DNA of 43,992 nucleotides, from positions 1 to 43,992 of IMG/VR virus record IMGVR_UViG_3300013458_000001. The stretch is one strand, 5' to 3'. Every line of letters begins with the position of its first letter. The stretch's first letter is position 1. Both the position numbers and the translations under genes were made by a program. This stretch comes from a virus. Below, one piece after another: positions 1 to 43,992 of this stretch. The notes below the pieces were generated by a model. The model did not search any database and had not been told where the DNA came from. It saw nothing but the letters and a program-made list of their open reading frames with translations.

Positions 1-127
1 AAAGCGTAAGAAGGAGAAGATGAAGAATGGTAAAGATTAAAAAGAAAGTTGAAATGACATTGCCAGAATTGATTGAGTGGGTTTGGAAGAATGGTGTTAA
101 AGAAAAAGCGTTTTATAGCAATATTGA
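1..127. repeat. Terminal overlap, identical to 43866-43992 (circular closure of a 43,865-bp unit)
   Basis: Direct comparison: aaagcgtaagaaggagaagatgaag...tagcaatattga occurs at both ends. It lies inside coding sequence (end of the DUF1064 gene and start of ORF 27-452). Confidence 0.95.
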
Positions 128-452
128 CGGAGGTTCTGTGTATTTTGACATGGTGCAAACAGTGTCTGTAGAGCATTCAATTGGTAAAGATGAAACGTTC
201 ACAGTAGAAATCGAAGAAGAAGTTACGGAAGAAACAAAGATAGCTAAATTAGTAGCTGTCAATAGAAGTACTCAAAATGAAGTTGATATAAATTTCAATT
301 GCAGTATCGGACAGTTAATAGATAGAAGTGAGTATAACTATTATATCTTAAATGACGACAGTACTCTCACACTCATTTGGAAAGATGGCGAATTGGTAGG
401 TGATGAGCAATGGCTAACAGAGAAGAAACAGTCACAGTCGAAGCAACAATGA
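27..452 (+). CDS. Hypothetical early protein (141 aa)
   Basis: ORF track. The start overlaps the stop of the DUF1064 gene once the genome is circularised. No motif recognised. Confidence 0.7.
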   Translation: MVKIKKKVEMTLPELIEWVWKNGVKEKAFYSNIDGGSVYFDMVQTVSVEHSIGKDETFTVEIEEEVTEETKIAKLVAVNRSTQNEVDINFNCSIGQLIDRSEYNYYILNDDSTLTLIWKDGELVGDEQWLTEKKQSQSKQQ

Positions 453-601
453 AAGTTAGATGTAAGTATCCAGTTTGGGTAAATAATCAAATTACTGCAA
501 GTGATGAAAAGGAACGCATTTTAGATTTAATCAGTAAGAACCCTGAAAAAGAGTTAATGAGCGAAGATTTTGAACTAGTTGAATTAATAGAGGTGGAATA
601 A
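410..601 (+). CDS. Hypothetical small protein (63 aa)
   Basis: ORF track. Weak SD (aggtga) upstream. It fills the gap between flanking genes in the same orientation. Confidence 0.55.
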   Translation: MANREETVTVEATMKVRCKYPVWVNNQITASDEKERILDLISKNPEKELMSEDFELVELIEVE

Positions 602-961
602 ATGGAAGCGACAAAAATGAGAGTTAAAAATAAATACTTCTCTATTACACCAGATGTAGTAGAGAAAATGAAAGAAGCAGATATCAATCCTGATATCTTA
701 AGACAAAGATTAGCTTCTGGTTGGAAGTTTGAAGATGCAATAGAAGCACCTATTGGAGTAAGACGTAGTGAATGGGATAGTTTAAAACCTAAAGAGGACG
801 AAATTGCTAGTTATAAAGAGAGAATGGAGCAACGCAGATTACAAGAGTTGAAACGTAAGAAACCACATTTATTCACAGTACCTCAAAAACACCCTAGTGG
901 TGAGTGGTGTAAACATCTTATGGAGAATGACATCTTCCCTAGAAAGGTGGTTAGATCATGA
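602..961 (+). CDS. Hypothetical protein (119 aa)
   Basis: ORF track. The start abuts the upstream stop, and the ATGA stop/start overlaps the next gene. Confidence 0.7.
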   Translation: MEATKMRVKNKYFSITPDVVEKMKEADINPDILRQRLASGWKFEDAIEAPIGVRRSEWDSLKPKEDEIASYKERMEQRRLQELKRKKPHLFTVPQKHPSGEWCKHLMENDIFPRKVVRS

Positions 962-1401
962 GTGTTGGAGATTTAAGCGAAGGCGACATAATTAGAATGT
1001 ATGAACTTAATGGTGTGGAGGTTACAGCAAAGGTTAAAGATGTTTATCATTTAGTCCATTCAAGTCTTGGTATTGATGAATGGGTTGCTGATGTAAAAGC
1101 AATTGACAGGAGGACTTGGACTATTGATGATAATTACGTTTTTTACTCATTACCTGATGAAAATGAAGAAATCAAAAAGACGTTAGATGACAAGGTTAGC
1201 CACCCAACACATTATACGTATGGAGATATAGAAGTTATAGACTTCATAGAGCAGGTTACTAAAGATTACAAACCAGAGTTAGCATTTGCGATTGGTAACG
1301 CAATCAAGTATATAAGTCGAGCTAATCGTAAGAACGGTAAAGAAGATTTAGACAAGGCGCGTTGGTATCTAAACAGAGCATTTGAGAAGTGGGAGGGCTA
1401 A
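958..1401 (+). CDS. DUF3310-like phage protein (147 aa)
   Basis: The C-terminal segment HPTHYTYGDIEVIDFIE...AIGNAIKYISRANRKNGKEDLDKARWYL resembles the DUF3310 signature. Recognised by eye only. Confidence 0.7.
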   Translation: MSVGDLSEGDIIRMYELNGVEVTAKVKDVYHLVHSSLGIDEWVADVKAIDRRTWTIDDNYVFYSLPDENEEIKKTLDDKVSHPTHYTYGDIEVIDFIEQVTKDYKPELAFAIGNAIKYISRANRKNGKEDLDKARWYLNRAFEKWEG

Positions 1402-1403
1402 TT

Positions 1404-2084
1404 ATGGCGTACATGTACGAACCATTCACTCACACAGTGACTAAGACAGAACTATCTCATCTGCACAACATTACAGGTATTCCTCTCAATACACTGTGGT
1501 ACCAAAAAGAGCGTGGCACATATAACGATAAGTTGAAGTGTTTCTTCACCGACACTATGCCGAGAGTGAATAAGAAACAGGCGTTTAACGAAAGAGTTTT
1601 AGCAAAAGATGAAATTTGGAAGTATAGCGACAAGTATGATCTATACGTAAGTAACTTAGGCAGAATGAAAAGACCTGATGGAAAATACAAGTTTGCGAAT
1701 GGATGTAACGGTATTTCTACAGTTATTTATAAGAATAAGAAGTATCGTGCAGCAGATATTGTATATGAAACATTTATCGGTAATTTGAGAAATGGATTAC
1801 ATGCATATCCGAAAGATAGTAAGTACAACAACCTTACGGCAGATAACCTATTTCAATCTACATTGCAAAAATATAGAGTGTATCGCAGAAATAAAGGTGT
1901 ATCTAAGCCAGTATATCTTGTCGATAATAACAACCAGATTGTCGAAGAATTCGCAAGTACAGTAGAAGCTCAAAAATTATTATTCATAGATAGACGCAAC
2001 ATCGCAAGAAAGTGTAACCGTAAACACGTAAGTGACGGATTGATGTATATGTGGGCAGACGAATATGAGGAATTGAACGCATGA
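1404..2084 (+). CDS. Free-standing HNH homing-endonuclease-like protein (NUMOD4-like + HNH_3-like + C-terminal DNA-binding module)
   Basis: Motifs: EIWKYSDKYDLYVSNLGRMKR (NUMOD4-like); LHAYPKDSKYNNLTADNL (HNH_3-like H...NN...N); C-terminal KPVYLVDNNNQIVEEFASTVEAQKLL. ATG at 1404 follows the SD gggagg. The track ORF begins at 1389. Confidence 0.7.
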   Translation: MAYMYEPFTHTVTKTELSHLHNITGIPLNTLWYQKERGTYNDKLKCFFTDTMPRVNKKQAFNERVLAKDEIWKYSDKYDLYVSNLGRMKRPDGKYKFANGCNGISTVIYKNKKYRAADIVYETFIGNLRNGLHAYPKDSKYNNLTADNLFQSTLQKYRVYRRNKGVSKPVYLVDNNNQIVEEFASTVEAQKLLFIDRRNIARKCNRKHVSDGLMYMWADEYEELNA

Positions 2085-2266
2085 TACTATCCGACACAAT
2101 CAACCAAAGATTAAGATACAACACACAAGATAAGACGCCTACAGAGATACAACAGGAATTACGCAAGTTAGGTGTCAAGGGATTTGTGGTTAAGGTAGCA
2201 GGAAACAGAGTGACGATGAAAGTAGAAAAAGAAAATATAAGAAAGAATAGGGAGTGTTTACAATAG
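2081..2266 (+). CDS. Hypothetical small protein (61 aa)
   Basis: ORF track, with an ATGA overlap with the upstream gene. Confidence 0.55.
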   Translation: MILSDTINQRLRYNTQDKTPTEIQQELRKLGVKGFVVKVAGNRVTMKVEKENIRKNRECLQ

Positions 2267-2612
2267 ACATCAACAACCTATACACCTACAAAGCGACATG
2301 CACCAATGTAGTAGACGGAGACACTTTGGATATCTTACTGGACTGTGGCTTTGATACCTACGCTAAACGTCGTGTACGTTTACTAGGTGTCGATACGCCA
2401 GAGAGAGAGGACAAGAGAATTATAAAGAGGCAACAGCATTAACTAGATCATGTGTAGAAAACAAAGATATATACGTTCAGACGTACAAGAGTGATGTATT
2501 TGGCAGATACCTAGCTAATGTATGGTATGAGAACGGTAAATATTGCTTAAACGATGAGTTAAGAAATGCAGGATTATTGAAACCAAAATCGAAATGGAAT
2601 GAGGACGAGTAA
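2254..2612 (+). pseudogene. Staphylococcal-nuclease (SNase/thermonuclease)-like gene interrupted by a frameshift in a (GA)n run
   Basis: Frame 1 gives ...VVDGDTLD...RVRLLGVDTPERED and stops at 2442. The -1 frame is open from 2367 and reads ERGQENYKEATALTRSCVENKDIYVQTYKSDVFGRYLANVWYENGKYCLNDELRNAGLL, stopping at 2612. The join lies in gagagagagg at 2401-2410. Confidence 0.75.
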
Positions 2613-2906
2613 ATGGCAGAAGTTAAGTTATCTATGGAAGAATATCACAATGTTGTTAAGAGTTTGAATACTTTATTGGAAAAACTCTATGAGATGACAA
2701 AAAAATGTAATGATTATAAACGCCAACGTGATGAACTCACCAATGATATGGCAGAAGTGAAAAGGAAGGCGGAGGCGTTTGACTTAATTAGTAACTCTTA
2801 CACAACTGAAATAGAACAAGCTATAAAAAACAAAGAGTTAAATCAATGCTTATTCTTATTAGATCAAATATTGGATGATTTGGAGGCTAAACATGAAGGA
2901 CAATAA
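2613..2906 (+). CDS. Hypothetical coiled-coil protein (97 aa)
   Basis: ORF track. ATG immediately follows the upstream stop. Confidence 0.65.
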   Translation: MAEVKLSMEEYHNVVKSLNTLLEKLYEMTKKCNDYKRQRDELTNDMAEVKRKAEAFDLISNSYTTEIEQAIKNKELNQCLFLLDQILDDLEAKHEGQ

Positions 2907-3114
2907 GTGGACAACACTAAAAGACGAATTGACGCAAAAGTATATTAAACTTCGTGGCAAAAACAATAAAATTTCAAACGATTTACCAACTGTTGAGATA
3001 GCAAATATATTGGTTGGCAGGAAAGTTTTAAAACAACAATTACAACGCATGGACGAACTCGACGGGACACATGAGTTTCAAAATTTATTAAGTGATTTGG
3101 AGCGTGGGGAATAA
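2893..3114 (+). CDS. Hypothetical protein (73 aa)
   Basis: ATG at 2893 is preceded by the SD ggagg. The track ORF starts at 2875. Confidence 0.6.
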   Translation: MKDNKWTTLKDELTQKYIKLRGKNNKISNDLPTVEIANILVGRKVLKQQLQRMDELDGTHEFQNLLSDLERGE

Positions 3115-3275
3115 TGAAAAAATTTAACGTTGAAATTGTATATACAGGTATGCTTAATGAAACCGTTGAGGCTGAAAGTGTAGAAGAAGCTGAATTTGAA
3201 GCTCGAGATATCGCGGCGATGGAACTGTCAGTGGATATTGATGAATACACTATATCAGTACAGGAGGACGAGTAA
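3114..3275 (+). CDS. Hypothetical acidic protein (53 aa, below ORF-track cutoff)
   Basis: Hand translation gives MKKFNVEIVYTGMLNETVEAESVEEAEFEARDIAAMELSVDIDEYTISVQEDE. It has a taATG overlap upstream and its stop abuts the dut ATG. Confidence 0.55.
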   Translation: MKKFNVEIVYTGMLNETVEAESVEEAEFEARDIAAMELSVDIDEYTISVQEDE

Positions 3276-3701
3276 ATGACAAATACATTAGAAATTAAAT
3301 TATTATCAGAAAACGCGACTATGCCTAAGAGAGCAAATTCTACAGATAGCGGATTAGATTTGTATGTATCAGAAACAACAACAATCAAAGCAGGAGAAAC
3401 AAAAGCAGTTAAAACAGACGTGGCTATTAATTTACCTCACGGATATGAGGCGCAAGTGAGACCTAGATCAGGTAAGTCGCTTAAAACAAAGTTACGTGTA
3501 GCATTAGGAACAATAGACCAAACATACAATAAAGAAATCGGTATTATCACAGATAATATAGGTAATGATGATATCACAGTAGAAAAAGGAGAAAGACTAG
3601 CACAGTTAGTTGTAGCACCAGTTGTATATCCTACACCCAAGCAGGTTGATTGGTTTGAAAAAGAAAGTGACAGAGGCGCATATGGAAGCACAGGAGAATA
3701 A
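3276..3701 (+). CDS. dut: Trimeric dUTP pyrophosphatase (short form, 141 aa)
   Basis: Motifs DSGLDLY, RPRSG, GTIDQTYNKEIGII, ERLAQLV, and C-terminal RGAYGSTGE. Confidence 0.9.
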   Translation: MTNTLEIKLLSENATMPKRANSTDSGLDLYVSETTTIKAGETKAVKTDVAINLPHGYEAQVRPRSGKSLKTKLRVALGTIDQTYNKEIGIITDNIGNDDITVEKGERLAQLVVAPVVYPTPKQVDWFEKESDRGAYGSTGE

Positions 3702-3737
3702 AGATATATTAGAAAAAGTAAAAGAGGTGCTGGGAAA

Positions 3738-3971
3738 GTGAAATTATTAAGTTTAATTGCAATCGGTTTTTTGACAGTGCTTCTAGGTTGGTTTATTGAA
3801 TGTAAATTTAAGACCAAATTTTTAAATGCAATTAGTGAACTCGCAGGGGTGTTTTTGATTGTCGTGGTATTACTAATCGGACATCATTCCGATAACTCAT
3901 TGACAGCAACTGTTATGATACTTGCATTATTCTTATCGATTATAAAAAAACATGTGATTAATAAGGAGTGA
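3738..3971 (+). CDS. Small membrane protein (77 aa, two or three predicted TM segments)
   Basis: ORF track (GTG start). Hydrophobic stretches LLSLIAIGFLTVLLGWF, AGVFLIVVVLLIG, VMILALFLSII. Confidence 0.6.
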   Translation: MKLLSLIAIGFLTVLLGWFIECKFKTKFLNAISELAGVFLIVVVLLIGHHSDNSLTATVMILALFLSIIKKHVINKE

Positions 3972-3980
3972 TACCATAAA

Positions 3981-4232
3981 ATGCCATTAGATAAAACAAG
4001 AGTGTTAATGATGAACGGTATTTATAAAGTTGATGGAAAAGATAATAATGATGAATTCATTCAATATAATGATTTCCTTAAGCATAAAACTTTCTTTCAA
4101 TGTCCTAAATGCAAAAGTTTAAATGTAGAGGTTGATAATTTATTTGTTGAAAAAATTGCATTTAATAATACTAAACGATGCTTAGACTGCGGTTATTTAG
4201 TTGTATCTGATTTTCAAGGAGGAGAAGAATGA
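3981..4232 (+). CDS. Zinc-ribbon protein (83 aa)
   Basis: CPKC...x...CLDC pair of CxxC motifs. SD aaggag upstream. Confidence 0.65.
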   Translation: MPLDKTRVLMMNGIYKVDGKDNNDEFIQYNDFLKHKTFFQCPKCKSLNVEVDNLFVEKIAFNNTKRCLDCGYLVVSDFQGGEE

Positions 4233-4399
4233 TCAAACACATTTCGAAACTAATATTCATGTTGGCGATGTACGAGTTAGGTAAATGGATTGGTAGAGAG
4301 TTGTATTTTATGATTACTGCAAACGATGAGGTGGAAGTGCCTAAGGACTTCGACGAGAATGACCACGCTCATTTAAATGGCATATACGGAGGTTATTAA
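4229..4399 (+). CDS. Hypothetical small protein (56 aa, below track cutoff)
   Basis: Hand translation gives MIKHISKLIFMLAMYELGKWIGRELYFMITANDEVEVPKDFDENDHAHLNGIYGGY. ATGA overlap upstream. Confidence 0.5.
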   Translation: MIKHISKLIFMLAMYELGKWIGRELYFMITANDEVEVPKDFDENDHAHLNGIYGGY

Positions 4400-4400
4400 A

Positions 4401-4805
4401 GTGATTTGGATAAGTTTTTTATCGGTAACAATTGTGTTAGTACTGTGTATTTTTGCTATATATAAGTGGATTAAAGCAGAGAAAAGAGTTAATGAGTTAC
4501 AGGAAGATAAACATGGATTGCAATTAGATAAGTTACATTTAGAAAGAGAGGTATCTTGGTTGAAAAATAGGGATAATAACGAACAAGGCACTTATGTTGT
4601 CGAGGTTAATAAAGATATATTTTTAAAGAAAATGTATATACCACACCATATCAAAATAGCCGACCATTCCAATGGTATCTATTTTACATTTGTAGGATTA
4701 GAGCAAGCTAGTATTTTCCGTAGCTTATCAGAGGCAAAAGCACATGCTACAAAAAGTGGAGGACAAGTACTACAACACAAACCTAATTTAGAGGTGGTTG
4801 AATAG
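4401..4805 (+). CDS. N-terminally membrane-anchored hypothetical protein (134 aa)
   Basis: GTG at 4401 lies 8 nt after the SD ggagg. The track ORF starts at ATG 4377, inside the previous gene. N-terminal TM segment IWISFLSVTIVLVLCIFAIY. Confidence 0.6.
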   Translation: MIWISFLSVTIVLVLCIFAIYKWIKAEKRVNELQEDKHGLQLDKLHLEREVSWLKNRDNNEQGTYVVEVNKDIFLKKMYIPHHIKIADHSNGIYFTFVGLEQASIFRSLSEAKAHATKSGGQVLQHKPNLEVVE

Positions 4806-5204
4806 ATGGAATTATATGAATACCTCAAACAAATCCGACTGAAAAAAGGTATAAAAACTAGAGAATTATCAAAGAATATCGGATATAGTCATGGACACAT
4901 AAGTAGCTTTGAACATGGAAACAAAACGGTGTCCTTAAAATTTATAAGTGGGTACATCAAAGGTGTCAGTAATAACGAAGTTGATTACGAGACGTTAAAA
5001 ACCAAAATATCAGAAACTTATAAAGTAGAAATAAATAATAACTCTAATTCAGAATACACAAACAAAAGTATAAAACCAATTTCGTTAACAGAAATGTTTG
5101 AAAAAGAATATGAATTGGACGGAAAAAATCTATCTTTAGAAGAAATGAAAATGATGATTGCACTTGTGAGAAGTTACAGGAATATGAACGGAAGTGGTGA
5201 GTGA
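4806..5204 (+). CDS. XRE-family HTH protein (132 aa)
   Basis: The N-terminus LKQIRLKKGIKTRELSKNIGYSHGHISSFEHG is HTH_3-like. Confidence 0.7.
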   Translation: MELYEYLKQIRLKKGIKTRELSKNIGYSHGHISSFEHGNKTVSLKFISGYIKGVSNNEVDYETLKTKISETYKVEINNNSNSEYTNKSIKPISLTEMFEKEYELDGKNLSLEEMKMMIALVRSYRNMNGSGE

Positions 5205-5348
5205 ATGATTTGGGGAGTTATAGCAATTATTATATTGGTGTTGCTTCTGTTTGGCTCATTGCTTGAACAGAATGATCTAAAACATCAGTTAGAAGTGAAA
5301 GAGTATGAAGTTAAAAGACTTAAAGATAAGTTGGAGAATGGAGGGTAA
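5205..5348 (+). CDS. Small TM + coiled-coil protein (47 aa, below track cutoff)
   Basis: Hand translation gives MIWGVIAIIILVLLLFGSLLEQNDLKHQLEVKEYEVKRLKDKLENGG. The start abuts the upstream stop. Confidence 0.5.
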   Translation: MIWGVIAIIILVLLLFGSLLEQNDLKHQLEVKEYEVKRLKDKLENGG

Positions 5349-5350
5349 GT

Positions 5351-5767
5351 ATGATAACGATTGAACGACACGATATAAAGAAACTAGAAGATTATATCAA
5401 GAACATAGAACGCTATAGACGAGAGTTAAAAGTAAGAGAGTATGAATTGTTAGAGAACCACGAACCCGAAAATGTAGGTGCAGGTAAAAGTAATATACCA
5501 GGTAATCCTATTGAGAGAGAATCAATTAAGAAGTTAAGTGACAATCGTTATAACAACTTACGTAATATTGTAAAAGGTGTAGATAAGCTTATATATGAAT
5601 CAGATGAAGATACACAAGACTTAATGCGTTTGAGATATTGGGAGTGTCCGATAGGTTGTAGTGAGTGGGAGGATATAGCTGACTACTTCGGAACAAGTAA
5701 GACGAGTATATTAAGACGACGTGACGCGATGATAAATAGATTGGCAGAATTCATAGGTTATGTGTAA
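5351..5767 (+). CDS. Late-gene transcriptional activator, RinA/ArpU-like (138 aa)
   Basis: It is the last gene before terS. The C-terminal sigma-region-4-like HTH is WEDIADYFGTSKTSILRRRDAMINRLAEFIG. Size and architecture match RinA-family regulators. Confidence 0.7.
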   Translation: MITIERHDIKKLEDYIKNIERYRRELKVREYELLENHEPENVGAGKSNIPGNPIERESIKKLSDNRYNNLRNIVKGVDKLIYESDEDTQDLMRLRYWECPIGCSEWEDIADYFGTSKTSILRRRDAMINRLAEFIGYV

Positions 5768-5939
5768 GGTGGACTTTTGAAGTGTGTAAGTCCGTTTATA
5801 ATCGGTGTATTATGATATTGTAAGAATTACCTCACAAGACATAGTGTTTATCCTTTCGCACTATGGTGGGGTATTCAATATCGAAGTGATTGGATAAGTG
5901 TTTATCTTCTTTAACTAGACGTTGCGCATCCGATTGCTT

Positions 5940-5971
5940 AACTATCCGTCAGAGTGGCGGGTAGTTTTATT
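5940..5971 (+). promoter_or_regulatory. Stem-loop (9 bp), paralogous to the 6044 terminator hairpin
   Basis: aactatccg-tcagagtgg-cgggtagtt followed by ttatt. It shares tatccgt.aga...cgggta with 6044-6069, and the outer pairs are swapped (aact/agtt versus agtt/aact). Confidence 0.6.
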
Positions 5972-6043
5972 GAATCTTACAACACGGCTTCTGATACGAT
6001 GATATGAATACTTGACATGTAATTTTTCCTCTCCCCTTAATTA

Positions 6044-6079
6044 GTTATCCGTGAGAACACACGGGTAACTTATTTTTTA
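6044..6079 (+). terminator. Intrinsic terminator 1 in the late leader
   Basis: gttatccgtg-agaaca-cacgggtaac (10 bp including one G-U) followed by ttatttttta. Confidence 0.75.
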
Positions 6080-6087
6080 TGTATTGA

Positions 6088-6108
6088 TGTGACATAGAGG
6101 TGTGACAT
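6088..6108 (+). repeat. Direct repeat tgtgacat x2 (13-bp phase), candidate activator box
   Basis: tgtgacat at 6088-6095 and at 6101-6108. Confidence 0.5.
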
Positions 6109-6148
6109 GAGTGCATAAACTCAAATAAATAACAAAACATAATCATTA

Positions 6149-6176
6149 GGCACTGTTTACGCAGTGTCTTTTTTAT
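6149..6176 (+). terminator. Intrinsic terminator 2, 47 nt upstream of the terS ATG
   Basis: ggcactg-tttacg-cagtgtc followed by ttttttat. Confidence 0.75.
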
Positions 6177-6222
6177 ACGTCAAACAAAGGTGTTTAACCG
6201 TGAGAGTAGGTGGTAATATACG

Positions 6223-6657
6223 ATGACGAAACTGAACCTTAAACAACAAACATTTGTTGATGAGTACATTAAGACAGGTACTGCTTATCAATCGGCAATC
6301 AAGGCTGGTTATAGTGAGAAATACGCAAAATCAAGTAGTCATAAATTGTTGGAAAATGTGGGAATAAAAGCAGAAATAGACAAACGAATGGAAAAACTAA
6401 AAAAAGATGCAATTGCAGACCAAGACGAAATACTTCAATATCTTACTTCTGTATTACGTGGAGAGGTAACAGACCAAGAACTCATACCGATTGGAATTGG
6501 TAGAGGAGAAATGGAAGTAGAGTCTTTGGAAAAACGATCAGATACTAACGCTAGAACGAAAGCTGCAGAATTATTAGGCAAACGATATATGATGTGGACA
6601 GACAAGCAACAAATCGAAACAACTGCGACGGTACAGTTCAATGACGATATCGATTAA
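6223..6657 (+). CDS. terS: Terminase small subunit (Terminase_2-type)
   Basis: The N-terminus LKQQTFVDEYIKTGTAYQSAIKAGYSEKYAKSSSHKLL is typical of Terminase_2 TerS. SD aggtgg. Located directly upstream of terL. Confidence 0.85.
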   Translation: MTKLNLKQQTFVDEYIKTGTAYQSAIKAGYSEKYAKSSSHKLLENVGIKAEIDKRMEKLKKDAIADQDEILQYLTSVLRGEVTDQELIPIGIGRGEMEVESLEKRSDTNARTKAAELLGKRYMMWTDKQQIETTATVQFNDDID

Positions 6658-7906
6658 TCTATCCGAACTGTTACCTAAACACTTTCATGGACTGTGGAAA
6701 GCTACTAAGGACAAAGAAAAACTTAACATAGTAGCTAAAGGTGGACGTGGTAGTGGTAAGTCCTCTGATATATCTATCATCATTACACAGTTAATCATGC
6801 GCTATCCTATGAATGCAGTTGTAGTACGTAAGACGGATAATACATTAGCTACATCAGTATTTGAACAAATCAAGTGGGCGATAGAAGAACAAAAGGTGTC
6901 ACACCTGTTCAAAGTTAAAGTGTCGCCAATGGAAATCACATATGTACCTAGAGGGAATCGGATTATCTTTAGAGGGGCACAGAACCCTGAACGATTAAAG
7001 TCGTTAAAAGATAGTCGGTTCCCTTTTTCTATCATGTGGATAGAGGAGTTAGCAGAGTTCAAGACAGAAGATGAAGTTACGACAATTACTAACTCTATGC
7101 TACGTGGAGAACTAGACGACGGATTGTTCTACAAGTTTTTCTTTAGTTATAACCCGCCTAAGAGAAAACAATCGTGGGTTAATAAAAAATACGAAACCTC
7201 ATTCCAACCAGATAACACATTCGTACATCATTCAACGTACTTAGATAACCCTTTTATCTCTAAGCAATTTATACAAGAGGCAGAGAGTGCGAAAGAACGT
7301 AACGAACAACGTTATCGTTGGGAATATATGGGCGAAGCCATTGGTAGTGGCGTTGTACCGTTTAATAACTTACAAATAGAAACGATACCCCAAGAAATGA
7401 TTGACGGTTTTGACAACATAAGGAATGGCCTTGACTTTGGATATGCTGACGATCCGTTAGCGTTTGTCCGTTGGCATTATGATAAAAAGAAACGGGTTAT
7501 TTACGCTATCGATGAATATTACGGTGTTCAGATTAGTAATAGGCAATATGCAAACGAAATGTGGAAAAGAAAATATCAGTCAGACGACATTTACGCTGAC
7601 CATGCCGAACCTAAATCAATAGCTGAATTAAAGCGAGAACATGGCATGAAAAAAGTAAGACCGGTTAAAAAAGGGCCTGATAGCAGAGAATATGGTGAAC
7701 AATGGTTATCTGATTTAGAAGCTATCATAATAGATCCAAAACGTACACCGAATATCGCAAGAGAATTTGAAAACATAGATTATCAAACTGATAAAGATGG
7801 AGATATTATTCCTAAATTAGAAGATAAAAACGACCATACAATTGACGCCACTAGATACGCCCTAGAGCGTGACATGAGGCAGAATAAACTTAGCATACTT
7901 ACGTAA
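6641..7906 (+). CDS. terL: Terminase large subunit (PBSX/Terminase_3-like, headful type)
   Basis: Walker A GGRGSGKS, 421 aa, overlaps the end of terS. Confidence 0.9.
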   Translation: MTISINLSELLPKHFHGLWKATKDKEKLNIVAKGGRGSGKSSDISIIITQLIMRYPMNAVVVRKTDNTLATSVFEQIKWAIEEQKVSHLFKVKVSPMEITYVPRGNRIIFRGAQNPERLKSLKDSRFPFSIMWIEELAEFKTEDEVTTITNSMLRGELDDGLFYKFFFSYNPPKRKQSWVNKKYETSFQPDNTFVHHSTYLDNPFISKQFIQEAESAKERNEQRYRWEYMGEAIGSGVVPFNNLQIETIPQEMIDGFDNIRNGLDFGYADDPLAFVRWHYDKKKRVIYAIDEYYGVQISNRQYANEMWKRKYQSDDIYADHAEPKSIAELKREHGMKKVRPVKKGPDSREYGEQWLSDLEAIIIDPKRTPNIAREFENIDYQTDKDGDIIPKLEDKNDHTIDATRYALERDMRQNKLSILT

Positions 7907-7911
7907 ACGAG

Positions 7912-9348
7912 GTGATTAGCATTAACTGGCCATGGGATAAACCATATCACGAACAAGTGGTAGAACAAATTAAACCGAAGTATGAAACGCAAGAAGAAAT
8001 GATATTGCGCTTAGTTAGAGAACATAAAGAGAACATAGACAATATCACAATGGGCGAAAGATATTATAATCATCATCCAGATATACTAGACGCTCCTTTC
8101 AAAAGAGATGTGAACGGCGACTATGACGAAACCAAACCAGATTGGCGCATGTATACTAACTACCATCAAAACTTAGTAGACCAGAAAGTAGCTTATGCAG
8201 TAGCTAATCCAGTGACATTTGGTGTAGATAACGACAAAGCGTTAAAGCAAATACAACATACACTTAATCACAAGTGGGATGACAAGTTAGTGGATATATT
8301 AACTGCTGCAAGCAATAAAGGTATCGAATGGGTTCAACCTTATGTAGATGAAGAGGGAGAATTTAAAACGTTTCGTGTGCCTGCTGAACAAGCTATCCCT
8401 ATTTGGACTAATAAAGAAAGAGATGAACTACAAGCATTTATCCGTGTGTATGAATTAGACGGAGCAGAACGCGTTGAGTATTGGACAAAAGATGATGTGA
8501 CATTCTATGAGTTGAAAGAGGGACAACTTATTCCTGATTTCTATCGTAGTGATGATCATATACAGCCTCATTATTATCAAGGTAATAAATTGATGAGTTG
8601 GGGGCGTGTTCCTTTTATTCCGTTCAAGAACAACCCGCAAGAAGTATCTGACTTATTCATGTACAAAACAATCATAGATGCGTTAGATAAGCGATTATCA
8701 GATACACAAAACACTTTTGACGAATCAGTAGAGTTAATCTATATCTTAAAAGGTTATGAAGGCGAAGATATGAAAGACTTCATGCATAACCTTAAATACT
8801 ATAAAGCGATTAGTGTTGCAGGGGAAAGTGGCTCCGGTGTAGATACTATCAAAGTAGAAGTTCCTATCGACTCTGTTAAGGAATACACGAAGATGTTACG
8901 TGATTACATTATAGAGTTTGGGCAAGGTGTAGACTTCCAACAAGATAAGTTTGGTAATAGTCCTAGTGGTATAGCGCTCAAGTTTATGTACAGTAACTTA
9001 GACTTAAAAGCTAATAAATTGAAGAATAAAACGCTTACTGCATTACAAGAGCTATTACAATACATTATCGACTTCTACAGATTGGATGTGAAAGTGCAAG
9101 ACATCGAGATTACATTCAACTTCAATGTAATGGTAAATGAGTTAGAGAACTCTCAAATCGCTATGAATTCCACAGGGTTATTATCTAAAGAAACTATTCT
9201 TTCTAATCATTCTTGGGTTGAAGATCCTGTAGCTGAAATGGAGAGAATAGAACAAGAAAACATAGAACTCAATCAACAACTCCCTGACATTGAGGAGGGA
9301 TTGAATGGCGAACAACAAAGACAATCCGAAGATAACCAATCAGAATGA
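7912..9348 (+). CDS. Portal protein (SPP1 gp6-like)
   Basis: 478 aa, located directly after terL. The start codon is uncertain (GTG at 7912 has a poorly spaced SD). Confidence 0.85.
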   Translation: MISINWPWDKPYHEQVVEQIKPKYETQEEMILRLVREHKENIDNITMGERYYNHHPDILDAPFKRDVNGDYDETKPDWRMYTNYHQNLVDQKVAYAVANPVTFGVDNDKALKQIQHTLNHKWDDKLVDILTAASNKGIEWVQPYVDEEGEFKTFRVPAEQAIPIWTNKERDELQAFIRVYELDGAERVEYWTKDDVTFYELKEGQLIPDFYRSDDHIQPHYYQGNKLMSWGRVPFIPFKNNPQEVSDLFMYKTIIDALDKRLSDTQNTFDESVELIYILKGYEGEDMKDFMHNLKYYKAISVAGESGSGVDTIKVEVPIDSVKEYTKMLRDYIIEFGQGVDFQQDKFGNSPSGIALKFMYSNLDLKANKLKNKTLTALQELLQYIIDFYRLDVKVQDIEITFNFNVMVNELENSQIAMNSTGLLSKETILSNHSWVEDPVAEMERIEQENIELNQQLPDIEEGLNGEQQRQSEDNQSE

Positions 9349-10258
9349 CATAGATAACTACATCGATAAACTGGTTAATCGAGCAGAGAGAGAAATAGAA
9401 ACTCTATTCGCTAAACGTTTGAAAGAAATTAAACAGATTATTGCGAATATGTATGAAAAATACGATAGAGATGAACCGCAAGTAACATGGACTGAATTCA
9501 ATAAATACAACAGGCTCAACAAAGAACTTAATCGTATAGGTCAAATGTTGTCACAAGACTACAGAGAAGTCGCTAAGGCTATCAAACAGTCGCAACAGAA
9601 CATCTATATCGAAAAGTACATGATGAGCCTATTTTTGTATGAAGTAGCAAGTCAAACGTCTATGAACTTTGATATACCAAATACACAAACGATACAGACA
9701 GCAATAGAACAACCTATTGAGTTTATCAAGTTAGTACCTACACTACAGAAACATCGCGATGATACATTAAAGCGTATTCGTACACACATAACACAAGGCA
9801 TTATGAGTGGTGAAGGATATTCTAAGATAGCTAAAGCATTAAGAAATGATTTAGGCATGTCAAAAGCTCAATCAGTGCGTGTAGCTAGAACAGAAACAGG
9901 GCGTGCATTGTCACAAGCTGGATTAGATAGTGCGATGGTAGCTAAAGAAAACGGACTTGATATGAAAAAACGTTGGTATGCTACTAAAGATACACGCACA
10001 CGTGATACACACAGACACTTAGACGGCACTTCAGTAGATATTGAAGATAACTTTCATTCTAGTGGTTGTGTAGGACCTGCACCTAAGTTGTTTGTAGGTG
10101 TAGCTAGTGCAAAAGAGAACATCAACTGTCGTTGTAAGTTGCTTTACTACATAGATGAAGATGAATTACCTACAACGATGAGAACTAAAAAAGATGGCGT
10201 AATACCTTTCACTAACTATAGAGAGTGGGAGAAAGAGAAAAGAAAAGGTGGTGCTTGA
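9305..10258 (+). CDS. Minor head / head morphogenesis protein (Mu F / SPP1 gp7-like)
   Basis: VRVARTETGRA...TKDTRTRDTHRHLDG motif, and position after the portal gene. Confidence 0.85.
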   Translation: MANNKDNPKITNQNDIDNYIDKLVNRAEREIETLFAKRLKEIKQIIANMYEKYDRDEPQVTWTEFNKYNRLNKELNRIGQMLSQDYREVAKAIKQSQQNIYIEKYMMSLFLYEVASQTSMNFDIPNTQTIQTAIEQPIEFIKLVPTLQKHRDDTLKRIRTHITQGIMSGEGYSKIAKALRNDLGMSKAQSVRVARTETGRALSQAGLDSAMVAKENGLDMKKRWYATKDTRTRDTHRHLDGTSVDIEDNFHSSGCVGPAPKLFVGVASAKENINCRCKLLYYIDEDELPTTMRTKKDGVIPFTNYREWEKEKRKGGA

Positions 10259-10260
10259 TT

Positions 10261-10467
10261 ATGGAGTTTAATGTGAAGGTTAATGTTGATGCTGATGATG
10301 CAATTGAGAAATTAGAACGTATCAAACAACTATACGAAGAAATTAATCAATTAAAGAATGATAGACCAGTTGTAAAGGTAGGAATAAGCAATGAAGCTGA
10401 TACAGAAATAATTAGAAGTTATATTAATGAGAAAAATGCTGAAAATGCAAACTTTAACTTGTTTTAA
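10261..10467 (+). CDS. Hypothetical head-module protein (68 aa)
   Basis: ATG at 10261 just after the upstream stop. The track ORF starts at 10225, inside the previous gene. Confidence 0.55.
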   Translation: MEFNVKVNVDADDAIEKLERIKQLYEEINQLKNDRPVVKVGISNEADTEIIRSYINEKNAENANFNLF

Positions 10468-10572
10468 CGGTTAGTAACCTACTACTCGACCTGAAGTAAG
10501 TCGTTAAACTGCTTCTTTTATTTTAATCTTTCGTGTCGTAACACGTTAAAAACGTAAAAGGAGTAGTTAAAT

Positions 10573-11166
10573 ATGGACTTATACGCATTATTAGGGCAAT
10601 TTAAAGACGGTGAAATCGATAAACAGAAAGTGATTGATGCTATTGATGAATCGAAATCAGGTATGGTACCACGTTCTCGATTGAATGATAAGAACGCTGA
10701 AATCGATGAATTAAAAGCAGAGATTACTAACCGTGATGAACAAATTTCCAAGTTACAAGACTCTGTGAAAGATGATAGCGAGTTACAAAAAGAACTCGAC
10801 GAATTAAAAGATAAAAACGCAGAGTGGCAAGCTAAGTACCAAGAATCACAATTGAATAACGCTGTTAAGTTAGCTGTTGCGAAAGACGCAAACGACGCTG
10901 ACGACATTCTAGCTTTCATCAACAAAGATGAACTAGAACTACAAGATGACGGCAAAGTTAAAGGTTTAGATAAAGCGATTGAATCGTTAAAAGAGTCTAA
11001 GCCTTATTTATTTGCTGAAAGTAAACCAAGTGGACGCACACCAGATGACGGTAAAAACGTAAATGGTGGGATTACACAAGAAGAATTTAACAATATGAGT
11101 GTCGCAGAGAGAACTAATCTATTCGTTAATGATAGAAAAACTTACGACGCTCTAATAAACAATTAG
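10573..11166 (+). CDS. Scaffolding protein
   Basis: Acidic coiled-coil 197-aa protein with SD aaggag, immediately upstream of the capsid gene. Confidence 0.8.
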   Translation: MDLYALLGQFKDGEIDKQKVIDAIDESKSGMVPRSRLNDKNAEIDELKAEITNRDEQISKLQDSVKDDSELQKELDELKDKNAEWQAKYQESQLNNAVKLAVAKDANDADDILAFINKDELELQDDGKVKGLDKAIESLKESKPYLFAESKPSGRTPDDGKNVNGGITQEEFNNMSVAERTNLFVNDRKTYDALINN

Positions 11167-11183
11167 AAAAGAGGTTATAACAT

Positions 11184-12014
11184 ATGGCACAAGGAACAAC
11201 AACTAAAAGTACACAAATCGTTCCAGAAGTATTAAAACCTATGATGCAAGCAGAATTAGATAAGAAATTGAGATTTGCACAATTTGCAGACATTGACAGT
11301 ACATTAGTAGGACAACCAGGCGACACTTTAACTTTCCCTGCATTTGTTTACAGTGGTGACGCTACAGTAGTACCTGAAGGACAAAAAATTCCTGTAGACA
11401 AAATTGAAACTAACAGACGTGAAGCTAAAATTCATAAAATCGGTAAAGGTACTGATATTACTGATGAAGCTTTATTATCTGGTTATGGTGACCCTCAAGG
11501 CGAAGCAGTACGTCAACATGGCTTAGCTATTGCTAACAAAGTAGATAACGACGTATTAGAAGCTTTACGAGGTACAAAATTAACGGTTAGTGGAGATATT
11601 GGTACATTAGCAGGTTTAGAAGCTGCAATTGACACATTCGATGATGAAGATTTAGAACCAATGGTATTATTCATTAATCCTAAAGACGCTGGTAAATTAC
11701 GTTCTAGCGCTTCAGATAACTTCACTCGCGCTACTGAATTAGGCGATAACATTATCGTTAAAGGTGCATTTGGCGAAGCGTTAGGTGCTATCATTGTACG
11801 TTCTAAGAAATTAGATGAGGGCGAAGCTATTTTAGCTAAACGTGGTGCAGTTAAATTAATCACTAAACGTGATTTCTTCTTAGAAACTGACCGTGATCCT
11901 TCAACTAAAACAACTGCTTTATACAGTGATAAACACTATGTAGCGTACTTATATGACGAATCTAAAGCAGTTAAGGTTACTAAAGGCGCAGGAACTACAG
12001 ACTCAGGCGCATAA
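11184..12014 (+). CDS. Major capsid protein
   Basis: 276 aa, with SD and position after the scaffold gene. High-expression-type codon composition. Family not determined. Confidence 0.8.
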   Translation: MAQGTTTKSTQIVPEVLKPMMQAELDKKLRFAQFADIDSTLVGQPGDTLTFPAFVYSGDATVVPEGQKIPVDKIETNRREAKIHKIGKGTDITDEALLSGYGDPQGEAVRQHGLAIANKVDNDVLEALRGTKLTVSGDIGTLAGLEAAIDTFDDEDLEPMVLFINPKDAGKLRSSASDNFTRATELGDNIIVKGAFGEALGAIIVRSKKLDEGEAILAKRGAVKLITKRDFFLETDRDPSTKTTALYSDKHYVAYLYDESKAVKVTKGAGTTDSGA

Positions 12015-12030
12015 AAGGAGGTAGTGACGT

Positions 12031-12321
12031 ATGTATAAAGTAATCGAATACTTCACAGACTTACAAGATGACAACTACGAATATAACGTTGGAGATACGT
12101 TCCCTCGTAAAGGTTTAAATGTAAGTGATGAACGATTAGCCGAACTATCCACAAAAGAGAACCGTCAAAACAAGTCCCTTATTGAGCGTGTAGAGAGTGA
12201 TAAAGACTTAAAAGGTATGAAAGTATCAGAATTAAGAGAACTCGCTAAAGAACGTGAAATAGAGGGCTTTTCTAGTATGAAAAAAGATGAACTCATTGAA
12301 GCATTAGGAAGTGTTGAGTAA
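12031..12321 (+). CDS. Rho_N/SAP-like domain protein (96 aa)
   Basis: The C-terminal MKVSELRELAKEREIEGFSSMKKDELIEAL matches the Rho N-terminal-like motif. Confidence 0.7.
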   Translation: MYKVIEYFTDLQDDNYEYNVGDTFPRKGLNVSDERLAELSTKENRQNKSLIERVESDKDLKGMKVSELRELAKEREIEGFSSMKKDELIEALGSVE

Positions 12322-12635
12322 TGAACGCACAAGACGTTAAATTATTAAACAATCTCTCACTCGATGATACTTCAAATGACGAAACAATCGAATTACTTAT
12401 TGAAAAGTATCTGAATGTAGCAGAAGAATATTGCAATCAAACATTCGATAGACAGTCATTACCTAGTAACGTAGAGAAATTCATTGCTAACTGTATCAAA
12501 CAAGGTACGACTAGCAATATTTCTTCACGTACTATGGGAACTGTAAGCTACACATTCGTTACTGATCTACCTAAAGAAACATACGGGTACCTTAAACCAT
12601 TTAGACGCTTACGTTGGACTGGTTATCATGTTTAA
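12321..12635 (+). CDS. Head-tail connector (gp6-like)
   Basis: Size and position. ATG overlaps the upstream stop. Confidence 0.65.
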   Translation: MNAQDVKLLNNLSLDDTSNDETIELLIEKYLNVAEEYCNQTFDRQSLPSNVEKFIANCIKQGTTSNISSRTMGTVSYTFVTDLPKETYGYLKPFRRLRWTGYHV

Positions 12636-12957
12636 TCCATTAAATGAGTTTCCTCATACAATCGAATTAGGTTCAAGAGAAGTTGTAGGAGAGTATCCAC
12701 GTGAACAAGAGCGCTTTAAGAGCGAAAAAACAATACAAGGCTTTATGGATACTCCCACTTCATCTGAACAACTCAAGTTTCATCAAATGAACCAATCATA
12801 CGACAGAAACCTATATACGCCGTACAGCCTGCCAATAACTAACAAAAACTTATTCAAATACAACGGTAAAACTTACGAAGTAGTAGGAGAACCTGTCGAC
12901 CAAGGCGGACAACAAGAAATCAATCTTACTCGGTTGAAAGAGTGTCCTATTGGCTAA
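12628..12957 (+). CDS. Head-tail adaptor / head closure protein
   Basis: Size and position in the connector module. Confidence 0.6.
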   Translation: MFNPLNEFPHTIELGSREVVGEYPREQERFKSEKTIQGFMDTPTSSEQLKFHQMNQSYDRNLYTPYSLPITNKNLFKYNGKTYEVVGEPVDQGGQQEINLTRLKECPIG

Positions 12958-13363
12958 GGTTAAATATGGCAATTGGGAATTAGTTAAGGAACTTGAGGAG
13001 TTCGAAAAAGAAACGATTAGATGGGCTAAAAAAGGTATAGCCAAGACAACAACAATTATTCACAATTCAATAGTTAGTAACATGCCTGTTGATACCGGTT
13101 ATCTTAGAGAAAGTGTTTCTATGGACTTTAAGAAGGGTGGATTAACAGGCGTTATTAATATTGGTAGTGAGTATGCAGTGTACGTCAACTACGGTACAGG
13201 GATATACGCAGTCGGTCCAGGTGGTAGTCGTGCAAAGAATATCCCGTGGCGTTACAAAGACGCAGACGGACATTGGCACACAACTAAAGGGCAACATGCA
13301 CAACCCTTTTGGGAACCAGCAATTGATGAAGGTAGAGCGTTTTTCAATAAGTATTTTTCATAA
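12950..13363 (+). CDS. HK97 gp10-like tail component
   Basis: NMPVDTGYLRESV motif, plus position. Confidence 0.7.
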   Translation: MAKVKYGNWELVKELEEFEKETIRWAKKGIAKTTTIIHNSIVSNMPVDTGYLRESVSMDFKKGGLTGVINIGSEYAVYVNYGTGIYAVGPGGSRAKNIPWRYKDADGHWHTTKGQHAQPFWEPAIDEGRAFFNKYFS

Positions 13364-13375
13364 GGTGGTTAAGAT

Positions 13376-13813
13376 ATGTGGGTATCAGTAGAACGGTATC
13401 TGTTTAACAAGATATATAACAAATTAAAGAGCAACCCTATCGTCAGTAAACAACTAGGCGGTAGGGTTTTTGATTGCGTTCAAAAAGACGCTGTTTACCC
13501 ATATATCGTTGTGGGTGAAACAAACGTCACTAATAAAGAAACGACAACGAGTATGTTTGAAGATGTAGGCGTAACCTTACACGTGTATAGTCAAGCGAGA
13601 AATCGTGATGAAGCAGCGCAAATCATTCAGTTTTTAGGCCATGTACTTAATACTGAATTTGAAATCGAACATTACTCATTCATTAAAAGTCGGATTGATA
13701 CACAAGAAGTGATAACTGACATAGATCAGTACACGAAACACGGTATCATCCGGCTTGTTTTTAAATACAGACACAATACTTTACAAAGGAGTGTAACGAA
13801 TGGCGCAGAATAA
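13376..13813 (+). CDS. Tail terminator / tail completion protein (DUF3168-like)
   Basis: Position immediately upstream of the major tail gene, and size. Confidence 0.6.
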   Translation: MWVSVERYLFNKIYNKLKSNPIVSKQLGGRVFDCVQKDAVYPYIVVGETNVTNKETTTSMFEDVGVTLHVYSQARNRDEAAQIIQFLGHVLNTEFEIEHYSFIKSRIDTQEVITDIDQYTKHGIIRLVFKYRHNTLQRSVTNGAE

Positions 13814-14339
13814 ATACATTGCAGCGTTACAAATCGCTGACAAAGATTTAGCAAGTCAGTTAAAAGAAGAAGATGCTATTCTGTTAGCTAGTTTAGCTGA
13901 AGGTGGACACACAATCAGTAATGATTTAGCTGAAATGATTACAGGTGGCAAAAAAGACTATGGTCGTAACTCTGTAGAAGAAGAAATCAAGTTAACTGTT
14001 GACCGTGTACCTGGCGACAAAGGTCAAGAAGCTTTAAAAGAGTCAGTTAAAAACTTCAAGCAGTTACGTTTATGGATTTGGGAAGTTAAGAAACGTGACG
14101 GTAAACATCACGGTACTTTCGCTTATGTAATTGTAGAAGAGCACGAATGGTCATTTGATGATGAGGATGACAAAATCGAAATCACTGCAAAAGTTAAATT
14201 TAACAGTGCAGACGGTTCTGTTGATTCATTACCACCAGAATGGCTCAATCCTAGTGCTGCCGCTCCTACAGTTGAATGGGAAGATATGGGAGCTTATACA
14301 GACTCATACGAAAACCGTACACCTAGTGCTGGTGCATAA
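13800..14339 (+). CDS. Major tail protein
   Basis: 179 aa, SD aaggag, followed by a strong terminator and the chaperone pair. Confidence 0.8.
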   Translation: MAQNKYIAALQIADKDLASQLKEEDAILLASLAEGGHTISNDLAEMITGGKKDYGRNSVEEEIKLTVDRVPGDKGQEALKESVKNFKQLRLWIWEVKKRDGKHHGTFAYVIVEEHEWSFDDEDDKIEITAKVKFNSADGSVDSLPPEWLNPSAAAPTVEWEDMGAYTDSYENRTPSAGA

Positions 14340-14346
14340 GTTTTAC

Positions 14347-14372
14347 GAGGGCATTAAGCCCTCTATTTTTTT
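14347..14372 (+). terminator. Intrinsic terminator after the major tail gene
   Basis: gagggc-attaa-gccctc followed by tattttttt. Confidence 0.8.
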
Positions 14373-14401
14373 GTACAAAATAACAGAAAGAGGTTAAAAA
14401 A

Positions 14402-14896
14402 ATGACTGAAAATACATTCAATCCTATTACTGAATTAGAAATCAACGGAGAAGAAGTCGAAGCTAAAGCGACTTTTTTATTCGATAAAGCGGCTAAGAAA
14501 TTTGCTAAAGATGAGCAAGACGAAAATGGTAAAACAACTAAAGTGTCTGGTTTTAATGCTATTTATAATGGCATTTTAGAACGTGATCCAATTGCAATTG
14601 CAGACTTTTGGGAATGTGCAACGGCTTATTTAGGTAAAAATGCACCTAAACGTGAAGATATCGAACAAACACTAATGGAAATTATTGATGAAAAACAAGA
14701 CTCTATCGAATTATTACAAGGTGCATTGCAAGTATTAAATCATAGTGGTTTTTTCAAGCAGAAATCACGTCTATTCTGGACACAAATGAACTCAGCACCA
14801 TCTATGGTCAAAGAAGAAGAGAAAGAGTCTACGAAGAACGGTATCGAGTTCATGAAGAACAATTACAAAGAAATCATGGGCGAGCTACCGTACTAG
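14402..14896 (+). CDS. Tail assembly chaperone (gpG-like)
   Basis: 164 aa, directly upstream of the tape measure gene. Contains a slippery heptamer. Confidence 0.8.
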   Translation: MTENTFNPITELEINGEEVEAKATFLFDKAAKKFAKDEQDENGKTTKVSGFNAIYNGILERDPIAIADFWECATAYLGKNAPKREDIEQTLMEIIDEKQDSIELLQGALQVLNHSGFFKQKSRLFWTQMNSAPSMVKEEEKESTKNGIEFMKNNYKEIMGELPY

Positions 14897-15261
14897 ATTA
14901 TTCAGAAATACGGCAGATAACCAGTCAATACATAGGCTATCTCCCTTATGATGAATTAATGAGTTTAACGCCTAATGAATGGAAAGACTGGGTTATCGGT
15001 CGCAGATTGGCGTTACTTGATGAACAAGAAAATTTATTGTTTGGTGCTCAAGCTAATAGTATTGCACAAGCTGGTAAGTCGTTAAAAGGACTGCAAAAAA
15101 AGTTAGAACGTGAAAGATATGAAGTGCGTGGACAATCAGAAGAATACGAACGTATGAAAGAACGTAAGTTAGCACAGAACAAACGAAACAGAGCAGTTCA
15201 GAAACAAGGTACACGACGCTTTATGAATTCATTACGTAATACTAGTCAAAGAGGAGGTTAG
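14402..15261 (+). CDS. Tail assembly chaperone frameshift fusion (gpGT-like), -1 shift at 14749-14755
   Basis: The -1 frame is open from 14746 to 15261 and contains track ORF 14959-15261. After the slip, reading resumes at 14755 (QAEITSILD...). Confidence 0.75.
14749..14755 (+). promoter_or_regulatory. Slippery heptamer T TTT TTC for a -1 programmed frameshift
   Basis: Zero-frame codons are ggT TTT TTC (G F F). This fits the canonical X XXY YYZ pattern. Confidence 0.75.
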
Positions 15262-15263
15262 CC

Positions 15264-18200
15264 ATGAATAAAAACTTTATGGCTCGTATATCGGCGATCA
15301 TTACAGATTTCCAACGGAATATCAGAAAAGCTCAACGTATGGCAAAAACTGAAATACCCGATGAAATCGAAACACAAGTCGACGCCAACATAAGTAAATT
15401 TAAACGAGCCTTAAATACTGCTAAAGCAATGGCTCAACGTTGGCGTGGACACACCGTTGAAATAGACGGTAACAACAACCCTATCAAACGAGCAATTGCA
15501 GTAGTTAGAGAAAAACTACAACAGTTAAGAGATAAAGAAGTAGACATCAAAGGGAATAACAATCCCTTAAAACGTTCAGTATTAGGTGCTAAGGCTATGT
15601 TGGCAACCTTACATGATAAAACAGTAAAAGTTAACTTTGATACAAGGGGAATGACAAGAGCTCAAGTATTAACTAGAGCTTTAAGTCAGTCTTTAGATGA
15701 ATACGGCGACAAAATGGATAGATTAGCTACTCGTATTCGTACATTTGGTACTGTGTTTGGACAACAAATCAAAGGTGTGCTAATCGCTAGTTTTCAAGGT
15801 CTTATTCCTATTATAGCTGGTTTAGTACCCGCCATCATGGCAGTAGCTAACGCATTAGGCGTAGTTGCTGGTGGTGCCTTAGGTGTAGCTGGTGCATTTG
15901 GTATTGCTGCAAGTGGTGCATTTGCATTTGGTGCTATGGCAGTAAGTGCAATTAAAATGTTGAACGATGGAACATTACAAGCTACTGCGCAAACAAGAAG
16001 ATACCAAGCGTCTTTAGAACAAGTTAAATCAACATGGGAAGGCATTATCAAACAAAATCAAGCTCAAATATTCAATACGTTATCTAACGCTTTAGATACT
16101 GTTAACGTAGCTTTAGGACGTATGAAACCATTCTTAGCAGGTATCTCTAAAGGAATGGAACAAGCGTCACAGAGCGTCTTAAAATGGGCTCAAAACAGTC
16201 AAACTGCGAGTAAGTTCTTTAACATGATGAATACTACAGGTGTTAAGACATTCAACACATTATTAAGTGCTGCAGGACGTTTTGGTGATGGACTTATAAA
16301 TGTGTTTACACAGTTAGGTCCATTATTCTTATGGACTGCTAAAGGTTTAGATAATTTAGGTAAGAAGTTCCAAAACTGGGCTAACAGTGTAGCAGGTCAA
16401 AATGCTATTAAATCATTTATTGAATACACGCAGACTAATTTACCTAAAATAGGCCAAATATTTGGCAATGTATTCATGGGTATTGGCAACTTGATGAAAG
16501 CATTTGCTCAAAACAGTTCTAATATCTTTGATTGGTTAGTTAAAATGACTGCTAAATTTAGGGAATGGTCTGAACAAGTTGGTAAGTCAGAGGGCTTTAA
16601 AAAGTTTGTTCAGTATGTACAAGAAAATGGACCGGTTATTATGGATCTGATTGGTAATATCGTAAGAGTGTTGGTTGCTTTTGGTACTGCTATGGCACCA
16701 ATAGCAAGTGTGATATTAAAAGTAGTAACAGCGTTAGCTGGTTTCATCGCTAAGTTGTTCGAAACACACCCGGCTATAGCACGAATGGTTGGTATAGGTA
16801 TGATACTCGGTGGTATGTTATGGGCTTTATTAGCTCCAATCATCGCAGTAAGTACAGTGTTATCTAATGTGTTTGGTGTAGGTTTAATCCAAGCTATCGG
16901 TAAAATGTTAGCTTTTGCTAGAAACACTCAAATACTTAGAAGTGCATTAAATTTAGTAAAAATAGCTTTCAGACTCCTTATGAGCCCTATTAGTACAATT
17001 ATGCGTATCTTACCTATGTTAAGTGGTGCTTTCCAAGCATTAGGTGTAGCTATAGGTGCGATTTCATGGCCTGTATTAGCTATTATAGGCGTTATTGTCG
17101 CTTTAATAGGTATTATTGTTTGGTTATGGAAAACAAACGAGAATTTCAGAAAAACTTGCATTGAAGCTTGGAACACGATTAAAGATACGATAATGAACGC
17201 TGTAAAATCAGTGATTAACTGGTTTAATCAGTTCAGAGCGTCTATACAACAAACATTACAACCTATTATTCCTATCTTACAAATGTTAGGACAAGTTGCA
17301 AACCAAGTTTTTGGTTTCTTATTCATCAGTCTTATTAACGGTGTAGTAATGGCTTTCCAATATCTATGGACTATCGTTTCAGTAGTATTCACTGCGATAG
17401 GTGGAATTCTACAAGCTGCGTCACAATTATTCATTGGATTAGCTACAGCGTGGATACAACTACTGTCAGGCGATATACCTGGAGCGTGGCTGACATTACA
17501 AACTATGACACAAAACGTTATGAATACTATTTGGAATACCATATTGTCAATCTGGAGCCAAATTTCTAACTTCATATTCAATATTTTAAATAGAATACTC
17601 GGCACTAATATTACAAGTTGGAACCAAATTTGGTCTGTGATTTCGGGTGCAGTTACTAGAATATGGAATACTGTAGCAAGTTGGTTTTCACGTGTAGTTT
17701 CAACTGTTGCTCAAAAAATGATGCAAGCACTAAGTCGTATCATTTCTGGTGGTGCACAATGGGTTTCAAGTATCATTTCTGCGATGGTCAGATTTGTTCA
17801 AGGCGTAGTTAGTGGTTTTGTAAGAGTTGTAGCTCAAGTGGCTTCTGGTATGAGTAGAGCTGTTTCCAAAGTCAGAAGTTTCTTCGGACAAATGGTATCT
17901 GCAGGATTGCACATTGCTTCAGGTATTGCACGAGGTATTGCAAACGGTGCAAGTAGAGTCATAAATGCTGCTGCAAATATTGCTAAAAAAGCTGTTAGTG
18001 CAGCTAAAAACGTACTAGGTATTCATTCACCTTCACGTGTATTCAGAGGTATAGGTGGATACATTTCTCAAGGTTTAGGTATTGGTATTATGGAACAAAG
18101 CAATAGTGCTATTAATGCCAGTCGTCGTTTGGCAAAAGATGTAACTAACGCATTTAGCCCCGATTTAAACACTGATCTAACATCAGACTTAACAGGTGGA

Positions 18201-18368
18201 TTAGATAGTGATGTTAATGCTCATATGAGCAAAGATGTACGTCATAGTATGCAAGAGAACAACAAGCCTATCGTTAACGTGACTGTTCGCAATGAGTCAG
18301 ATATACCGGCTATTAAATCTTACATTGAAGATTCCAACTCAAAAGACGCAAGTTTCGGATTATTTTAA
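15264..18368 (+). CDS. Tape measure protein (1034 aa)
   Basis: Length, central hydrophobic/glycine-rich core, and position after the G/GT genes. SD gaggagg. Confidence 0.9.
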   Translation: MNKNFMARISAIITDFQRNIRKAQRMAKTEIPDEIETQVDANISKFKRALNTAKAMAQRWRGHTVEIDGNNNPIKRAIAVVREKLQQLRDKEVDIKGNNNPLKRSVLGAKAMLATLHDKTVKVNFDTRGMTRAQVLTRALSQSLDEYGDKMDRLATRIRTFGTVFGQQIKGVLIASFQGLIPIIAGLVPAIMAVANALGVVAGGALGVAGAFGIAASGAFAFGAMAVSAIKMLNDGTLQATAQTRRYQASLEQVKSTWEGIIKQNQAQIFNTLSNALDTVNVALGRMKPFLAGISKGMEQASQSVLKWAQNSQTASKFFNMMNTTGVKTFNTLLSAAGRFGDGLINVFTQLGPLFLWTAKGLDNLGKKFQNWANSVAGQNAIKSFIEYTQTNLPKIGQIFGNVFMGIGNLMKAFAQNSSNIFDWLVKMTAKFREWSEQVGKSEGFKKFVQYVQENGPVIMDLIGNIVRVLVAFGTAMAPIASVILKVVTALAGFIAKLFETHPAIARMVGIGMILGGMLWALLAPIIAVSTVLSNVFGVGLIQAIGKMLAFARNTQILRSALNLVKIAFRLLMSPISTIMRILPMLSGAFQALGVAIGAISWPVLAIIGVIVALIGIIVWLWKTNENFRKTCIEAWNTIKDTIMNAVKSVINWFNQFRASIQQTLQPIIPILQMLGQVANQVFGFLFISLINGVVMAFQYLWTIVSVVFTAIGGILQAASQLFIGLATAWIQLLSGDIPGAWLTLQTMTQNVMNTIWNTILSIWSQISNFIFNILNRILGTNITSWNQIWSVISGAVTRIWNTVASWFSRVVSTVAQKMMQALSRIISGGAQWVSSIISAMVRFVQGVVSGFVRVVAQVASGMSRAVSKVRSFFGQMVSAGLHIASGIARGIANGASRVINAAANIAKKAVSAAKNVLGIHSPSRVFRGIGGYISQGLGIGIMEQSNSAINASRRLAKDVTNAFSPDLNTDLTSDLTGGLDSDVNAHMSKDVRHSMQENNKPIVNVTVRNESDIPAIKSYIEDSNSKDASFGLF

Positions 18369-18383
18369 AGGAGTGATTGTTAA

Positions 18384-19322
18384 TTGATATTACATGATGT
18401 TGAAGTTTACAAAAATAAAGAACGTTTACGTATTAGTGACAATCGCTTTACTGGTACTGCGTTGAGAGTTGTTTCTTACGATGTTAAAGGAGCAGGGTAT
18501 GAACGTAAGTTTGATGAAATTGATCGTGTTAACGGTAGATTTCACAATGCTACTAAAGAAGAAAAGAAAAGCATATCTATGACTGTAAGGTTCGATGTAG
18601 AAAAGATAGCTTATGCTTCTCATTTAAAAGCGAACATACAAGATATGTTAAGAGGTCATTTTTATCTTAGGGAATTAGCAGCGTCTGAAAGTGAAATTAA
18701 ATTTGAAAATATATTCGAACCTAAAAACCAATCTTTCGAATTGGAATATGTTGATGGTAGACAAATATTCGTCGGTTTAGTTAATGAAGTATCATTCGAC
18801 ACTACCAAAACGTCAGGTGAATTCACACTAGACTTCGAAACGATTGAATTACCATACTTTGAGAGCATTGGCTATAGTACAGATTTAGAAAAAGAGAGTG
18901 GTAATTTGAATAAATGGGGTATTCCTGACAAAAACCCGTTCAACACATCTCATAAAGAGCGTAGATACACATTCTACGACACTAAAGTAGGCGAAGTTTA
19001 CTATGGCGGCACAGCTGAAATAAACCAATTTAACCAAGACAGTGTGGTAGAAATGGTTCTAGGAGAAAACATTAGCAAAAAAGATAGCGACGGTTTTAAC
19101 TTCTATATGACACATAGCGACATTATGAAAATAAGTGGTTTAGAGTTGAAAGCCGGTGATGTTATCAAATTTGACGGCATTCATGTATATCGTAATAACT
19201 TACGCATTGATGATTACAACAAGACGAAGCAACAACCTGTGTTAATGCCTGGTTGGAACACTTTCCATACAACTAAGAAACTTCAAAAAATCACGTTTAA
19301 GCATAAAAGATATTACTTGTAA
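18384..19322 (+). CDS. Distal tail protein (Dit-like)
   Basis: Position after the tape measure gene. TTG start with SD aaggag. Confidence 0.75.
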   Translation: MILHDVEVYKNKERLRISDNRFTGTALRVVSYDVKGAGYERKFDEIDRVNGRFHNATKEEKKSISMTVRFDVEKIAYASHLKANIQDMLRGHFYLRELAASESEIKFENIFEPKNQSFELEYVDGRQIFVGLVNEVSFDTTKTSGEFTLDFETIELPYFESIGYSTDLEKESGNLNKWGIPDKNPFNTSHKERRYTFYDTKVGEVYYGGTAEINQFNQDSVVEMVLGENISKKDSDGFNFYMTHSDIMKISGLELKAGDVIKFDGIHVYRNNLRIDDYNKTKQQPVLMPGWNTFHTTKKLQKITFKHKRYYL

Positions 19323-19335
19323 GGAGGTTGCTTAA

Positions 19336-21192
19336 TTGCCAATATTATTAAAAACATTACAGGGCATTGGGCAATCCCTACCTGTAGAAACAAAATTAAA
19401 CGAGAAATTAAATGAAGATGGCTCTTTAGAAATAGAAATGGTAGAAAACAAAGCTACATTTGACGCTATAGGGGCTATTACTAAAATGTGGACGATCACT
19501 GGTGTTGGTGGTGCTGACGACCTAAACGAATACCGTATCGTTATGTTAGACAAAACAACTGTAGGTCAAAAGGAAAAGTTAACAATCAAAGCACGTCCTG
19601 TTGAATTAGATGACCTAAACAATTTAAGGGTGTACGAAGTATATAATGGTAGTTTCACAGGAAAAAGCTACTTTGACTTAGTTTTTAAAGATACCGGTTA
19701 TAAGTACGAATTACACGCTAAGGTTTCATCTTCTAAATTTGAAAATCTAGGTAATCACGATACAAACTTAGAATTATTCAAAAAAGGTTTGGAAAGATAT
19801 AACTTAGAATATGAATATAACGCTAAAACAAAGACTTTTCATTTATATGATATTGTTCAAAGAAAAGCTAACTATTACATTAAAGCCGGTGTTAATGCAA
19901 ATAATGTAAAAGTTCAAGAAGACGCTTCTAAGTGTTACACCTACATTAGAGGTTATGGTGGCTTTGATGGGCAACAAACTTTTAACGAAGCTAGCTTGCA
20001 ATATGAGTATACACACCCCTTAGCTGACTTAATAGGCAAACGTCATGCGCCACCTGTTGTAGATGGACGCATAACAAAGGGAGATACACTTAAAAAAGCT
20101 ATGGAGTTAGTTATACAAGAGAGTTTAAAAACATCTGTAACACTAGACTTCATTTCTTTGCAAAAACATTTTAAAGAAGCAGTACCTAGAGTTGGGGATA
20201 TTGTGAATGTAATTGATGATTTAATAGGTTTAAACGAGTTTGTTAGAATTATCGAAATCACTACACATCGAGATATTAACAACAAGATTATCAAACAAGA
20301 CGTAGTACTTGGGGAATTTAGATTACAAGATAGATACATGAAAGCAGTAAATACTGCTGCGAATTATGTTAAAGCTATCAAATCTAACAAATCTGATCCA
20401 GCTAAAGATTTAAGGATGATTCAAGCGCAAAACAATGCAAATACTAAGACTGCACAAGATTTGCAGAAGAAAACCGATGATATAAAAAGAAAATTAGAAA
20501 GTGCACATGCAAAGAGTGTTACAACTGCAAATGGTACTATCGTTCACGACTTTACACCTAAGTCCAAGATTAGAAAAGTTAAAACAATAGGTACTATTGG
20601 AGATTCTGTAGCTAAAGGTACTGGTGCTAAAACCAACTTTACGCAAATGTTAGCTAAGAAGATTAAGGCTAAGTCAACTAACTTAGCTGTTAGTGGTGCG
20701 ACAATGAGCACAAACAAAGAGAATAGTATTTATGATCAAGCAACTAAAATTAAAGCTGATTTAATCATTGTTCAAGGTACAGATGATGATTGGACTAATG
20801 ATATTGATATAGGCACTGATAAAACGGATACTAAGACGTTTTACGGTGCCTTTTATAGTGCTATCTCTAAAATAAAGAGTAATAACCCTAAATCTAAAAT
20901 AATCGTTATGACACCTACTAAACAGTGTTATATAAAAGACGGTAAAACCATAAGAAAAGACACTACTAAAAATGGTTTAGGTCACACTTTAGCTGATTAT
21001 GTAGATGTTCAAATAGACGCTTGTAACGAACTAGATATACCTGTGTATGACGCTTATCATTCAACAAAATTCAAACCCAATATACCTTCGTACAGAAAAT
21101 CGAGTATGCCTGACGGGGTACACCCTAATGAAAAAGGTCATGAGGTCATTATGTATGAATTGATTAAAAACTTTTATGGTTTTTATGGCTAA
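19336..21192 (+). CDS. Tail-associated protein (Tal-like N-terminus) with a C-terminal SGNH/GDSL esterase domain
   Basis: Position after Dit. C-terminal blocks GTIGDSVAKGTGA, GTDDDW and DGVHPNEKGH are SGNH blocks I, III and V. Confidence 0.8.
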   Translation: MPILLKTLQGIGQSLPVETKLNEKLNEDGSLEIEMVENKATFDAIGAITKMWTITGVGGADDLNEYRIVMLDKTTVGQKEKLTIKARPVELDDLNNLRVYEVYNGSFTGKSYFDLVFKDTGYKYELHAKVSSSKFENLGNHDTNLELFKKGLERYNLEYEYNAKTKTFHLYDIVQRKANYYIKAGVNANNVKVQEDASKCYTYIRGYGGFDGQQTFNEASLQYEYTHPLADLIGKRHAPPVVDGRITKGDTLKKAMELVIQESLKTSVTLDFISLQKHFKEAVPRVGDIVNVIDDLIGLNEFVRIIEITTHRDINNKIIKQDVVLGEFRLQDRYMKAVNTAANYVKAIKSNKSDPAKDLRMIQAQNNANTKTAQDLQKKTDDIKRKLESAHAKSVTTANGTIVHDFTPKSKIRKVKTIGTIGDSVAKGTGAKTNFTQMLAKKIKAKSTNLAVSGATMSTNKENSIYDQATKIKADLIIVQGTDDDWTNDIDIGTDKTDTKTFYGAFYSAISKIKSNNPKSKIIVMTPTKQCYIKDGKTIRKDTTKNGLGHTLADYVDVQIDACNELDIPVYDAYHSTKFKPNIPSYRKSSMPDGVHPNEKGHEVIMYELIKNFYGFYG

Positions 21193-21205
21193 GGAGGTCA
21201 AAAAT

Positions 21206-23872
21206 TTGAAATTAGATAATTTAATTACGAAACTTCACTCGTACTTTAGTCAAAAATTTGTAAGTCAACTAGAAAACAACTTCGAACAAATAAAATACTG
21301 GACTAATAAAAGTGATGATAGCTTTAACATGCATTTAACCACTCAAAAAAACGCACACACTACTGATCAAATTAAACACAAAACTACAAAAGGTGAAGAT
21401 GTTGTCTTATCAAATCACGAAAATTATCAAGACGAACTCATTGAACATCTTGTGTTAGGTCATAACGGTGATGGCAATAATGAATTAAAGGCTAGTCACA
21501 CATCAATGGACGCTCAAAGTTTCGATTCATTACACCAACGTCTATATCATGACTTTTTAAGAGAAAGTAACGCTAGAGAAGAGCTAAGAGCTGACTTAAC
21601 TAAGAAAATACAACGTATTGTTAATGTCGATGATTTTGGAGGAGATCCAACAGGACAAAAGGACAGTACTAAAGCTTTCCAAGACGCATTAGGTAACGGT
21701 AATGTACAGGTAACTATGAGTGGTGGTACTTACCTCACAACTGGCATTAAAATGCCTAACAACTCACGTTTAGTAGGACAGGGTAAAGATGTCACTATAA
21801 TTAAGTTTATGGACGAAACTCCTGCAGAGAACATCGGTATCACTAACTTAAAAATGAGTGGTGGAGCTGAAAACATTTCATTAGAAAGCTTCTCGTTCAA
21901 CGGGAATAAGTTTAGACAAAATAAAACGCTTAAAGCTACGGGTGGCTCTCGTTCATCTAACATTAGATTTGCGGGTGTAACTAATGGTTATATCTACAAC
22001 GTCAAATCGTACGACGCTTTGTTACATTGTATCGATGTAACATATGCAAATGACAATTATTACTACGAAGGCGATGGTAATCGCGTTCCTTATTCATTAG
22101 AAAGTAAACATATATTTATCGATAATTGTGAGATATATGGTTGCGGAGATGACGGTATTACTACCCATCACTCTCGTTACATTACAATTTCTAATTGTTA
22201 TGCACATACACCAACAGGTGGAAGTAATAACAACGGTATAGAAATTGACGATGGTTCACAATTTGTTTTCTTATCGAATAATAGAACTAAAGGTAACTTC
22301 GGTGGTTTAGAAATCAAAGCGCACTCAAACGCAAATGCAGCAAGTGGCGTTTTCGTTAATGGGCACATTTCAATTGAAGATACAAGGGCGTACAACATTC
22401 GACACATCGGTCACCATAGAGCTAAAACAGACAATAAAAGTTTAACAGCATATGATGTAGTGTTAAATAATTGTCTGGCTTTAAACCCTAAATACAATGG
22501 TGTGTATCCAGGTTCAACACCTAGAGCATTATTAATCAGTGCTTATAAAAATGTTTCTGTAAATAACTTTACAGCTATAGGCGATAGTGATTTCGGAAAA
22601 TTAGAAGGTGGAAAACTAGATACGAAGCAACCTGCAATTGCTATTCAATTTATGTCTGAAAATATTTTACTTAATAACATTAATGTACGTAACTTTAAAA
22701 ATGCCGATGTCGATATCAGATTATTCGGCGGAGATAATAGACCGTCTAGAGTATCACTAAATAACATAAATATTTGGAATTCATCTAACAATATCGGTAT
22801 CGGTGTTGGAAGTAAAATATACGACACTAAAATAACTAATTGTAACTTACACGGCAATGGTTCAGGTATAGGATTACGTTTGACAAATAACCACGCTATG
22901 ATTAGCGGTGTCACAGCTGATAATTATTCAACACCTGCATGGATAGCAGGAGAAAAGTATGACACACCACCTACAGTAGGGAAAGGTGGCGCTAGTATAG
23001 CGTCTACAGGAAGTGCTGGTGTAGCAAACGCTAGTGCAGTGATTGCATCTACAGGTGGTTCAAAAGCATACAGTAATCGTAGCTTTGTATTAGGCTCTGG
23101 TGCTAACTCCAAATCTTATGGTTCACGTAGTGGTATTATCAATTCACTTAATTCTGAAACTGATAAAACAGGCCATACACAACTGATTATGAATAGTAAT
23201 CGTGTTAAGTCACCTGGCAACTATCATGTTGTCGCTGGATATGGTTCTAGTGGTAGTGCTTCTACATCTAACATTAAATTTGATTTAAGCACTTATTCAG
23301 GAAACTTAACTTTAGCCGGTCAACTTAAACAAGATAGTGCTGATATTGCAGAGTTATTCGAGTCGCAAAACGGATTAGCAATTGACTTAGGAACTATTGT
23401 TACATTAGACGTAGACAAGATAAGAAAAGCGCAACCTAGTGACGAGCCTATTGGTGTTATTTCTGGCACTGCTGCATTAGTAGCTAATGAAAAAACATTC
23501 CACCACAAAGATAGATTTCTTAAAAACGAATATGGTGTAACTATCACAAACAGAAAACAAGTTGAATTTGTAGACGATGAGGGAAATGTTTCATTCGAAT
23601 GGCGTGATGTACCTGTAGAAAATCCTGAATATGACGACAAAATCGATTATCAATCACGTTCAGAACGTCCTGAATGGAATGTAGTCGGATTATTAGGCCA
23701 AATCTATACAAATATTGAAAAAGACGTTATACCAGGCGACTATATTAACGGTAGAGCAGGTATAGGCTATAAAGATAATGTGAACGGTAAAGGTAGAGTT
23801 ATGAAGATAACTTCTGAATACAATGAAGAACGTGGTTGTGCAATAGCTTTAGTATTGTGGGGTGCTAAATAA
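21206..23872 (+). CDS. Tail spike with a pectate-lyase-like parallel beta-helix and a C-terminal auto-chaperone-like region
   Basis: DDFGGDPTGQKDSTKAFQDAL is a Pectate_lyase_3-like start. PbH1-like repeats include IDNCEIYGCGDDGITTHHS and GIEIDDGS. TTG at 21206 follows the SD aaggagg; the track ORF starts at 21176. Confidence 0.75.
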   Translation: MKLDNLITKLHSYFSQKFVSQLENNFEQIKYWTNKSDDSFNMHLTTQKNAHTTDQIKHKTTKGEDVVLSNHENYQDELIEHLVLGHNGDGNNELKASHTSMDAQSFDSLHQRLYHDFLRESNAREELRADLTKKIQRIVNVDDFGGDPTGQKDSTKAFQDALGNGNVQVTMSGGTYLTTGIKMPNNSRLVGQGKDVTIIKFMDETPAENIGITNLKMSGGAENISLESFSFNGNKFRQNKTLKATGGSRSSNIRFAGVTNGYIYNVKSYDALLHCIDVTYANDNYYYEGDGNRVPYSLESKHIFIDNCEIYGCGDDGITTHHSRYITISNCYAHTPTGGSNNNGIEIDDGSQFVFLSNNRTKGNFGGLEIKAHSNANAASGVFVNGHISIEDTRAYNIRHIGHHRAKTDNKSLTAYDVVLNNCLALNPKYNGVYPGSTPRALLISAYKNVSVNNFTAIGDSDFGKLEGGKLDTKQPAIAIQFMSENILLNNINVRNFKNADVDIRLFGGDNRPSRVSLNNINIWNSSNNIGIGVGSKIYDTKITNCNLHGNGSGIGLRLTNNHAMISGVTADNYSTPAWIAGEKYDTPPTVGKGGASIASTGSAGVANASAVIASTGGSKAYSNRSFVLGSGANSKSYGSRSGIINSLNSETDKTGHTQLIMNSNRVKSPGNYHVVAGYGSSGSASTSNIKFDLSTYSGNLTLAGQLKQDSADIAELFESQNGLAIDLGTIVTLDVDKIRKAQPSDEPIGVISGTAALVANEKTFHHKDRFLKNEYGVTITNRKQVEFVDDEGNVSFEWRDVPVENPEYDDKIDYQSRSERPEWNVVGLLGQIYTNIEKDVIPGDYINGRAGIGYKDNVNGKGRVMKITSEYNEERGCAIALVLWGAK

Positions 23873-25404
23873 TGGAATTAGAAAAAGTAGGTAAACTTGA
23901 TTTAAATGAAGAACCATATTTACAACCGATATCTAATAGAGGTATCGGTTTTTATAATCTTGATAAAAACACTGCTAAATTTCAATTTGTAGTACAAAAA
24001 GATAATAAACCTTTGCTAATTAGTGATAAGAATGTTAAGGGTTATGCTTTCTTTAAAGCTGCGAATGGAACAGAAGAAAAACGACCTAGTACATCAGGTG
24101 TATTAGACGTAGAATTAATTGATCCAATGAAAGGATTAATAGGTATTACGGTACCTCAATGGTTTCTGAAAAATGTTGTCGATTCTGAAGTGTTGGGTGA
24201 AATTTACTTATCACTCAATGATGTGAATAACGTAGGGAAAGACGACACTGTTGTATTAGGTACCTTTAAATTCACAGTACGTGATAGTCTTATAAATCAA
24301 ATTGAAAGCGACATCAAAGTGTCTTACATTCGCATGTTTGATGAGTTGCGTTCGGAATTAGAAAAGAAAGTGCAACAACTTAAGCAGGATATAGGCGATA
24401 CACAAACGTTGATTGAAACTATAAGACAAACAGCTGAAGATTATCTAGTTAAGATAAACAAAGCTCAAGCAGACGCTATTGTTTCAATTACAGACGCATT
24501 AATGTCGTCTAACCAAAGCATTGGCTTAGAGAGAGAAGAAGCTTTAAGACAAATAGACGCTAAACGTGACGCCATCAAGACGGATTACGATTTAGCTTCT
24601 GATACGTTCAAAAAAACTTATGATAGCAATATGGACGCTTTTAACTCCAACGTTAATCAAGCTAATGCGACGATTGATGAAAAAGTTAATTCTTTTAACG
24701 AAACACTCAAAAATGATGGCTTCACTACTCCAAGTGATGTAGAACAAAAGTTTACAGATGCTAATTGGCAAAAGTACAAACTCACTAATGATGATGGAAC
24801 TAATTTTTATGATGCTAACCTACAAATAGATTTTAATAACAACGAACAATTAATGTCTTTACCAATAGGTACGAGATATGTTGTTCTAACTTCAAATAAT
24901 CCGAACGGAACTAATAACAATGGTTGGTTAACAAAGTACAAAAGAAATGGAGATGCTGTTCTAATACAATACCAACCTTATAATTCAACTGTAATCTACC
25001 AAAAAAGATTTTATAAGAATTGGAGCGATTGGGAACGTGTTGGTTCAGATGTTGTAGATACTGGTTGGATTGATTTACAACTAGTGAATAGCGCATCTCC
25101 ACATAACGGCTTAGTTACTAATGGTGGTTTTACTAGCGCGTACAGAACAATCACACAAAATGGAATTACTAAGAAAATGTTACGCATTAATGCTACAACT
25201 ATCAAACATGGACAGACTATTGCACTTTTACCTAAAGAATTCGTCAAAAACTTAATGTTTTTCTCGATAAGTGCACCTAGAAACAAAAACAACGGACGTA
25301 TTTCGTTGAATACATCAGGAACAGTGAATTTTGACGCTACTGTAGATCCATCAGCCTGGACTGATACAGATTACATTTACGGTCAATATGAATGGACGGA
25401 GTGA
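23872..25404 (+). CDS. Baseplate/fibre protein with a BppU_N-like N-terminus (510 aa)
   Basis: The N-terminus GIGFYNLDKNTAKFQFVV resembles the BppU_N domain and the paralogue at 28574. Confidence 0.7.
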   Translation: MELEKVGKLDLNEEPYLQPISNRGIGFYNLDKNTAKFQFVVQKDNKPLLISDKNVKGYAFFKAANGTEEKRPSTSGVLDVELIDPMKGLIGITVPQWFLKNVVDSEVLGEIYLSLNDVNNVGKDDTVVLGTFKFTVRDSLINQIESDIKVSYIRMFDELRSELEKKVQQLKQDIGDTQTLIETIRQTAEDYLVKINKAQADAIVSITDALMSSNQSIGLEREEALRQIDAKRDAIKTDYDLASDTFKKTYDSNMDAFNSNVNQANATIDEKVNSFNETLKNDGFTTPSDVEQKFTDANWQKYKLTNDDGTNFYDANLQIDFNNNEQLMSLPIGTRYVVLTSNNPNGTNNNGWLTKYKRNGDAVLIQYQPYNSTVIYQKRFYKNWSDWERVGSDVVDTGWIDLQLVNSASPHNGLVTNGGFTSAYRTITQNGITKKMLRINATTIKHGQTIALLPKEFVKNLMFFSISAPRNKNNGRISLNTSGTVNFDATVDPSAWTDTDYIYGQYEWTE

Positions 25405-25408
25405 TGAA

Positions 25409-25747
25409 ATGAAAGTAGTTTATTTATGGAAAAATGGACAAGCAATTATTGTTCACAAAAACGAAGAAGATGAATATGTTTATCCTGATGAAAAATGGAC
25501 TGAGAACAAACCTCCTCAAGGCATCATCTTACCTTGTTATTATGACGGTAAACAATGGGTTGGACAGACTCGAGATGAGCTAGAAAAGATGTTGCCTGAA
25601 GTAGAAATTCCTGTTGATGACAAAGATATTGCTATAGCTAAATTAACGAGCTTAGTTGTCGATTTACAAGAAGAGGTTATGAGTTTGAAACAGAACATCG
25701 CACTAATAACTGAAGAACAAGCAAATCAAAAATTGGGGGAAGCATAA
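25409..25747 (+). CDS. Fibre-cassette protein, copy 1 (DUF2977/XkdW-like, 112 aa)
   Basis: Paralogue of 29761-30096: PPQGIILPCYYDGKQWVG versus PPNGLYEPIYFNGIEWIG, and both have a C-terminal coiled coil. Confidence 0.65.
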   Translation: MKVVYLWKNGQAIIVHKNEEDEYVYPDEKWTENKPPQGIILPCYYDGKQWVGQTRDELEKMLPEVEIPVDDKDIAIAKLTSLVVDLQEEVMSLKQNIALITEEQANQKLGEA

Positions 25748-25748
25748 T

Positions 25749-25889
25749 ATGGATAAAGTAGTAATAGATTTATATAAGAAAAAATTATACACTGACGAAA
25801 CTTTCAAAAAGTTTGTTAGAGTTGGTTGGATTACTCCGGAACAATTTAAAGAAACTACAGGTAAAGATTACGAACCACAAGTTAAATAG
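25749..25889 (+). CDS. XkdX-like small protein, copy 1 (46 aa)
   Basis: Hand translation gives MDKVVIDLYKKKLYTDETFKKFVRVGWITPEQFKETTGKDYEPQVK. Paralogue of 30089-30235. Confidence 0.65.
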   Translation: MDKVVIDLYKKKLYTDETFKKFVRVGWITPEQFKETTGKDYEPQVK

Positions 25890-25905
25890 CTTGTGGTTTT
25901 TATTA
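25873..25905 (+). terminator. Intrinsic terminator overlapping the end of the XkdX-like gene
   Basis: aaccacaag-ttaaatag-cttgtggtt followed by tttattat. Confidence 0.7.
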
Positions 25906-25925
25906 TAAGTGAAGTAGGTGTTTAT

Positions 25926-26225
25926 ATGACAGAAAGTAGCCAAAGAGGAGATTATGAACGACGTATAAAAAGATTGGAAGATAACGACGAAAAAATCTTC
26001 AACTCTTTGGAACAGATAAAAGATGGACAGCACAATCAAAATTTAATTAATCAAAAAATGAATTTCACTTTGGACTCTATCAACAGAGAGAGGGAATTAG
26101 AATCTCAAAACAAAAAAGAAAATCAAAAAAATATCAAAGACATTAAAATGTGGGTTTTAGGATTGGTTGGTACTATAGCTGGTTCTTTAATCGTAGCAGT
26201 ATTAAGAATGTTTTTTGGTGTTTAA
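25926..26225 (+). CDS. XhlA-like membrane protein (99 aa)
   Basis: N-terminal coiled coil (RIKRLEDNDEKIFNSLEQIK) plus a single C-terminal TM segment (MWVLGLVGTIAGSLIVAVLRMFFGV). Confidence 0.65.
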   Translation: MTESSQRGDYERRIKRLEDNDEKIFNSLEQIKDGQHNQNLINQKMNFTLDSINRERELESQNKKENQKNIKDIKMWVLGLVGTIAGSLIVAVLRMFFGV

Positions 26226-26240
26226 AGGAGGTGAGTTACC

Positions 26241-26303
26241 ATGTTCGGATTATTTTTAGGCGCAAGTTTTTGGGAATGTTTCTGGTTTGGCAAATGTAAA
26301 TAA
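26241..26303 (+). CDS. 20-aa hydrophobic Cys/aromatic micropeptide ORF
   Basis: MFGLFLGASFWECFWFGKCK. Strong SD aaaggagg lies 9 nt upstream, and a terminator follows directly downstream. Confidence 0.45.
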   Translation: MFGLFLGASFWECFWFGKCK

Positions 26304-26313
26304 TTAAGAAACA

Positions 26314-26340
26314 AAGCCGGCTTTTTAGTCGGCTTTTTAT
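26314..26340 (+). terminator. Intrinsic terminator after the XhlA/micropeptide pair
   Basis: aagccg...cggctt stem followed by ttttt. Confidence 0.65.
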
Positions 26341-26363
26341 TATGCCAGAAATGAGGTGGATAT

Positions 26364-26477
26364 ATGGGATTACCTAGCCCTAAAAGAAGAAAACCCACTG
26401 CTTCGGAAGTTGCAGCATGGGCAAAGAGTAGAATTGGAAAAAGATTAGATGTCGATGGTTATTATGGAGCACAGTGT
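26364..26477 (+). CDS. Virion-associated peptidoglycan hydrolase, exon 1 (CHAP N-terminus, 38 codons)
   Basis: MGLPSPKRRKPTASEVAAWAKSRIGKRLDVDGYYGAQC ends at the CHAP catalytic Cys codon. SD gaggtgg. Confidence 0.8.
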
Positions 26478-26723
26478 TAAATCTAGCACCTTTGATGAGC
26501 AATCATCATAGCAAACTCCTCTAATTCATGGAAACCCTAAACAAGTTATGTTGTAGGCAATCATGAGCGAAGCCTATAAATAGGAACGTGCAACGACTAG
26601 TCGAAAGACGTACACTCAAGCGAGTGGAAACGGGGGGCAACCTTAATGGTTGATGATATAGTCTGAACATTCATAGAAATATGAAGAAGGTGACAAGTAG
26701 CGATTGTCATCGTAACAAAATTG
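26478..26723 (+). mobile_element. Group I intron (IA-like, ORF-less, 246 nt)
   Basis: The 5' exon ends in U paired to G (gtgt/gcac). The intron ends in G. Foldable elements: P2 26493-26508 (GCAA loop), P3 26516-21/26632-37, P4 26525-31/26561-67 with A-rich J4/5, P6 26573-84, P7 26595-99/26659-63, P7.1 26600-09 (GAAA), P7.2 26613-26, P8 26638-52, P9 26670-85 (GAAA), P9.1 26691-709. Confidence 0.8.
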
Positions 26724-28520
26724 TGGGATTTACCTAACTATATTTTTAAAAGATATTGGGGTTTTTTTACAACAGGAAATGCGATTGCTATGGCATGGTA
26801 CAGATACCCTAAAGGCTTCAAATTCTATAGGAACACTAGAAACTTTGTTCCGAAACCTGGAGATATGGCTGTATGGGGAAAGGGTTCCTTTAATAACGGT
26901 GTTGGGCATACTGCTGTTGTCATAGGTCCATCTACCAAAAGTTACTTTACTAGTGTGGATCAAAATTGGATTGGTGCAAATAGTTATACAGGCTCACCTG
27001 GTGCTAAAATTAAACATAGTTATAACGGTATAAGTGGGTTCGTCAGACCACCTTATCATCCGGAAACTAAGAAACCGTCTAAACCAAGTAGTACACCGTC
27101 CAAACCTTCTAATGACAACACTCCTAAAAACACAAAAGAACAAACGAAACCTATAACTAAAGAAATTACCAAAGTTTCCTATACATCATTCGCATACGAT
27201 TTAGACGATGATTTAGAATACATTTATCATTATATGGTTGAAGGTCAAAAGTTGATAGGGAAAGTAAAAGGTATATATATCAAAGAGAGTACACATATGC
27301 GTTCTGTTGAAGAATTATATTTACAACGTAATAAATATGTAAATGAAGATGAATATCCTCATGTATATATAGACCGAGAGCGTGTATGGACGCCTAGACC
27401 TGATTCAGAAGAAGCACCAGAACATCCAGGTTGGCTTGTTATGGAAGTTTGTGGAGGACAAACAGAAAGCAAACGGCAATTCATGCTCAATCAAATCAGA
27501 GCGTTAATCTACGGCGTTTGGTTGCTAAGTTGGAGTAAGGTAAAACTATCTGAATCATCAATCAAAGCAGACCCTAATATATGGCGTTCTATGAAAGATT
27601 TAATTAATTACGACTTAATCAAAAACGGTATTCCTGATGAAAGTAAATATAAAGAAGTTGAAAAGAAAATAATAGGTTTATATTTAAAAAGAGATAAATT
27701 ACTCACAGAAACGATTACCACAACAACTACAAAGACAACCATAAAGATTAAACCTAAAACTTCGGTCGATAACCCTGAACAGAACGACAAACCGACAGAC
27801 AAAAAAAGCAAAACAACAAACAGAACTTCGAATAAACCTCGTGTAGTTGTAGAGAAAAGTAAATATACTTTCCAACAAGCACTGAACGCTCAAATGGCAT
27901 ACGGTAAACCTCAAAAATCTTATAGTTGGGGTTGGGGAAATGCATCTAGGTCTCAAACGAGTAAGTATATGAACCCTAACACTATATGGAATAGTTCAGT
28001 ACAAAGGTATCAAATGTTAGATCTTGGTAAGTATCAAGGTATATCAGTAAGTAAGTTGAATAAGATACTTAAAGGTAAAGGTACTCTATCCGGACAAGGT
28101 AAAGCTTTCGCAGACGGTTGTAAGAAATACAACGTAAATGAAATATACTTAATTGCTCACGCTTTCTTAGAAAGTGGATATGGCCGTAGTAACTACGCAA
28201 GTGGACGTTATGGTATATACAATTACTTTGGTATTGCAGCATACGACAATGATCCTAACGCTTCTATAGGATACGCTAGACGTCAAGGCTGGACGAGTCC
28301 ACGTAACGGTATTATAGGTGGCGCTAAGTTCGTTAGAAAACAATTCTTTAATCAAGGAAAGAATACTTTATATCGAATGCGTTGGAACCCTAAAAATCCA
28401 GGTCGTATGCAGTACGCTACTGCTATTGAGTGGTGTAATTTCCAAGCAACAACAATAAACAGTTTATACAAAAAAGTAGGATTAAAAGGTTTGTACTACA
28501 TTCGCGATAAATATAGATAA
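26724..28520 (+). CDS. Virion-associated peptidoglycan hydrolase, exon 2 (rest of CHAP, linker, GH73/LYZ2 glucosaminidase)
   Basis: WDLPNY...GDMAVW...GHTAVV continues the CHAP domain. C-terminal GQGKAFADGCKKYNVNEIYLIAHAFLESGYG is glucosaminidase-like. No credible independent start (the track uses TTG at 26721). Confidence 0.85.
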   Translation, partial: WDLPNYIFKRYWGFFTTGNAIAMAWYRYPKGFKFYRNTRNFVPKPGDMAVWGKGSFNNGVGHTAVVIGPSTKSYFTSVDQNWIGANSYTGSPGAKIKHSYNGISGFVRPPYHPETKKPSKPSSTPSKPSNDNTPKNTKEQTKPITKEITKVSYTSFAYDLDDDLEYIYHYMVEGQKLIGKVKGIYIKESTHMRSVEELYLQRNKYVNEDEYPHVYIDRERVWTPRPDSEEAPEHPGWLVMEVCGGQTESKRQFMLNQIRALIYGVWLLSWSKVKLSESSIKADPNIWRSMKDLINYDLIKNGIPDESKYKEVEKKIIGLYLKRDKLLTETITTTTTKTTIKIKPKTSVDNPEQNDKPTDKKSKTTNRTSNKPRVVVEKSKYTFQQALNAQMAYGKPQKSYSWGWGNASRSQTSKYMNPNTIWNSSVQRYQMLDLGKYQGISVSKLNKILKGKGTLSGQGKAFADGCKKYNVNEIYLIAHAFLESGYGRSNYASGRYGIYNYFGIAAYDNDPNASIGYARRQGWTSPRNGIIGGAKFVRKQFFNQGKNTLYRMRWNPKNPGRMQYATAIEWCNFQATTINSLYKKVGLKGLYYIRDKYR

Positions 28521-28560
28521 AAGGCTACTCACTGACGGTGGGTAGCCTTTAATAATTTTA
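28521..28560 (+). terminator. Probable terminator after the hydrolase gene
   Basis: aaggctactcac-tgacg-gtgggtagcctt (12 bp including a G-U) followed by a T-rich tail. Confidence 0.6.
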
Positions 28561-28573
28561 AAGAGGTGTGTAT

Positions 28574-29749
28574 ATGATAATCAAAATGACAGATGTAGAA
28601 ACGCATATTAACCCTAGAAATGTTGATATAGGGGATATTGGTAGTCGTTTCTATACAGAAGATGAGAATACTGCATTTATCAGAATTAGAATTAATTATA
28701 ATGACAGTCCGGTTGATTTAACTAAAACAGATATGAAACCTAAACTCGATTTATTTATGGAAGATGGTTCTGTATTCATCGATGAAACAATCGCCGTATT
28801 AATTCCTGAAAGTGGTTTGATCCAATACGATATACCATCTAACGTGATTAAACACATTGGAAAAGTAAACTGTAAGTTATTCATGGATAGTCCCGAACAT
28901 TCCATTCACGTCGCTAACTTCTCGTTTGGTATTGTTGATAGTGGTGTAGAAAAGGTTGTATCTAAAGAAATCAGTCTAAATTTAGTTAAAGATACAGTTA
29001 AACAAATCATGTCTGAAGATTTAACAGAATTACTAGATACCGAATTCAAAGATAAATTAACTGGAGATTTACAATACTACCTTTCTTCACACAACGAAGA
29101 ATTCAAAGGTCCCAAAGGCGACGAAGGGCCTCAAGGCGAACAAGGGCCGCAAGGGTTACAAGGAGAAGTAGGACCACAAGGAGCGCAAGGTATACCGGGC
29201 GAAAAAGGAGATGTTGGACCTCAAGGTTTGCAAGGACCTAAAGGAGATACTGGAGAAAAAGGAAAACCTTTTGAATATAAAGATTTTACAACAGAGCAAT
29301 TAAATAATTTAAAAGGTCCAAAAGGTGACCCATTTAAATATACTGACTTTACACAATCACAATTAGACGCATTGAAAGGACCTAAAGGTGATGTAAATAT
29401 CTCTGATACAGGGTGGATACCACTTACACTTTTAAATAATATACAGAATTCAACACAACCTAATTTCAGTTTTGGTCAAGTAACTAGTTATAGAATTGTA
29501 ACCATAGGTACAATAAAAAGTGTAACCGTAAGGGGAGCAATTACAAATGTTAGTGGGGTTAATGGTACTTTAAGTAAACTACCAATGGAGATAATAGGTA
29601 ATAATATACCTGTTTTCTCAGTAAGAGTTTCTACTTTAAGTAAGAATGTATTAATATTTCCAACAAACGATGGGAGTTTGAAATATTATGCAAGTACATC
29701 AATGTCTACTGATGATATAGTTCAATTTTCAGATACTTGGTATATTTAA
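28574..29749 (+). CDS. Collagen-like tail fibre with a BppU_N-like N-terminus
   Basis: The N-terminus [19 protein letters not shown] is paralogous to the protein at 23872. It has 18 G-X-Y triplets and FxYxDFTxxQLxxLKGPKGD repeats. ATG at 28574 follows the SD aagagg. Confidence 0.8.
29108..29269 (+). repeat. Collagen-like G-X-Y coding repeat (18 triplets)
   Basis: [54 protein letters not shown]. Confidence 0.9.
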
Positions 29750-29760
29750 GGAGGAAAATA

Positions 29761-30096
29761 ATGTATAAACAAATATTTAATAAATCAGATGGAGCACCGA
29801 AGTTAATCAAAACAGGCATATTCGATACAGAACAATACACAGAGATTCAACCACCTAATGGTTTGTATGAACCTATCTATTTTAACGGTATTGAATGGAT
29901 TGGAACACCTTATGAAGAATGGAAAAGACAACAAGTAGAAGTCGAAACACCTAAGCAAGACACAGAAATTCATAAAGATCAAATTATAGCAGAATTATCT
30001 CTTGAATTAATCAGAACACAAGAAGAATTAAACGATGTAAGAAAAGATATATCTGATTTAACTATGCAATTGTTAGGAGGAAATGCTAATGCATGA
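29761..30096 (+). CDS. Fibre-cassette protein, copy 2 (DUF2977/XkdW-like, 111 aa)
   Basis: ATG follows the SD aaggagga. Paralogue of 25409-25747. Confidence 0.65.
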   Translation: MYKQIFNKSDGAPKLIKTGIFDTEQYTEIQPPNGLYEPIYFNGIEWIGTPYEEWKRQQVEVETPKQDTEIHKDQIIAELSLELIRTQEELNDVRKDISDLTMQLLGGNANA

Positions 30097-30235
30097 TATC
30101 GGAGTTAAATATTACAAAATGGGTTATTATACAAATGAACAATTTGCGCTATTTGTTAAAAGAGGATTTGTAACTCCCGAAGAATATTTAGAATTAACGG
30201 GTGTTGAATATAATCCAGAAAAAGTGAATGTATAG
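30089..30235 (+). CDS. XkdX-like small protein, copy 2 (48 aa)
   Basis: Hand translation gives MHDIGVKYYKMGYYTNEQFALFVKRGFVTPEEYLELTGVEYNPEKVNV. Shares F.KFV..G.ITPE.....TG..Y.P with copy 1. Confidence 0.65.
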   Translation: MHDIGVKYYKMGYYTNEQFALFVKRGFVTPEEYLELTGVEYNPEKVNV

Positions 30236-30246
30236 AATAATTTGAT

Positions 30247-30276
30247 AGCCGACGCTTTGCGTTGGCTTTTTAATTT
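30247..30276 (+). terminator. Intrinsic terminator before the holin gene
   Basis: agccgacgc-ttt-gcgttggct followed by ttttaattt. Confidence 0.7.
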
Positions 30277-30296
30277 AACTAAAAGGAGATATATGT

Positions 30297-30566
30297 ATGA
30301 GAACAGATGTAGGTTCAATTGTAAGAACAATCGTATTTATTTTAGCTTGGGTTAACCAATTTTTAGCTACTAAAAACATTTCGCCTATTCCAGTAGATGA
30401 AGTGACTATCAGCTCTATTATCACTGGTGCAGTGTCTTTATGGACTTGGTGGAAAAATAATAATTTCTCTCACGCAGCACAAAAAGGACAACAAAAATTG
30501 CATGAAGTTAAAGCAGGTACAGAAAACACAAATGGTAAAGCACCAATTGGAGGTAATGATTTATGA
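30297..30566 (+). CDS. Holin (89 aa)
   Basis: Two TM segments (IVRTIVFILAWVNQFL and SSIITGAVSLWTWW), a charged C-terminus, and an ATGA overlap with the endolysin gene. Confidence 0.8.
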   Translation: MRTDVGSIVRTIVFILAWVNQFLATKNISPIPVDEVTISSIITGAVSLWTWWKNNNFSHAAQKGQQKLHEVKAGTENTNGKAPIGGNDL

Positions 30567-31945
30567 CAAATAAAACTAGAAGTCAAGCGCATGCTTATTT
30601 AGACAGGTTAAAAGGTTATTGGTGGGATTTCGACGGTGTTTATGGCGCACAATGTTTTGATTTAGCCAATCAATATTGGTACTACGTAACAGGTCATACT
30701 TTAAGTGGTATGTACGCTAAAGATATACCTTTTGTTAATGATTTTAACGGATACGCGAATGTTGTAAAAAATTATAACTCTTATATTCCTAAAAAAGGTA
30801 CTTTAGTTGTTTTTCCTTACGAATATGGTAACGGATGTGGTCATGTTGCTATTATAGAAAGTGCTACTCAAAATTATTTCTATAGTTTGGATCAAAATTG
30901 GTATGGCGGGGCAAGAAATAATCCGCCAGAGGTTGCTCAAACAATATACCACGAATATCACCCTGATATGTATTTTGTAGAACCTCTGTATTCTAAAGAA
31001 ACAAAAGTAAGTAAAATTAAAGCAAAAACAACTAAACCTAAACCTGTAAAAAAAGTTAAAAAAAGAAAAGTGATGATCGTTGCTGGTCATGGGTATAATG
31101 ATCCTGGTGCTATTGGTAATGGTTATAACGAACGTGATTTTATAAGAAAAAACATTGTTGATAATGTATCAAAATATTTGAAAGACGCAGGCCATACTGT
31201 TGGTATATATGGAAAAAAACAAGATATGTATCAAGATACAGCTTACGGAGTGAGAGTAGGTAATCACAGAGATTATGGCTTATATTGGGTAAAATCTCAA
31301 GGGTACGATACCGTTATTGAATTTCATTTAGATAGTGCAGGTCCTAAGGCTACAGGTGGACATACTATAATACCTGCTGGTTATCCTGCTAATATAACGG
31401 ATAAAAACATCCAAGAAGCATTAAAGCAAAGCGTCGGTGCTATAAGAGGAATAACTCAACGTAACGACTTATTAAACTGTAACGTTGCTAATGATATTGG
31501 TATAGATTATAGACTTGTTGAATTGGGGTTCATTACTTCATATAAAGATATGAAGTATATTAATGAAAATATAAAACCTTTCACAAAGTCGATAGCAAGC
31601 GCTATTAATGGCAAGCCAATTGGAGGAACAAGTGCAGGTAAAGTTAAAAGTGTAAAAAAAACATGGGATTGGAAAGGTAGATTTTATCCGAACACAACAA
31701 TTAAAGTAAGAAAAAAACCAAACGGCGAAATTGTAGAAAAAGGTTCTTGGTTGTACGGAAAAAACGATTGGGTAGATATTGTTCAATTATACAAAGACAC
31801 TAAGAAAAAATTATGGTGGGGTAAATTTAAATACCCAACTAACCCTAGTTCCGGTTATTTTTATTGCGCTTTGGGTGAAATCACTGACAAACAAGAGCGT
31901 ATAAAAAAAGAGAAGAAATTATACGGAAAGATAAAGTGGAAGTAA
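30563..31945 (+). CDS. Endolysin: CHAP + N-acetylmuramoyl-L-alanine amidase (Amidase_3-like) + SH3b-like
   Basis: DGVYGAQCFDL (CHAP Cys), GHVAII, VMIVAGHGYNDPGAIGNGYNERDF (amidase_3-like), and a C-terminal SH3b-like WDWKGRFYP...WW segment. Confidence 0.9.
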   Translation: MTNKTRSQAHAYLDRLKGYWWDFDGVYGAQCFDLANQYWYYVTGHTLSGMYAKDIPFVNDFNGYANVVKNYNSYIPKKGTLVVFPYEYGNGCGHVAIIESATQNYFYSLDQNWYGGARNNPPEVAQTIYHEYHPDMYFVEPLYSKETKVSKIKAKTTKPKPVKKVKKRKVMIVAGHGYNDPGAIGNGYNERDFIRKNIVDNVSKYLKDAGHTVGIYGKKQDMYQDTAYGVRVGNHRDYGLYWVKSQGYDTVIEFHLDSAGPKATGGHTIIPAGYPANITDKNIQEALKQSVGAIRGITQRNDLLNCNVANDIGIDYRLVELGFITSYKDMKYINENIKPFTKSIASAINGKPIGGTSAGKVKSVKKTWDWKGRFYPNTTIKVRKKPNGEIVEKGSWLYGKNDWVDIVQLYKDTKKKLWWGKFKYPTNPSSGYFYCALGEITDKQERIKKEKKLYGKIKWK

Positions 31946-31952
31946 CTATATT

Positions 31953-31975
31953 AAGCGGGGAAACCCGCTTTTTTA
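31953..31975 (+). terminator. Intrinsic terminator after the endolysin gene
   Basis: aagcggg-gaaa-cccgctt followed by ttttac. Confidence 0.85.
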
Positions 31976-31984
31976 CATAAAAAA

Positions 31985-31993
31985 TGGTATAAT
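31985..31993 (+). promoter_or_regulatory. Extended -10 promoter element (TGgTATAAT) for the moron
   Basis: tggtataat lies 29 nt upstream of ATG 32022. No clear -35 element. Confidence 0.6.
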
Positions 31994-32021
31994 TAGGTGT
32001 ATTAATTAGCGGGGTGGAATT

Positions 32022-32948
32022 ATGCCAATAAAAGAAACGATTTACGAAAACGATTATCTCAGAAGATTTGTTAAAGATAAAGAACAGGCTAAAAAACTAG
32101 GTAGTTCTAGCACTCAAAAAATATTGTGGGTATGTCCTAATTGTAAAACACAACTAGTAAAAAGCCCTGGAGAAATCAAAAGAAGAGGTTTTAAATGTAA
32201 AGTGTGTGCTGATAACAGATCTTATTCAGAAAGGTTAATGGAACAATTATTAAAGGATAACAACATTTTTTATATTTCACAAATGAGATTTGACAATTGC
32301 GTTTATAAAGATGTGTTGCCTTTTGATTTCTATTTACCAAAAGAAAATATATGTATAGAAATGCATGGTGAACAGCATTATGATGTTAGAAAAAACTCTA
32401 AGTGGTATGACGATAGAATGTTGTTTTCAGACAAAATTAAAGAAGAATATTGCTTAAAGAATGAAATAGACTATGTAGCTATAAACTGCAGTAAATCTGA
32501 TATGGATTATATTTTAGAAGAAATAAAAAACTCAAAATTAAGCGATATATTAAATGTTTACGACAAAAACAGTTTGAAAAACGCCGTAATGACGCGTATA
32601 TTAAATGTTGATGTTAAGTACTTAATTGATCAACACAAAAAAGGAATATCTTTTTTGGAAATTAGCAGGGAAACAGGATTATATAGAAAGAAAATAGTGT
32701 CTATTCTTAAAAAATTAGGTGAATATAATCCGAGGGGTGGAGCTAAAAACAATACTAGAAAAGTTGTTAGATTAAACGATAATAAAATCTTTGGAAGTAT
32801 TAAAGAGGCTATAGATGAAGTTGATTTAAAACAAGAAAATAACATTGTCATGGTTTGCAGAGGGAAAAGGAAATATGCAGGGCGTAACCCTAAAACAGGC
32901 GAAAAATATCGGTGGGCATATTATAGTGATTACATCGAAAAATCTTAG
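32022..32948 (+). CDS. Zinc-ribbon + Vsr/PD-(D/E)XK-like nuclease core + HTH/NUMOD-like DNA-binding protein (308 aa), an autonomous moron
   Basis: CPNC-x17-CKVC. LPFDFYLP...ICIEMHGEQHY. GISFLEISRETGLYRKKIVSILKKLG. RKVVRLNDNKIFGSIKEAIDEV...GEKYRWAYY. It has its own promoter and terminator. Confidence 0.65.
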   Translation: MPIKETIYENDYLRRFVKDKEQAKKLGSSSTQKILWVCPNCKTQLVKSPGEIKRRGFKCKVCADNRSYSERLMEQLLKDNNIFYISQMRFDNCVYKDVLPFDFYLPKENICIEMHGEQHYDVRKNSKWYDDRMLFSDKIKEEYCLKNEIDYVAINCSKSDMDYILEEIKNSKLSDILNVYDKNSLKNAVMTRILNVDVKYLIDQHKKGISFLEISRETGLYRKKIVSILKKLGEYNPRGGAKNNTRKVVRLNDNKIFGSIKEAIDEVDLKQENNIVMVCRGKRKYAGRNPKTGEKYRWAYYSDYIEKS

Positions 32949-32981
32949 TGTGATATAATTAAATTACCACGTCATTATACA

Positions 32982-33011
32982 AGGGTAGTCGCTATGGCTA
33001 CCCTCTTTTTT
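32982..33011 (+). terminator. Intrinsic terminator after the moron
   Basis: agggtagtc-gctat-ggctaccct followed by cttttttatt. Confidence 0.85.
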
Positions 33012-33059
33012 ATTGTATAATAATCTTTGTTCCTAATTTCAAACTAATACTATATTCTA

Positions 33060-33090
33060 AACCACGTTCTTTATGAGCGTGGTTATTTTT
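33060..33090 (+). terminator. Second, orphan + strand terminator
   Basis: aaccacg-ttctttatgag-cgtggtt followed by attttt. No annotated gene lies upstream of it. Confidence 0.6.
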
Positions 33091-33136
33091 ACGGAAGTAT
33101 ACACATTAAATATTAATCAGGTGTCTATACTTCCGT
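33091..33136. promoter_or_regulatory. 46-bp imperfect palindrome abutting the int 3' end: candidate attP core (or int terminator hairpin)
   Basis: acggaagtata (33091-33101) and tatacttccgt (33126-33136) are perfect 11-bp inverted arms. The arms extend to 15 of 16 matches around an AT-rich centre. Confidence 0.45.
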
Positions 33137-33143
33137 ACATATG

Positions 33144-34523
33144 TTAATAAAATTCTATATCGTTTATTTTAATAGAATGCCTGTTTTTAAGTTTTACATA
33201 ATCTATGTCGATAGACTTAATAGCCATCTTAATGAAATCTGCTTTATCTTCCAATGAGAATATTTCCCATGATTCCAATAATGCATTTTTAAATTTTTTT
33301 ATCTTATCTATATCTAGTGATTTTCTAGGTACTAATTCTTTTTGTTTTTCATATTCTGCGATTGTTTCGTCTGTTTCTTTGATTAATCCAAATAATTCTT
33401 CTTCTTTCATTAACCCTTTAGCATATAATTTATGATACCTTTTACGTTGTTCCATAATTTTGTCTATATCAATAGTAACAACATCATCTTTTTGTTTTGT
33501 CTTTACTTCGTATTTTTCTAAGTCTAGTTTAGATAGATAATCACGAAACACTCTCAATGCTTCATTCTCTGAAAAACCGAAACTTTGTTTTTTAGCTTTA
33601 CATGTGTTGCAATAATACGTTTTATAGGTAACATAACCTTTCTTTCTCTTTCTTGTCACTGTATTCAGTGTTAATGTGCCACCACATCTCGGACAAATAA
33701 ATTTACCTCTGAACACTGATACGTGACTGACTATTTTTGTATTGATTCGTTCTTCTAGCCTTTCTTTTATTTGTTGATACATTTCTTCGGTAATAATAGG
33801 CTCGTGAGAGTTTTCTATAAATACATCTCCCCAAGTATAATGACCTCTTGTTATAGGACTCCTTAGTGCTCTTGTTATAGTTCTATCTTCCCACTTTTTA
33901 CCATTAGGAGGTGGTATATCTGAATCGTTTAATTTTCTAGCTATAGCTTTTGAACTATTACCTTTCATCACTTCGTCGTATGCCCATAAAACTACTTTTT
34001 TATAATCATTAGGAATGTAAGTGTTATCTACACGATCATAATAAAAGGGTGGTGGTGTGAGTATCATGCCTTGTTTAATCGCTGCGCGTTTACCCATCAT
34101 AACACGCTCTCTAATGGTTTCTCTTTCCCACTCTGCCATAGCACCAACTAATGTAACAAATAGTCTACCCATAGCTGTAGATGTATCATAAACTTCAGTA
34201 GCACTTCTGAATGCTACGTTATTCTGTTCGAATACCTCTAATAAATCAAGTAGATCACGTACATTACGTGTAAGCCTATCTAACTTATACACTAAAACTA
34301 AATCAAACCGTTTAATATCATTCATCATACGTTGTAATTCTGGTCGTTCACGTTTAGCACCAGAGAAACCAGCGTCAATAAATACGTCTGATACACTCCA
34401 GTCATTTATTTCACAAAATGATTTAAGCTTCCTTTCTTGTTCTTCAATAGAATAACCGTGCTCTTTTTGTTCTAATGTACTGACCTGACACGAACGTAAA
34501 TAGCTACGTTCATAATTCATCAC
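33144..34523 (-). CDS. int: Large serine recombinase (integrase). The N-terminal catalytic motif region is displaced by a 5-bp tandem duplication, so it may be non-functional.
   Basis: Resolvase-domain motifs (VSTLEQKEHGYSIEEQ, DRLTRN), recombinase and zinc-ribbon regions (CPRCGG...CNTC), and a C-terminal coiled coil. The well-spaced ATG at 34512 reads MNVAIYVRV and then shifts out of frame. Confidence 0.8.
   Translation of the reverse strand: MMNYERSYLRSCQVSTLEQKEHGYSIEEQERKLKSFCEINDWSVSDVFIDAGFSGAKRERPELQRMMNDIKRFDLVLVYKLDRLTRNVRDLLDLLEVFEQNNVAFRSATEVYDTSTAMGRLFVTLVGAMAEWERETIRERVMMGKRAAIKQGMILTPPPFYYDRVDNTYIPNDYKKVVLWAYDEVMKGNSSKAIARKLNDSDIPPPNGKKWEDRTITRALRSPITRGHYTWGDVFIENSHEPIITEEMYQQIKERLEERINTKIVSHVSVFRGKFICPRCGGTLTLNTVTRKRKKGYVTYKTYYCNTCKAKKQSFGFSENEALRVFRDYLSKLDLEKYEVKTKQKDDVVTIDIDKIMEQRKRYHKLYAKGLMKEEELFGLIKETDETIAEYEKQKELVPRKSLDIDKIKKFKNALLESWEIFSLEDKADFIKMAIKSIDIDYVKLKNRHSIKINDIEFY
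34480..34489 (-). repeat. Tandem 5-bp duplication GTCAG|GTCAG (coding strand) in int codons 9-12
   Basis: The + strand reads ctgac ctgac. Removing one unit restores ATG AAC GTA GCT ATT TAC GTT CGT GTC AGT ACA = MNVAIYVRVST. Confidence 0.8.
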
Positions 34524-34534
34524 CTCCCTAAAAA

Positions 34535-34567
34535 AGTAAAAAAATAATAAGGGTAGACATGCTACCC
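34535..34567 (-). terminator. Intrinsic terminator after the lipoprotein gene (- strand)
   Basis: The - strand reads gggtag-catgt-ctaccc followed by ttattattttttt. Confidence 0.75.
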
Positions 34568-34579
34568 ATATAAATTTAT

Positions 34580-35506
34580 TTAATTATTTTTTGGTGGCGT
34601 ATCTGTTCCGAAAATTGAGGGGTGGCCACCAGAATGGTCTTGTGGTACTTGTTCCATTTGTGATTCATCGTGAGTAGTTGGTTTTGTTTTGTTCCATTCA
34701 TCTATTTGTGAAGGTGTCATATATCCATTATCTTGTTGTTTATTGCTTTGGTTAGTGTTTGTCTGAGATTGACTTACTTGTTGTTTTCTCTCGTAAGATT
34801 GATTTGTTGATGATTGTGCTTGTTTCATTTGAGGATTTTCATTATTTCCGTTATTATCTTGTGGTTTTGGATTATCGCTTTTAAATGTATTTTCTGATTC
34901 GTTATTCGCAACATCTTTACTATCTTCTTTTGAACTACTAGCAGAATCGTTTATAATATCATCTGCCGCAGAATAATCTACGGACTTTAGTTTGCTAATA
35001 TCTATTTTCTTGATACCCAGTTTTTTACCCTCTGTGCCTTTAGTAGCTTTAAGTGTCACTTGCTTATCATTTTCTAATTCATAAGTAATAATACCTTTAG
35101 CAGTTTTACCTTTCTTAATTACATCATTGTTGTGTTTGTCCCATTCTTCGAATTTACCAGTATTAGGCGTTGGACCAACTTCAAGTTTACTTTCAGTATT
35201 TTCGCTATCTTGTGTAGTCTCCATCGACGCTATCCAAACATTCATTGGTGTGATTTGTTCGTTCCCGTCTTTGCTTTTAACTTCGTATTTAAAAGCTAAT
35301 AGTTTCTTACCATTATCCGAATCCTTATCATTAACTAAAAATGTATCTTTTATTTTTAATACAGCTTGATCCAGGACTAAAGTATCGTTAGTGAATTGCA
35401 CTTTGTTTTCATCAACGGAAGTCGTTTTTTTCGAATTGCTATCATTGTTACTACATGCGCCTAAAACTAAGAAACAAGATAATAAAATAAATAAAACCTT
35501 TTTCAT
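34580..35506 (-). CDS. Lipoprotein (308 aa) in the lysogeny module
   Basis: Signal peptide plus lipobox MKKVLFILLSCFLVLGAC, a beta-rich domain, and a Q/N/S-rich low-complexity tail. SD aggag is 9 nt upstream. Confidence 0.8.
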   Translation of the reverse strand: MKKVLFILLSCFLVLGACSNNDSNSKKTTSVDENKVQFTNDTLVLDQAVLKIKDTFLVNDKDSDNGKKLLAFKYEVKSKDGNEQITPMNVWIASMETTQDSENTESKLEVGPTPNTGKFEEWDKHNNDVIKKGKTAKGIITYELENDKQVTLKATKGTEGKKLGIKKIDISKLKSVDYSAADDIINDSASSSKEDSKDVANNESENTFKSDNPKPQDNNGNNENPQMKQAQSSTNQSYERKQQVSQSQTNTNQSNKQQDNGYMTPSQIDEWNKTKPTTHDESQMEQVPQDHSGGHPSIFGTDTPPKNN

Positions 35507-35524
35507 TCTACATTTCTCCTTTGT

Positions 35525-35986
35525 TTATATTTCTTTATATTTAAAAACTCTCAACGGATCAAATGTAATTAAGTATTCTCCGTAGTGAGTTCCAATACCA
35601 TATTTATTTTTGTAATGTTTCAATATTTCTAATACGTGTTCTTCGCTTAATTGAACATACTGCGCTAGTTCGTATAAGTTACTTACACCGTAATGATGTG
35701 CTTCTACGATAATACGTATGGGCAACGCCGCCTCGTATCCATGACGTCTTGCATAGTTTTCGAACTTACGATTAATCCATTTGGACTGGTCTAAAATATT
35801 CCCATATGTAAGTTTATGGTGTGCCAGTTCTTCGTAGAGAACTTTTATTTTTTCTTTTTCGGACAAGTCACTTTTTATATAAACAGTTCCGTTCATATAA
35901 AATCCCGATTGGAAAGATGGTAGTTTGTTAGTTTCTTTAATTTCTACCATATCATTATCTATACAAATTTCTTCATATAACCCCAT
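35525..35986 (-). CDS. ImmA/IrrE-like (DUF955-like) protein, putative anti-repressor protease
   Basis: Located immediately downstream of the CI-like gene. LYEELAHHKL sits where HExxH is expected, so the motif is non-canonical. Confidence 0.55.
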   Translation of the reverse strand: MGLYEEICIDNDMVEIKETNKLPSFQSGFYMNGTVYIKSDLSEKEKIKVLYEELAHHKLTYGNILDQSKWINRKFENYARRHGYEAALPIRIIVEAHHYGVSNLYELAQYVQLSEEHVLEILKHYKNKYGIGTHYGEYLITFDPLRVFKYKEI

Positions 35987-35997
35987 AAAAACACCCT

Positions 35998-36327
35998 TTA
36001 TTTGTCTCTATTCTTAACCCACTCAATAAACTTATTGACTTCTTCGATTTCTTCTTCTGTTAGACCCTCTTTGTCAAAATGAGCAGCCATAGTGTCTTGT
36101 TGTCTTGTTTGTTCACTTCCATTAAATCCAAGTAAATACTCTGTACTAATATGGAGTGCGTTCGCAAAATCTTCCGCACGGTTTAACGGAAATTCTCTTG
36201 TTAAATTCAAGTAACGTGATACAGCAGATTTGGCCATTCCTACACGACGAGCTAATTCACTAAGTGACATGTTTTGTTCTTTTAATGTTGTTTTAATTAT
36301 TGTGATTATTTCATCATTTGTTCTCAT
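35998..36327 (-). CDS. cI: CI-like XRE-family repressor (109 aa, no S24 peptidase domain)
   Basis: HTH MSLSELARRVGMAKSAVSRYLN. ATG at 36327 lies 8 nt after the SD aggag. The longer track ORF (to 36468) would cover the promoter region. Confidence 0.8.
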   Translation of the reverse strand: MRTNDEIITIIKTTLKEQNMSLSELARRVGMAKSAVSRYLNLTREFPLNRAEDFANALHISTEYLLGFNGSEQTRQQDTMAAHFDKEGLTEEEIEEVNKFIEWVKNRDK

Positions 36328-36352
36328 TTTTAGTATCTCCTGAATAGTTAAT

Positions 36353-36372
36353 TTGTTCTTACTAGCGAACAA
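36353..36372. promoter_or_regulatory. Operator-like inverted repeat TTGTTC-n8-GAACAA
   Basis: Perfect 6-bp arms. It overlaps the predicted start site of the leftward promoter. Confidence 0.6.
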
Positions 36373-36376
36373 TATA

Positions 36377-36405
36377 ATTATAACACCGTTCCCAAATGAA
36401 TACAA
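36377..36405 (-). promoter_or_regulatory. Leftward (cI) promoter: -35 TTGTAT, 17-nt spacer, extended -10 TGtTATAAT
   Basis: On the - strand the -10 is at 36382-36377 and the -35 at 36405-36400. Confidence 0.65.
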
Positions 36406-36451
36406 TATATAGGTAGAAAAACTTTTTTTGAATTTTTTAAAGTAAAATGTG

Positions 36452-36480
36452 TTGACTAACGGGAACAATACATGTTAAGT
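36452..36480 (+). promoter_or_regulatory. Rightward (cro) promoter candidate: -35 TTGACT, 17-nt spacer, weak -10 TTAAGT
   Basis: The spacer contains the half-site GGGAAC (36461-36466). Confidence 0.45.
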
Positions 36481-36488
36481 TATATACA

Positions 36489-36504
36489 GTTCTCAAAAGA
36501 GAAC
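36489..36504. promoter_or_regulatory. Operator-like inverted repeat GTTCTC-n4-GAGAAC
   Basis: Perfect 6-bp arms between the rightward promoter and the cro SD. Confidence 0.6.
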
Positions 36505-36520
36505 GAACGGAGGTGACAAC

Positions 36521-36760
36521 ATGGTACTTAACTTAAAAAGATTGAGAGCAGAAAGAATAGCTTGTGGAATAACGCAAGATGAGATGGCACACAAGATGGG
36601 GTGGAAAACAAGAACTCCATATGCTAAAAGGGAAAATGGTATTGTAGATATTGGAGCAAATGAGTTTATTAAAATGGCTAAAATATTAGGTTATGAAACA
36701 AATAATTTGGATATTTTTTTTACTCAAGACGTTCCCGAAAAAGAACGAAAAACAAATTAA
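36521..36760 (+). CDS. cro: Cro-like XRE HTH protein (79 aa)
   Basis: Divergent from cI. HTH ITQDEMAHKMGWKTRTPYAKRENG. SD ggaggtg. Confidence 0.8.
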   Translation: MVLNLKRLRAERIACGITQDEMAHKMGWKTRTPYAKRENGIVDIGANEFIKMAKILGYETNNLDIFFTQDVPEKERKTN

Positions 36761-36773
36761 GGAGGAATTAAAA

Positions 36774-37550
36774 GTGAATGAATTACAAACGTTCAACTTT
36801 GAAGAATTACCAGTAAGAACATTAACAGTAGATGAAGAACCGTATTTTGTAGGAAAAGATGTGGCGGATATTTTAGGATATTCAAAAGCTCGAAACGCTA
36901 TTGCTAAGCATGTTGATTTTGAAGATAAAAAGGACGCCCCAATTCGAGGCCCCCTTGGTGGTACTCAAAAAATGATCATCATCAACGAAAGTGGACTTTA
37001 TAGCTTAATCTTTTCAAGCAAGTTAGAAAGTGCTAAACGTTTCAAACGTTGGGTGACGTCAGAAGTTTTACCAGCTATTCGTAAACATGGACTGTACGCA
37101 ACAGACAACGTAATCGAAAACACATTAAATAATCCAGATTACATTATCAACGTACTTACAGAATATAAGAAAGAAAAAGAACACAATTTAGCACTTAAGC
37201 AACAAGTTAAGGAAAACAAACCTAAAGTGCTATTCGCAGATTCGGTTGCTGGTAGCGATAATTCAATACTCGTAGGAGAATTAGCAAAATTACTTAAACA
37301 AAACGGTATTGATGTTGGGCAAAACAGATTATTCAAATGGTTAAGAAACAACGGTTACTTAATTAAAAAGAGTGGAGAAAGCTATAACTTACCAACTCAA
37401 AAAAGTATGGATTTAGAAATATTAGATATAAAGAAACGTGTAATTAACAATCCTGATGGATCTAGCAAAATTACACGTACACCTAAAGTAACAGGTAAAG
37501 GCCAACAATACTTTATCAATAAATTTTTAACAGAACTAGAAACAAATTAA
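36774..37550 (+). CDS. ant: Antirepressor (Bro-N + KilAC/ANT-like)
   Basis: FNFEELPVRTLTVDEEPYFVGKDVADILGYSKARNAIAKHV is Bro-N-like. GTG at 36774 follows the SD aaggagg; the track ORF starts at 36693, inside cro. Confidence 0.8.
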   Translation: MNELQTFNFEELPVRTLTVDEEPYFVGKDVADILGYSKARNAIAKHVDFEDKKDAPIRGPLGGTQKMIIINESGLYSLIFSSKLESAKRFKRWVTSEVLPAIRKHGLYATDNVIENTLNNPDYIINVLTEYKKEKEHNLALKQQVKENKPKVLFADSVAGSDNSILVGELAKLLKQNGIDVGQNRLFKWLRNNGYLIKKSGESYNLPTQKSMDLEILDIKKRVINNPDGSSKITRTPKVTGKGQQYFINKFLTELETN

Positions 37551-37563
37551 AGGAGCGAATAAA

Positions 37564-37728
37564 ATGAAAAGTTTAAAAATTCAATACGGAGTACCTGAAG
37601 CATCAAAAATTAAAAGTGCAGTAAATGAAATTGAAGAAGCTATCGAAGATTTAAATTATGACGCAATCGATATAGAGATAGGCATAGCGCCTAAACCAAT
37701 TATCGAATTCGATGAAGAGGAGGAGTGA
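37564..37728 (+). CDS. Hypothetical acidic protein (54 aa)
   Basis: Hand translation gives MKSLKIQYGVPEASKIKSAVNEIEEAIEDLNYDAIDIEIGIAPKPIIEFDEEEE. SD aaggag upstream. Confidence 0.5.
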   Translation: MKSLKIQYGVPEASKIKSAVNEIEEAIEDLNYDAIDIEIGIAPKPIIEFDEEEE

Positions 37729-37733
37729 TTGTA

Positions 37734-37829
37734 ATGCCTGAACACATCCAACAAATGTTATTTGATTTCGCATTAGAGAGAGGATATATCGAAAAACTTT
37801 TAAAAATGAAAGAAGAGGATGATAAATGA
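37734..37829 (+). CDS. Hypothetical 31-aa ORF
   Basis: MPEHIQQMLFDFALERGYIEKLLKMKEEDDK. SD gaggagg upstream. ATGA-type overlap with the next ORF. Confidence 0.4.
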   Translation: MPEHIQQMLFDFALERGYIEKLLKMKEEDDK

Positions 37830-38002
37830 AGTACTTACTAAGTTACATGAATATGTTTATCGCAATGATCATCACATTACTTTTAGGAGGTGGTTTTACA
37901 ACAGTATTAGGATTTGCGATGTTAACGCTAATCTTTAGCACATTCTTCTGGGAAAAGTGGCTTGAGATAACAAAAAAGACTGAAACTTGCGCCAACAAGT
38001 AA
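37826..38002 (+). CDS. Small membrane protein (58 aa, two TM segments)
   Basis: MKYLLSYMNMFIAMIITLLLGGGFTTVLGFAMLTLIFSTFFWEKWLEITKKTETCANK. Confidence 0.5.
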   Translation: MKYLLSYMNMFIAMIITLLLGGGFTTVLGFAMLTLIFSTFFWEKWLEITKKTETCANK

Positions 38003-38013
38003 CAGTCAGAATC

Positions 38014-38050
38014 TAATCAAAATATACAACTTAATTTAATCAAAATATAC
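38014..38050 (+). repeat. Perfect 14-bp direct repeat taatcaaaatatac x2 (23-bp phase)
   Basis: Copies at 38014-38027 and 38037-38050. The second copy abuts the SD of gene 38064. Confidence 0.85.
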
Positions 38051-38063
38051 GGAGGTAGTCAAA

Positions 38064-38348
38064 TTGAAACATAAACTTTTAAGAATAGCCAATGATTTAA
38101 ATAAATTAATTTTGCATAGTGATGAAGAAGTGGAAGCAAATTTTAAAAAAAATGATGACGGGAAAGTTGCCATTTCCATTTGGCACTACTCTCAAAAATA
38201 CGAAAATAACTGTAATTCTCTAAAGTTCTACGAAATTCATACAGATGAAGAATTACAAAGAAAATTTGAATTAGCAAAAGAAGTCATTGCAGGGGAGTGT
38301 TTGATTGATGAAAGAAACAACCAAAGTCGAGTATCGCATACAAGATGA
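38064..38348 (+). CDS. Hypothetical protein (94 aa)
   Basis: ORF track. TTG start after the SD ggagg. Confidence 0.6.
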   Translation: MKHKLLRIANDLNKLILHSDEEVEANFKKNDDGKVAISIWHYSQKYENNCNSLKFYEIHTDEELQRKFELAKEVIAGECLIDERNNQSRVSHTR

Positions 38349-38559
38349 ACATCATGGTTGGTGGCTTACTAACAAGCCAGCTTCACCAGAATATGCAAAT
38401 TACAACGCTATGCGTAGTAGAGCTGCAGTCATTAGCGGACTAGATGATATTGATATTAACTGGGATAAACATGATATCGAAATAACAACTTACAAAATAC
38501 AAGAAACACGTAAAACAGTGAAAATGAAAGACTTGGAGGAGGTCAAAGCTGATGAGTGA
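38305..38559 (+). CDS. Hypothetical protein (about 83 aa)
   Basis: ORF track. ATG at 38308 is the likely start, after the SD ggggag. Confidence 0.6.
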   Translation: MMKETTKVEYRIQDEHHGWWLTNKPASPEYANYNAMRSRAAVISGLDDIDINWDKHDIEITTYKIQETRKTVKMKDLEEVKADE

Positions 38560-39178
38560 AAAACCTAACTTCGCCGATAAATTCAGAGAATTGAACAGTA
38601 GAGATGTTAGTGCTCATGTTGAGAAGAAACAAAACTTAAATTACTTATCGTGGGCCTACGTTCAACAAGAATTAACTAAGGAAGATCCGAACTATTCAGA
38701 AAGAGTAATTGAGTTTCCCTATCCAGATAGTACCAACGAGAACTTTTTCGTTCCTTATCTCAAAACAAATGAAGGTTACATGGTATGTGTCGAACTAACA
38801 GTATTCGGAGTAACTAAACGTGAATGGTTGCCAGTTTTAGATTACAGAAACAAACCAGTAACAGTTGGTAGTTCTACTGCAATATTCGACATAAACAAGG
38901 CAACTAAACGATGCATGGTTAAATGCGCAGCTAAGTTCGGACTAGGTAACTACTTATATTTAGGTGAAGAAGCACCTGATGTAAGTGATGAATTAAAAGA
39001 ATTACTCGATAAAGAAGCAAAAGAATTCATTAAGATTGCAGAACAAAGTGATAAGGGCAGTCAGTTCGAAGGCCAAATTAAAAAACTTAAAAACATGAAT
39101 GTAGATACATTAAATAAACAAGATATCGAAAAAACTAGAAACCTTATTAATACATGGTTAGGAGGAATTAAAGAATGA
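38552..39178 (+). CDS. Single-strand annealing protein (Rad52/Sak-like, DUF1071-type)
   Basis: [14 protein letters not shown]...[10 protein letters not shown]...[22 protein letters not shown]. Located adjacent to ssb. Confidence 0.65.
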
Positions 39179-39603
39179 TAAACAGAGTAATTTTAGTAGG
39201 TAGATTAACAAAAGATCCAGAGTACAGACAAACACAAAGTGGAGTAAGTACAGCTACTTTCACGTTAGCAGTAAACAGAACCTTTAAAAACAAAAATGGT
39301 GAACGTGAAGCAGACTTTATCAATGTCGTTGTTTTTAGACAACAAGCAGAAAACGTTAGCAAATACCTTTCTAAAGGCTCATTAGCAGGTGTAGATGGAC
39401 GCGTTCAATCACGTAACTATGAAAACAACGAAGGTCGTCGAGTATTTGTAACAGAAGTTGTAGCCGATAGCGTTCAATTCTTGGATAACAAAGGTAGTAA
39501 CCAACAAAACAACCAACCTCAACAACAAAGAGAACAAGCACCAGCAGGCAATAATCCTTTTGCTAACGGCACAGATATAGAAAATTCAGAATTACCGTTC
39601 TGA
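39175..39603 (+). CDS. ssb: Single-stranded DNA-binding protein
   Basis: [20 protein letters not shown]-fold start, a Q/N-rich linker, and the acidic tip NSELPF. Confidence 0.92.
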
Positions 39604-39616
39604 TTGGACTGATTAG

Positions 39617-40291
39617 ATGGTAGTAATTAAAAACTACATTACAGAAGATGACGGTACAACTACTGTAGTCATCAAAGGAGTAGAACTAGATAACAAAACA
39701 TCATTGCTTTTAGACAACGGTTACGAAGTAGAAGCAGATGTAAGAGTTGTAGATCCATTCAAGATTACAGATAAGCAGCGTAGAAAAGTATTTGCTCTCT
39801 GTAACGACATAGAAGCTTACACAGGACAACCACGCGACTATATGAGGTATTTGTTCATGGATTACGTAGAAGTCCTCTACGGCTACGAGAAGCGCCTATC
39901 GTTGAGCGACTGCACAAGAGAACAAGCTAAACAAATTATAGAAGTTATTCTCGACTGGGTGTTTCACAACGATATACCACTTAATTATAAGACGAGTGAC
40001 TTACTCAAAAATGATAAAGCATTTCTATATTGGTCAACAGTCAATCGTAACTGTGTTATCTGTGGTAAACGTGGAGAACTGGCACATCATAAAGCAATTG
40101 GTAGAGGCGCTAATCGTAAGAAAATGGATCATTACGGTTTTGAAGTGCTGTGTCTATGTAGAGAACACCATCAATCGCAGCATGATATGGGTGTAGAAAC
40201 CTTTGATGAATTACATCACCTTGAAAATTCGTGGCTTTCAGTAGATGAGCGCTTAAACAAAATGTTGAGAGGAGTAAAAAATGATAGATAG
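39617..40291 (+). CDS. DUF968-like putative HNH nuclease (224 aa)
   Basis: CVICGKRGELAHHKAIGRGANRKKMDHYGFEVLCLCREHHQSQH. Confidence 0.6.
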   Translation: MVVIKNYITEDDGTTTVVIKGVELDNKTSLLLDNGYEVEADVRVVDPFKITDKQRRKVFALCNDIEAYTGQPRDYMRYLFMDYVEVLYGYEKRLSLSDCTREQAKQIIEVILDWVFHNDIPLNYKTSDLLKNDKAFLYWSTVNRNCVICGKRGELAHHKAIGRGANRKKMDHYGFEVLCLCREHHQSQHDMGVETFDELHHLENSWLSVDERLNKMLRGVKNDR

Positions 40292-40490
40292 ATTTGATGT
40301 AGGAGAACGTATAAATGAACGCAGAACACGATTAGGAATGACACAAAAAGAATTAGCTATTAAAACTGATACAACAAAATCAACAGTTCAAAAATGGGAG
40401 TCTGGTATGCATTTACCTAAAAAAGAAACAATCCCTAAAATAGCTAAACATCTAAAATATAGCGAAGGATATCTATTGTACGGGGAGTGA
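40281..40490 (+). CDS. XRE-family HTH protein A (69 aa)
   Basis: GERINERRTRLGMTQKELAIKTDTTKSTVQKWESG. Confidence 0.7.
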   Translation: MIDRFDVGERINERRTRLGMTQKELAIKTDTTKSTVQKWESGMHLPKKETIPKIAKHLKYSEGYLLYGE

Positions 40491-40495
40491 TAGGA

Positions 40496-40702
40496 ATGAC
40501 ATTAGGACAAAGAATAAAAGAACACCGTAAGAATTTAGGAGAAACTATGGAAGAGTTCGGACAAAGGTTTAATGCGAAAAGTGGTGTTGTTTCTAATTGG
40601 GAGAATAACAAACAAAAACCTAATAACAAAAGGTTAAAGGTAATAGCTGATGACATGAATATTACTGTAACAGAGTTACTGAATGGAAGTGGTAAAACGT
40701 GA
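40496..40702 (+). CDS. XRE-family HTH protein B (68 aa), paralogue of A
   Basis: MTLGQRIKEHRKNLGETMEEFGQRFNAKSGVVSNWENN. ATG at 40496 follows the SD ggggag. Confidence 0.7.
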   Translation: MTLGQRIKEHRKNLGETMEEFGQRFNAKSGVVSNWENNKQKPNNKRLKVIADDMNITVTELLNGSGKT

Positions 40703-41442
40703 GCAATCTACTAATTGACGATTATCCAATACTTGTACTTCCTACGTTAGCAACTGAGATAGGACTTAACGAATCAATTGTATTACAGCAAATGCACTAC
40801 TGGTTGAAGAAAAGTAATCATAACTACGATGGTAGACACTGGATATACAATTCATTCCCTGAATGGCAAAAACACTTTCCTTTTTGGTCTGTAATGACAA
40901 TCAAGCGTGCTGTATATAGTTTAGAAAAACAAAACCTATTGTATGTGGGCAACTATAACAAAGCTAAATTCGATAAAACGAAGTGGTACAGCATCAATTA
41001 TGAAAAGTTAGAAGGTATGAAACGACCATCGTATCAAAATGATACGACGAGCGTATCAAAAAGAAACGATGGAGTGTATCAAAATGATACGACCAATACC
41101 AGAGACTACACAGAGACTTATTCAGAGAGAGACAGAGACGACGTATCACATGTATTTAAATATATTAGTAATAACTTAGAAATCATACAAAGTCCATTAA
41201 AAGCACAACAACTAGAAGAAGCTATAAAGGATTTTAAAGATAACAAACTAGAGATCGTTACTGTAGCTACTGATTACTGTAAAGAAAATAACAAAGGTGT
41301 TAACTACCTTATCAAAGTATTAGAAAACTGGAATAAAGACGGTGTCAATACTAAAGAGAAAGCAATATCTAAAATTAAACCTAGAAACAATAAGGAAGAT
41401 GATTACCTAGCTAAGAAGAAACAGGAACTATTAGGAGGTTAG
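40699..41442 (+). CDS. Replication initiator / replisome organiser (winged-helix N-terminus, DnaD-like C-terminus)
   Basis: The C-terminal VNYLIKVLENWNKDGVNTKEKA is DnaD-domain-like. Iterons lie inside the gene. Located upstream of the loader and helicase genes. Confidence 0.7.
   Translation: MSNLLIDDYPILVLPTLATEIGLNESIVLQQMHYWLKKSNHNYDGRHWIYNSFPEWQKHFPFWSVMTIKRAVYSLEKQNLLYVGNYNKAKFDKTKWYSINYEKLEGMKRPSYQNDTTSVSKRNDGVYQNDTTNTRDYTETYSERDRDDVSHVFKYISNNLEIIQSPLKAQQLEEAIKDFKDNKLEIVTVATDYCKENNKGVNYLIKVLENWNKDGVNTKEKAISKIKPRNNKEDDYLAKKKQELLGG
41031..41093 (+). repeat. Iterons: 18-bp gtatcaaaatgatacgac x2 plus a partial copy (candidate ori)
   Basis: Full copies at 41031-41048 and 41076-41093, and a partial copy at 41053-41062. 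Each contains the palindrome gtatca-aaa-tgatac. CAGAGAC repeats follow at 41099-41140. Confidence 0.7.
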
Positions 41443-41447
41443 ACATT

Positions 41448-41801
41448 ATGTCAATGACTGAACTAGAGGCAATTGAAATATTAGAGTTAATAAATAATGT
41501 CTACGATATGAAATTCAATAAAATTAAGTACAACCTTTGGGTAGAACAACTCACACAATATGGAGATTTCGACAGAACACTACACAAAACAAAGAAATAT
41601 GTTAGAGAAAGTCGTTACAAACCTACGATTGCACAAATTATTGATCGCAAACCACCAGAAATGGAAAGCACAGTGATACCAGAAGAACAGACTGATAAAT
41701 ACAGAATGCAGCACGATAAAGAGTTTAGAGAGAAAAGGCAACAATTAAGGGAACGATGGCAAAAGATGAAAGAAGATTGGGGGTTAGATGATGAGTATTG
41801 A
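41448..41801 (+). CDS. Helicase loader (SPP1 G39P-like), tentative
   Basis: 117 aa, directly upstream of and overlapping the DnaB-like gene. The N-terminal pattern resembles G39P. Confidence 0.5.
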   Translation: MSMTELEAIEILELINNVYDMKFNKIKYNLWVEQLTQYGDFDRTLHKTKKYVRESRYKPTIAQIIDRKPPEMESTVIPEEQTDKYRMQHDKEFREKRQQLRERWQKMKEDWGLDDEY

Positions 41802-43038
41802 TGTGTTGAGTACCGAAGAATCTATTATATCTAACCTCATGCGTAACCCAGAGTTACTAAGTAAATTCAGATTGAAACCTGAAATGTTTACTGATGAAAA
41901 ATTAAGAGTGTTCATTGAGTATGCACTAGAGCAGGGGAAAGTCGATGTAAACCAAATCTACTTTAAAAGTCGTGATGATAATGAATTTATATCTACTGAC
42001 CGATTAGGTCGTTTATACAACTCAGATGGCACTGACAAGGCGTTTTTTATGGACGACCAATTGAATCTATTACAAGAATACGTTTTGTCACAAGCTCGTG
42101 AGAAGCTCACAGAGTATCAATCAATGCCGAGTAAAGAAAATTTTAATTATTTGGTAGAAGAATTAGAGAAATTAAAAGGTATGACAATAAAAAAAGCAGA
42201 CGCTACTGATAGTTTTCTAGCTGAAGTTGTAGAAAATATTCTATCTGATGAACCAAAACAATTTATTAAAACTGGTATTGCTTCTATAGATAACAAAATC
42301 ATTGGCTTTGAACCAGGTCAGTTGAATGTATTAGGTGCAAGACCTTCGTTAGGTAAAACTTCTCTTGCATTAACAATGATGTGGAATATCGCGCAGCGTG
42401 GATACCCTACAACGTTCTTTAGTTTAGAAACTGGAGGTAACAATATCGTTGAGAGATTAGTTGCAACAATAACAAATATTCCGCTATCTAAAATCAAGCA
42501 AGGAAACGGATTGAATGACGATGAAGTTTCATCGGTAATGTCTGCTATAGATCAGATTAAGAAATGTAATTCTTTAAAGATTGAGGACCAAGCTCAAATG
42601 ACACCGCAAGATGTTAGAGAAATTGCTTCTCAGAGTGCAGACAAACCTCACGTTATATTTATTGATTATCTTACACTCATGCAATCAGATGTACCTCAAC
42701 GTGATAGACGGTTAGAAGTTGAAAAGATTTCTCGCGATTTGAAAATTATTGCTAAAGAAACAGGTTGTGTCATCATTGCACTTTCTCAATTAAGCAGGGG
42801 TGTAGAAAGTCGTAGTGATAAACGTCCGATGATGTCTGATTTGAGAGAAGCAGGAGGGATTGAGCAAGACGCGAATATGATTTTCTTCTTATATCGCGAT
42901 GATTATTACGACCAAGACCAACAAGACAACATTACAGGTAAGTCGGAAATTGAATTCATTATTTCTAAAAATAAAGACGGAGAAACAGGGGTGGCACACC
43001 TTGATTTCTACAAGAAAACGCAGAGGTTTTATGGATGA
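41788..43038 (+). CDS. DnaB-like replicative helicase
   Basis: Walker A GARPSLGKTSLAL, FIDYLTLM, ALSQLSRGVESR, DLREAGGIEQDAN. Confidence 0.9.
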   Translation: MMSIDVLSTEESIISNLMRNPELLSKFRLKPEMFTDEKLRVFIEYALEQGKVDVNQIYFKSRDDNEFISTDRLGRLYNSDGTDKAFFMDDQLNLLQEYVLSQAREKLTEYQSMPSKENFNYLVEELEKLKGMTIKKADATDSFLAEVVENILSDEPKQFIKTGIASIDNKIIGFEPGQLNVLGARPSLGKTSLALTMMWNIAQRGYPTTFFSLETGGNNIVERLVATITNIPLSKIKQGNGLNDDEVSSVMSAIDQIKKCNSLKIEDQAQMTPQDVREIASQSADKPHVIFIDYLTLMQSDVPQRDRRLEVEKISRDLKIIAKETGCVIIALSQLSRGVESRSDKRPMMSDLREAGGIEQDANMIFFLYRDDYYDQDQQDNITGKSEIEFIISKNKDGETGVAHLDFYKKTQRFYG

Positions 43039-43256
43039 AAGTTTATGAGTATCAGCAACTTTTAGGTTTTATGTATCGAGAGGATTATAAAGAAGATCCA
43101 ATCATAGCCAAAATATTAATTGAGTCTGGGTGGGCAGTTAAAAGGCTGCTTGATACCGGAACCATTAAACCCTTTGACGATTATGAAGAAGTGAAAGAGT
43201 TAATCATGAATGAAACGAAGTGGAGGCAACCAGATGGGACTTATCGACGGACTTAA
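43035..43256 (+). CDS. Hypothetical protein (73 aa)
   Basis: ORF track, with an ATGA overlap with the helicase gene. Confidence 0.6.
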   Translation: MKVYEYQQLLGFMYREDYKEDPIIAKILIESGWAVKRLLDTGTIKPFDDYEEVKELIMNETKWRQPDGTYRRT

Positions 43257-43479
43257 AAAGCAATACACGTTATATCAGATTGACGGTTGGGAGATGTGCA
43301 GTGTAACGCCGTTAGGAGAAGATACTTATAAGTTAGGTAACTATGCAGGCATACATTTTCGAAACACATTCTCAGGAACAGTAACGAAAGATGAACTAGA
43401 AAAACTGAAACGTAAGCACAAGCTATTCAGAAAAGAAGAACTACAACAGCAAATGACAATTAACGAATTATTATTTTGA
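43234..43479 (+). CDS. Hypothetical protein (81 aa)
   Basis: ATG at 43234 lies 7 nt after the SD ggagg. The track ORF starts at 43210. Confidence 0.6.
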   Translation: MGLIDGLKKQYTLYQIDGWEMCSVTPLGEDTYKLGNYAGIHFRNTFSGTVTKDELEKLKRKHKLFRKEELQQQMTINELLF

Positions 43480-43488
43480 GGTGGAGTT

Positions 43489-43905
43489 TTGAGTAAATAT
43501 AATTCTAAAAAAGTTGAATATAAAGGTTTTGTGTTCGATAGCAAAATTGAATGCGACTACTACCAATATTTAGAACGTAACTTAGGCAAGGGATATGATC
43601 ATATCGAATTACAACCTAGATATGAGTTGATACCTAAGTTTGATAACCAACGTAAAACAGAATATATAGCCGACTTTGCACTATGGAAAAATAACAAGCT
43701 GATTGAAGTGATAGACGTCAAAGGTATGCCAACAGAAGTAGCGAAGTTGAAAGCGAAGATATTCAGATATCAAAACAGAGAAATACCACTCACATGGATA
43801 TGTAAAGCACCTAAATACACAGGTCAAGAGTGGATAACGTACGAAGAACTAATTAAGGCACGCAAAAAGCGTAAGAAGGAGAAGATGAAGAATGGTAAAG
43901 ATTAA
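43489..43905 (+). CDS. DUF1064-like protein (putative PD-(D/E)XK-fold nuclease)
   Basis: NSKKVEYKGFVFDSKIECDYYQYL...EYIADFALW...IEVIDVKG matches the DUF1064 pattern. Confidence 0.7.
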   Translation: MSKYNSKKVEYKGFVFDSKIECDYYQYLERNLGKGYDHIELQPRYELIPKFDNQRKTEYIADFALWKNNKLIEVIDVKGMPTEVAKLKAKIFRYQNREIPLTWICKAPKYTGQEWITYEELIKARKKRKKEKMKNGKD

Positions 43906-43992
43906 AAAGAAAGTTGAAATGACATTGCCAGAATTGATTGAGTGGGTTTGGAAGAATGGTGTTAAAGAAAAAGCGTTTTATAGCAATATTGA
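43866..43992. repeat. Second copy of the terminal overlap (same as 1-127)
   Basis: Exact 127-nt identity with the window start. Confidence 0.95.

What the first reader, a model, noticed from the sequence alone, without database searches (positions are those of the whole stretch)
5768..6222. Unusually long structured non-coding leader with two intrinsic terminators and covarying twin hairpins between the late activator gene and terS
Seen in sequence:
- The region is 455 bp with no ORF on either strand, in a genome that is otherwise tightly packed.
- It contains five stable hairpins. Two of them (5940-5966 and 6044-6069) share the core tatccgt.aga...cgggta, while their outer base pairs are swapped (aact/agtt versus agtt/aact). 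That is compensatory change that preserves the pairing.
- The hairpin at 6044-6079 and a further hairpin at 6149-6176 have T-tails, so they look like intrinsic terminators. The second ends only 47 nt before the terS ATG, which leaves no room for a promoter after it.
- A direct repeat of tgtgacat (6088 and 6101) lies between the two terminators and could be the activator box.

Inference: late transcription must read through at least one terminator here, plus further intrinsic terminators inside the late region (14347, 25873, 26314, 28521, 30247). This would fit a processive antitermination mechanism, either protein-mediated via the RinA/ArpU-like factor or mediated by a cis-acting RNA. Alternatively the leader may encode a small regulatory RNA. 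RinA-type factors are described as activators, so antitermination would be a new aspect.
Basis: partly seen in the sequence, partly recalled or inferred. Interest (0 to 1): 0.7.

Follow-up and report, generated by a model that had tools for sequence, protein, structure and literature searches.

The report
Phage late-gene promoter, leader and terminators
The gap is the control region of a Staphylococcus epidermidis phage's late genes: a probable RinA-dependent promoter right after rinA, then a conserved, folded ~400-nt RNA leader carrying two transcription terminators that late transcription apparently has to read through, which published work on related phages did not conclude.

Summary
Window 5768-6222 has no conserved ORF. 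Its + strand folds far better than shuffled sequence (z -4.8; - strand -1.5). It carries two intrinsic terminators, T1 (6043-6079) and T2 (6148-6175), and the twin hairpins covary in relatives.

It is the expanded counterpart of the rinA-terS control region studied in phi11 and 80alpha. About 70 related leaders share one modular plan:
- a RinA box directly after rinA (here GGACTT-N11-AAGTCC, 5771-5793);
- an invariant 14-nt spacer, then a -10 hexamer (TATTAT, 5808-5813);
- 6 nt, then a G (5820) where a 5' hairpin starts;
- a variable structured domain, a CU-rich tract, T1, a Shine-Dalgarno site, then the first late gene.

Phages with LtrC- or LtrA-type activators place a -10 hexamer at the same distance before the same leader. 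Phi13's experimentally supported start site has this geometry and is followed by a terminator-like hairpin.

I conclude that late transcription most likely starts near 5820 and must read through T1 and T2. It conflicts with the published 5'-RACE start 23-24 nt upstream of terS in phi11/80alpha (about 6199 here). That RinA itself makes polymerase terminator-resistant, as lambda Q does, is plausible but untested. The tgtgacat repeats are hairpin arms, not the activator box.

The parts
5351..5767 (+). [quoted passage not shown]
   Evidence: NCBIfam TIGR01636, 45.7 bits against a cutoff of 31.9. The AlphaFold model is all-helical with pLDDT 81. There is no significant PDB fold match; the weak hits are mostly sigma factors.
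5771..5793 (.). Inverted repeat GGACTT-N11-AAGTCC, the putative RinA operator
   Evidence: It occurs once in the 44-kb window, with 0 expected. It is present directly after the rinA stop in all coagulase-negative-Staphylococcus (CoNS)-type relatives. It occupies the position of the TGGCAGT/TGACAGT repeats that phi11, 80alpha and phi29 RinA require. Binding was not tested here.
5808..5813 (+). -10 hexamer TATTAT of the proposed RinA-dependent late promoter
   Evidence: The spacing to the inverted repeat is always 14 nt, although the spacer sequence varies. The hexamer is TATTAT, TATCAT or TATCGT in 32 distinct variants, always keeping A2 and T6. Phi55 and Phi13 have TATAAT in the same register. 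The motif TATYATGRTANTGTRA is unique in the window.
5820..5820 (+). Predicted late transcription start (G, the 7th nt after the -10 hexamer)
   Evidence: The geometry matches Phi13 TSS23, which is backed by TATA-box mutagenesis. Leaders shared between RinA- and LtrC-controlled phages begin exactly here. In the short-form and phi11/80alpha-type leaders a 5' hairpin starts at this nucleotide. This is an inference, not a mapped start.
5818..5982 (+). Structured 5' leader domain: P0 (5818-5825 with 5975-5982) closes P1 (5828-5873), P2 (5885-5938) and P3, the first twin hairpin (5940-5966)
   Evidence: RNAalifold consensus on 6 leaders of 73-97% identity: 66 pairs, 97.7% of cells paired, 18 pairs with compensatory change, 0 of 500 shuffles as good, slid controls at most 0.10 against 0.34. 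In short-form relatives P0 is a simple hairpin. No Rfam family matches.
6023..6038 (+). CU-rich tract (UUUUUCCUCUCCCCUU)
   Evidence: A pyrimidine tract lies upstream of T1 in most leader variants, usually within about 25 nt. Pairing with the first-gene SD is not supported. Its function is unexplained.
6043..6079 (+). T1: intrinsic terminator and second twin hairpin (11-bp stem, loop AGAACA, U-tract)
   Evidence: Found by the terminator scan. -15.1 kcal/mol, z -5.3. Present in nearly all CoNS-type leaders; where it is the only terminator it lies about 32-66 nt before the first late gene. 7 of 11 pairs covary, and a U.G wobble is invariant in 19 of 19 versions.
6076..6119 (+). P4 hairpin, which contains the two tgtgacat copies
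   Evidence: Inverted repeat I1. -19.5 kcal/mol, z -7.0. Conserved with substitutions in SU1, L048 and phiSP44-1.
6148..6175 (+). T2: second intrinsic terminator, part of a separate module shared with S. aureus and S. pseudintermedius phages
   Evidence: Found by the terminator scan. -11.6 kcal/mol, z -5.7. The module 6103-6190 is conserved in EW, SAP3 and S. pseudintermedius phages. There is a compensatory A-U to G-C change in phiSP44-1.
6194..6222 (+). Conserved TTAACCGTGAGAGTAGGTGG block with the terS Shine-Dalgarno site (AGGTGG, 6208-6213); position 6199 is homologous to the phi11/80alpha RACE 5' end
   Evidence: Alignment by eye with phi11 ...tatagCgcGAGAGTTGGTGGtaaatgaaATG. The block is conserved across several first-gene (terS) families.
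6223..6657 (+). terS, the first late gene
   Evidence: Pfam Terminase_2, E 5e-30. terL follows at 6641-7906.

Best explanation
The gap is the control region of the phage's single late operon.

Step 1 (experimentally shown in relatives, inferred here). RinA binds the repeat block directly after its own gene. Here that block is the inverted repeat at 5771-5793.

Step 2 (inferred from comparative geometry). RinA activates host RNA polymerase at an adjacent promoter that has a -10 hexamer (TATTAT, 5808-5813) but no -35 element. Transcription starts at about G5820.

Step 3 (shown comparatively). The remaining ~400 nt are a transcribed leader that folds into:
- a 5' multi-helix domain (5818-5982);
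- a CU-rich linker;
- terminator T1;
- hairpin P4;
- terminator T2;
- the terS ribosome-binding site.

Step 4 (the terminator is shown experimentally in phi11; its effect on late transcripts is inferred). T1 and T2 stop read-through from the early operon that ends with rinA. They would also stop ordinary polymerase that starts at the late promoter.

Step 5 (inferred). Late expression therefore needs terminator read-through that is tied to initiation at the RinA promoter. The most likely cause is that RinA renders polymerase terminator-resistant, topologically like lambda Q at PR'/tR'. This would also carry polymerase across the five or six internal terminators of the ~25-kb late region. Without read-through the product would be a ~260-nt leader RNA (5820-6079).
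For: Homology to the studied region.
- The upstream gene is RinA family.
- The phi11 gap has the same order of parts: repeats, TATTATGATAGTGTAGGA, hairpin plus T6, GAGAGTTGGTGG, ATG.

Promoter geometry.
- The box-to-hexamer spacing is an invariant 14 nt with variable spacer sequence in about 35 distinct CoNS leaders. It is 20 nt in the phi11 type.
- Hexamer positions A2 and T6 never vary.

The module junction falls at the predicted start.
- RinA-type L152: TATTAT-gatatt-GTAAGAATTATC...
- LtrC-type phi55: TATAAT-tgactt-GTAAGAATTATC..., continuing into the same leader.
- Phi13: TATAAT-tgctgt-G, which is TSS23. Its TATA-box mutation abolishes promoter activity and phage production.
- LtrA-type phiSP44-1: TATATT-aatagt-G.

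The published block-swap experiments fit.
- The 59-nt 'RinA-binding block', reported as necessary and sufficient even when fused to enterococcal DNA, spans the repeats, the -10 hexamer and +1 to +6 by my count.

RNA structure.
- A 5' hairpin begins at exactly +1 in four sequence-distinct leader types.
- The + strand fold has z -4.8 against -1.5 for the - strand.
- Covariation supports P0-P3 and T1.

Terminators downstream of late 5' ends reported from experiments elsewhere.
- Phi13: a 10-bp hairpin plus U5AU5 lies between TSS23 and the first late gene.
- phiFL2A: a 12-bp hairpin (-16.9 kcal/mol) plus U5 lies between the published 5' end and terS.

Other support.
- Pcad read-through is blocked in the gap without RinA, so the terminator works in vivo.
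- There is one RinA box and one core promoter motif in the whole window. The literature reports a single late promoter.
- Two 2013 RACE 'start sites' look like processed ends. The phiFL2A site is 2-3 nt after a tRNA-Arg 3' end. The phi55 site would fall inside terS if the annotated internal ATG was used.
Against: - 5'-RACE in phi11, and RLM-RACE on exonuclease-treated RNA in 80alpha, independently gave a RinA-dependent 5' end 23-24 nt upstream of terS. The authors argue this is a primary end. The homologous window position, ~6199, is downstream of both terminators.
- No transcript data exist for this phage.
- The promoter has no -35 element and was not flagged by the consensus scan.
- RinA shows no significant fold similarity to Q. 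The best hits are weak sigma-like matches with E above 1, and the Q21 hit has E 6.6.
- Read-through could instead come from leaky terminators or from the RNA itself.
- The covariation alignment of the 5' domain has only 6 sequences from 3-4 lineages.
Confidence: 0.5

Rival explanations
1. The published model applies unchanged. T1 and T2 only terminate the early operon that ends with rinA. The RinA-dependent late promoter lies between T2 and terS, with its start at about 6199. RinA acts from its box about 400 bp upstream by an unknown long-range mechanism. The structured region in between is spacer, or rinA 3'UTR.
For: - RACE 5' ends lie at -23 and -24 in phi11 and 80alpha, the latter from exonuclease-treated RNA.
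- The block TTAAC-GTGAGAGTAGGTGG around that position is conserved across terS families.
- A terminator lies upstream of it.
Against: - No sigma-A-like -10/-35 lies upstream of ~6199. The -35 position would fall in the T2 stem or U-tract.
- The distance from box to this site varies from about 130 to 470 bp among relatives with the same RinA type. That is hard to reconcile with direct activation, and the original authors call it puzzling.
- The model does not explain the invariant box-to--10 spacing, the module junction at +1, the +1 hairpins or the Phi13 data.
- Other RACE starts from the same group coincide with a tRNA 3' end or a coding region.
Confidence: 0.25
2. The leader RNA itself causes or regulates read-through, either as a cis-acting antiterminator like HK022 put or as an attenuator. 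The P0-P3 domain would modify polymerase, or alternative pairing between the 3' arm of the first twin hairpin (5955-5966) and the 5' arm of T1 (6043-6053) would prevent T1 from forming. RinA would only activate initiation.
For: - The 5' domain is conserved and covaries.
- The twin hairpins share arm sequences, so a 2:3-type alternative helix is possible (10 of 11 pairs including wobbles, by inspection).
- T1 has sequence constraints beyond pairing: an invariant U.G and the loop AGAnnA.
Against: - Short-form leaders of about 160-210 nt from the -10 hexamer (gaps 209-256 bp) lack P1-P3 and the first twin hairpin, yet keep T1 and serve near-identical RinA proteins.
- phi11, Phi13 and phiFL2A have unrelated leader sequences.
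- No Rfam family matches.
- The alternative helix is weaker than the two hairpins it would replace.
Confidence: 0.15
3. T1 and T2 are simply leaky. A strong RinA-activated promoter yields enough read-through, and the terminated ~260-nt leader is a by-product or a small regulatory RNA that uses its CU-rich tract as a seed.
For: - A CU-rich single-stranded tract lies directly upstream of a terminator, which resembles staphylococcal sRNA seeds.
- The T1 U-tract is interrupted (UAUUUUUU).
Against: - Two tandem terminators with -15 and -12 kcal/mol stems and 5-6 U would cost most of the late transcription.
- The phi11 terminator blocks an induced Pcad promoter completely in the absence of RinA.
- No target pairing was found for the CU tract with the terS SD.
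Confidence: 0.08
4. The region is a DNA packaging site (cos or pac), and the repeats and hairpins are terminase-binding sites.
For: - Several deposited relatives (PH15, CNPH82, phiIPLA5/7, 456, 459) begin their records inside this gap.
- The gap lies just upstream of terS.
Against: - These phages show no defined termini and package by headful, so the record starts are convention.
- The same gap precedes at least six different first late genes, including several unrelated terS types and an HNH plus cos-type module in SU1. The gap therefore travels with rinA, not with the terminase.
- The conserved U.G wobbles and the strand asymmetry point to RNA.
Confidence: 0.02

Closest known systems
rinA-terS control region ('PterS') of S. 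aureus phages phi11, 80alpha and phi29 (Ferrer 2011, PMC3152322; Quiles-Puchalt 2013, PMC3753634)
   Same: - A RinA-family gene is followed by a repeat block.
- The motif TATTATGATAnTGTArGA, an intrinsic terminator, and a GAGAGTwGGTGG Shine-Dalgarno block precede terS.
- There is one late promoter for the whole morphogenesis and lysis cluster.
   Different: - The gap is 455 bp against 186 bp.
- The box is an inverted repeat (GGACTT/AAGTCC) rather than a direct repeat (TGGCAGT).
- There is an extra 165-nt structured domain, a second terminator module and the P4 hairpin.
- My reading puts the start site at the box-proximal -10 hexamer, not 23 nt before terS.
Phage lambda (and 82, 21) Q / PR' / tR' late antitermination module
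   Same: - The regulator gene sits directly upstream of the late promoter.
- The regulator's DNA site is at the promoter.
- A short leader ends in an intrinsic terminator before the first late gene.
- One promoter serves a >20-kb late operon with internal terminators.
- A -10-like hexamer lies in the first transcribed bases (TAAGAA/AAGAAT at +2 to +8).
   Different: - There is no detectable sequence or fold homology between RinA and Q.
- RinA-family proteins are reported as activators of an otherwise silent promoter, whereas PR' is constitutive.
- Pausing, loading and terminator resistance have not been shown.
Phi13 Ltr / P23 late promoter (Virol J 2026, PMC13123087) and TP901-1 Alt
   Same: - Activator repeats lie at about -107 to -42 (Phi13) or -76 to -32 (Alt).
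- The -10 hexamer is 6 nt before a G start.
- In Phi13 a terminator-like hairpin lies in the leader.
   Different: - The regulator belongs to a different family (LtrC/Alt rather than RinA).
- The repeats overlap the regulator's coding end.
- The leader is only ~75 nt and has no large structured domain.
HK022 put RNA and other cis-acting antiterminator leader RNAs
   Same: - Stem-loops directly downstream of a phage promoter.
- They lie upstream of terminators that have to be read through.
   Different: - put acts without any phage protein, whereas here RinA is required.
- The structured domain is absent from short-form relatives.
- No Rfam match.

Membership tests
Ltr/RinA-dependent late-operon control region of Gram-positive phages | Lies between an Ltr-superfamily gene and the first morphogenesis gene (terS) | tested here: met
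   RinA family upstream (TIGR01636). Terminase_2 and terL downstream.
Ltr/RinA-dependent late-operon control region of Gram-positive phages | Repeat block immediately distal to the regulator's stop codon | tested here: met
   The inverted repeat 5771-5793 starts 3 nt after the stop. It is unique in the window and conserved in relatives. It is an inverted rather than a direct repeat. A direct repeat TGTGTAAG (5761 and 5783) also exists (D12).
Ltr/RinA-dependent late-operon control region of Gram-positive phages | Transcription terminator between the regulator gene and terS | tested here: met
   Two predicted intrinsic terminators. Their activity was not measured.
Ltr/RinA-dependent late-operon control region of Gram-positive phages | Regulator binds the block and is required for late expression | not testable with these tools
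   Known only from phi11, 80alpha and phi29 experiments.
Lambda Q-type antitermination module | Intrinsic terminator between the late promoter and the first late gene | tested here: inconclusive
   Met if the start is ~5820, as the comparative evidence suggests. Not met if the start is ~6199, as the RACE homology suggests.
Lambda Q-type antitermination module | Regulator homologous to the Q protein families | tested here: not met
   phmmer against PDB finds nothing. Foldseek has no hit with E below 1, and Q21 chain 6p19_Q has E 6.6 and TM 0.30.
Lambda Q-type antitermination module | Sigma-dependent promoter-proximal pause element and terminator-resistant elongation | not testable with these tools
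   -10-like hexamers at +2 to +8 are seen in most leaders, but they overlap helix P0. This needs in vitro transcription.
Any curated RNA family (riboswitch, leader, sRNA, put/EAR-type) | Match to an Rfam covariance model at its gathering score | tested here: not met
   No hit in the gap. The best sub-threshold hits are 20 bits or lower. There are also none in the phi11, Phi13, L152 or EW gaps.
cos/pac packaging site | Travels with the terminase type and coincides with the physical genome ends | tested here: not met
   The gap is linked to rinA across at least six different first-gene types. Relatives have no defined termini.

The most novel reading that the evidence does not exclude
RinA, and by extension the whole Ltr superfamily (RinA, ArpU, LtrA, LtrB, LtrC) that controls late genes in many Gram-positive phages, is not only an activator. 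It would be a promoter-coupled processive antiterminator: a functional analogue of lambda Q with an unrelated, sigma-region-4-like fold. It would load at a promoter directly after its own gene and carry polymerase through a conserved leader terminator and all internal terminators. The published start sites next to terS would then be processed ends.
Probability: 0.3. Interest if true: 0.85.

Novelty: new variant of a known kind. Interest (0 to 1): 0.6.

Why it matters
RinA-type regulators switch on packaging and lysis in most temperate staphylococcal phages. Through that they control transduction and the spread of pathogenicity islands.

The original studies left one puzzle open: RinA binds more than 155 bp away from the start site they mapped. 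The comparative picture here offers a simple resolution. The real promoter touches the RinA box, and what follows is a transcribed leader containing a terminator.

That makes a specific and cheap test possible: map primary 5' ends, mutate one hexamer, and run one in vitro read-through assay. If read-through proves to depend on RinA, a very large family of Gram-positive phage 'activators' would be reclassified as antiterminators, and a new conserved structured phage RNA would be defined.

If the published start site stands, the region is still a well-conserved but ordinary terminator-plus-promoter spacer.

Tried and rejected
- cos site. Records of relatives start inside the gap, but these phages package by headful with no defined ends, and the gap follows rinA rather than the terminase type.
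- Hidden gene or micro-ORF on either strand. This included a 13-aa minus-strand ORF behind the AAGGAG-like complement of the CU tract and a 33-aa minus-strand ORF. None is conserved.
- Known RNA family. Rfam at gathering and E-value thresholds, and ARAGORN, find nothing in the gap.
- CU tract as an anti-Shine-Dalgarno for terS. Duplex energies are no better than for shuffled tracts.
- tgtgacat as the RinA box. The copies are arms of hairpin P4, and the homologous RinA boxes sit next to rinA.
- RinA as a recognisable Q or sigma homologue. The sequence search against PDB is empty. Foldseek gives only weak sigma-like hits with E above 1.
- Sigma-A promoter just upstream of 6199. No acceptable -10/-35 is present.
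- Literature on RinA or ArpU antitermination, or on a re-mapped late start site. None was found.
Full report
**What is there**

The window is a temperate S. epidermidis siphophage. The gap is 98% identical to phage IME1348_01, and relatives include CNPH82, PH15, phiIPLA5/7, 456 and 459. Positions 5768-6222 lie between a RinA-family gene (5351-5767; TIGR01636 above its cutoff) and terS/terL. No ORF longer than 33 aa exists on either strand, and none is conserved in relatives.

The terminator scan finds two + strand sites: T1 at 6043-6070 plus a U-tract, and T2 at 6148-6169 plus a U-tract. That is 3 sites in 2 kb against 0.7 expected. Each named hairpin is far more stable than shuffled sequence and more stable on the + strand than on the - strand. 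The whole gap folds with z -4.8 on the + strand and -1.5 on the - strand.

**First lead, rejected**

Several deposited relatives start their records inside the gap, which suggested a cos site. A study of these phages found no defined termini and inferred headful packaging. The same gap also precedes at least six unrelated first late genes, including an HNH plus cos-type terminase in 'Xanthomonas phage SU1'. The gap travels with rinA, not with the packaging machinery.

**What the literature says**

For phi11 and 80alpha, Ferrer et al. 2011 reported the following:
- A RinA-dependent 5' end lies 23-24 nt upstream of terS.
- A terminator lies between rinA and terS, because read-through from an upstream promoter is blocked without RinA.
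- RinA binding needs sequences more than 155 bp upstream of that 5' end. The authors call this hard to explain.

Quiles-Puchalt et al. [quoted passage not shown] They also concluded that one promoter serves the whole late cluster.

The phi11 gap aligns with the window at both ends. By that homology the RACE site corresponds to window position ~6199, downstream of T2.

**Comparative anatomy**

I collected about 170 rinA loci. They yielded 64 distinct CoNS-type gaps (209-865 bp by the ORF finder) and 21 distinct phi11-type gaps (186 bp to about 330 bp). All share one plan:
- The rinA stop codon.
- A repeat block: GGACTT-N11-AAGTCC in the CoNS type, and TGGCAGT or TGACAGT twice in S. aureus types.
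- A spacer of invariant length but variable sequence: 14 nt in the CoNS type, 20 nt in the S. aureus types.
- A hexamer TATTAT or TATCAT that always keeps A2 and T6.
- Six nucleotides, then a G.
- A leader.
- A pyrimidine-rich tract.
- A terminator hairpin with a U-tract, with the last terminator about 32-66 nt before the first late gene.
- A conserved TTAAC-GTGAGAGTwGGTGG block that holds the Shine-Dalgarno site.

The box and the core motif each occur only once in the 44-kb window.

**Where late transcription most likely starts**

Four independent observations point to G5820.

1. Fixed box-to-hexamer spacing with free spacer sequence is promoter geometry.
2. Phages with different activator families join the same leader at this exact point.
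   - RinA-type L152 reads TATTAT-gatatt-GTAAGAATTATCTTAAGACGTGG.
   - LtrC-type phi55 reads TATAAT-tgactt-GTAAGAATTATCTTAAGACGTGG.
   - An LtrA-type S. pseudintermedius phage has TATATT-aatagt-G.
3. In Phi13 the genome-wide predicted start TSS23 has the same geometry (TATAAT-tgctgt-G, with repeats at -107 to -42). Mutating the TATA box abolishes promoter activity and phage production.
4. RNA folded from the predicted +1 forms a hairpin starting at nucleotide 1 in four sequence-distinct leader types, including phi11/80alpha.

By my count the published 59-nt block spans the repeats, the hexamer and +1 to +6. The swap experiments therefore moved a complete promoter.

**How solid are the published start sites?**

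- In phiFL2A the reported start is a G 118 nt before terS. It falls 2-3 nt after the 3' end of a tRNA-Arg gene that sits in the arpU-terS gap. That is the signature of tRNA processing.
- A promoter-like site lies directly after the phiFL2A TTGGCGG repeats.
- In phi55 the annotated terS ATG is an internal codon of a longer, homologous ORF. A start 28 nt upstream of it would then lie inside terS, if the annotated ATG is the one that was used.
- The 80alpha mapping used TEX and RLM-RACE and is stronger. It remains the main evidence against my reading.

**The leader as RNA**

- T1 is present in nearly all CoNS-type leaders examined. Across 19 distinct versions, 99.5% of cells pair and 7 of 11 pairs show compensatory changes. 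No shuffle out of 500 does as well, and slid controls collapse. One U.G wobble is invariant in 19 of 19 versions. It would be a C.A mismatch on the other strand.
- In the long-form leaders (window, SU1, L050, L072 and others) a 165-nt domain is predicted and supported. P0 (5818-5825 with 5975-5982) encloses P1, P2 and P3, and P3 is the first twin hairpin at 5940-5966. Of 66 pairs, 97.7% of cells pair and 18 pairs have compensatory changes, with 0 of 500 shuffles as good. This rests on only six sequences from three or four lineages.
- In short-form leaders P0 is a simple hairpin, so the long form looks like an insertion into it.
- T2 belongs to a separate module (window 6103-6190) shared with S. 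aureus and S. pseudintermedius phages. It shows a compensatory change there. The window therefore carries two terminator modules in tandem.
- The tgtgacat repeats form the arms of hairpin P4.

**Terminators downstream of late 5' ends elsewhere**

- Phi13 has a 10-bp hairpin plus U5AU5 between TSS23 and its first late gene.
- phiFL2A has a 12-bp hairpin (-16.9 kcal/mol) plus U5 between even the published 5' end and terS.
- Together with phi11, phi55 and the CoNS phages, a leader terminator appears to be general for Ltr-controlled late operons in four regulator families.

**Mechanism**

I commit to the following model. RinA binds at 5771-5793 and activates a -35-less promoter. Transcription starts at about 5820. 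T1 and T2 stop early read-through and unmodified polymerase. Late transcription reads through them and through the internal terminators at 14347, 25872, 26313, 28520 and 30247.

The topology matches lambda Q/PR'/tR'. RinA has no detectable similarity to Q. Its predicted all-helical fold gives only weak, non-significant sigma-like matches. Whether RinA, the RNA or plain leakiness provides the read-through cannot be decided in silico.

My estimates:
- About 0.7 that the late start is upstream of T1.
- About 0.3 that RinA is a processive antiterminator.
- About 0.25 that the published model holds as it stands.

**Verdict**

The region is a real, conserved and structured control region. It is an expanded variant of a known kind. 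The activator-box guess is wrong. The finding turns a puzzle stated in 2011 into a directly testable hypothesis.

Noticed in passing
window 26467-26686 (+): A group I catalytic intron (Rfam RF00028, 95.3 bits, E 1.8e-23) lies in the late region, just upstream of ORF 26721-28520.
   Followed up: no
L174 5630-5704 (Enterococcus phage phiFL2A, GQ478084): A tRNA-Arg(ACG) gene sits in the ~795-bp arpU-terS gap. The published 5'-RACE 'transcription start' (a G 118 nt before terS) falls 2-3 nt after its 3' end, so it looks like a tRNA-processing product.
   Followed up: yes
L172 143-637 (phage 55, NC_007060): The annotated terS start (ATG at 266) is an internal codon. The homologous ORF in relatives starts 41 codons upstream (TTG at 143; ATG in L058). 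The published phi55 start site '28 nt upstream of the ATG' may therefore lie inside terS.
   Followed up: partly
L001 (OR842880 'Xanthomonas phage SU1'), L004 (Rheinheimera tilapiae contig), L005 (Promicromonospora contig): Records labelled with non-staphylococcal hosts carry S. epidermidis-type phage sequence. SU1 is classified as a Rockefellervirus, and L004 and L005 encode RinA proteins 99-100% identical to the window's. These are likely host mislabelling or contamination.
   Followed up: no
window 6023-6038, and the equivalent position in most related leaders: A CU-rich tract (UUUUUCCUCUCCCCUU; UUUUUCUCCUUUCU in relatives) lies upstream of T1, usually within about 25 nt. It is the complement of a strong Shine-Dalgarno sequence. 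Pairing with the terS SD is not supported, and its function is unexplained.
   Followed up: partly
window 5942-5953, 6045-6056, 6194-6205: There are three copies of TTAwCCGTsAGA. The terS 5'UTR (TAACCGTGAGAGTAGGTGGTAA) is a sequence paralogue of the 5' arms and loops of the twin hairpins, matching 17 of 24 positions with 5943-5966 (D1). The meaning is unknown.
   Followed up: no
window 6048/6065 (T1 pair), alignment A1 columns 8-25: The U.G wobble, and the A-U pair next to it, are invariant in 19 of 19 T1 versions while most other pairs of the stem covary. The same CUAUCC/GGGUAG helix motif recurs in the first twin hairpin. This suggests sequence-specific recognition of the helix.
   Followed up: partly
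window 14347, 25872, 26313, 28520, 30247 (+): Intergenic terminator-like hairpins lie on the coding strand inside the late region. In the two 20-kb scan regions, 19 and 18 sites were found on both strands, against about 9 and 8 expected.
   Followed up: partly
window 5761-5768 and 5783-5790: A direct repeat TGTGTAAG with 22-bp spacing has its first copy over the rinA stop codon and its second over the right arm of the inverted repeat. It is partly conserved in relatives (ATGTrTAAG) and could be an alternative RinA box.
   Followed up: no

What the first reader, a model, noticed from the sequence alone, without database searches (positions are those of the whole stretch)
26478..26723. ORF-less group I intron splits the virion-associated CHAP/glucosaminidase hydrolase just after its catalytic Cys codon
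Seen in sequence:
- A 38-codon ORF with a good SD ends ...DGYYGAQC and then hits TAA. 246 nt later the same frame continues WDLPNY...GHTAVV. Together these form one canonical CHAP domain, followed by a GH73-like domain (636 aa in total).
- The intervening 246 nt has stops in all frames.
- The 5' exon ends in U, which can pair as U-G with gcac at 26486-89 (P1). The last intron base is G.
- aaatc at 26479-83 can pair with gattt of exon 2 (P10).
- The interior folds by hand into P2, P3, P4/P5 with A-rich junctions, P6, P7, P7.1, P7.2, P8, P9 and P9.1. Three hairpins are capped by GNRA tetraloops.

The extra P7.1/P7.2 elements are the hallmark of subgroup IA, which is the phage type. The intron has no homing-endonuclease ORF, and it sits in a structural lysin rather than the endolysin.
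Basis: partly seen in the sequence, partly recalled or inferred. Interest (0 to 1): 0.8.

Follow-up and report, generated by a model that had tools for sequence, protein, structure and literature searches.

The report
Known self-splicing intron in phage hydrolase
A 246-base self-splicing RNA (group I intron) really does interrupt the tail-associated cell-wall hydrolase gene of this Staphylococcus epidermidis phage just after its catalytic cysteine codon, but the same intron at the same site is already annotated, and reported to splice in vivo, in the close relative phage PH15.

Summary
Window 26478-26723 is a 246-nt, ORF-less group I intron. It scores 95.3 bits against Rfam RF00028 (gathering score 50).

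It splits a 636-aa CHAP + glucosaminidase hydrolase between the catalytic Cys38 codon (TGT) and Trp39. Intron-less alleles such as CNPH82 read CAGTGT|TGGGAT and fix the boundaries exactly. The 5' exon ends in U26477, which pairs with G26486, and the intron ends in G26723.

On a 10-sequence alignment 32 of 73 pairs show compensatory changes, including pairs in P7.1 and P7.2. A canonical 4-bp P10 next to P1 fits better.

The window is a Rockefellervirus. Its intron is 98.8% identical to the one in PH15 gene ph24. That gene is deposited as a joined CDS, and a 2020 paper citing Daniel et al. 2007 reports in vivo splicing. All three differences from PH15 are structure-neutral.

The intron is 73% identical to Twort orf142-I2, whose crystal structure has been solved. 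The same lineage sits at the same QC|WDLPNY site in much more divergent hydrolase genes: introns are 85-92% identical while exons are about 60%. This suggests horizontal spread without a homing endonuclease of its own.

The parts
26313..26336 (+). Terminator-like hairpin plus T-run between the upstream DUF2951 gene and the hydrolase gene
   Evidence: Consensus scan: 10-bp stem, 5 G-C pairs; 1 found against 0.2 expected. Function not tested.
26353..26359 (+). Shine-Dalgarno-like GAGGTGG, 4 nt before the ATG of exon 1
   Evidence: Read directly from the sequence.
26364..26477 (+). Exon 1 of the tail-associated hydrolase: 38 codons ending in the catalytic Cys38 codon TGT (26475-77)
   Evidence: ORF list. 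Cys38 aligns with the QC.DL motif of solved CHAP lysins. Junction fixed by intron-less alleles.
26478..26723 (+). Group I (IA2-like) intron, 246 nt, no ORF. It starts with an in-frame TAA and ends with the terminal G26723.
   Evidence: Rfam RF00028 at 95.3 bits; exact absence from CNPH82, phiIPLA7, vB_48, PG-2021_91 and vB_459; covariation; 98.8% identical to the PH15 ph24 intron.
26474..26489 (+). P1: exon GUGU plus intron UA pairs with intron UAGCAC. The splice-site wobble is U26477-G26486.
   Evidence: Rfam alignment and MFE fold. The U-G pair is present in all 7 hydrolase-gene introns (helix 1). The three myovirus paralogues, with different exons, count as unpaired in this alignment register; read by eye, their guide base changes A to U and they pair in a shifted register.
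26490..26511 (+). P2 hairpin with GCAA tetraloop (26499-502)
   Evidence: helix 2, 4 of 8 pairs with compensatory changes, 98.8% paired.
26516..26521 (+). P3 5' strand, pairing with 26632-26637
   Evidence: helix 3: 3 of 6 pairs with compensatory changes, 100% paired.
26526..26566 (+). P4 (26526-31 with 26561-66) enclosing P5/P5a (26536-43 with 26549-57)
   Evidence: P4 invariant; P5 has 3 pairs with compensatory changes.
26567..26591 (+). P6 and P6a hairpin
   Evidence: in P6a (helix 7) all 4 pairs show compensatory changes.
26595..26599 (+). P7 5' strand GACUA, pairing with UAGUC at 26659-26663 (pseudoknot; in group I introns generally this helix holds the guanosine-binding site)
   Evidence: Matches the Rfam consensus. 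All 5 pairs are invariant in 10 sequences (helix 8), so there is no covariation evidence either way.
26600..26609 (+). P7.1 hairpin, GUC-GAAA-GAC
   Evidence: helix 9: all 3 pairs with compensatory changes, 100% paired.
26613..26626 (+). P7.2 hairpin, CACUC-AAGC-GAGUG
   Evidence: helix 10: 3 of 5 pairs with compensatory changes, 100% paired.
26632..26637 (+). P3 3' strand
   Evidence: helix 3.
26638..26652 (+). P8 hairpin
   Evidence: helix 11: 2 pairs with compensatory changes, 100% paired.
26659..26663 (+). P7 3' strand UAGUC
   Evidence: helix 8.
26670..26685 (+). P9 hairpin with GAAA tetraloop
   Evidence: helix 12: 4 of 6 pairs with compensatory changes.
26689..26711 (+). P9.1 hairpin (8 bp, 7-nt loop)
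   Evidence: helix 13: 4 of 8 pairs with compensatory changes.
26482..26485 (+). Probable P10 guide (UCUA), pairing with the first four bases of exon 2 (UGGG, 26724-27)
   Evidence: 90% paired, covariation score 0.65, compensatory changes in paralogues with different exons. The sample is small.
26724..28520 (+). Exon 2: the rest of the CHAP domain (His100), a linker and the glucosaminidase (GH73) domain; stop codon at 28518-20

Best explanation
Window 26478-26723 is an ORF-less, self-splicing group I intron of the phage IA2 type. It interrupts the tail-associated peptidoglycan hydrolase gene (CHAP + GH73) of a temperate S. epidermidis siphovirus of the genus Rockefellervirus, between the catalytic Cys38 codon and Trp39.

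Inferred mechanism, from established group I chemistry:
1. The pre-mRNA folds into the P1-P9.1 architecture.
2. An exogenous guanosine bound in P7 attacks the phosphodiester after U26477, which is held in P1 by the U-G wobble with G26486.
3. The freed 3' OH of exon 1 then attacks after the terminal G26723, with exon 2 positioned by a short P10.
4. This ligates CAGUGU to UGGGAU and restores a 636-aa ORF.

Unspliced RNA would yield only a 38-aa peptide, because the intron begins with an in-frame TAA. Splicing is therefore obligatory to place the catalytic Cys and His in one polypeptide.

What is shown here: the sequence, the boundaries, the structure with covariation, and homology. What is not shown here: splicing itself, which is reported for the 98.8%-identical PH15 intron. 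What is inferred: mobility. The intron has no homing endonuclease. It probably spreads among co-infecting phages and prophages by homologous recombination at the highly conserved QC|WDLPNY site, or by an endonuclease acting in trans.
For: - Rfam RF00028 at 95.3 bits, full-length model match.
- Intron-less alleles define a precise 246-nt insertion that restores Q-C-W-D. The CNPH82 locus has no Rfam hit.
- The unconstrained MFE fold gives all the hairpins.
- On a MAFFT alignment of 10 homologues, 95.6% of cells are paired against 34-47% in slid controls. 32 of 73 pairs have compensatory changes, and 0 of 500 shuffles reach the observed values.
- The spliced product has complete CHAP and Glucosaminidase domains.
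- Cys38 and His100 align with the corresponding conserved residues of solved CHAP lysins.
- PH15 ph24 is deposited as a 2-piece join of 2148 nt, which equals 1902 + 246.
- PH15's two introns are reported as spliced in vivo (PMC7235722 citing Daniel et al. 2007).
- The three differences from the PH15 intron fall in L2 (GCAA vs GUAA, both GNRA), in P3 (U-G vs U-A) and in L8.
- The intron is 73% identical over nt 36-246 to Twort orf142-I2.
- For mobility: introns are 85-92% identical between phages whose hydrolase exons are only 59-65% identical.
Against: - Splicing of this particular copy has not been observed. I could not read the primary PH15 paper and rely on a secondary citation.
- P4 and P7 are invariant, so covariation says nothing about them.
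- The covariation alignment has only 10 related sequences, so the shuffle control overstates significance. The slid controls are the fairer comparison.
- The evidence for mobility is indirect. Strong purifying selection on a ribozyme could also keep the intron more conserved than the exons.
- The mosaic exon patch shared with PH15 is not strictly linked to intron presence.
Confidence: 0.95

Rival explanations
1. The gene is simply broken. The 246 nt would be a decayed insertion that no longer splices, and the phage would make either no hydrolase or an N-terminally truncated one from an internal start, lacking the catalytic Cys.
For: Several GenBank records annotate the region as two separate CDSs (BE01, BE21, phiIPLA5, IME1318_01, IME1323_01, StB12). 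The ORF finder reports a TTG start at 26721.
Against: The ribozyme core is intact and scores well above threshold. All helices are kept by compensatory changes across lineages, which implies ongoing selection for folding. Exon 1 remains an intact in-frame ORF with a Shine-Dalgarno sequence in every intron-plus phage. The nearly identical PH15 intron is reported to splice in vivo. The differences from PH15 are structure-neutral.
Confidence: 0.02
2. The intron splices, but it is retained because it regulates the hydrolase. It might delay or gate production of the virion hydrolase, for example through GTP or Mg2+ levels or coupling to translation, rather than being a neutral selfish element.
For: It sits at the very start of the gene (codon 38), so unspliced RNA yields only a 38-aa peptide. 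The intron recurs at this same site in several phage lineages.
Against: Close relatives with 97-100% identical flanking genes lack the intron altogether and are viable phages. The intron is therefore dispensable. No riboswitch or other regulatory RNA family is detected. Insertion at conserved catalytic motifs is the usual signature of selfish homing elements.
Confidence: 0.07
3. The intron is actively mobile through a homing endonuclease encoded elsewhere in the phage, in a co-resident prophage or in the host (collaborative or trans homing), rather than spreading passively by recombination.
For: It has no ORF of its own yet occupies the identical site in hydrolase genes whose exons are only about 60% identical, while the introns are 85-92% identical. 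The window and PH15 share a roughly 100-nt exon patch around the intron that resembles a co-conversion tract. Collaborative homing of ORF-less introns is documented in other phages (review PMC3984707).
Against: No endonuclease-like gene lies next to the hydrolase. Four other intron-plus phages have exon flanks identical to intron-minus alleles, so the patch is not intron-linked. No cleavage data exist.
Confidence: 0.2

Closest known systems
Group I intron in gene ph24 (hydrolase) of Staphylococcus phage PH15 (DQ834250; Daniel, Bonnen & Fischetti 2007)
   Same: Same host gene, same insertion site (CAGTGT|TGGGAT) and same length (246 nt); 98.8% identical. Annotated as a joined CDS. Reported as spliced in vivo (PMC7235722).
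   Different: Three substitutions, all structure-neutral. The window phage lacks PH15's second intron, the endonuclease-containing one in the large terminase gene. Exon 2 beyond about +65 nt resembles CNPH82 rather than PH15.
Predicted non-coding intron in the hyd gene of S. epidermidis phage E72 (PMC8125051), also present in BE01, phiIPLA5 and BE21
   Same: Same site and length; 97.1% identical.
   Different: The intron begins with TGA instead of TAA, and there are 8 substitutions (7 in loops or junctions, one in P3 that keeps the pair). The flanking exons are of the intron-minus (CNPH82) type.
Twort orf142 introns, in particular orf142-I2, the ribozyme with a solved crystal structure. The IA2 subgroup label is from my own knowledge of Golden et al. 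2005.
   Same: 73% identity over intron nt 36-246. The size is similar (about 250 nt) and it has no ORF. By eye, the Twort sequence shows the same series of peripheral hairpins. Related tail-tube introns of other Twort-like phages were included in the covariation set.
   Different: The host gene differs (the myovirus tail-tube gene, with three introns in tandem). The exons differ, and so therefore do the P1/P10 guide sequences.
[quoted passage not shown]
   Same: An ORF-less intron proposed within the CHAP-domain tail hydrolase of a staphylococcal siphovirus.
   Different: That insert is 349 bp. As described, it sits upstream of the catalytic Cys (the downstream part holds a complete CHAP domain) and resembles Twort nrdE and phage 812 recA introns. 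I did not compare it directly here.

Membership tests
Group I catalytic intron (Rfam RF00028) | Covariance-model score at or above the curated gathering score | tested here: met
   95.3 bits against 50; E 1.8e-23; model positions 1-253 of 253.
Group I catalytic intron (Rfam RF00028) | Conserved core helices P3-P8, including the P3/P7 pseudoknot | tested here: met
   P3, P5, P6a and P8 have compensatory changes. P4 and P7 form standard pairs in all 10 sequences but are invariant.
Group I catalytic intron (Rfam RF00028) | 5' splice site after a U that forms a U-G wobble in P1 with the internal guide sequence | tested here: met
   U26477-G26486. The wobble is present in all 7 hydrolase-gene introns.
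Group I catalytic intron (Rfam RF00028) | The last intron nucleotide is G | tested here: met
   G26723, fixed by comparison with intron-less alleles and invariant in the 10-sequence alignment.
Group I catalytic intron (Rfam RF00028) | Precise excision restores a continuous, conserved reading frame | tested here: met
   Removing 26478-26723 gives ...YYGAQC-WDLPNY..., colinear with the uninterrupted CNPH82 cn25 and four other intron-less alleles.
Group I catalytic intron (Rfam RF00028) | Guanosine-dependent self-splicing | not testable with these tools
   In vivo splicing is reported for the 98.8%-identical PH15 intron (PMC7235722 citing Daniel et al. 2007). I could not read the primary paper.
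Subgroup IA (IA2-like, phage type) | Extra hairpins P7.1 and P7.2 inserted between the 5' strand of P7 and the 3' strand of P3 | tested here: met
   26600-09 and 26613-26 lie between P7 (26595-99) and P3' (26632-37). They appear as an insertion relative to the Rfam consensus. All 3 pairs of P7.1 and 3 of 5 pairs of P7.2 show compensatory changes.
Subgroup IA (IA2-like, phage type) | Sequence homology to an established IA2 member | tested here: met
   73% identity over 211 nt to Twort orf142-I2. The IA2 label of that intron is from my own knowledge and was not checked in a held paper.
Mobile (homing) group I intron | Encodes a homing endonuclease | tested here: not met
   246 nt, with 10, 8 and 4 stops in the forward frames. 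Only spurious 37-49-aa ORFs lie on the minus strand. No endonuclease domain was found in the neighbouring genes tested.
CHAP-domain peptidoglycan hydrolase (PF05257) with GH73 glucosaminidase (PF01832) | Domain profile matches above the curated cut-offs, with the catalytic Cys and His present | tested here: met
   CHAP 37.2 bits (cut-off 26) and Glucosaminidase 46.8 bits (cut-off 30.2) on the spliced protein. Cys38 and His100 align with the conserved Cys and His of solved CHAP lysins (6IST and LytN alignments shown; LysK 4CSH is among the hits).
Virion-associated (tail) peptidoglycan hydrolase | Located in the tail module and separate from the holin-endolysin cassette; physically present in virions | tested here: inconclusive
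   The synteny requirement is met. The gene lies between tail genes and a BppU/collagen tail-fibre gene, with a separate 460-aa endolysin ORF downstream. Homologues are annotated as tail-associated cell-wall hydrolases. Presence in the virion cannot be tested here.

The most novel reading that the evidence does not exclude
This ORF-less intron lineage may be an actively homing element that specifically targets the catalytic QC|WDLPNY motif of CHAP-domain tail hydrolases across staphylococcal phage genera. It is seen in Rockefellervirus, in Azeredovirinae and in a S. petrasii prophage. Under this reading it would be driven by an unidentified endonuclease acting in trans, or by reverse splicing. 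The roughly 100-nt exon patch shared by the window and PH15 would be a co-conversion scar.
Probability: 0.15. Interest if true: 0.4.

Novelty: already known. Interest (0 to 1): 0.12.

Why it matters
Scientifically it adds little. It is one more copy of a documented phage intron.

It does have practical value for annotation. At least six public phage records (BE01, BE21, phiIPLA5, StB12, IME1318_01, IME1323_01) split or truncate this hydrolase. This loses the exon that carries the catalytic cysteine. Anyone cloning these tail hydrolases as antibacterial enzymes from genomic DNA needs the spliced sequence.

The comparison of highly conserved introns with much more divergent host genes also gives a small, clean example of an endonuclease-less intron recurring at one catalytic motif. 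That could be followed up experimentally.

Tried and rejected
- I tried to read the primary PH15 paper (Daniel et al. 2007) by PubMed id and by PMC id. It is not held, so the in vivo splicing claim rests on a secondary citation.
It is 68% paired and no better than the -1 slid control, so I rejected it in favour of a P10 abutting P1.
- I tested whether a divergent exon patch around the intron is a co-conversion tract linked to intron presence. The window and PH15 share the patch. However, E72, BE01, phiIPLA5 and BE21 are intron-plus with intron-minus-type flanks. Strict linkage is therefore rejected, and the patch remains only suggestive.
- Synonymous-codon identity in the first 24 codons of exon 2 against distant intron-plus phages is only mildly and inconsistently elevated: 50-81% against 42-58% further downstream. 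This is too little data to call.
- I looked for a second intron or other structured RNA in the window at a permissive threshold and found none.
- I looked for a homing-endonuclease domain in neighbouring ORFs and in the homologue of PH15's 'putative HNH endonuclease' (window 1389-2084). There was no Pfam hit.
- The scan of species-representative bacterial genomes, using a degenerate 48-nt pattern for this intron lineage, found a single prophage, in S. petrasii. That collection says little about how widespread the intron is.

Full report
**Observation.**
- A 38-codon ORF (26364-26477) follows a GAGGTGG Shine-Dalgarno-like motif. It ends ...DGYYGAQC and runs into TAA at 26478-80.
- The same frame resumes at 26724 with WDLPNY...GHTAVV and continues to 28520.
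- Joined, the two parts give 636 aa. Pfam CHAP covers residues 31-119 and Glucosaminidase/GH73 covers 498-619, both above the curated cut-offs.
- The intervening 246 nt have 10, 8 and 4 stop codons in the three forward frames and only spurious short ORFs on the other strand.

**Is it a group I intron?** Yes.
- Rfam RF00028 matches 26467-26686 at 95.3 bits (gathering score 50, E 1.8e-23) over the whole model. It is the only hit in the window at gathering score. At E<=1 the only other match is a chance-level one at E 0.91.
- The model ends after P9. The true 3' end lies 37 nt further on and is fixed by comparison. Uninterrupted alleles in CNPH82, phiIPLA7, vB_48, PG-2021_91 and vB_459 read CAGTGT|TGGGAT.
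- Of the two registers compatible with a 246-nt insertion, only 26478-26723 gives a 5' exon ending in U and an intron ending in G.
- The intron-less CNPH82 locus has no Rfam hit.

**Structure.**
- An unconstrained minimum-free-energy fold of 26466-26735 recovers P1, P2, P3, P4, P5/5a, P6/6a, P7.1, P7.2, P8, P9 and P9.1 without guidance (pairs listed). P7 (GACUA 26595-99 with UAGUC 26659-63) is a pseudoknot and matches the Rfam consensus.
- I aligned the window's intron with nine homologues using MAFFT, which uses no structure information. Five come from the same site in other S. epidermidis phages, one from the same site in a phage of each of S. haemolyticus, S. hominis and S. caprae... in total six from the same hydrolase site (PH15, E72m5, IME1318_01, StB12, IME1323_01, HOB 14.1.R1) and three are paralogues from tail-tube genes of Twort-like myoviruses.
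- I then counted pairs. 95.6% of cells form standard pairs, against 34-47% when the 3' partners are slid by 1-3 columns. 32 of 73 pairs show changes on both sides. No shuffle out of 500 reaches the observed values.
- Every peripheral helix carries compensatory changes. This includes P7.1 (3 of 3 pairs) and P7.2 (3 of 5 pairs), the elements that place the intron in subgroup IA.
- P4 and P7 are invariant, so covariation is silent on them.
A canonical P10 directly abutting P1 (UCUA 26482-85 with UGGG 26724-27) is 90% paired and shows compensatory changes in the paralogues whose exons differ. I prefer it, with the caveat that the sample is small.

**Position in the protein.**
- The intron is in phase 0, between the TGT codon of Cys38 and the TGG codon of Trp39.
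- Cys38 (YGAQCWDL) aligns with the conserved QC.DL motif of solved CHAP lysins, and His100 aligns with their conserved His (the 6IST and LytN alignments are shown, and LysK 4CSH is among the hits). That this Cys is the catalytic nucleophile is established for LysK, from my own knowledge.
- The catalytic Cys is therefore in exon 1 and the His in exon 2, so an active enzyme requires splicing.
- The gene lies in the tail module, upstream of a BppU/collagen tail-fibre gene. It is separate from the 460-aa endolysin ORF at 30563-31945.

**What the window is, and what is already known.**
- The window is a temperate S. epidermidis siphovirus of the genus Rockefellervirus. It is about 93% identical to E72, PH15, phiIPLA7 and CNPH82 over about 80% of a 24-kb query. 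It carries a serine recombinase.
- The intron is 98.8% identical to one at the same site in PH15.
- PH15 gene ph24 is deposited as a two-piece joined CDS of 2148 nt, which equals 1902 + 246.
- A 2020 paper states that PH15 contains two introns and that in vivo splicing was shown for both, citing Daniel, Bonnen and Fischetti 2007 (PMC7235722). PH15 has exactly two joined CDSs, ph2 and ph24. I could not obtain the primary paper.
- The three differences between the window's intron and PH15's are in the L2 loop (GCAA vs GUAA, both GNRA), in a P3 pair (U-G vs U-A) and in the L8 loop. There is no reason to expect different behaviour.
- The finding is therefore real but already known.

**Relatives.**
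- A sensitive blastn search finds matches in 529 phage records. Full-length relatives at about 77% identity lie in the tail-tube genes of Twort-like staphylococcal myoviruses.
- In phage Twort the region after the tail-sheath gene holds three group I introns. The window's intron is 73% identical over nt 36-246 to the second of them.
- By position and sequence that second intron is orf142-I2, the ribozyme whose crystal structure was solved (reviews PMC3984707 and PMC4275181).

**Mobility (inference).**
- The same intron lineage occupies the identical QC|WDLPNY site in hydrolase genes of phages of S. haemolyticus, S. hominis and S. caprae, in the S. epidermidis phage HOB 14.1.R1, and in a S. petrasii prophage.
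- Against three of these the introns are 85-88% identical while exon 1 is 59-65% identical and exon 2 beyond 72 nt is 59-61% identical. The S. petrasii intron is 92% identical.
- This favours horizontal spread of the intron among divergent genes at a highly conserved motif. Strong constraint on the ribozyme is an alternative explanation.
- The window and PH15 share a patch of roughly 100 nt (about -52 to +45 around the junction) that differs at about 22 positions from other Rockefellervirus alleles. It looks like a co-conversion tract.
- However, E72, BE01, phiIPLA5 and BE21 are intron-plus with intron-minus-type flanks. The patch is therefore not strictly intron-linked.
- No endonuclease gene lies in or beside the intron.

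**Verdict.** The feature is a known intron, so interest is low. Its main practical value is for annotation. Several public records split or truncate this hydrolase and lose the exon encoding the catalytic cysteine.

Noticed in passing
window 6641-7906: The large terminase gene is uninterrupted (421 aa, with Terminase_3 and Terminase_3C domains). The PH15 homologue ph2 is split by an intron carrying a SegB-like homing endonuclease (ph3). This phage therefore has only one of PH15's two introns.
   Followed up: yes
L003 (StB12, JN700520.2) 2521-2737 and 2992-3259: The S. hominis phage StB12 has two group I introns in the same tail hydrolase gene (Rfam 100.1 and 94.8 bits). The record annotates three separate 'peptidoglycan hydrolase' CDSs.
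   Followed up: partly
L013 (BE01), L014 (phiIPLA5), L015 (BE21), L005 (IME1318_01), L006 (IME1323_01): These public records annotate the intron-containing hydrolase as two CDSs or omit exon 1. BE21 even has a 'hypothetical protein' called on the minus strand inside the intron. The exon carrying the catalytic Cys is lost from the main product.
   Followed up: partly
window about 26425-26770, compared with L001 and L002: There is a mosaic exon patch around the intron. Here the window matches PH15 at 98-100% but CNPH82 at only 80-88%. Beyond about +65 nt the window switches to 97-100% identity with CNPH82, while PH15 stays divergent to about +300. This indicates recombination breakpoints close to the intron.
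   Followed up: partly
window 26313-26336: A terminator-like hairpin with a T-run lies between the DUF2951 gene (25893-26225) and the hydrolase gene. The hydrolase may therefore be transcribed separately or by read-through.
   Followed up: no
one search hit H32: Xanthomonas phage SU1 (OR842880.1) 38215-38356: A record named as a Xanthomonas phage matches the region upstream of and within exon 1 (window about 26313-26458) at 81.6%, under a 'lysin' annotation. This is unexpected for a Gram-negative host and may reflect mislabelling or contamination.
   Followed up: no
one search hits H34-H36: Vibrio phages D181 and D148, Bacillus phage 11143: The intron core (window about 26555-26672) matches phages of unrelated hosts at 83-88% over 58-115 nt. 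This shows how conserved the P6-P7-P3-P8 core of this intron class is.
   Followed up: no
L008 (phiSA_BS1) 1494-1745 and L011 (EW15) 1493-1748: These two myovirus introns align well with the others and keep the pairs. They were nevertheless not reported by the multi-locus Rfam gathering scan, although their near-relative in L010 scored 98 bits. Speed filters may be responsible.
   Followed up: no
window 28568-29749: The gene downstream of the hydrolase encodes a BppU_N domain plus collagen triple-helix repeats, a tail fibre or upper baseplate protein. In the PH15 record this position holds ph25 and ph26, annotated as hypothetical proteins of about 170 aa each, so the module after the hydrolase differs between these phages.
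   Followed up: no
window 33144-34523 (minus strand): A large serine recombinase (Resolvase + Recombinase + zinc-ribbon domains) marks this as a temperate phage or prophage.
   Followed up: no

Follow-up and report, generated by a model that had tools for sequence, protein, structure and literature searches.

I-Bth0305I, encoded in the recA intron of Bacillus phage 0305phi8-36 (PDB 3R3P), is the prototype of the EDxHD homing endonucleases. The composite motif of these enzymes comprises the residues equivalent to Vsr E25, D51, H64, H69 and D97, together with an acidic residue where Vsr has F62. Hef, which Sandegren and co-workers are said to have described in 2005, is reportedly a Vsr-like homing endonuclease encoded by a free-standing gene, which occupies a fixed intergenic slot in place of a different endonuclease gene. 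It has been cited, from the T4-related phage U5, as a member of the Vsr-like family (PMC3239194). In Kayvirus, the introns of tmpA and a nuclease gene are present or lost as one (PMC6445280). The family to which the protein studied here belongs has been described as an unrecognised outgroup of the EDxHD/Vsr homing endonucleases, found within introns (PMC12350094, 2025).

We analysed a 43,992-nt stretch of DNA (the window) from a temperate phage of Staphylococcus epidermidis, in which a 308-aa ORF lies immediately 3′ of the endolysin gene. This ORF, recognised in an earlier reading made without database searches (the sequence-only reading), was borne out on the plus strand with an ATG start. 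It is equivalent to ph29 of PH15 and gp27 of phiIPLA7, and is the final gene ahead of attP, 162 bp away. The ORF is probably a free-standing gene of homing-endonuclease type. Within the EDxHD/Vsr nucleases its product would belong to the branch that joins a zinc ribbon to a Vsr-like core, and terminator, putative promoter and ORF together make up a self-contained cassette. The locus has the following features:

30563..31945, plus strand: endolysin gene (CHAP-Amidase_3-SH3b, 460 aa), the conserved left neighbour of the cassette
31953..31980, plus strand: upstream intrinsic terminator (stem 31953-31970, then a T-run)
31985..31993, plus strand: extended -10 box TGGTATAAT
32011..32017, plus strand: Shine-Dalgarno-like GGGGTGG, 4 nt ahead of the ATG, read from sequence
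32022..32948, plus strand: nuclease ORF, 308 aa, free-standing homing-endonuclease family
32951..33014, plus strand: conserved post-endolysin element, the right boundary of the cassette
32951-59, plus strand: second extended -10-like box TGATATAAT, then AAATTACCACG, within the post-endolysin element
32982-33004, plus strand: stem of the downstream terminator hairpin, then a T-run, within the post-endolysin element
33060..33094, plus strand: second terminator-like hairpin (stem 33060-33084, tail ATTTTTACGG), just ahead of attP
33085..33142, no strand assigned: attP core, an imperfect inverted repeat (33085-33105 / 33122-33142)
33144-34523, minus strand: serine integrase gene

Both terminators flanking the ORF, and the TGgTATAAT box now given as TGGTATAAT, had been noticed in the sequence-only reading; the terminators are real and the box is present. 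The upstream terminator, with a 7-bp stem containing 5 GC pairs, closes the late/lysis operon and is the first element of the cassette: it shares 94-96% identity with its counterpart in phages carrying another allele of the gene, cn31, and is missing from phages in which the site is empty. Terminator-like sites in the region number 7 against 1.9 expected. The region upstream of the ORF contains no recognisable -35 for TGGTATAAT, and a lone match to TGNTATAAT is not above chance, because five copies occur in the window against 4.5 expected. In each of the six diverged homologous loci, nonetheless, an equivalent TGNTATAAT box is found at the matching position, accompanied in two of them by a TTGAC -35, and it is this identical placement that supports TGGTATAAT as a putative promoter.

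At the other end of the cassette, the post-endolysin element, which matches no Rfam family, directly abuts the endolysin stop codon in the empty-site phages. The published crossover ATATTAAT maps to 33110-33117, within the attP inverted repeat. The attP core provides the context that places the ORF last among the prophage genes. Taken from sequence, these elements support an apparently insulated cassette with its own promoter-like box in a slot beside attP. With its own terminator, and with its presence in some related phages and absence from others, the cassette has the character of a moron. The earlier description of this site as a lysogenic-conversion slot holds for its position beside attP, but not for a lysogenic-conversion role of the family, whose other members occur mostly in strictly lytic phages.

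The gene is carried by 9 of the 39 related records. Among related phages the slot contains the 308-aa gene, the 37%-identical cn31 allele, unrelated small ORFs, or nothing, as in phiIPLA5 and BE21. In phages with cn31 the flanks are shared up to breakpoints at 31995 and 32951, and it is precisely the coding sequence between them that is exchanged. All 19 records with this endolysin allele have a family nuclease directly 3′ of it, and hence these records offer no isogenic pair, with and without the gene, as a sign of recent homing. Homologues at 47-66% identity are invariably located directly 3′ of an endolysin gene, from which a terminator and an extended -10 box separate them. The endolysins flanking the lineage have at least four different architectures, so that no conserved coding target is evident. 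The endolysin-plus-nuclease unit is joined to serine or tyrosine integrases, and the divergence of the nuclease is decoupled from that of the endolysin. One member of the lineage lies between two lysin genes in a lytic-type contig, with an HNH/NUMOD4 gene two genes upstream. Computational comparison of these loci shows that the boundaries of the cassette are sharp, and that the lineage is tied to the post-endolysin position whatever the endolysin architecture or integrase type. The same comparison shows the nuclease gene to be intact and under purifying selection, with a dN/dS of about 0.1 (0.08-0.13). As a separate observation, the spacer following cn31 is similar to the final codons of other endolysin alleles, a marginal candidate for an insertion scar (shuffle p ~0.01-0.06).

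The encoded protein comprises four modules, in the order that had been read by eye from the translation:

32133..32207, plus strand: C4 zinc ribbon / treble-clef finger (C38, C41, C59, C62), DUF4379-like
32217..32561, plus strand: Vsr-like (EDxHD-type) nuclease core, aa 66-180
Codons of conserved core residues: E70 (32229-31), D102 (32325-27), E113 (32358-60), H115 (32364-66), H119 (32376-78), D137 (32430-32), K140 (32439-41)
32613..32717, plus strand: predicted three-helix HTH-type DNA-binding module, aa 198-232, in a confident model
32754..32942, plus strand: C-terminal NUMOD-like DNA-binding module, aa 245-307, beta-beta-alpha-alpha in a confident model

The zinc-ribbon spacing C38xxC41-x17-C59xxC62 had also been read correctly, and the cysteines are conserved across homologues. 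Against Pfam DUF4379 the ribbon scores 23.3 bits, under the cut-off of 24.5; homologues of the ORF carry PF14311, PF05265 and CapR above threshold, and DUF5889 too. HTH_23 was matched in the region of one homologue (P0012) equivalent to the predicted HTH. The C-terminal module reaches 18.3-19.3 bits against the I-HmuI NUMOD-like domain (PF22083), under the Pfam cut-off of 27, and a Ureibacillus relative reaches 26.2 bits against the same cut-off. This module is missing from the cn31 allele and is N-terminal in Ioh of Kayvirus. A likeness between the C-terminal module and the tail of the HNH protein at 1389-2084, suggested in the sequence-only reading, was rejected: neither BLASTP (E 7.6) nor hhalign (E 0.23) is significant, and the PHROGs C-terminal modules match their own family alone. 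The HNH segment aligned by hhalign is the one that had been named earlier, so the two share a motif pattern at most.

The nuclease core was identified by fold comparison and not by PDB sequence searches. Foldseek comparison of the whole chain with the PDB was weak (best E 0.012, with matches to Vsr, TnsA and the R2 restriction-like endonuclease), and the core was therefore re-modelled alone. The core-only model (pLDDT 91.4, pTM 0.84) has 3r3p_B, that is I-Bth0305I, as its top PDB match (probability 1.00, TM 0.54/0.64), followed by AbaSI and then Vsr (1vsr, 1cw0). Structure prediction with Foldseek, which had been put forward as a check on the nuclease assignment, accordingly returned a Vsr-like nuclease fold. 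Searches of the PDB with phmmer, a full-family profile and a domain-only profile recovered neither 3r3p nor Vsr at E<=10, and yielded just zinc-ribbon repeats (DUF4379 proteins) or noise.

In the hhalign register E70, D102, E113 and H115 fall on Vsr E25, D51, F62 and H64, with an E-value of 0.05-0.07 that is not significant alone. H119 and D137 were assigned not by this register but by motif spacing as described in PMC3239194. The E-D-x-H-D composite motif is made up here of E70, D102, H/Q115, H119 and D137, with the acid E113 at the position of F62. In the alignment of homologues D102, E113, G116 and H119 are invariant, E70, D137 and K140 are nearly invariant, and position 115 is H or Q. The protein was filed as a distant outgroup rather than a core EDxHD member, because sequence homology to characterised members was undetected. 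The models support a sequence-directed nuclease, predicted to combine a Vsr-like core with separate DNA-binding modules.

The family is large, with 13,121 representative clusters. The best PHROGs match is phrog_4538 (3e-112), and other PHROGs matches are annotated as homing endonuclease (1.7e-30), HNH endonuclease and intron-encoded nuclease. The BFVD search brought up 127 viral structures at E<=1e-3, and names such as homing endonuclease, VSR endonuclease and group I intron protein are frequent among them. A search of NCBIfam with the 308-aa protein gave no usable match, and a scan of genome contigs found eight loci, mostly distant. The protein shares with the outgroup of PMC12350094 a zinc module N-terminal to a Vsr-like nuclease, and its ORF a mobile-element context (free-standing or intron-encoded, with sporadic occurrence). 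The majority of relatives are found in strictly lytic phages, frequently in several copies, as in the large lytic Staphylococcus phages. Some lie between TerS and TerL or inside a split TerL; others adjoin ORF-less introns whose gain and loss they share. Rfam, permissive settings included, detected no group I intron around the TerL-interrupting relative of Enterococcus phage vB_EfaH_149, and none in 20 distant viral loci. Consequently, the evidence for intron-encoded members rests on record annotation and on PMC12350094.

Of the two roles proposed in the sequence-only reading, that of a free-standing homing endonuclease fits the PHROGs annotation, the match to 3r3p, the family of PMC12350094, and the pattern of presence, absence and allele replacement in the slot. 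The gene is best read as an ordinary mobile nuclease cassette from a large selfish phage homing family, not a new kind of defence system. We infer that a long degenerate DNA site would be bound by the HTH and NUMOD-like modules, and probably by the zinc ribbon as well, and that the Vsr-type active site would cut nearby in a Mg2+-dependent manner. By analogy with D51, D97 and H69 of Vsr and D196, D222 and H213 of I-Bth0305I, metal binding would fall to D102 and D137, and the role of general base to H119. The natural target would be the genomes of related phages without this allele, near the 3′ end of the endolysin gene or at the endolysin-attP intergenic junction. With the genome that encodes the nuclease as template, either in a co-infected cell or in an encounter between a phage and a resident prophage, repair of the break would copy in the cassette plus adjoining endolysin sequence. 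With a putative promoter of its own behind the terminator of the late operon, the gene might also be expressed in a resident prophage, and its product could then cut relatives that enter the cell. Exclusion of related phages may be a by-product of such homing-type cleavage. The stability of the lineage in one slot, and its divergence to 47% identity under strong purifying selection, also fit a gene that benefits the phage.

The other proposed role was exclusion or defence, in which a domesticated homing-family protein, produced constitutively by the prophage, would cut incoming phage or plasmid DNA without homing. The moron-like layout, with a terminator on each side and a -10 box of its own, the terminal position adjoining attP, and long retention in one slot under purifying selection are what such a gene would show. 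AbaSI, which ranked second among the PDB matches, is one of the type IV restriction enzymes known to have a Vsr-like domain, and a methyl-directed restriction enzyme model gives a weak match to cn31 (E 1.8e-4). Against known defence families, however, PADLOC-DB v2 gave no significant match for the 308-aa protein: the best, PDC-S69 (E 0.004, 14.8 bits), covers some 60 residues (aa 66-126 only). The prevalence of the family in strictly lytic phages, often in multiple copies, argues in the same direction, as does the lineage member between two lysin genes of a lytic-type contig. HTH and NUMOD-like modules are typical of homing endonucleases, the swapping of alleles in one slot is their typical behaviour, and published phage descriptions give the region no lysogenic-conversion function. 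We regard a pure defence nuclease as unlikely, while giving it some weight.

A more specific proposal, which we put forward tentatively and consider improbable, is that the endolysin-linked lineage serves as an inter-phage weapon. Expressed constitutively from the prophage end, the two mutually exclusive alleles, the 308-aa form and cn31, would each cut the endolysin-attP junction of phages that carry the other allele or an empty site. If this were true, an incoming phage would be excluded or its lysis and attachment region converted, and the nuclease would be a driver of the boundary between lysis and integration modules in staphylococcal temperate phages.

The constant adjacency to endolysin genes, in temperate and lytic-type contexts alike, could also be expected of a nuclease that serves the late or lysis phase of the phage's own life cycle, for instance in degrading host DNA or in late DNA processing, with no spread of its own. 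Purifying selection on the gene is consistent with such a role. However, a terminator separates the lysis operon from the gene and every locus has its own promoter box, from which it follows that the nuclease gene is not co-transcribed with the lysis genes. The gene is also dispensable, as related phages have empty slots or unrelated small ORFs in its place, and long multi-module DNA-binding regions imply site specificity rather than bulk degradation. A life-cycle function is in our view very unlikely.

Action in trans on an intron upstream in the same genome, by collaborative homing, had also been suggested. The intron is real according to Rfam:

26467-26686: ORF-less group I intron (Rfam RF00028, 95.3 bits) in the tail-associated cell-wall hydrolase gene

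There is a parallel in Kayvirus, where the tmpA introns are 77% identical to this one and the free-standing family member Ioh / orf104 begins 175 bp downstream. Here, on the other hand, the gene does not adjoin the intron and is 5.3 kb away from it, and across the genus the two assort independently: the intron is found in 4 of 7 ORF-positive and 4 of 14 ORF-negative phages (Fisher p = 0.35). Phages phiIPLA5, BE21, BE01 and PG-2021_89 have the intron and no ORF; phiIPLA7, in which the 1902-bp hydrolase gene is unsplit, PG-2021_90 and PG-2021_93 have the ORF and no intron. The lineage is moreover linked to the post-endolysin position, not to the hydrolase gene. The suggested action on the intron is unsupported by this distribution and is very improbable. 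Homing endonuclease genes commonly degenerate after fixation, and the PH15 copy has an indel near its start and is annotated from a later start codon (301 aa), but the conservation of all catalytic and zinc-binding residues across the lineage, the dN/dS of about 0.1 and the full-length ORF in every other copy examined make a decaying, inactive remnant extremely unlikely.

These results leave the current understanding of the field unchanged. They provide a specific, testable identity for a gene annotated as "hypothetical", "conserved phage protein" or "putative endonuclease" in the S. epidermidis phages PH15, phiIPLA7 and E72 and in many prophages, and they show, for one lineage of this large family of zinc-ribbon and Vsr-like nucleases, a link to the position just 3′ of endolysin genes. 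If the protein homes or excludes relatives, it would help to explain the reassortment of lysis and integration modules at their boundary, and could matter for transduction tools or for the sourcing of endolysins from these phages. Modular Vsr-like nucleases with separable DNA-binding domains may be of some interest as scaffolds for engineered nucleases.

The core of the 308-aa protein has the fold and the catalytic Asp/His arrangement of E. coli Vsr, AbaSI and PvuRts1I. Vsr nicks DNA at T:G mismatches and has an internal zinc site, and in AbaSI and PvuRts1I the nuclease is paired with an SRA-like reader of modified cytosine; all three are without the zinc ribbon, HTH and NUMOD-like modules found here. 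Hef, from T4-like lytic coliphages, resembles the present nuclease by description only, as a free-standing Vsr-like enzyme whose gene takes the place of another endonuclease gene. I-Bth0305I, the best structural match of the core, is likewise phage-borne and likewise combines a nuclease with HTH-type DNA-binding modules. Its Glu170, D196, N208, H213 and D222 correspond to E70, D102, H115, H119 and D137, and the acid at the Vsr F62 position (E113 here) is common to both proteins. It is, however, intron-encoded and lacks a zinc ribbon, and its nuclease is C-terminal, behind two N-terminal NUMOD2 modules, whereas the 308-aa protein is free-standing, with the zinc ribbon before the nuclease and the DNA-binding modules after it. 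Sequence and profile searches find no similarity between the two.

Kayvirus Ioh (orf104 of phage 812, annotated as 'putative intron nuclease') has a nuclease core of the same family (35% identity, E 5e-13), is also free-standing and also has a similar NUMOD-like motif (E 0.015). It differs in its length of 467 aa, in the N-terminal position of that motif, in being carried by a lytic myovirus, and in directly adjoining two ORF-less tmpA introns together with which it is lost. The outgroup proteins of PMC12350094 share with the 308-aa protein the order of DUF4379-type zinc modules followed by a distantly Vsr-like nuclease, and each has thousands of unannotated relatives. Those proteins have three to five zinc modules and the nuclease at the end, and are intron-encoded, whereas the protein described here has just one zinc ribbon, carries an HTH and a NUMOD-like module in an additional C-terminal part, and is encoded by a free-standing temperate-phage gene. 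CNPH82 cn31 (386 aa; identical in CNPx, IME1348_01, 27, 456 and 459) has a 155-aa N-terminal extension, no C-terminal NUMOD-like module and a different downstream spacer, but is 37% identical to the 308-aa protein over the zinc ribbon, nuclease core and HTH, and occupies the same slot with the same terminator, -10 box and downstream element.

The window is a temperate siphovirus of Staphylococcus epidermidis (genus Rockefellervirus), with PH15, phiIPLA7 and HOB 14.1.R1 as its nearest phages. The 308-aa ORF described in the sequence-only reading is present between the endolysin gene and attP, and the terminators claimed on both of its sides were found, each with a T-run.

Features around the nuclease ORF
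31943-31945, endolysin stop codon
31953-31970, upstream terminator hairpin followed by a T-run, directly 3' of the endolysin stop
31985-31993, TGGTATAAT box, between the upstream terminator and the Shine-Dalgarno sequence
downstream of TGGTATAAT, Shine-Dalgarno-like GGGGTGG
32022-32948, + strand, nuclease ORF
32951-32959, second box, TGATATAAT, 3' of the nuclease ORF
32982-33004, downstream terminator followed by a T-run, 3' of the TGATATAAT box
33060-33084, additional hairpin beyond the downstream terminator
33144-34523, - strand, serine integrase gene, on the other side of attP from the ORF

The crossover ATATTAAT and the phage arm of attL published for these phages (PMC8125051) map to 33110-33136, with ATATTAAT itself at 33110-33117, and the crossover region is enclosed by an inverted repeat (33085-33105/33122-33142; arms ACGGAAGTATAC and GTATACTTCCGT). 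This makes the nuclease ORF the final gene ahead of attP, with the integrase beyond, as the proposed position by the attachment region implied; in integrated copies it is the terminal gene of the prophage. Both attP arms are phage-type, so the window corresponds to phage DNA in its excised state rather than to an integrated prophage. Beside attP, AAATTACCACG (32961-32971) is complementary to CGTGGTTATTT, located 106 nt downstream (33078-33088) as the right arm of the second hairpin, and ACCACG recurs at 33061-33066 within that hairpin; these could be repeated binding sites. Adjoining the integrase gene, another 308-aa ORF (34580-35506, - strand) starts with a lipoprotein-type signal (MKKVLFILLSCFLVLGAC...); the C-terminal half is of low complexity and Q/N/S-rich. 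Its product may be a prophage-encoded surface lipoprotein, hence a candidate superinfection-exclusion factor.

In Pfam the nuclease has sub-threshold matches only, at aa 14-64 to the DUF4379 treble-clef zinc finger and at aa 255-287 to the I-HmuI NUMOD-like module. In PHROGs it matches phrog_4538 (3e-112), a homing endonuclease family (1.7e-30), and families annotated as HNH endonuclease and intron-encoded nuclease. When 90 homologues are aligned, D102, F103, E113, G116 and H119 show no variation, and C38, C59, C62, E70, E117, Q118, D137 and K140 are nearly invariant. The AlphaFold models are confident (pLDDT 87.5 for that of the full-length chain, 91.4 for that of aa 64-183). Structure prediction and search recovered the expected nuclease fold: the best solved structure for the core is the catalytic domain of I-Bth0305I, a homing endonuclease (3r3p; probability 1.00, TM 0.54/0.64), followed by AbaSI (Vsr-like domain) and E. 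coli Vsr. The domain order read from the sequence (zinc ribbon, Vsr-like core, HTH, C-terminal module) is right; the resemblance proposed between the C-terminal module and the tail of the HNH protein encoded at 1389-2084 is not significant. Alignment with the verified Vsr sequence by hhalign places E70, D102, E113 and H115 on Vsr E25, D51, F62 and H64, and adding H119 and D137 to these residues, whose register is weak (E only 0.05-0.07), completes the EDxHD composite motif set out for I-Bth0305I (PMC3239194). Because of these E-values, and because sequence profiles reached neither I-Bth0305I nor Vsr, we regard the nuclease as a distant relative of the EDxHD/Vsr enzymes and not a core family member. 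Its family comprises 13,121 representative clusters at E<=1e-3 (3,174 at E<=1e-10), with 127 structural matches among viral proteins. The dN/dS of unsaturated pairs is 0.08-0.13, so the protein is maintained by selection.

The gene is present in 9 of 39 related phage records. CNPH82 and five other phages instead carry cn31, a 386-aa nuclease that is 37% identical over the zinc ribbon, core and HTH, has another N-terminus and is without the C-terminal module. The flanks of the two alleles are 94-96% identical, on the left to 31995 and on the right from 32951, and the exchange is limited to the coding sequence. The slot is vacant in phiIPLA5 and BE21, and holds unrelated small ORFs in BE20 and vB_SepS_48; in phiIPLA5, BE21 and vB_SepS_48 the element starting at TGATATAAT lies directly 3' of the endolysin stop. 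All 19 records with the window's endolysin allele bear one of the two nuclease alleles, with no empty slot among them. The boxes TG[G/A]TATAATTA form a short direct repeat flanking the ORF (31985-31995 and 32951-32961); the breakpoints of the allele exchange adjoin them, and they may be its recombination points. In the spacer 3' of the cn31 stop in CNPH82 (2963-3000 of locus L002), AAGTATATTAAAT is the same as the final codons of the endolysin gene of phiIPLA5, and AAATACACTGGAAA matches the BE21 and vB_SepS_48 endolysins around their stop codons; the spacer may be a scar left when the cassette inserted behind a resident endolysin gene, but the match exceeds chance only marginally (shuffle p about 0.01-0.06). 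In PH15 the copy (ph29) carries an indel among its first dozen codons, and its annotation begins at a later start (301 aa), reflecting either a sequencing error or the onset of decay in that one phage.

Outside the genus, full-length homologues at 66, 63, 60, 48 and 47% identity all lie directly 3' of an endolysin gene. The endolysin architectures are CHAP-Amidase_3-SH3, CHAP-Amidase_2-SH3, Amidase_2-CHAP-SH3b_P2 and Amidase_3-SH3b, and the nearby integrases are of serine or tyrosine type. Nuclease and endolysin identities are decoupled across loci, so the two genes have reassorted yet stayed adjacent. On lytic-myovirus-like Logan contigs (L019/L020) the gene is flanked by Amidase_3-SH3b and CHAP-SH3b lysin genes, and two genes upstream an HNH_3/NUMOD4 endonuclease is encoded; homing-type genes seem to gather in the lysis region of this phage.

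The extended -10 element claimed upstream of the ORF exists and is kept across loci, but TGNTATAAT occurs in the window at chance frequency (5 observed, 4.5 expected) and a -35 element is absent upstream of the ORF, so the TGGTATAAT box alone is no evidence of a promoter. Every homologous locus has the same order of endolysin stop, terminator, TGNTATAAT, Shine-Dalgarno sequence and ORF, with a TTGAC -35 additionally at two of them. This conserved layout, rather than the window box itself, is the real evidence for the putative autonomous transcription. The post-endolysin element (32951-33014) consists of the -10-like TGATATAAT, AAATTACCACG, about 10 nt and the terminator hairpin, which carries a conserved GGGTAG in its 5' arm and folds at -14.3 kcal/mol (z = -3.5). 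It recurs at L013 5943-6010 and L016 5928-6000, lies directly 3' of the endolysin stop in L004, L005 and L007, and is kept with or without the nuclease gene and across lineages about 60% diverged. It has no family match in Rfam, and could be a ~45-nt transcript, a protein-binding site or a plain late-operon terminator.

Family members elsewhere act like homing endonuclease genes. Large lytic Staphylococcus phages have multiple copies; in a phage of Streptococcus thermophilus a free-standing relative separates TerS from TerL, and in one of Enterococcus another lies between the pieces of a split TerL gene, where an Rfam search recognised no intron. A distant relative on an IMG/VR contig (L043) lies within a tRNA array of five or more genes. 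A 510-aa relative of full architecture, with DUF4379 and an I-HmuI NUMOD-like module (26.2 bits), is encoded on the chromosome of Ureibacillus yapensis (NZ_QWEI01000002.1, L021 3398-4930) beside genes for a DUF4145 protein and a transporter-like product; nothing obviously of phage origin was seen in the surrounding 9 kb.

The PHROGs families, the I-Bth0305I match, the slot variation and the settings of relatives make a free-standing homing-endonuclease-type cassette, one of two alternatives in the sequence-only reading, the best-supported explanation. We infer its steps as follows. The HTH and NUMOD-like modules, perhaps with the zinc ribbon, would recognise a long degenerate DNA site, which a Vsr-type metal-dependent active site would cut. 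In relatives without this allele, the target would be close to the 3' end of the endolysin gene or to the junction with the conserved pre-attP element, and repair of the break from the carrier genome would copy in the cassette with neighbouring sequence. Homing would explain the sharp cassette edges, the allele replacement, the endolysin linkage and the location at a module-exchange boundary; other phage nuclease genes are reported to show a similar pattern (PMC10055350).

The gene may instead encode a prophage defence nuclease without homing, a reading favoured by its moron-like layout, its place at the prophage end and its long-term retention under selection; however, it has no convincing defence-family match in PADLOC, most of the family is held by lytic phages, and its DNA-binding modules are of homing-endonuclease type.

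The suggestion that the nuclease serves the ORF-less intron in trans is not supported, although Kayviruses provide a real precedent. In Kayvirus Fi200W (JX080303.2 57500-63000, locus L012) the tail tube gene tmpA is split by two complete ORF-less group I introns.

L012 1836-2113 and 2177-2404, introns in tmpA, 77% identical to the window intron
L012 2579-3982, Ioh, free-standing family nuclease, starting 175 bp downstream of the introns

Phage 812 derivatives either keep both the tmpA introns and the nuclease gene or lack them together (PMC6445280), and this arrangement looks like a candidate for collaborative homing. In the window, by contrast, 5.3 kb separate the gene from the intron, and within the genus their distributions are independent (intron in 4/7 phages with the ORF vs 4/14 without it, Fisher p = 0.35). 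The window intron (group I, 26467-26686; RF00028, 95.3 bits) lies in the tail-associated cell-wall hydrolase gene and is 98.9% identical to a PH15 intron; PH15 is reported in the literature with two spliced introns, and Rfam at the gathering threshold found one only in the window. The insulating terminator and the dispensability of the gene speak against a housekeeping role linked to lysis, and a decayed remnant is contradicted by residue conservation and dN/dS.

In published accounts of these phages this region is credited with no more than "a putative endonuclease", and lysogenic-conversion genes are not mentioned (PMC8125051). The nuclease family is already known, and the window gene is a further member: a 2025 paper describes CapR/DUF4379/DUF723-like modules followed by a distantly Vsr-like nuclease (PMC12350094), which agrees with the distant relationship seen here, and homologues of our ORF bear the same Pfam domains. 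What distinguishes the gene is its strict post-endolysin position, its own conserved transcription signals and the competition of two divergent alleles for one slot.
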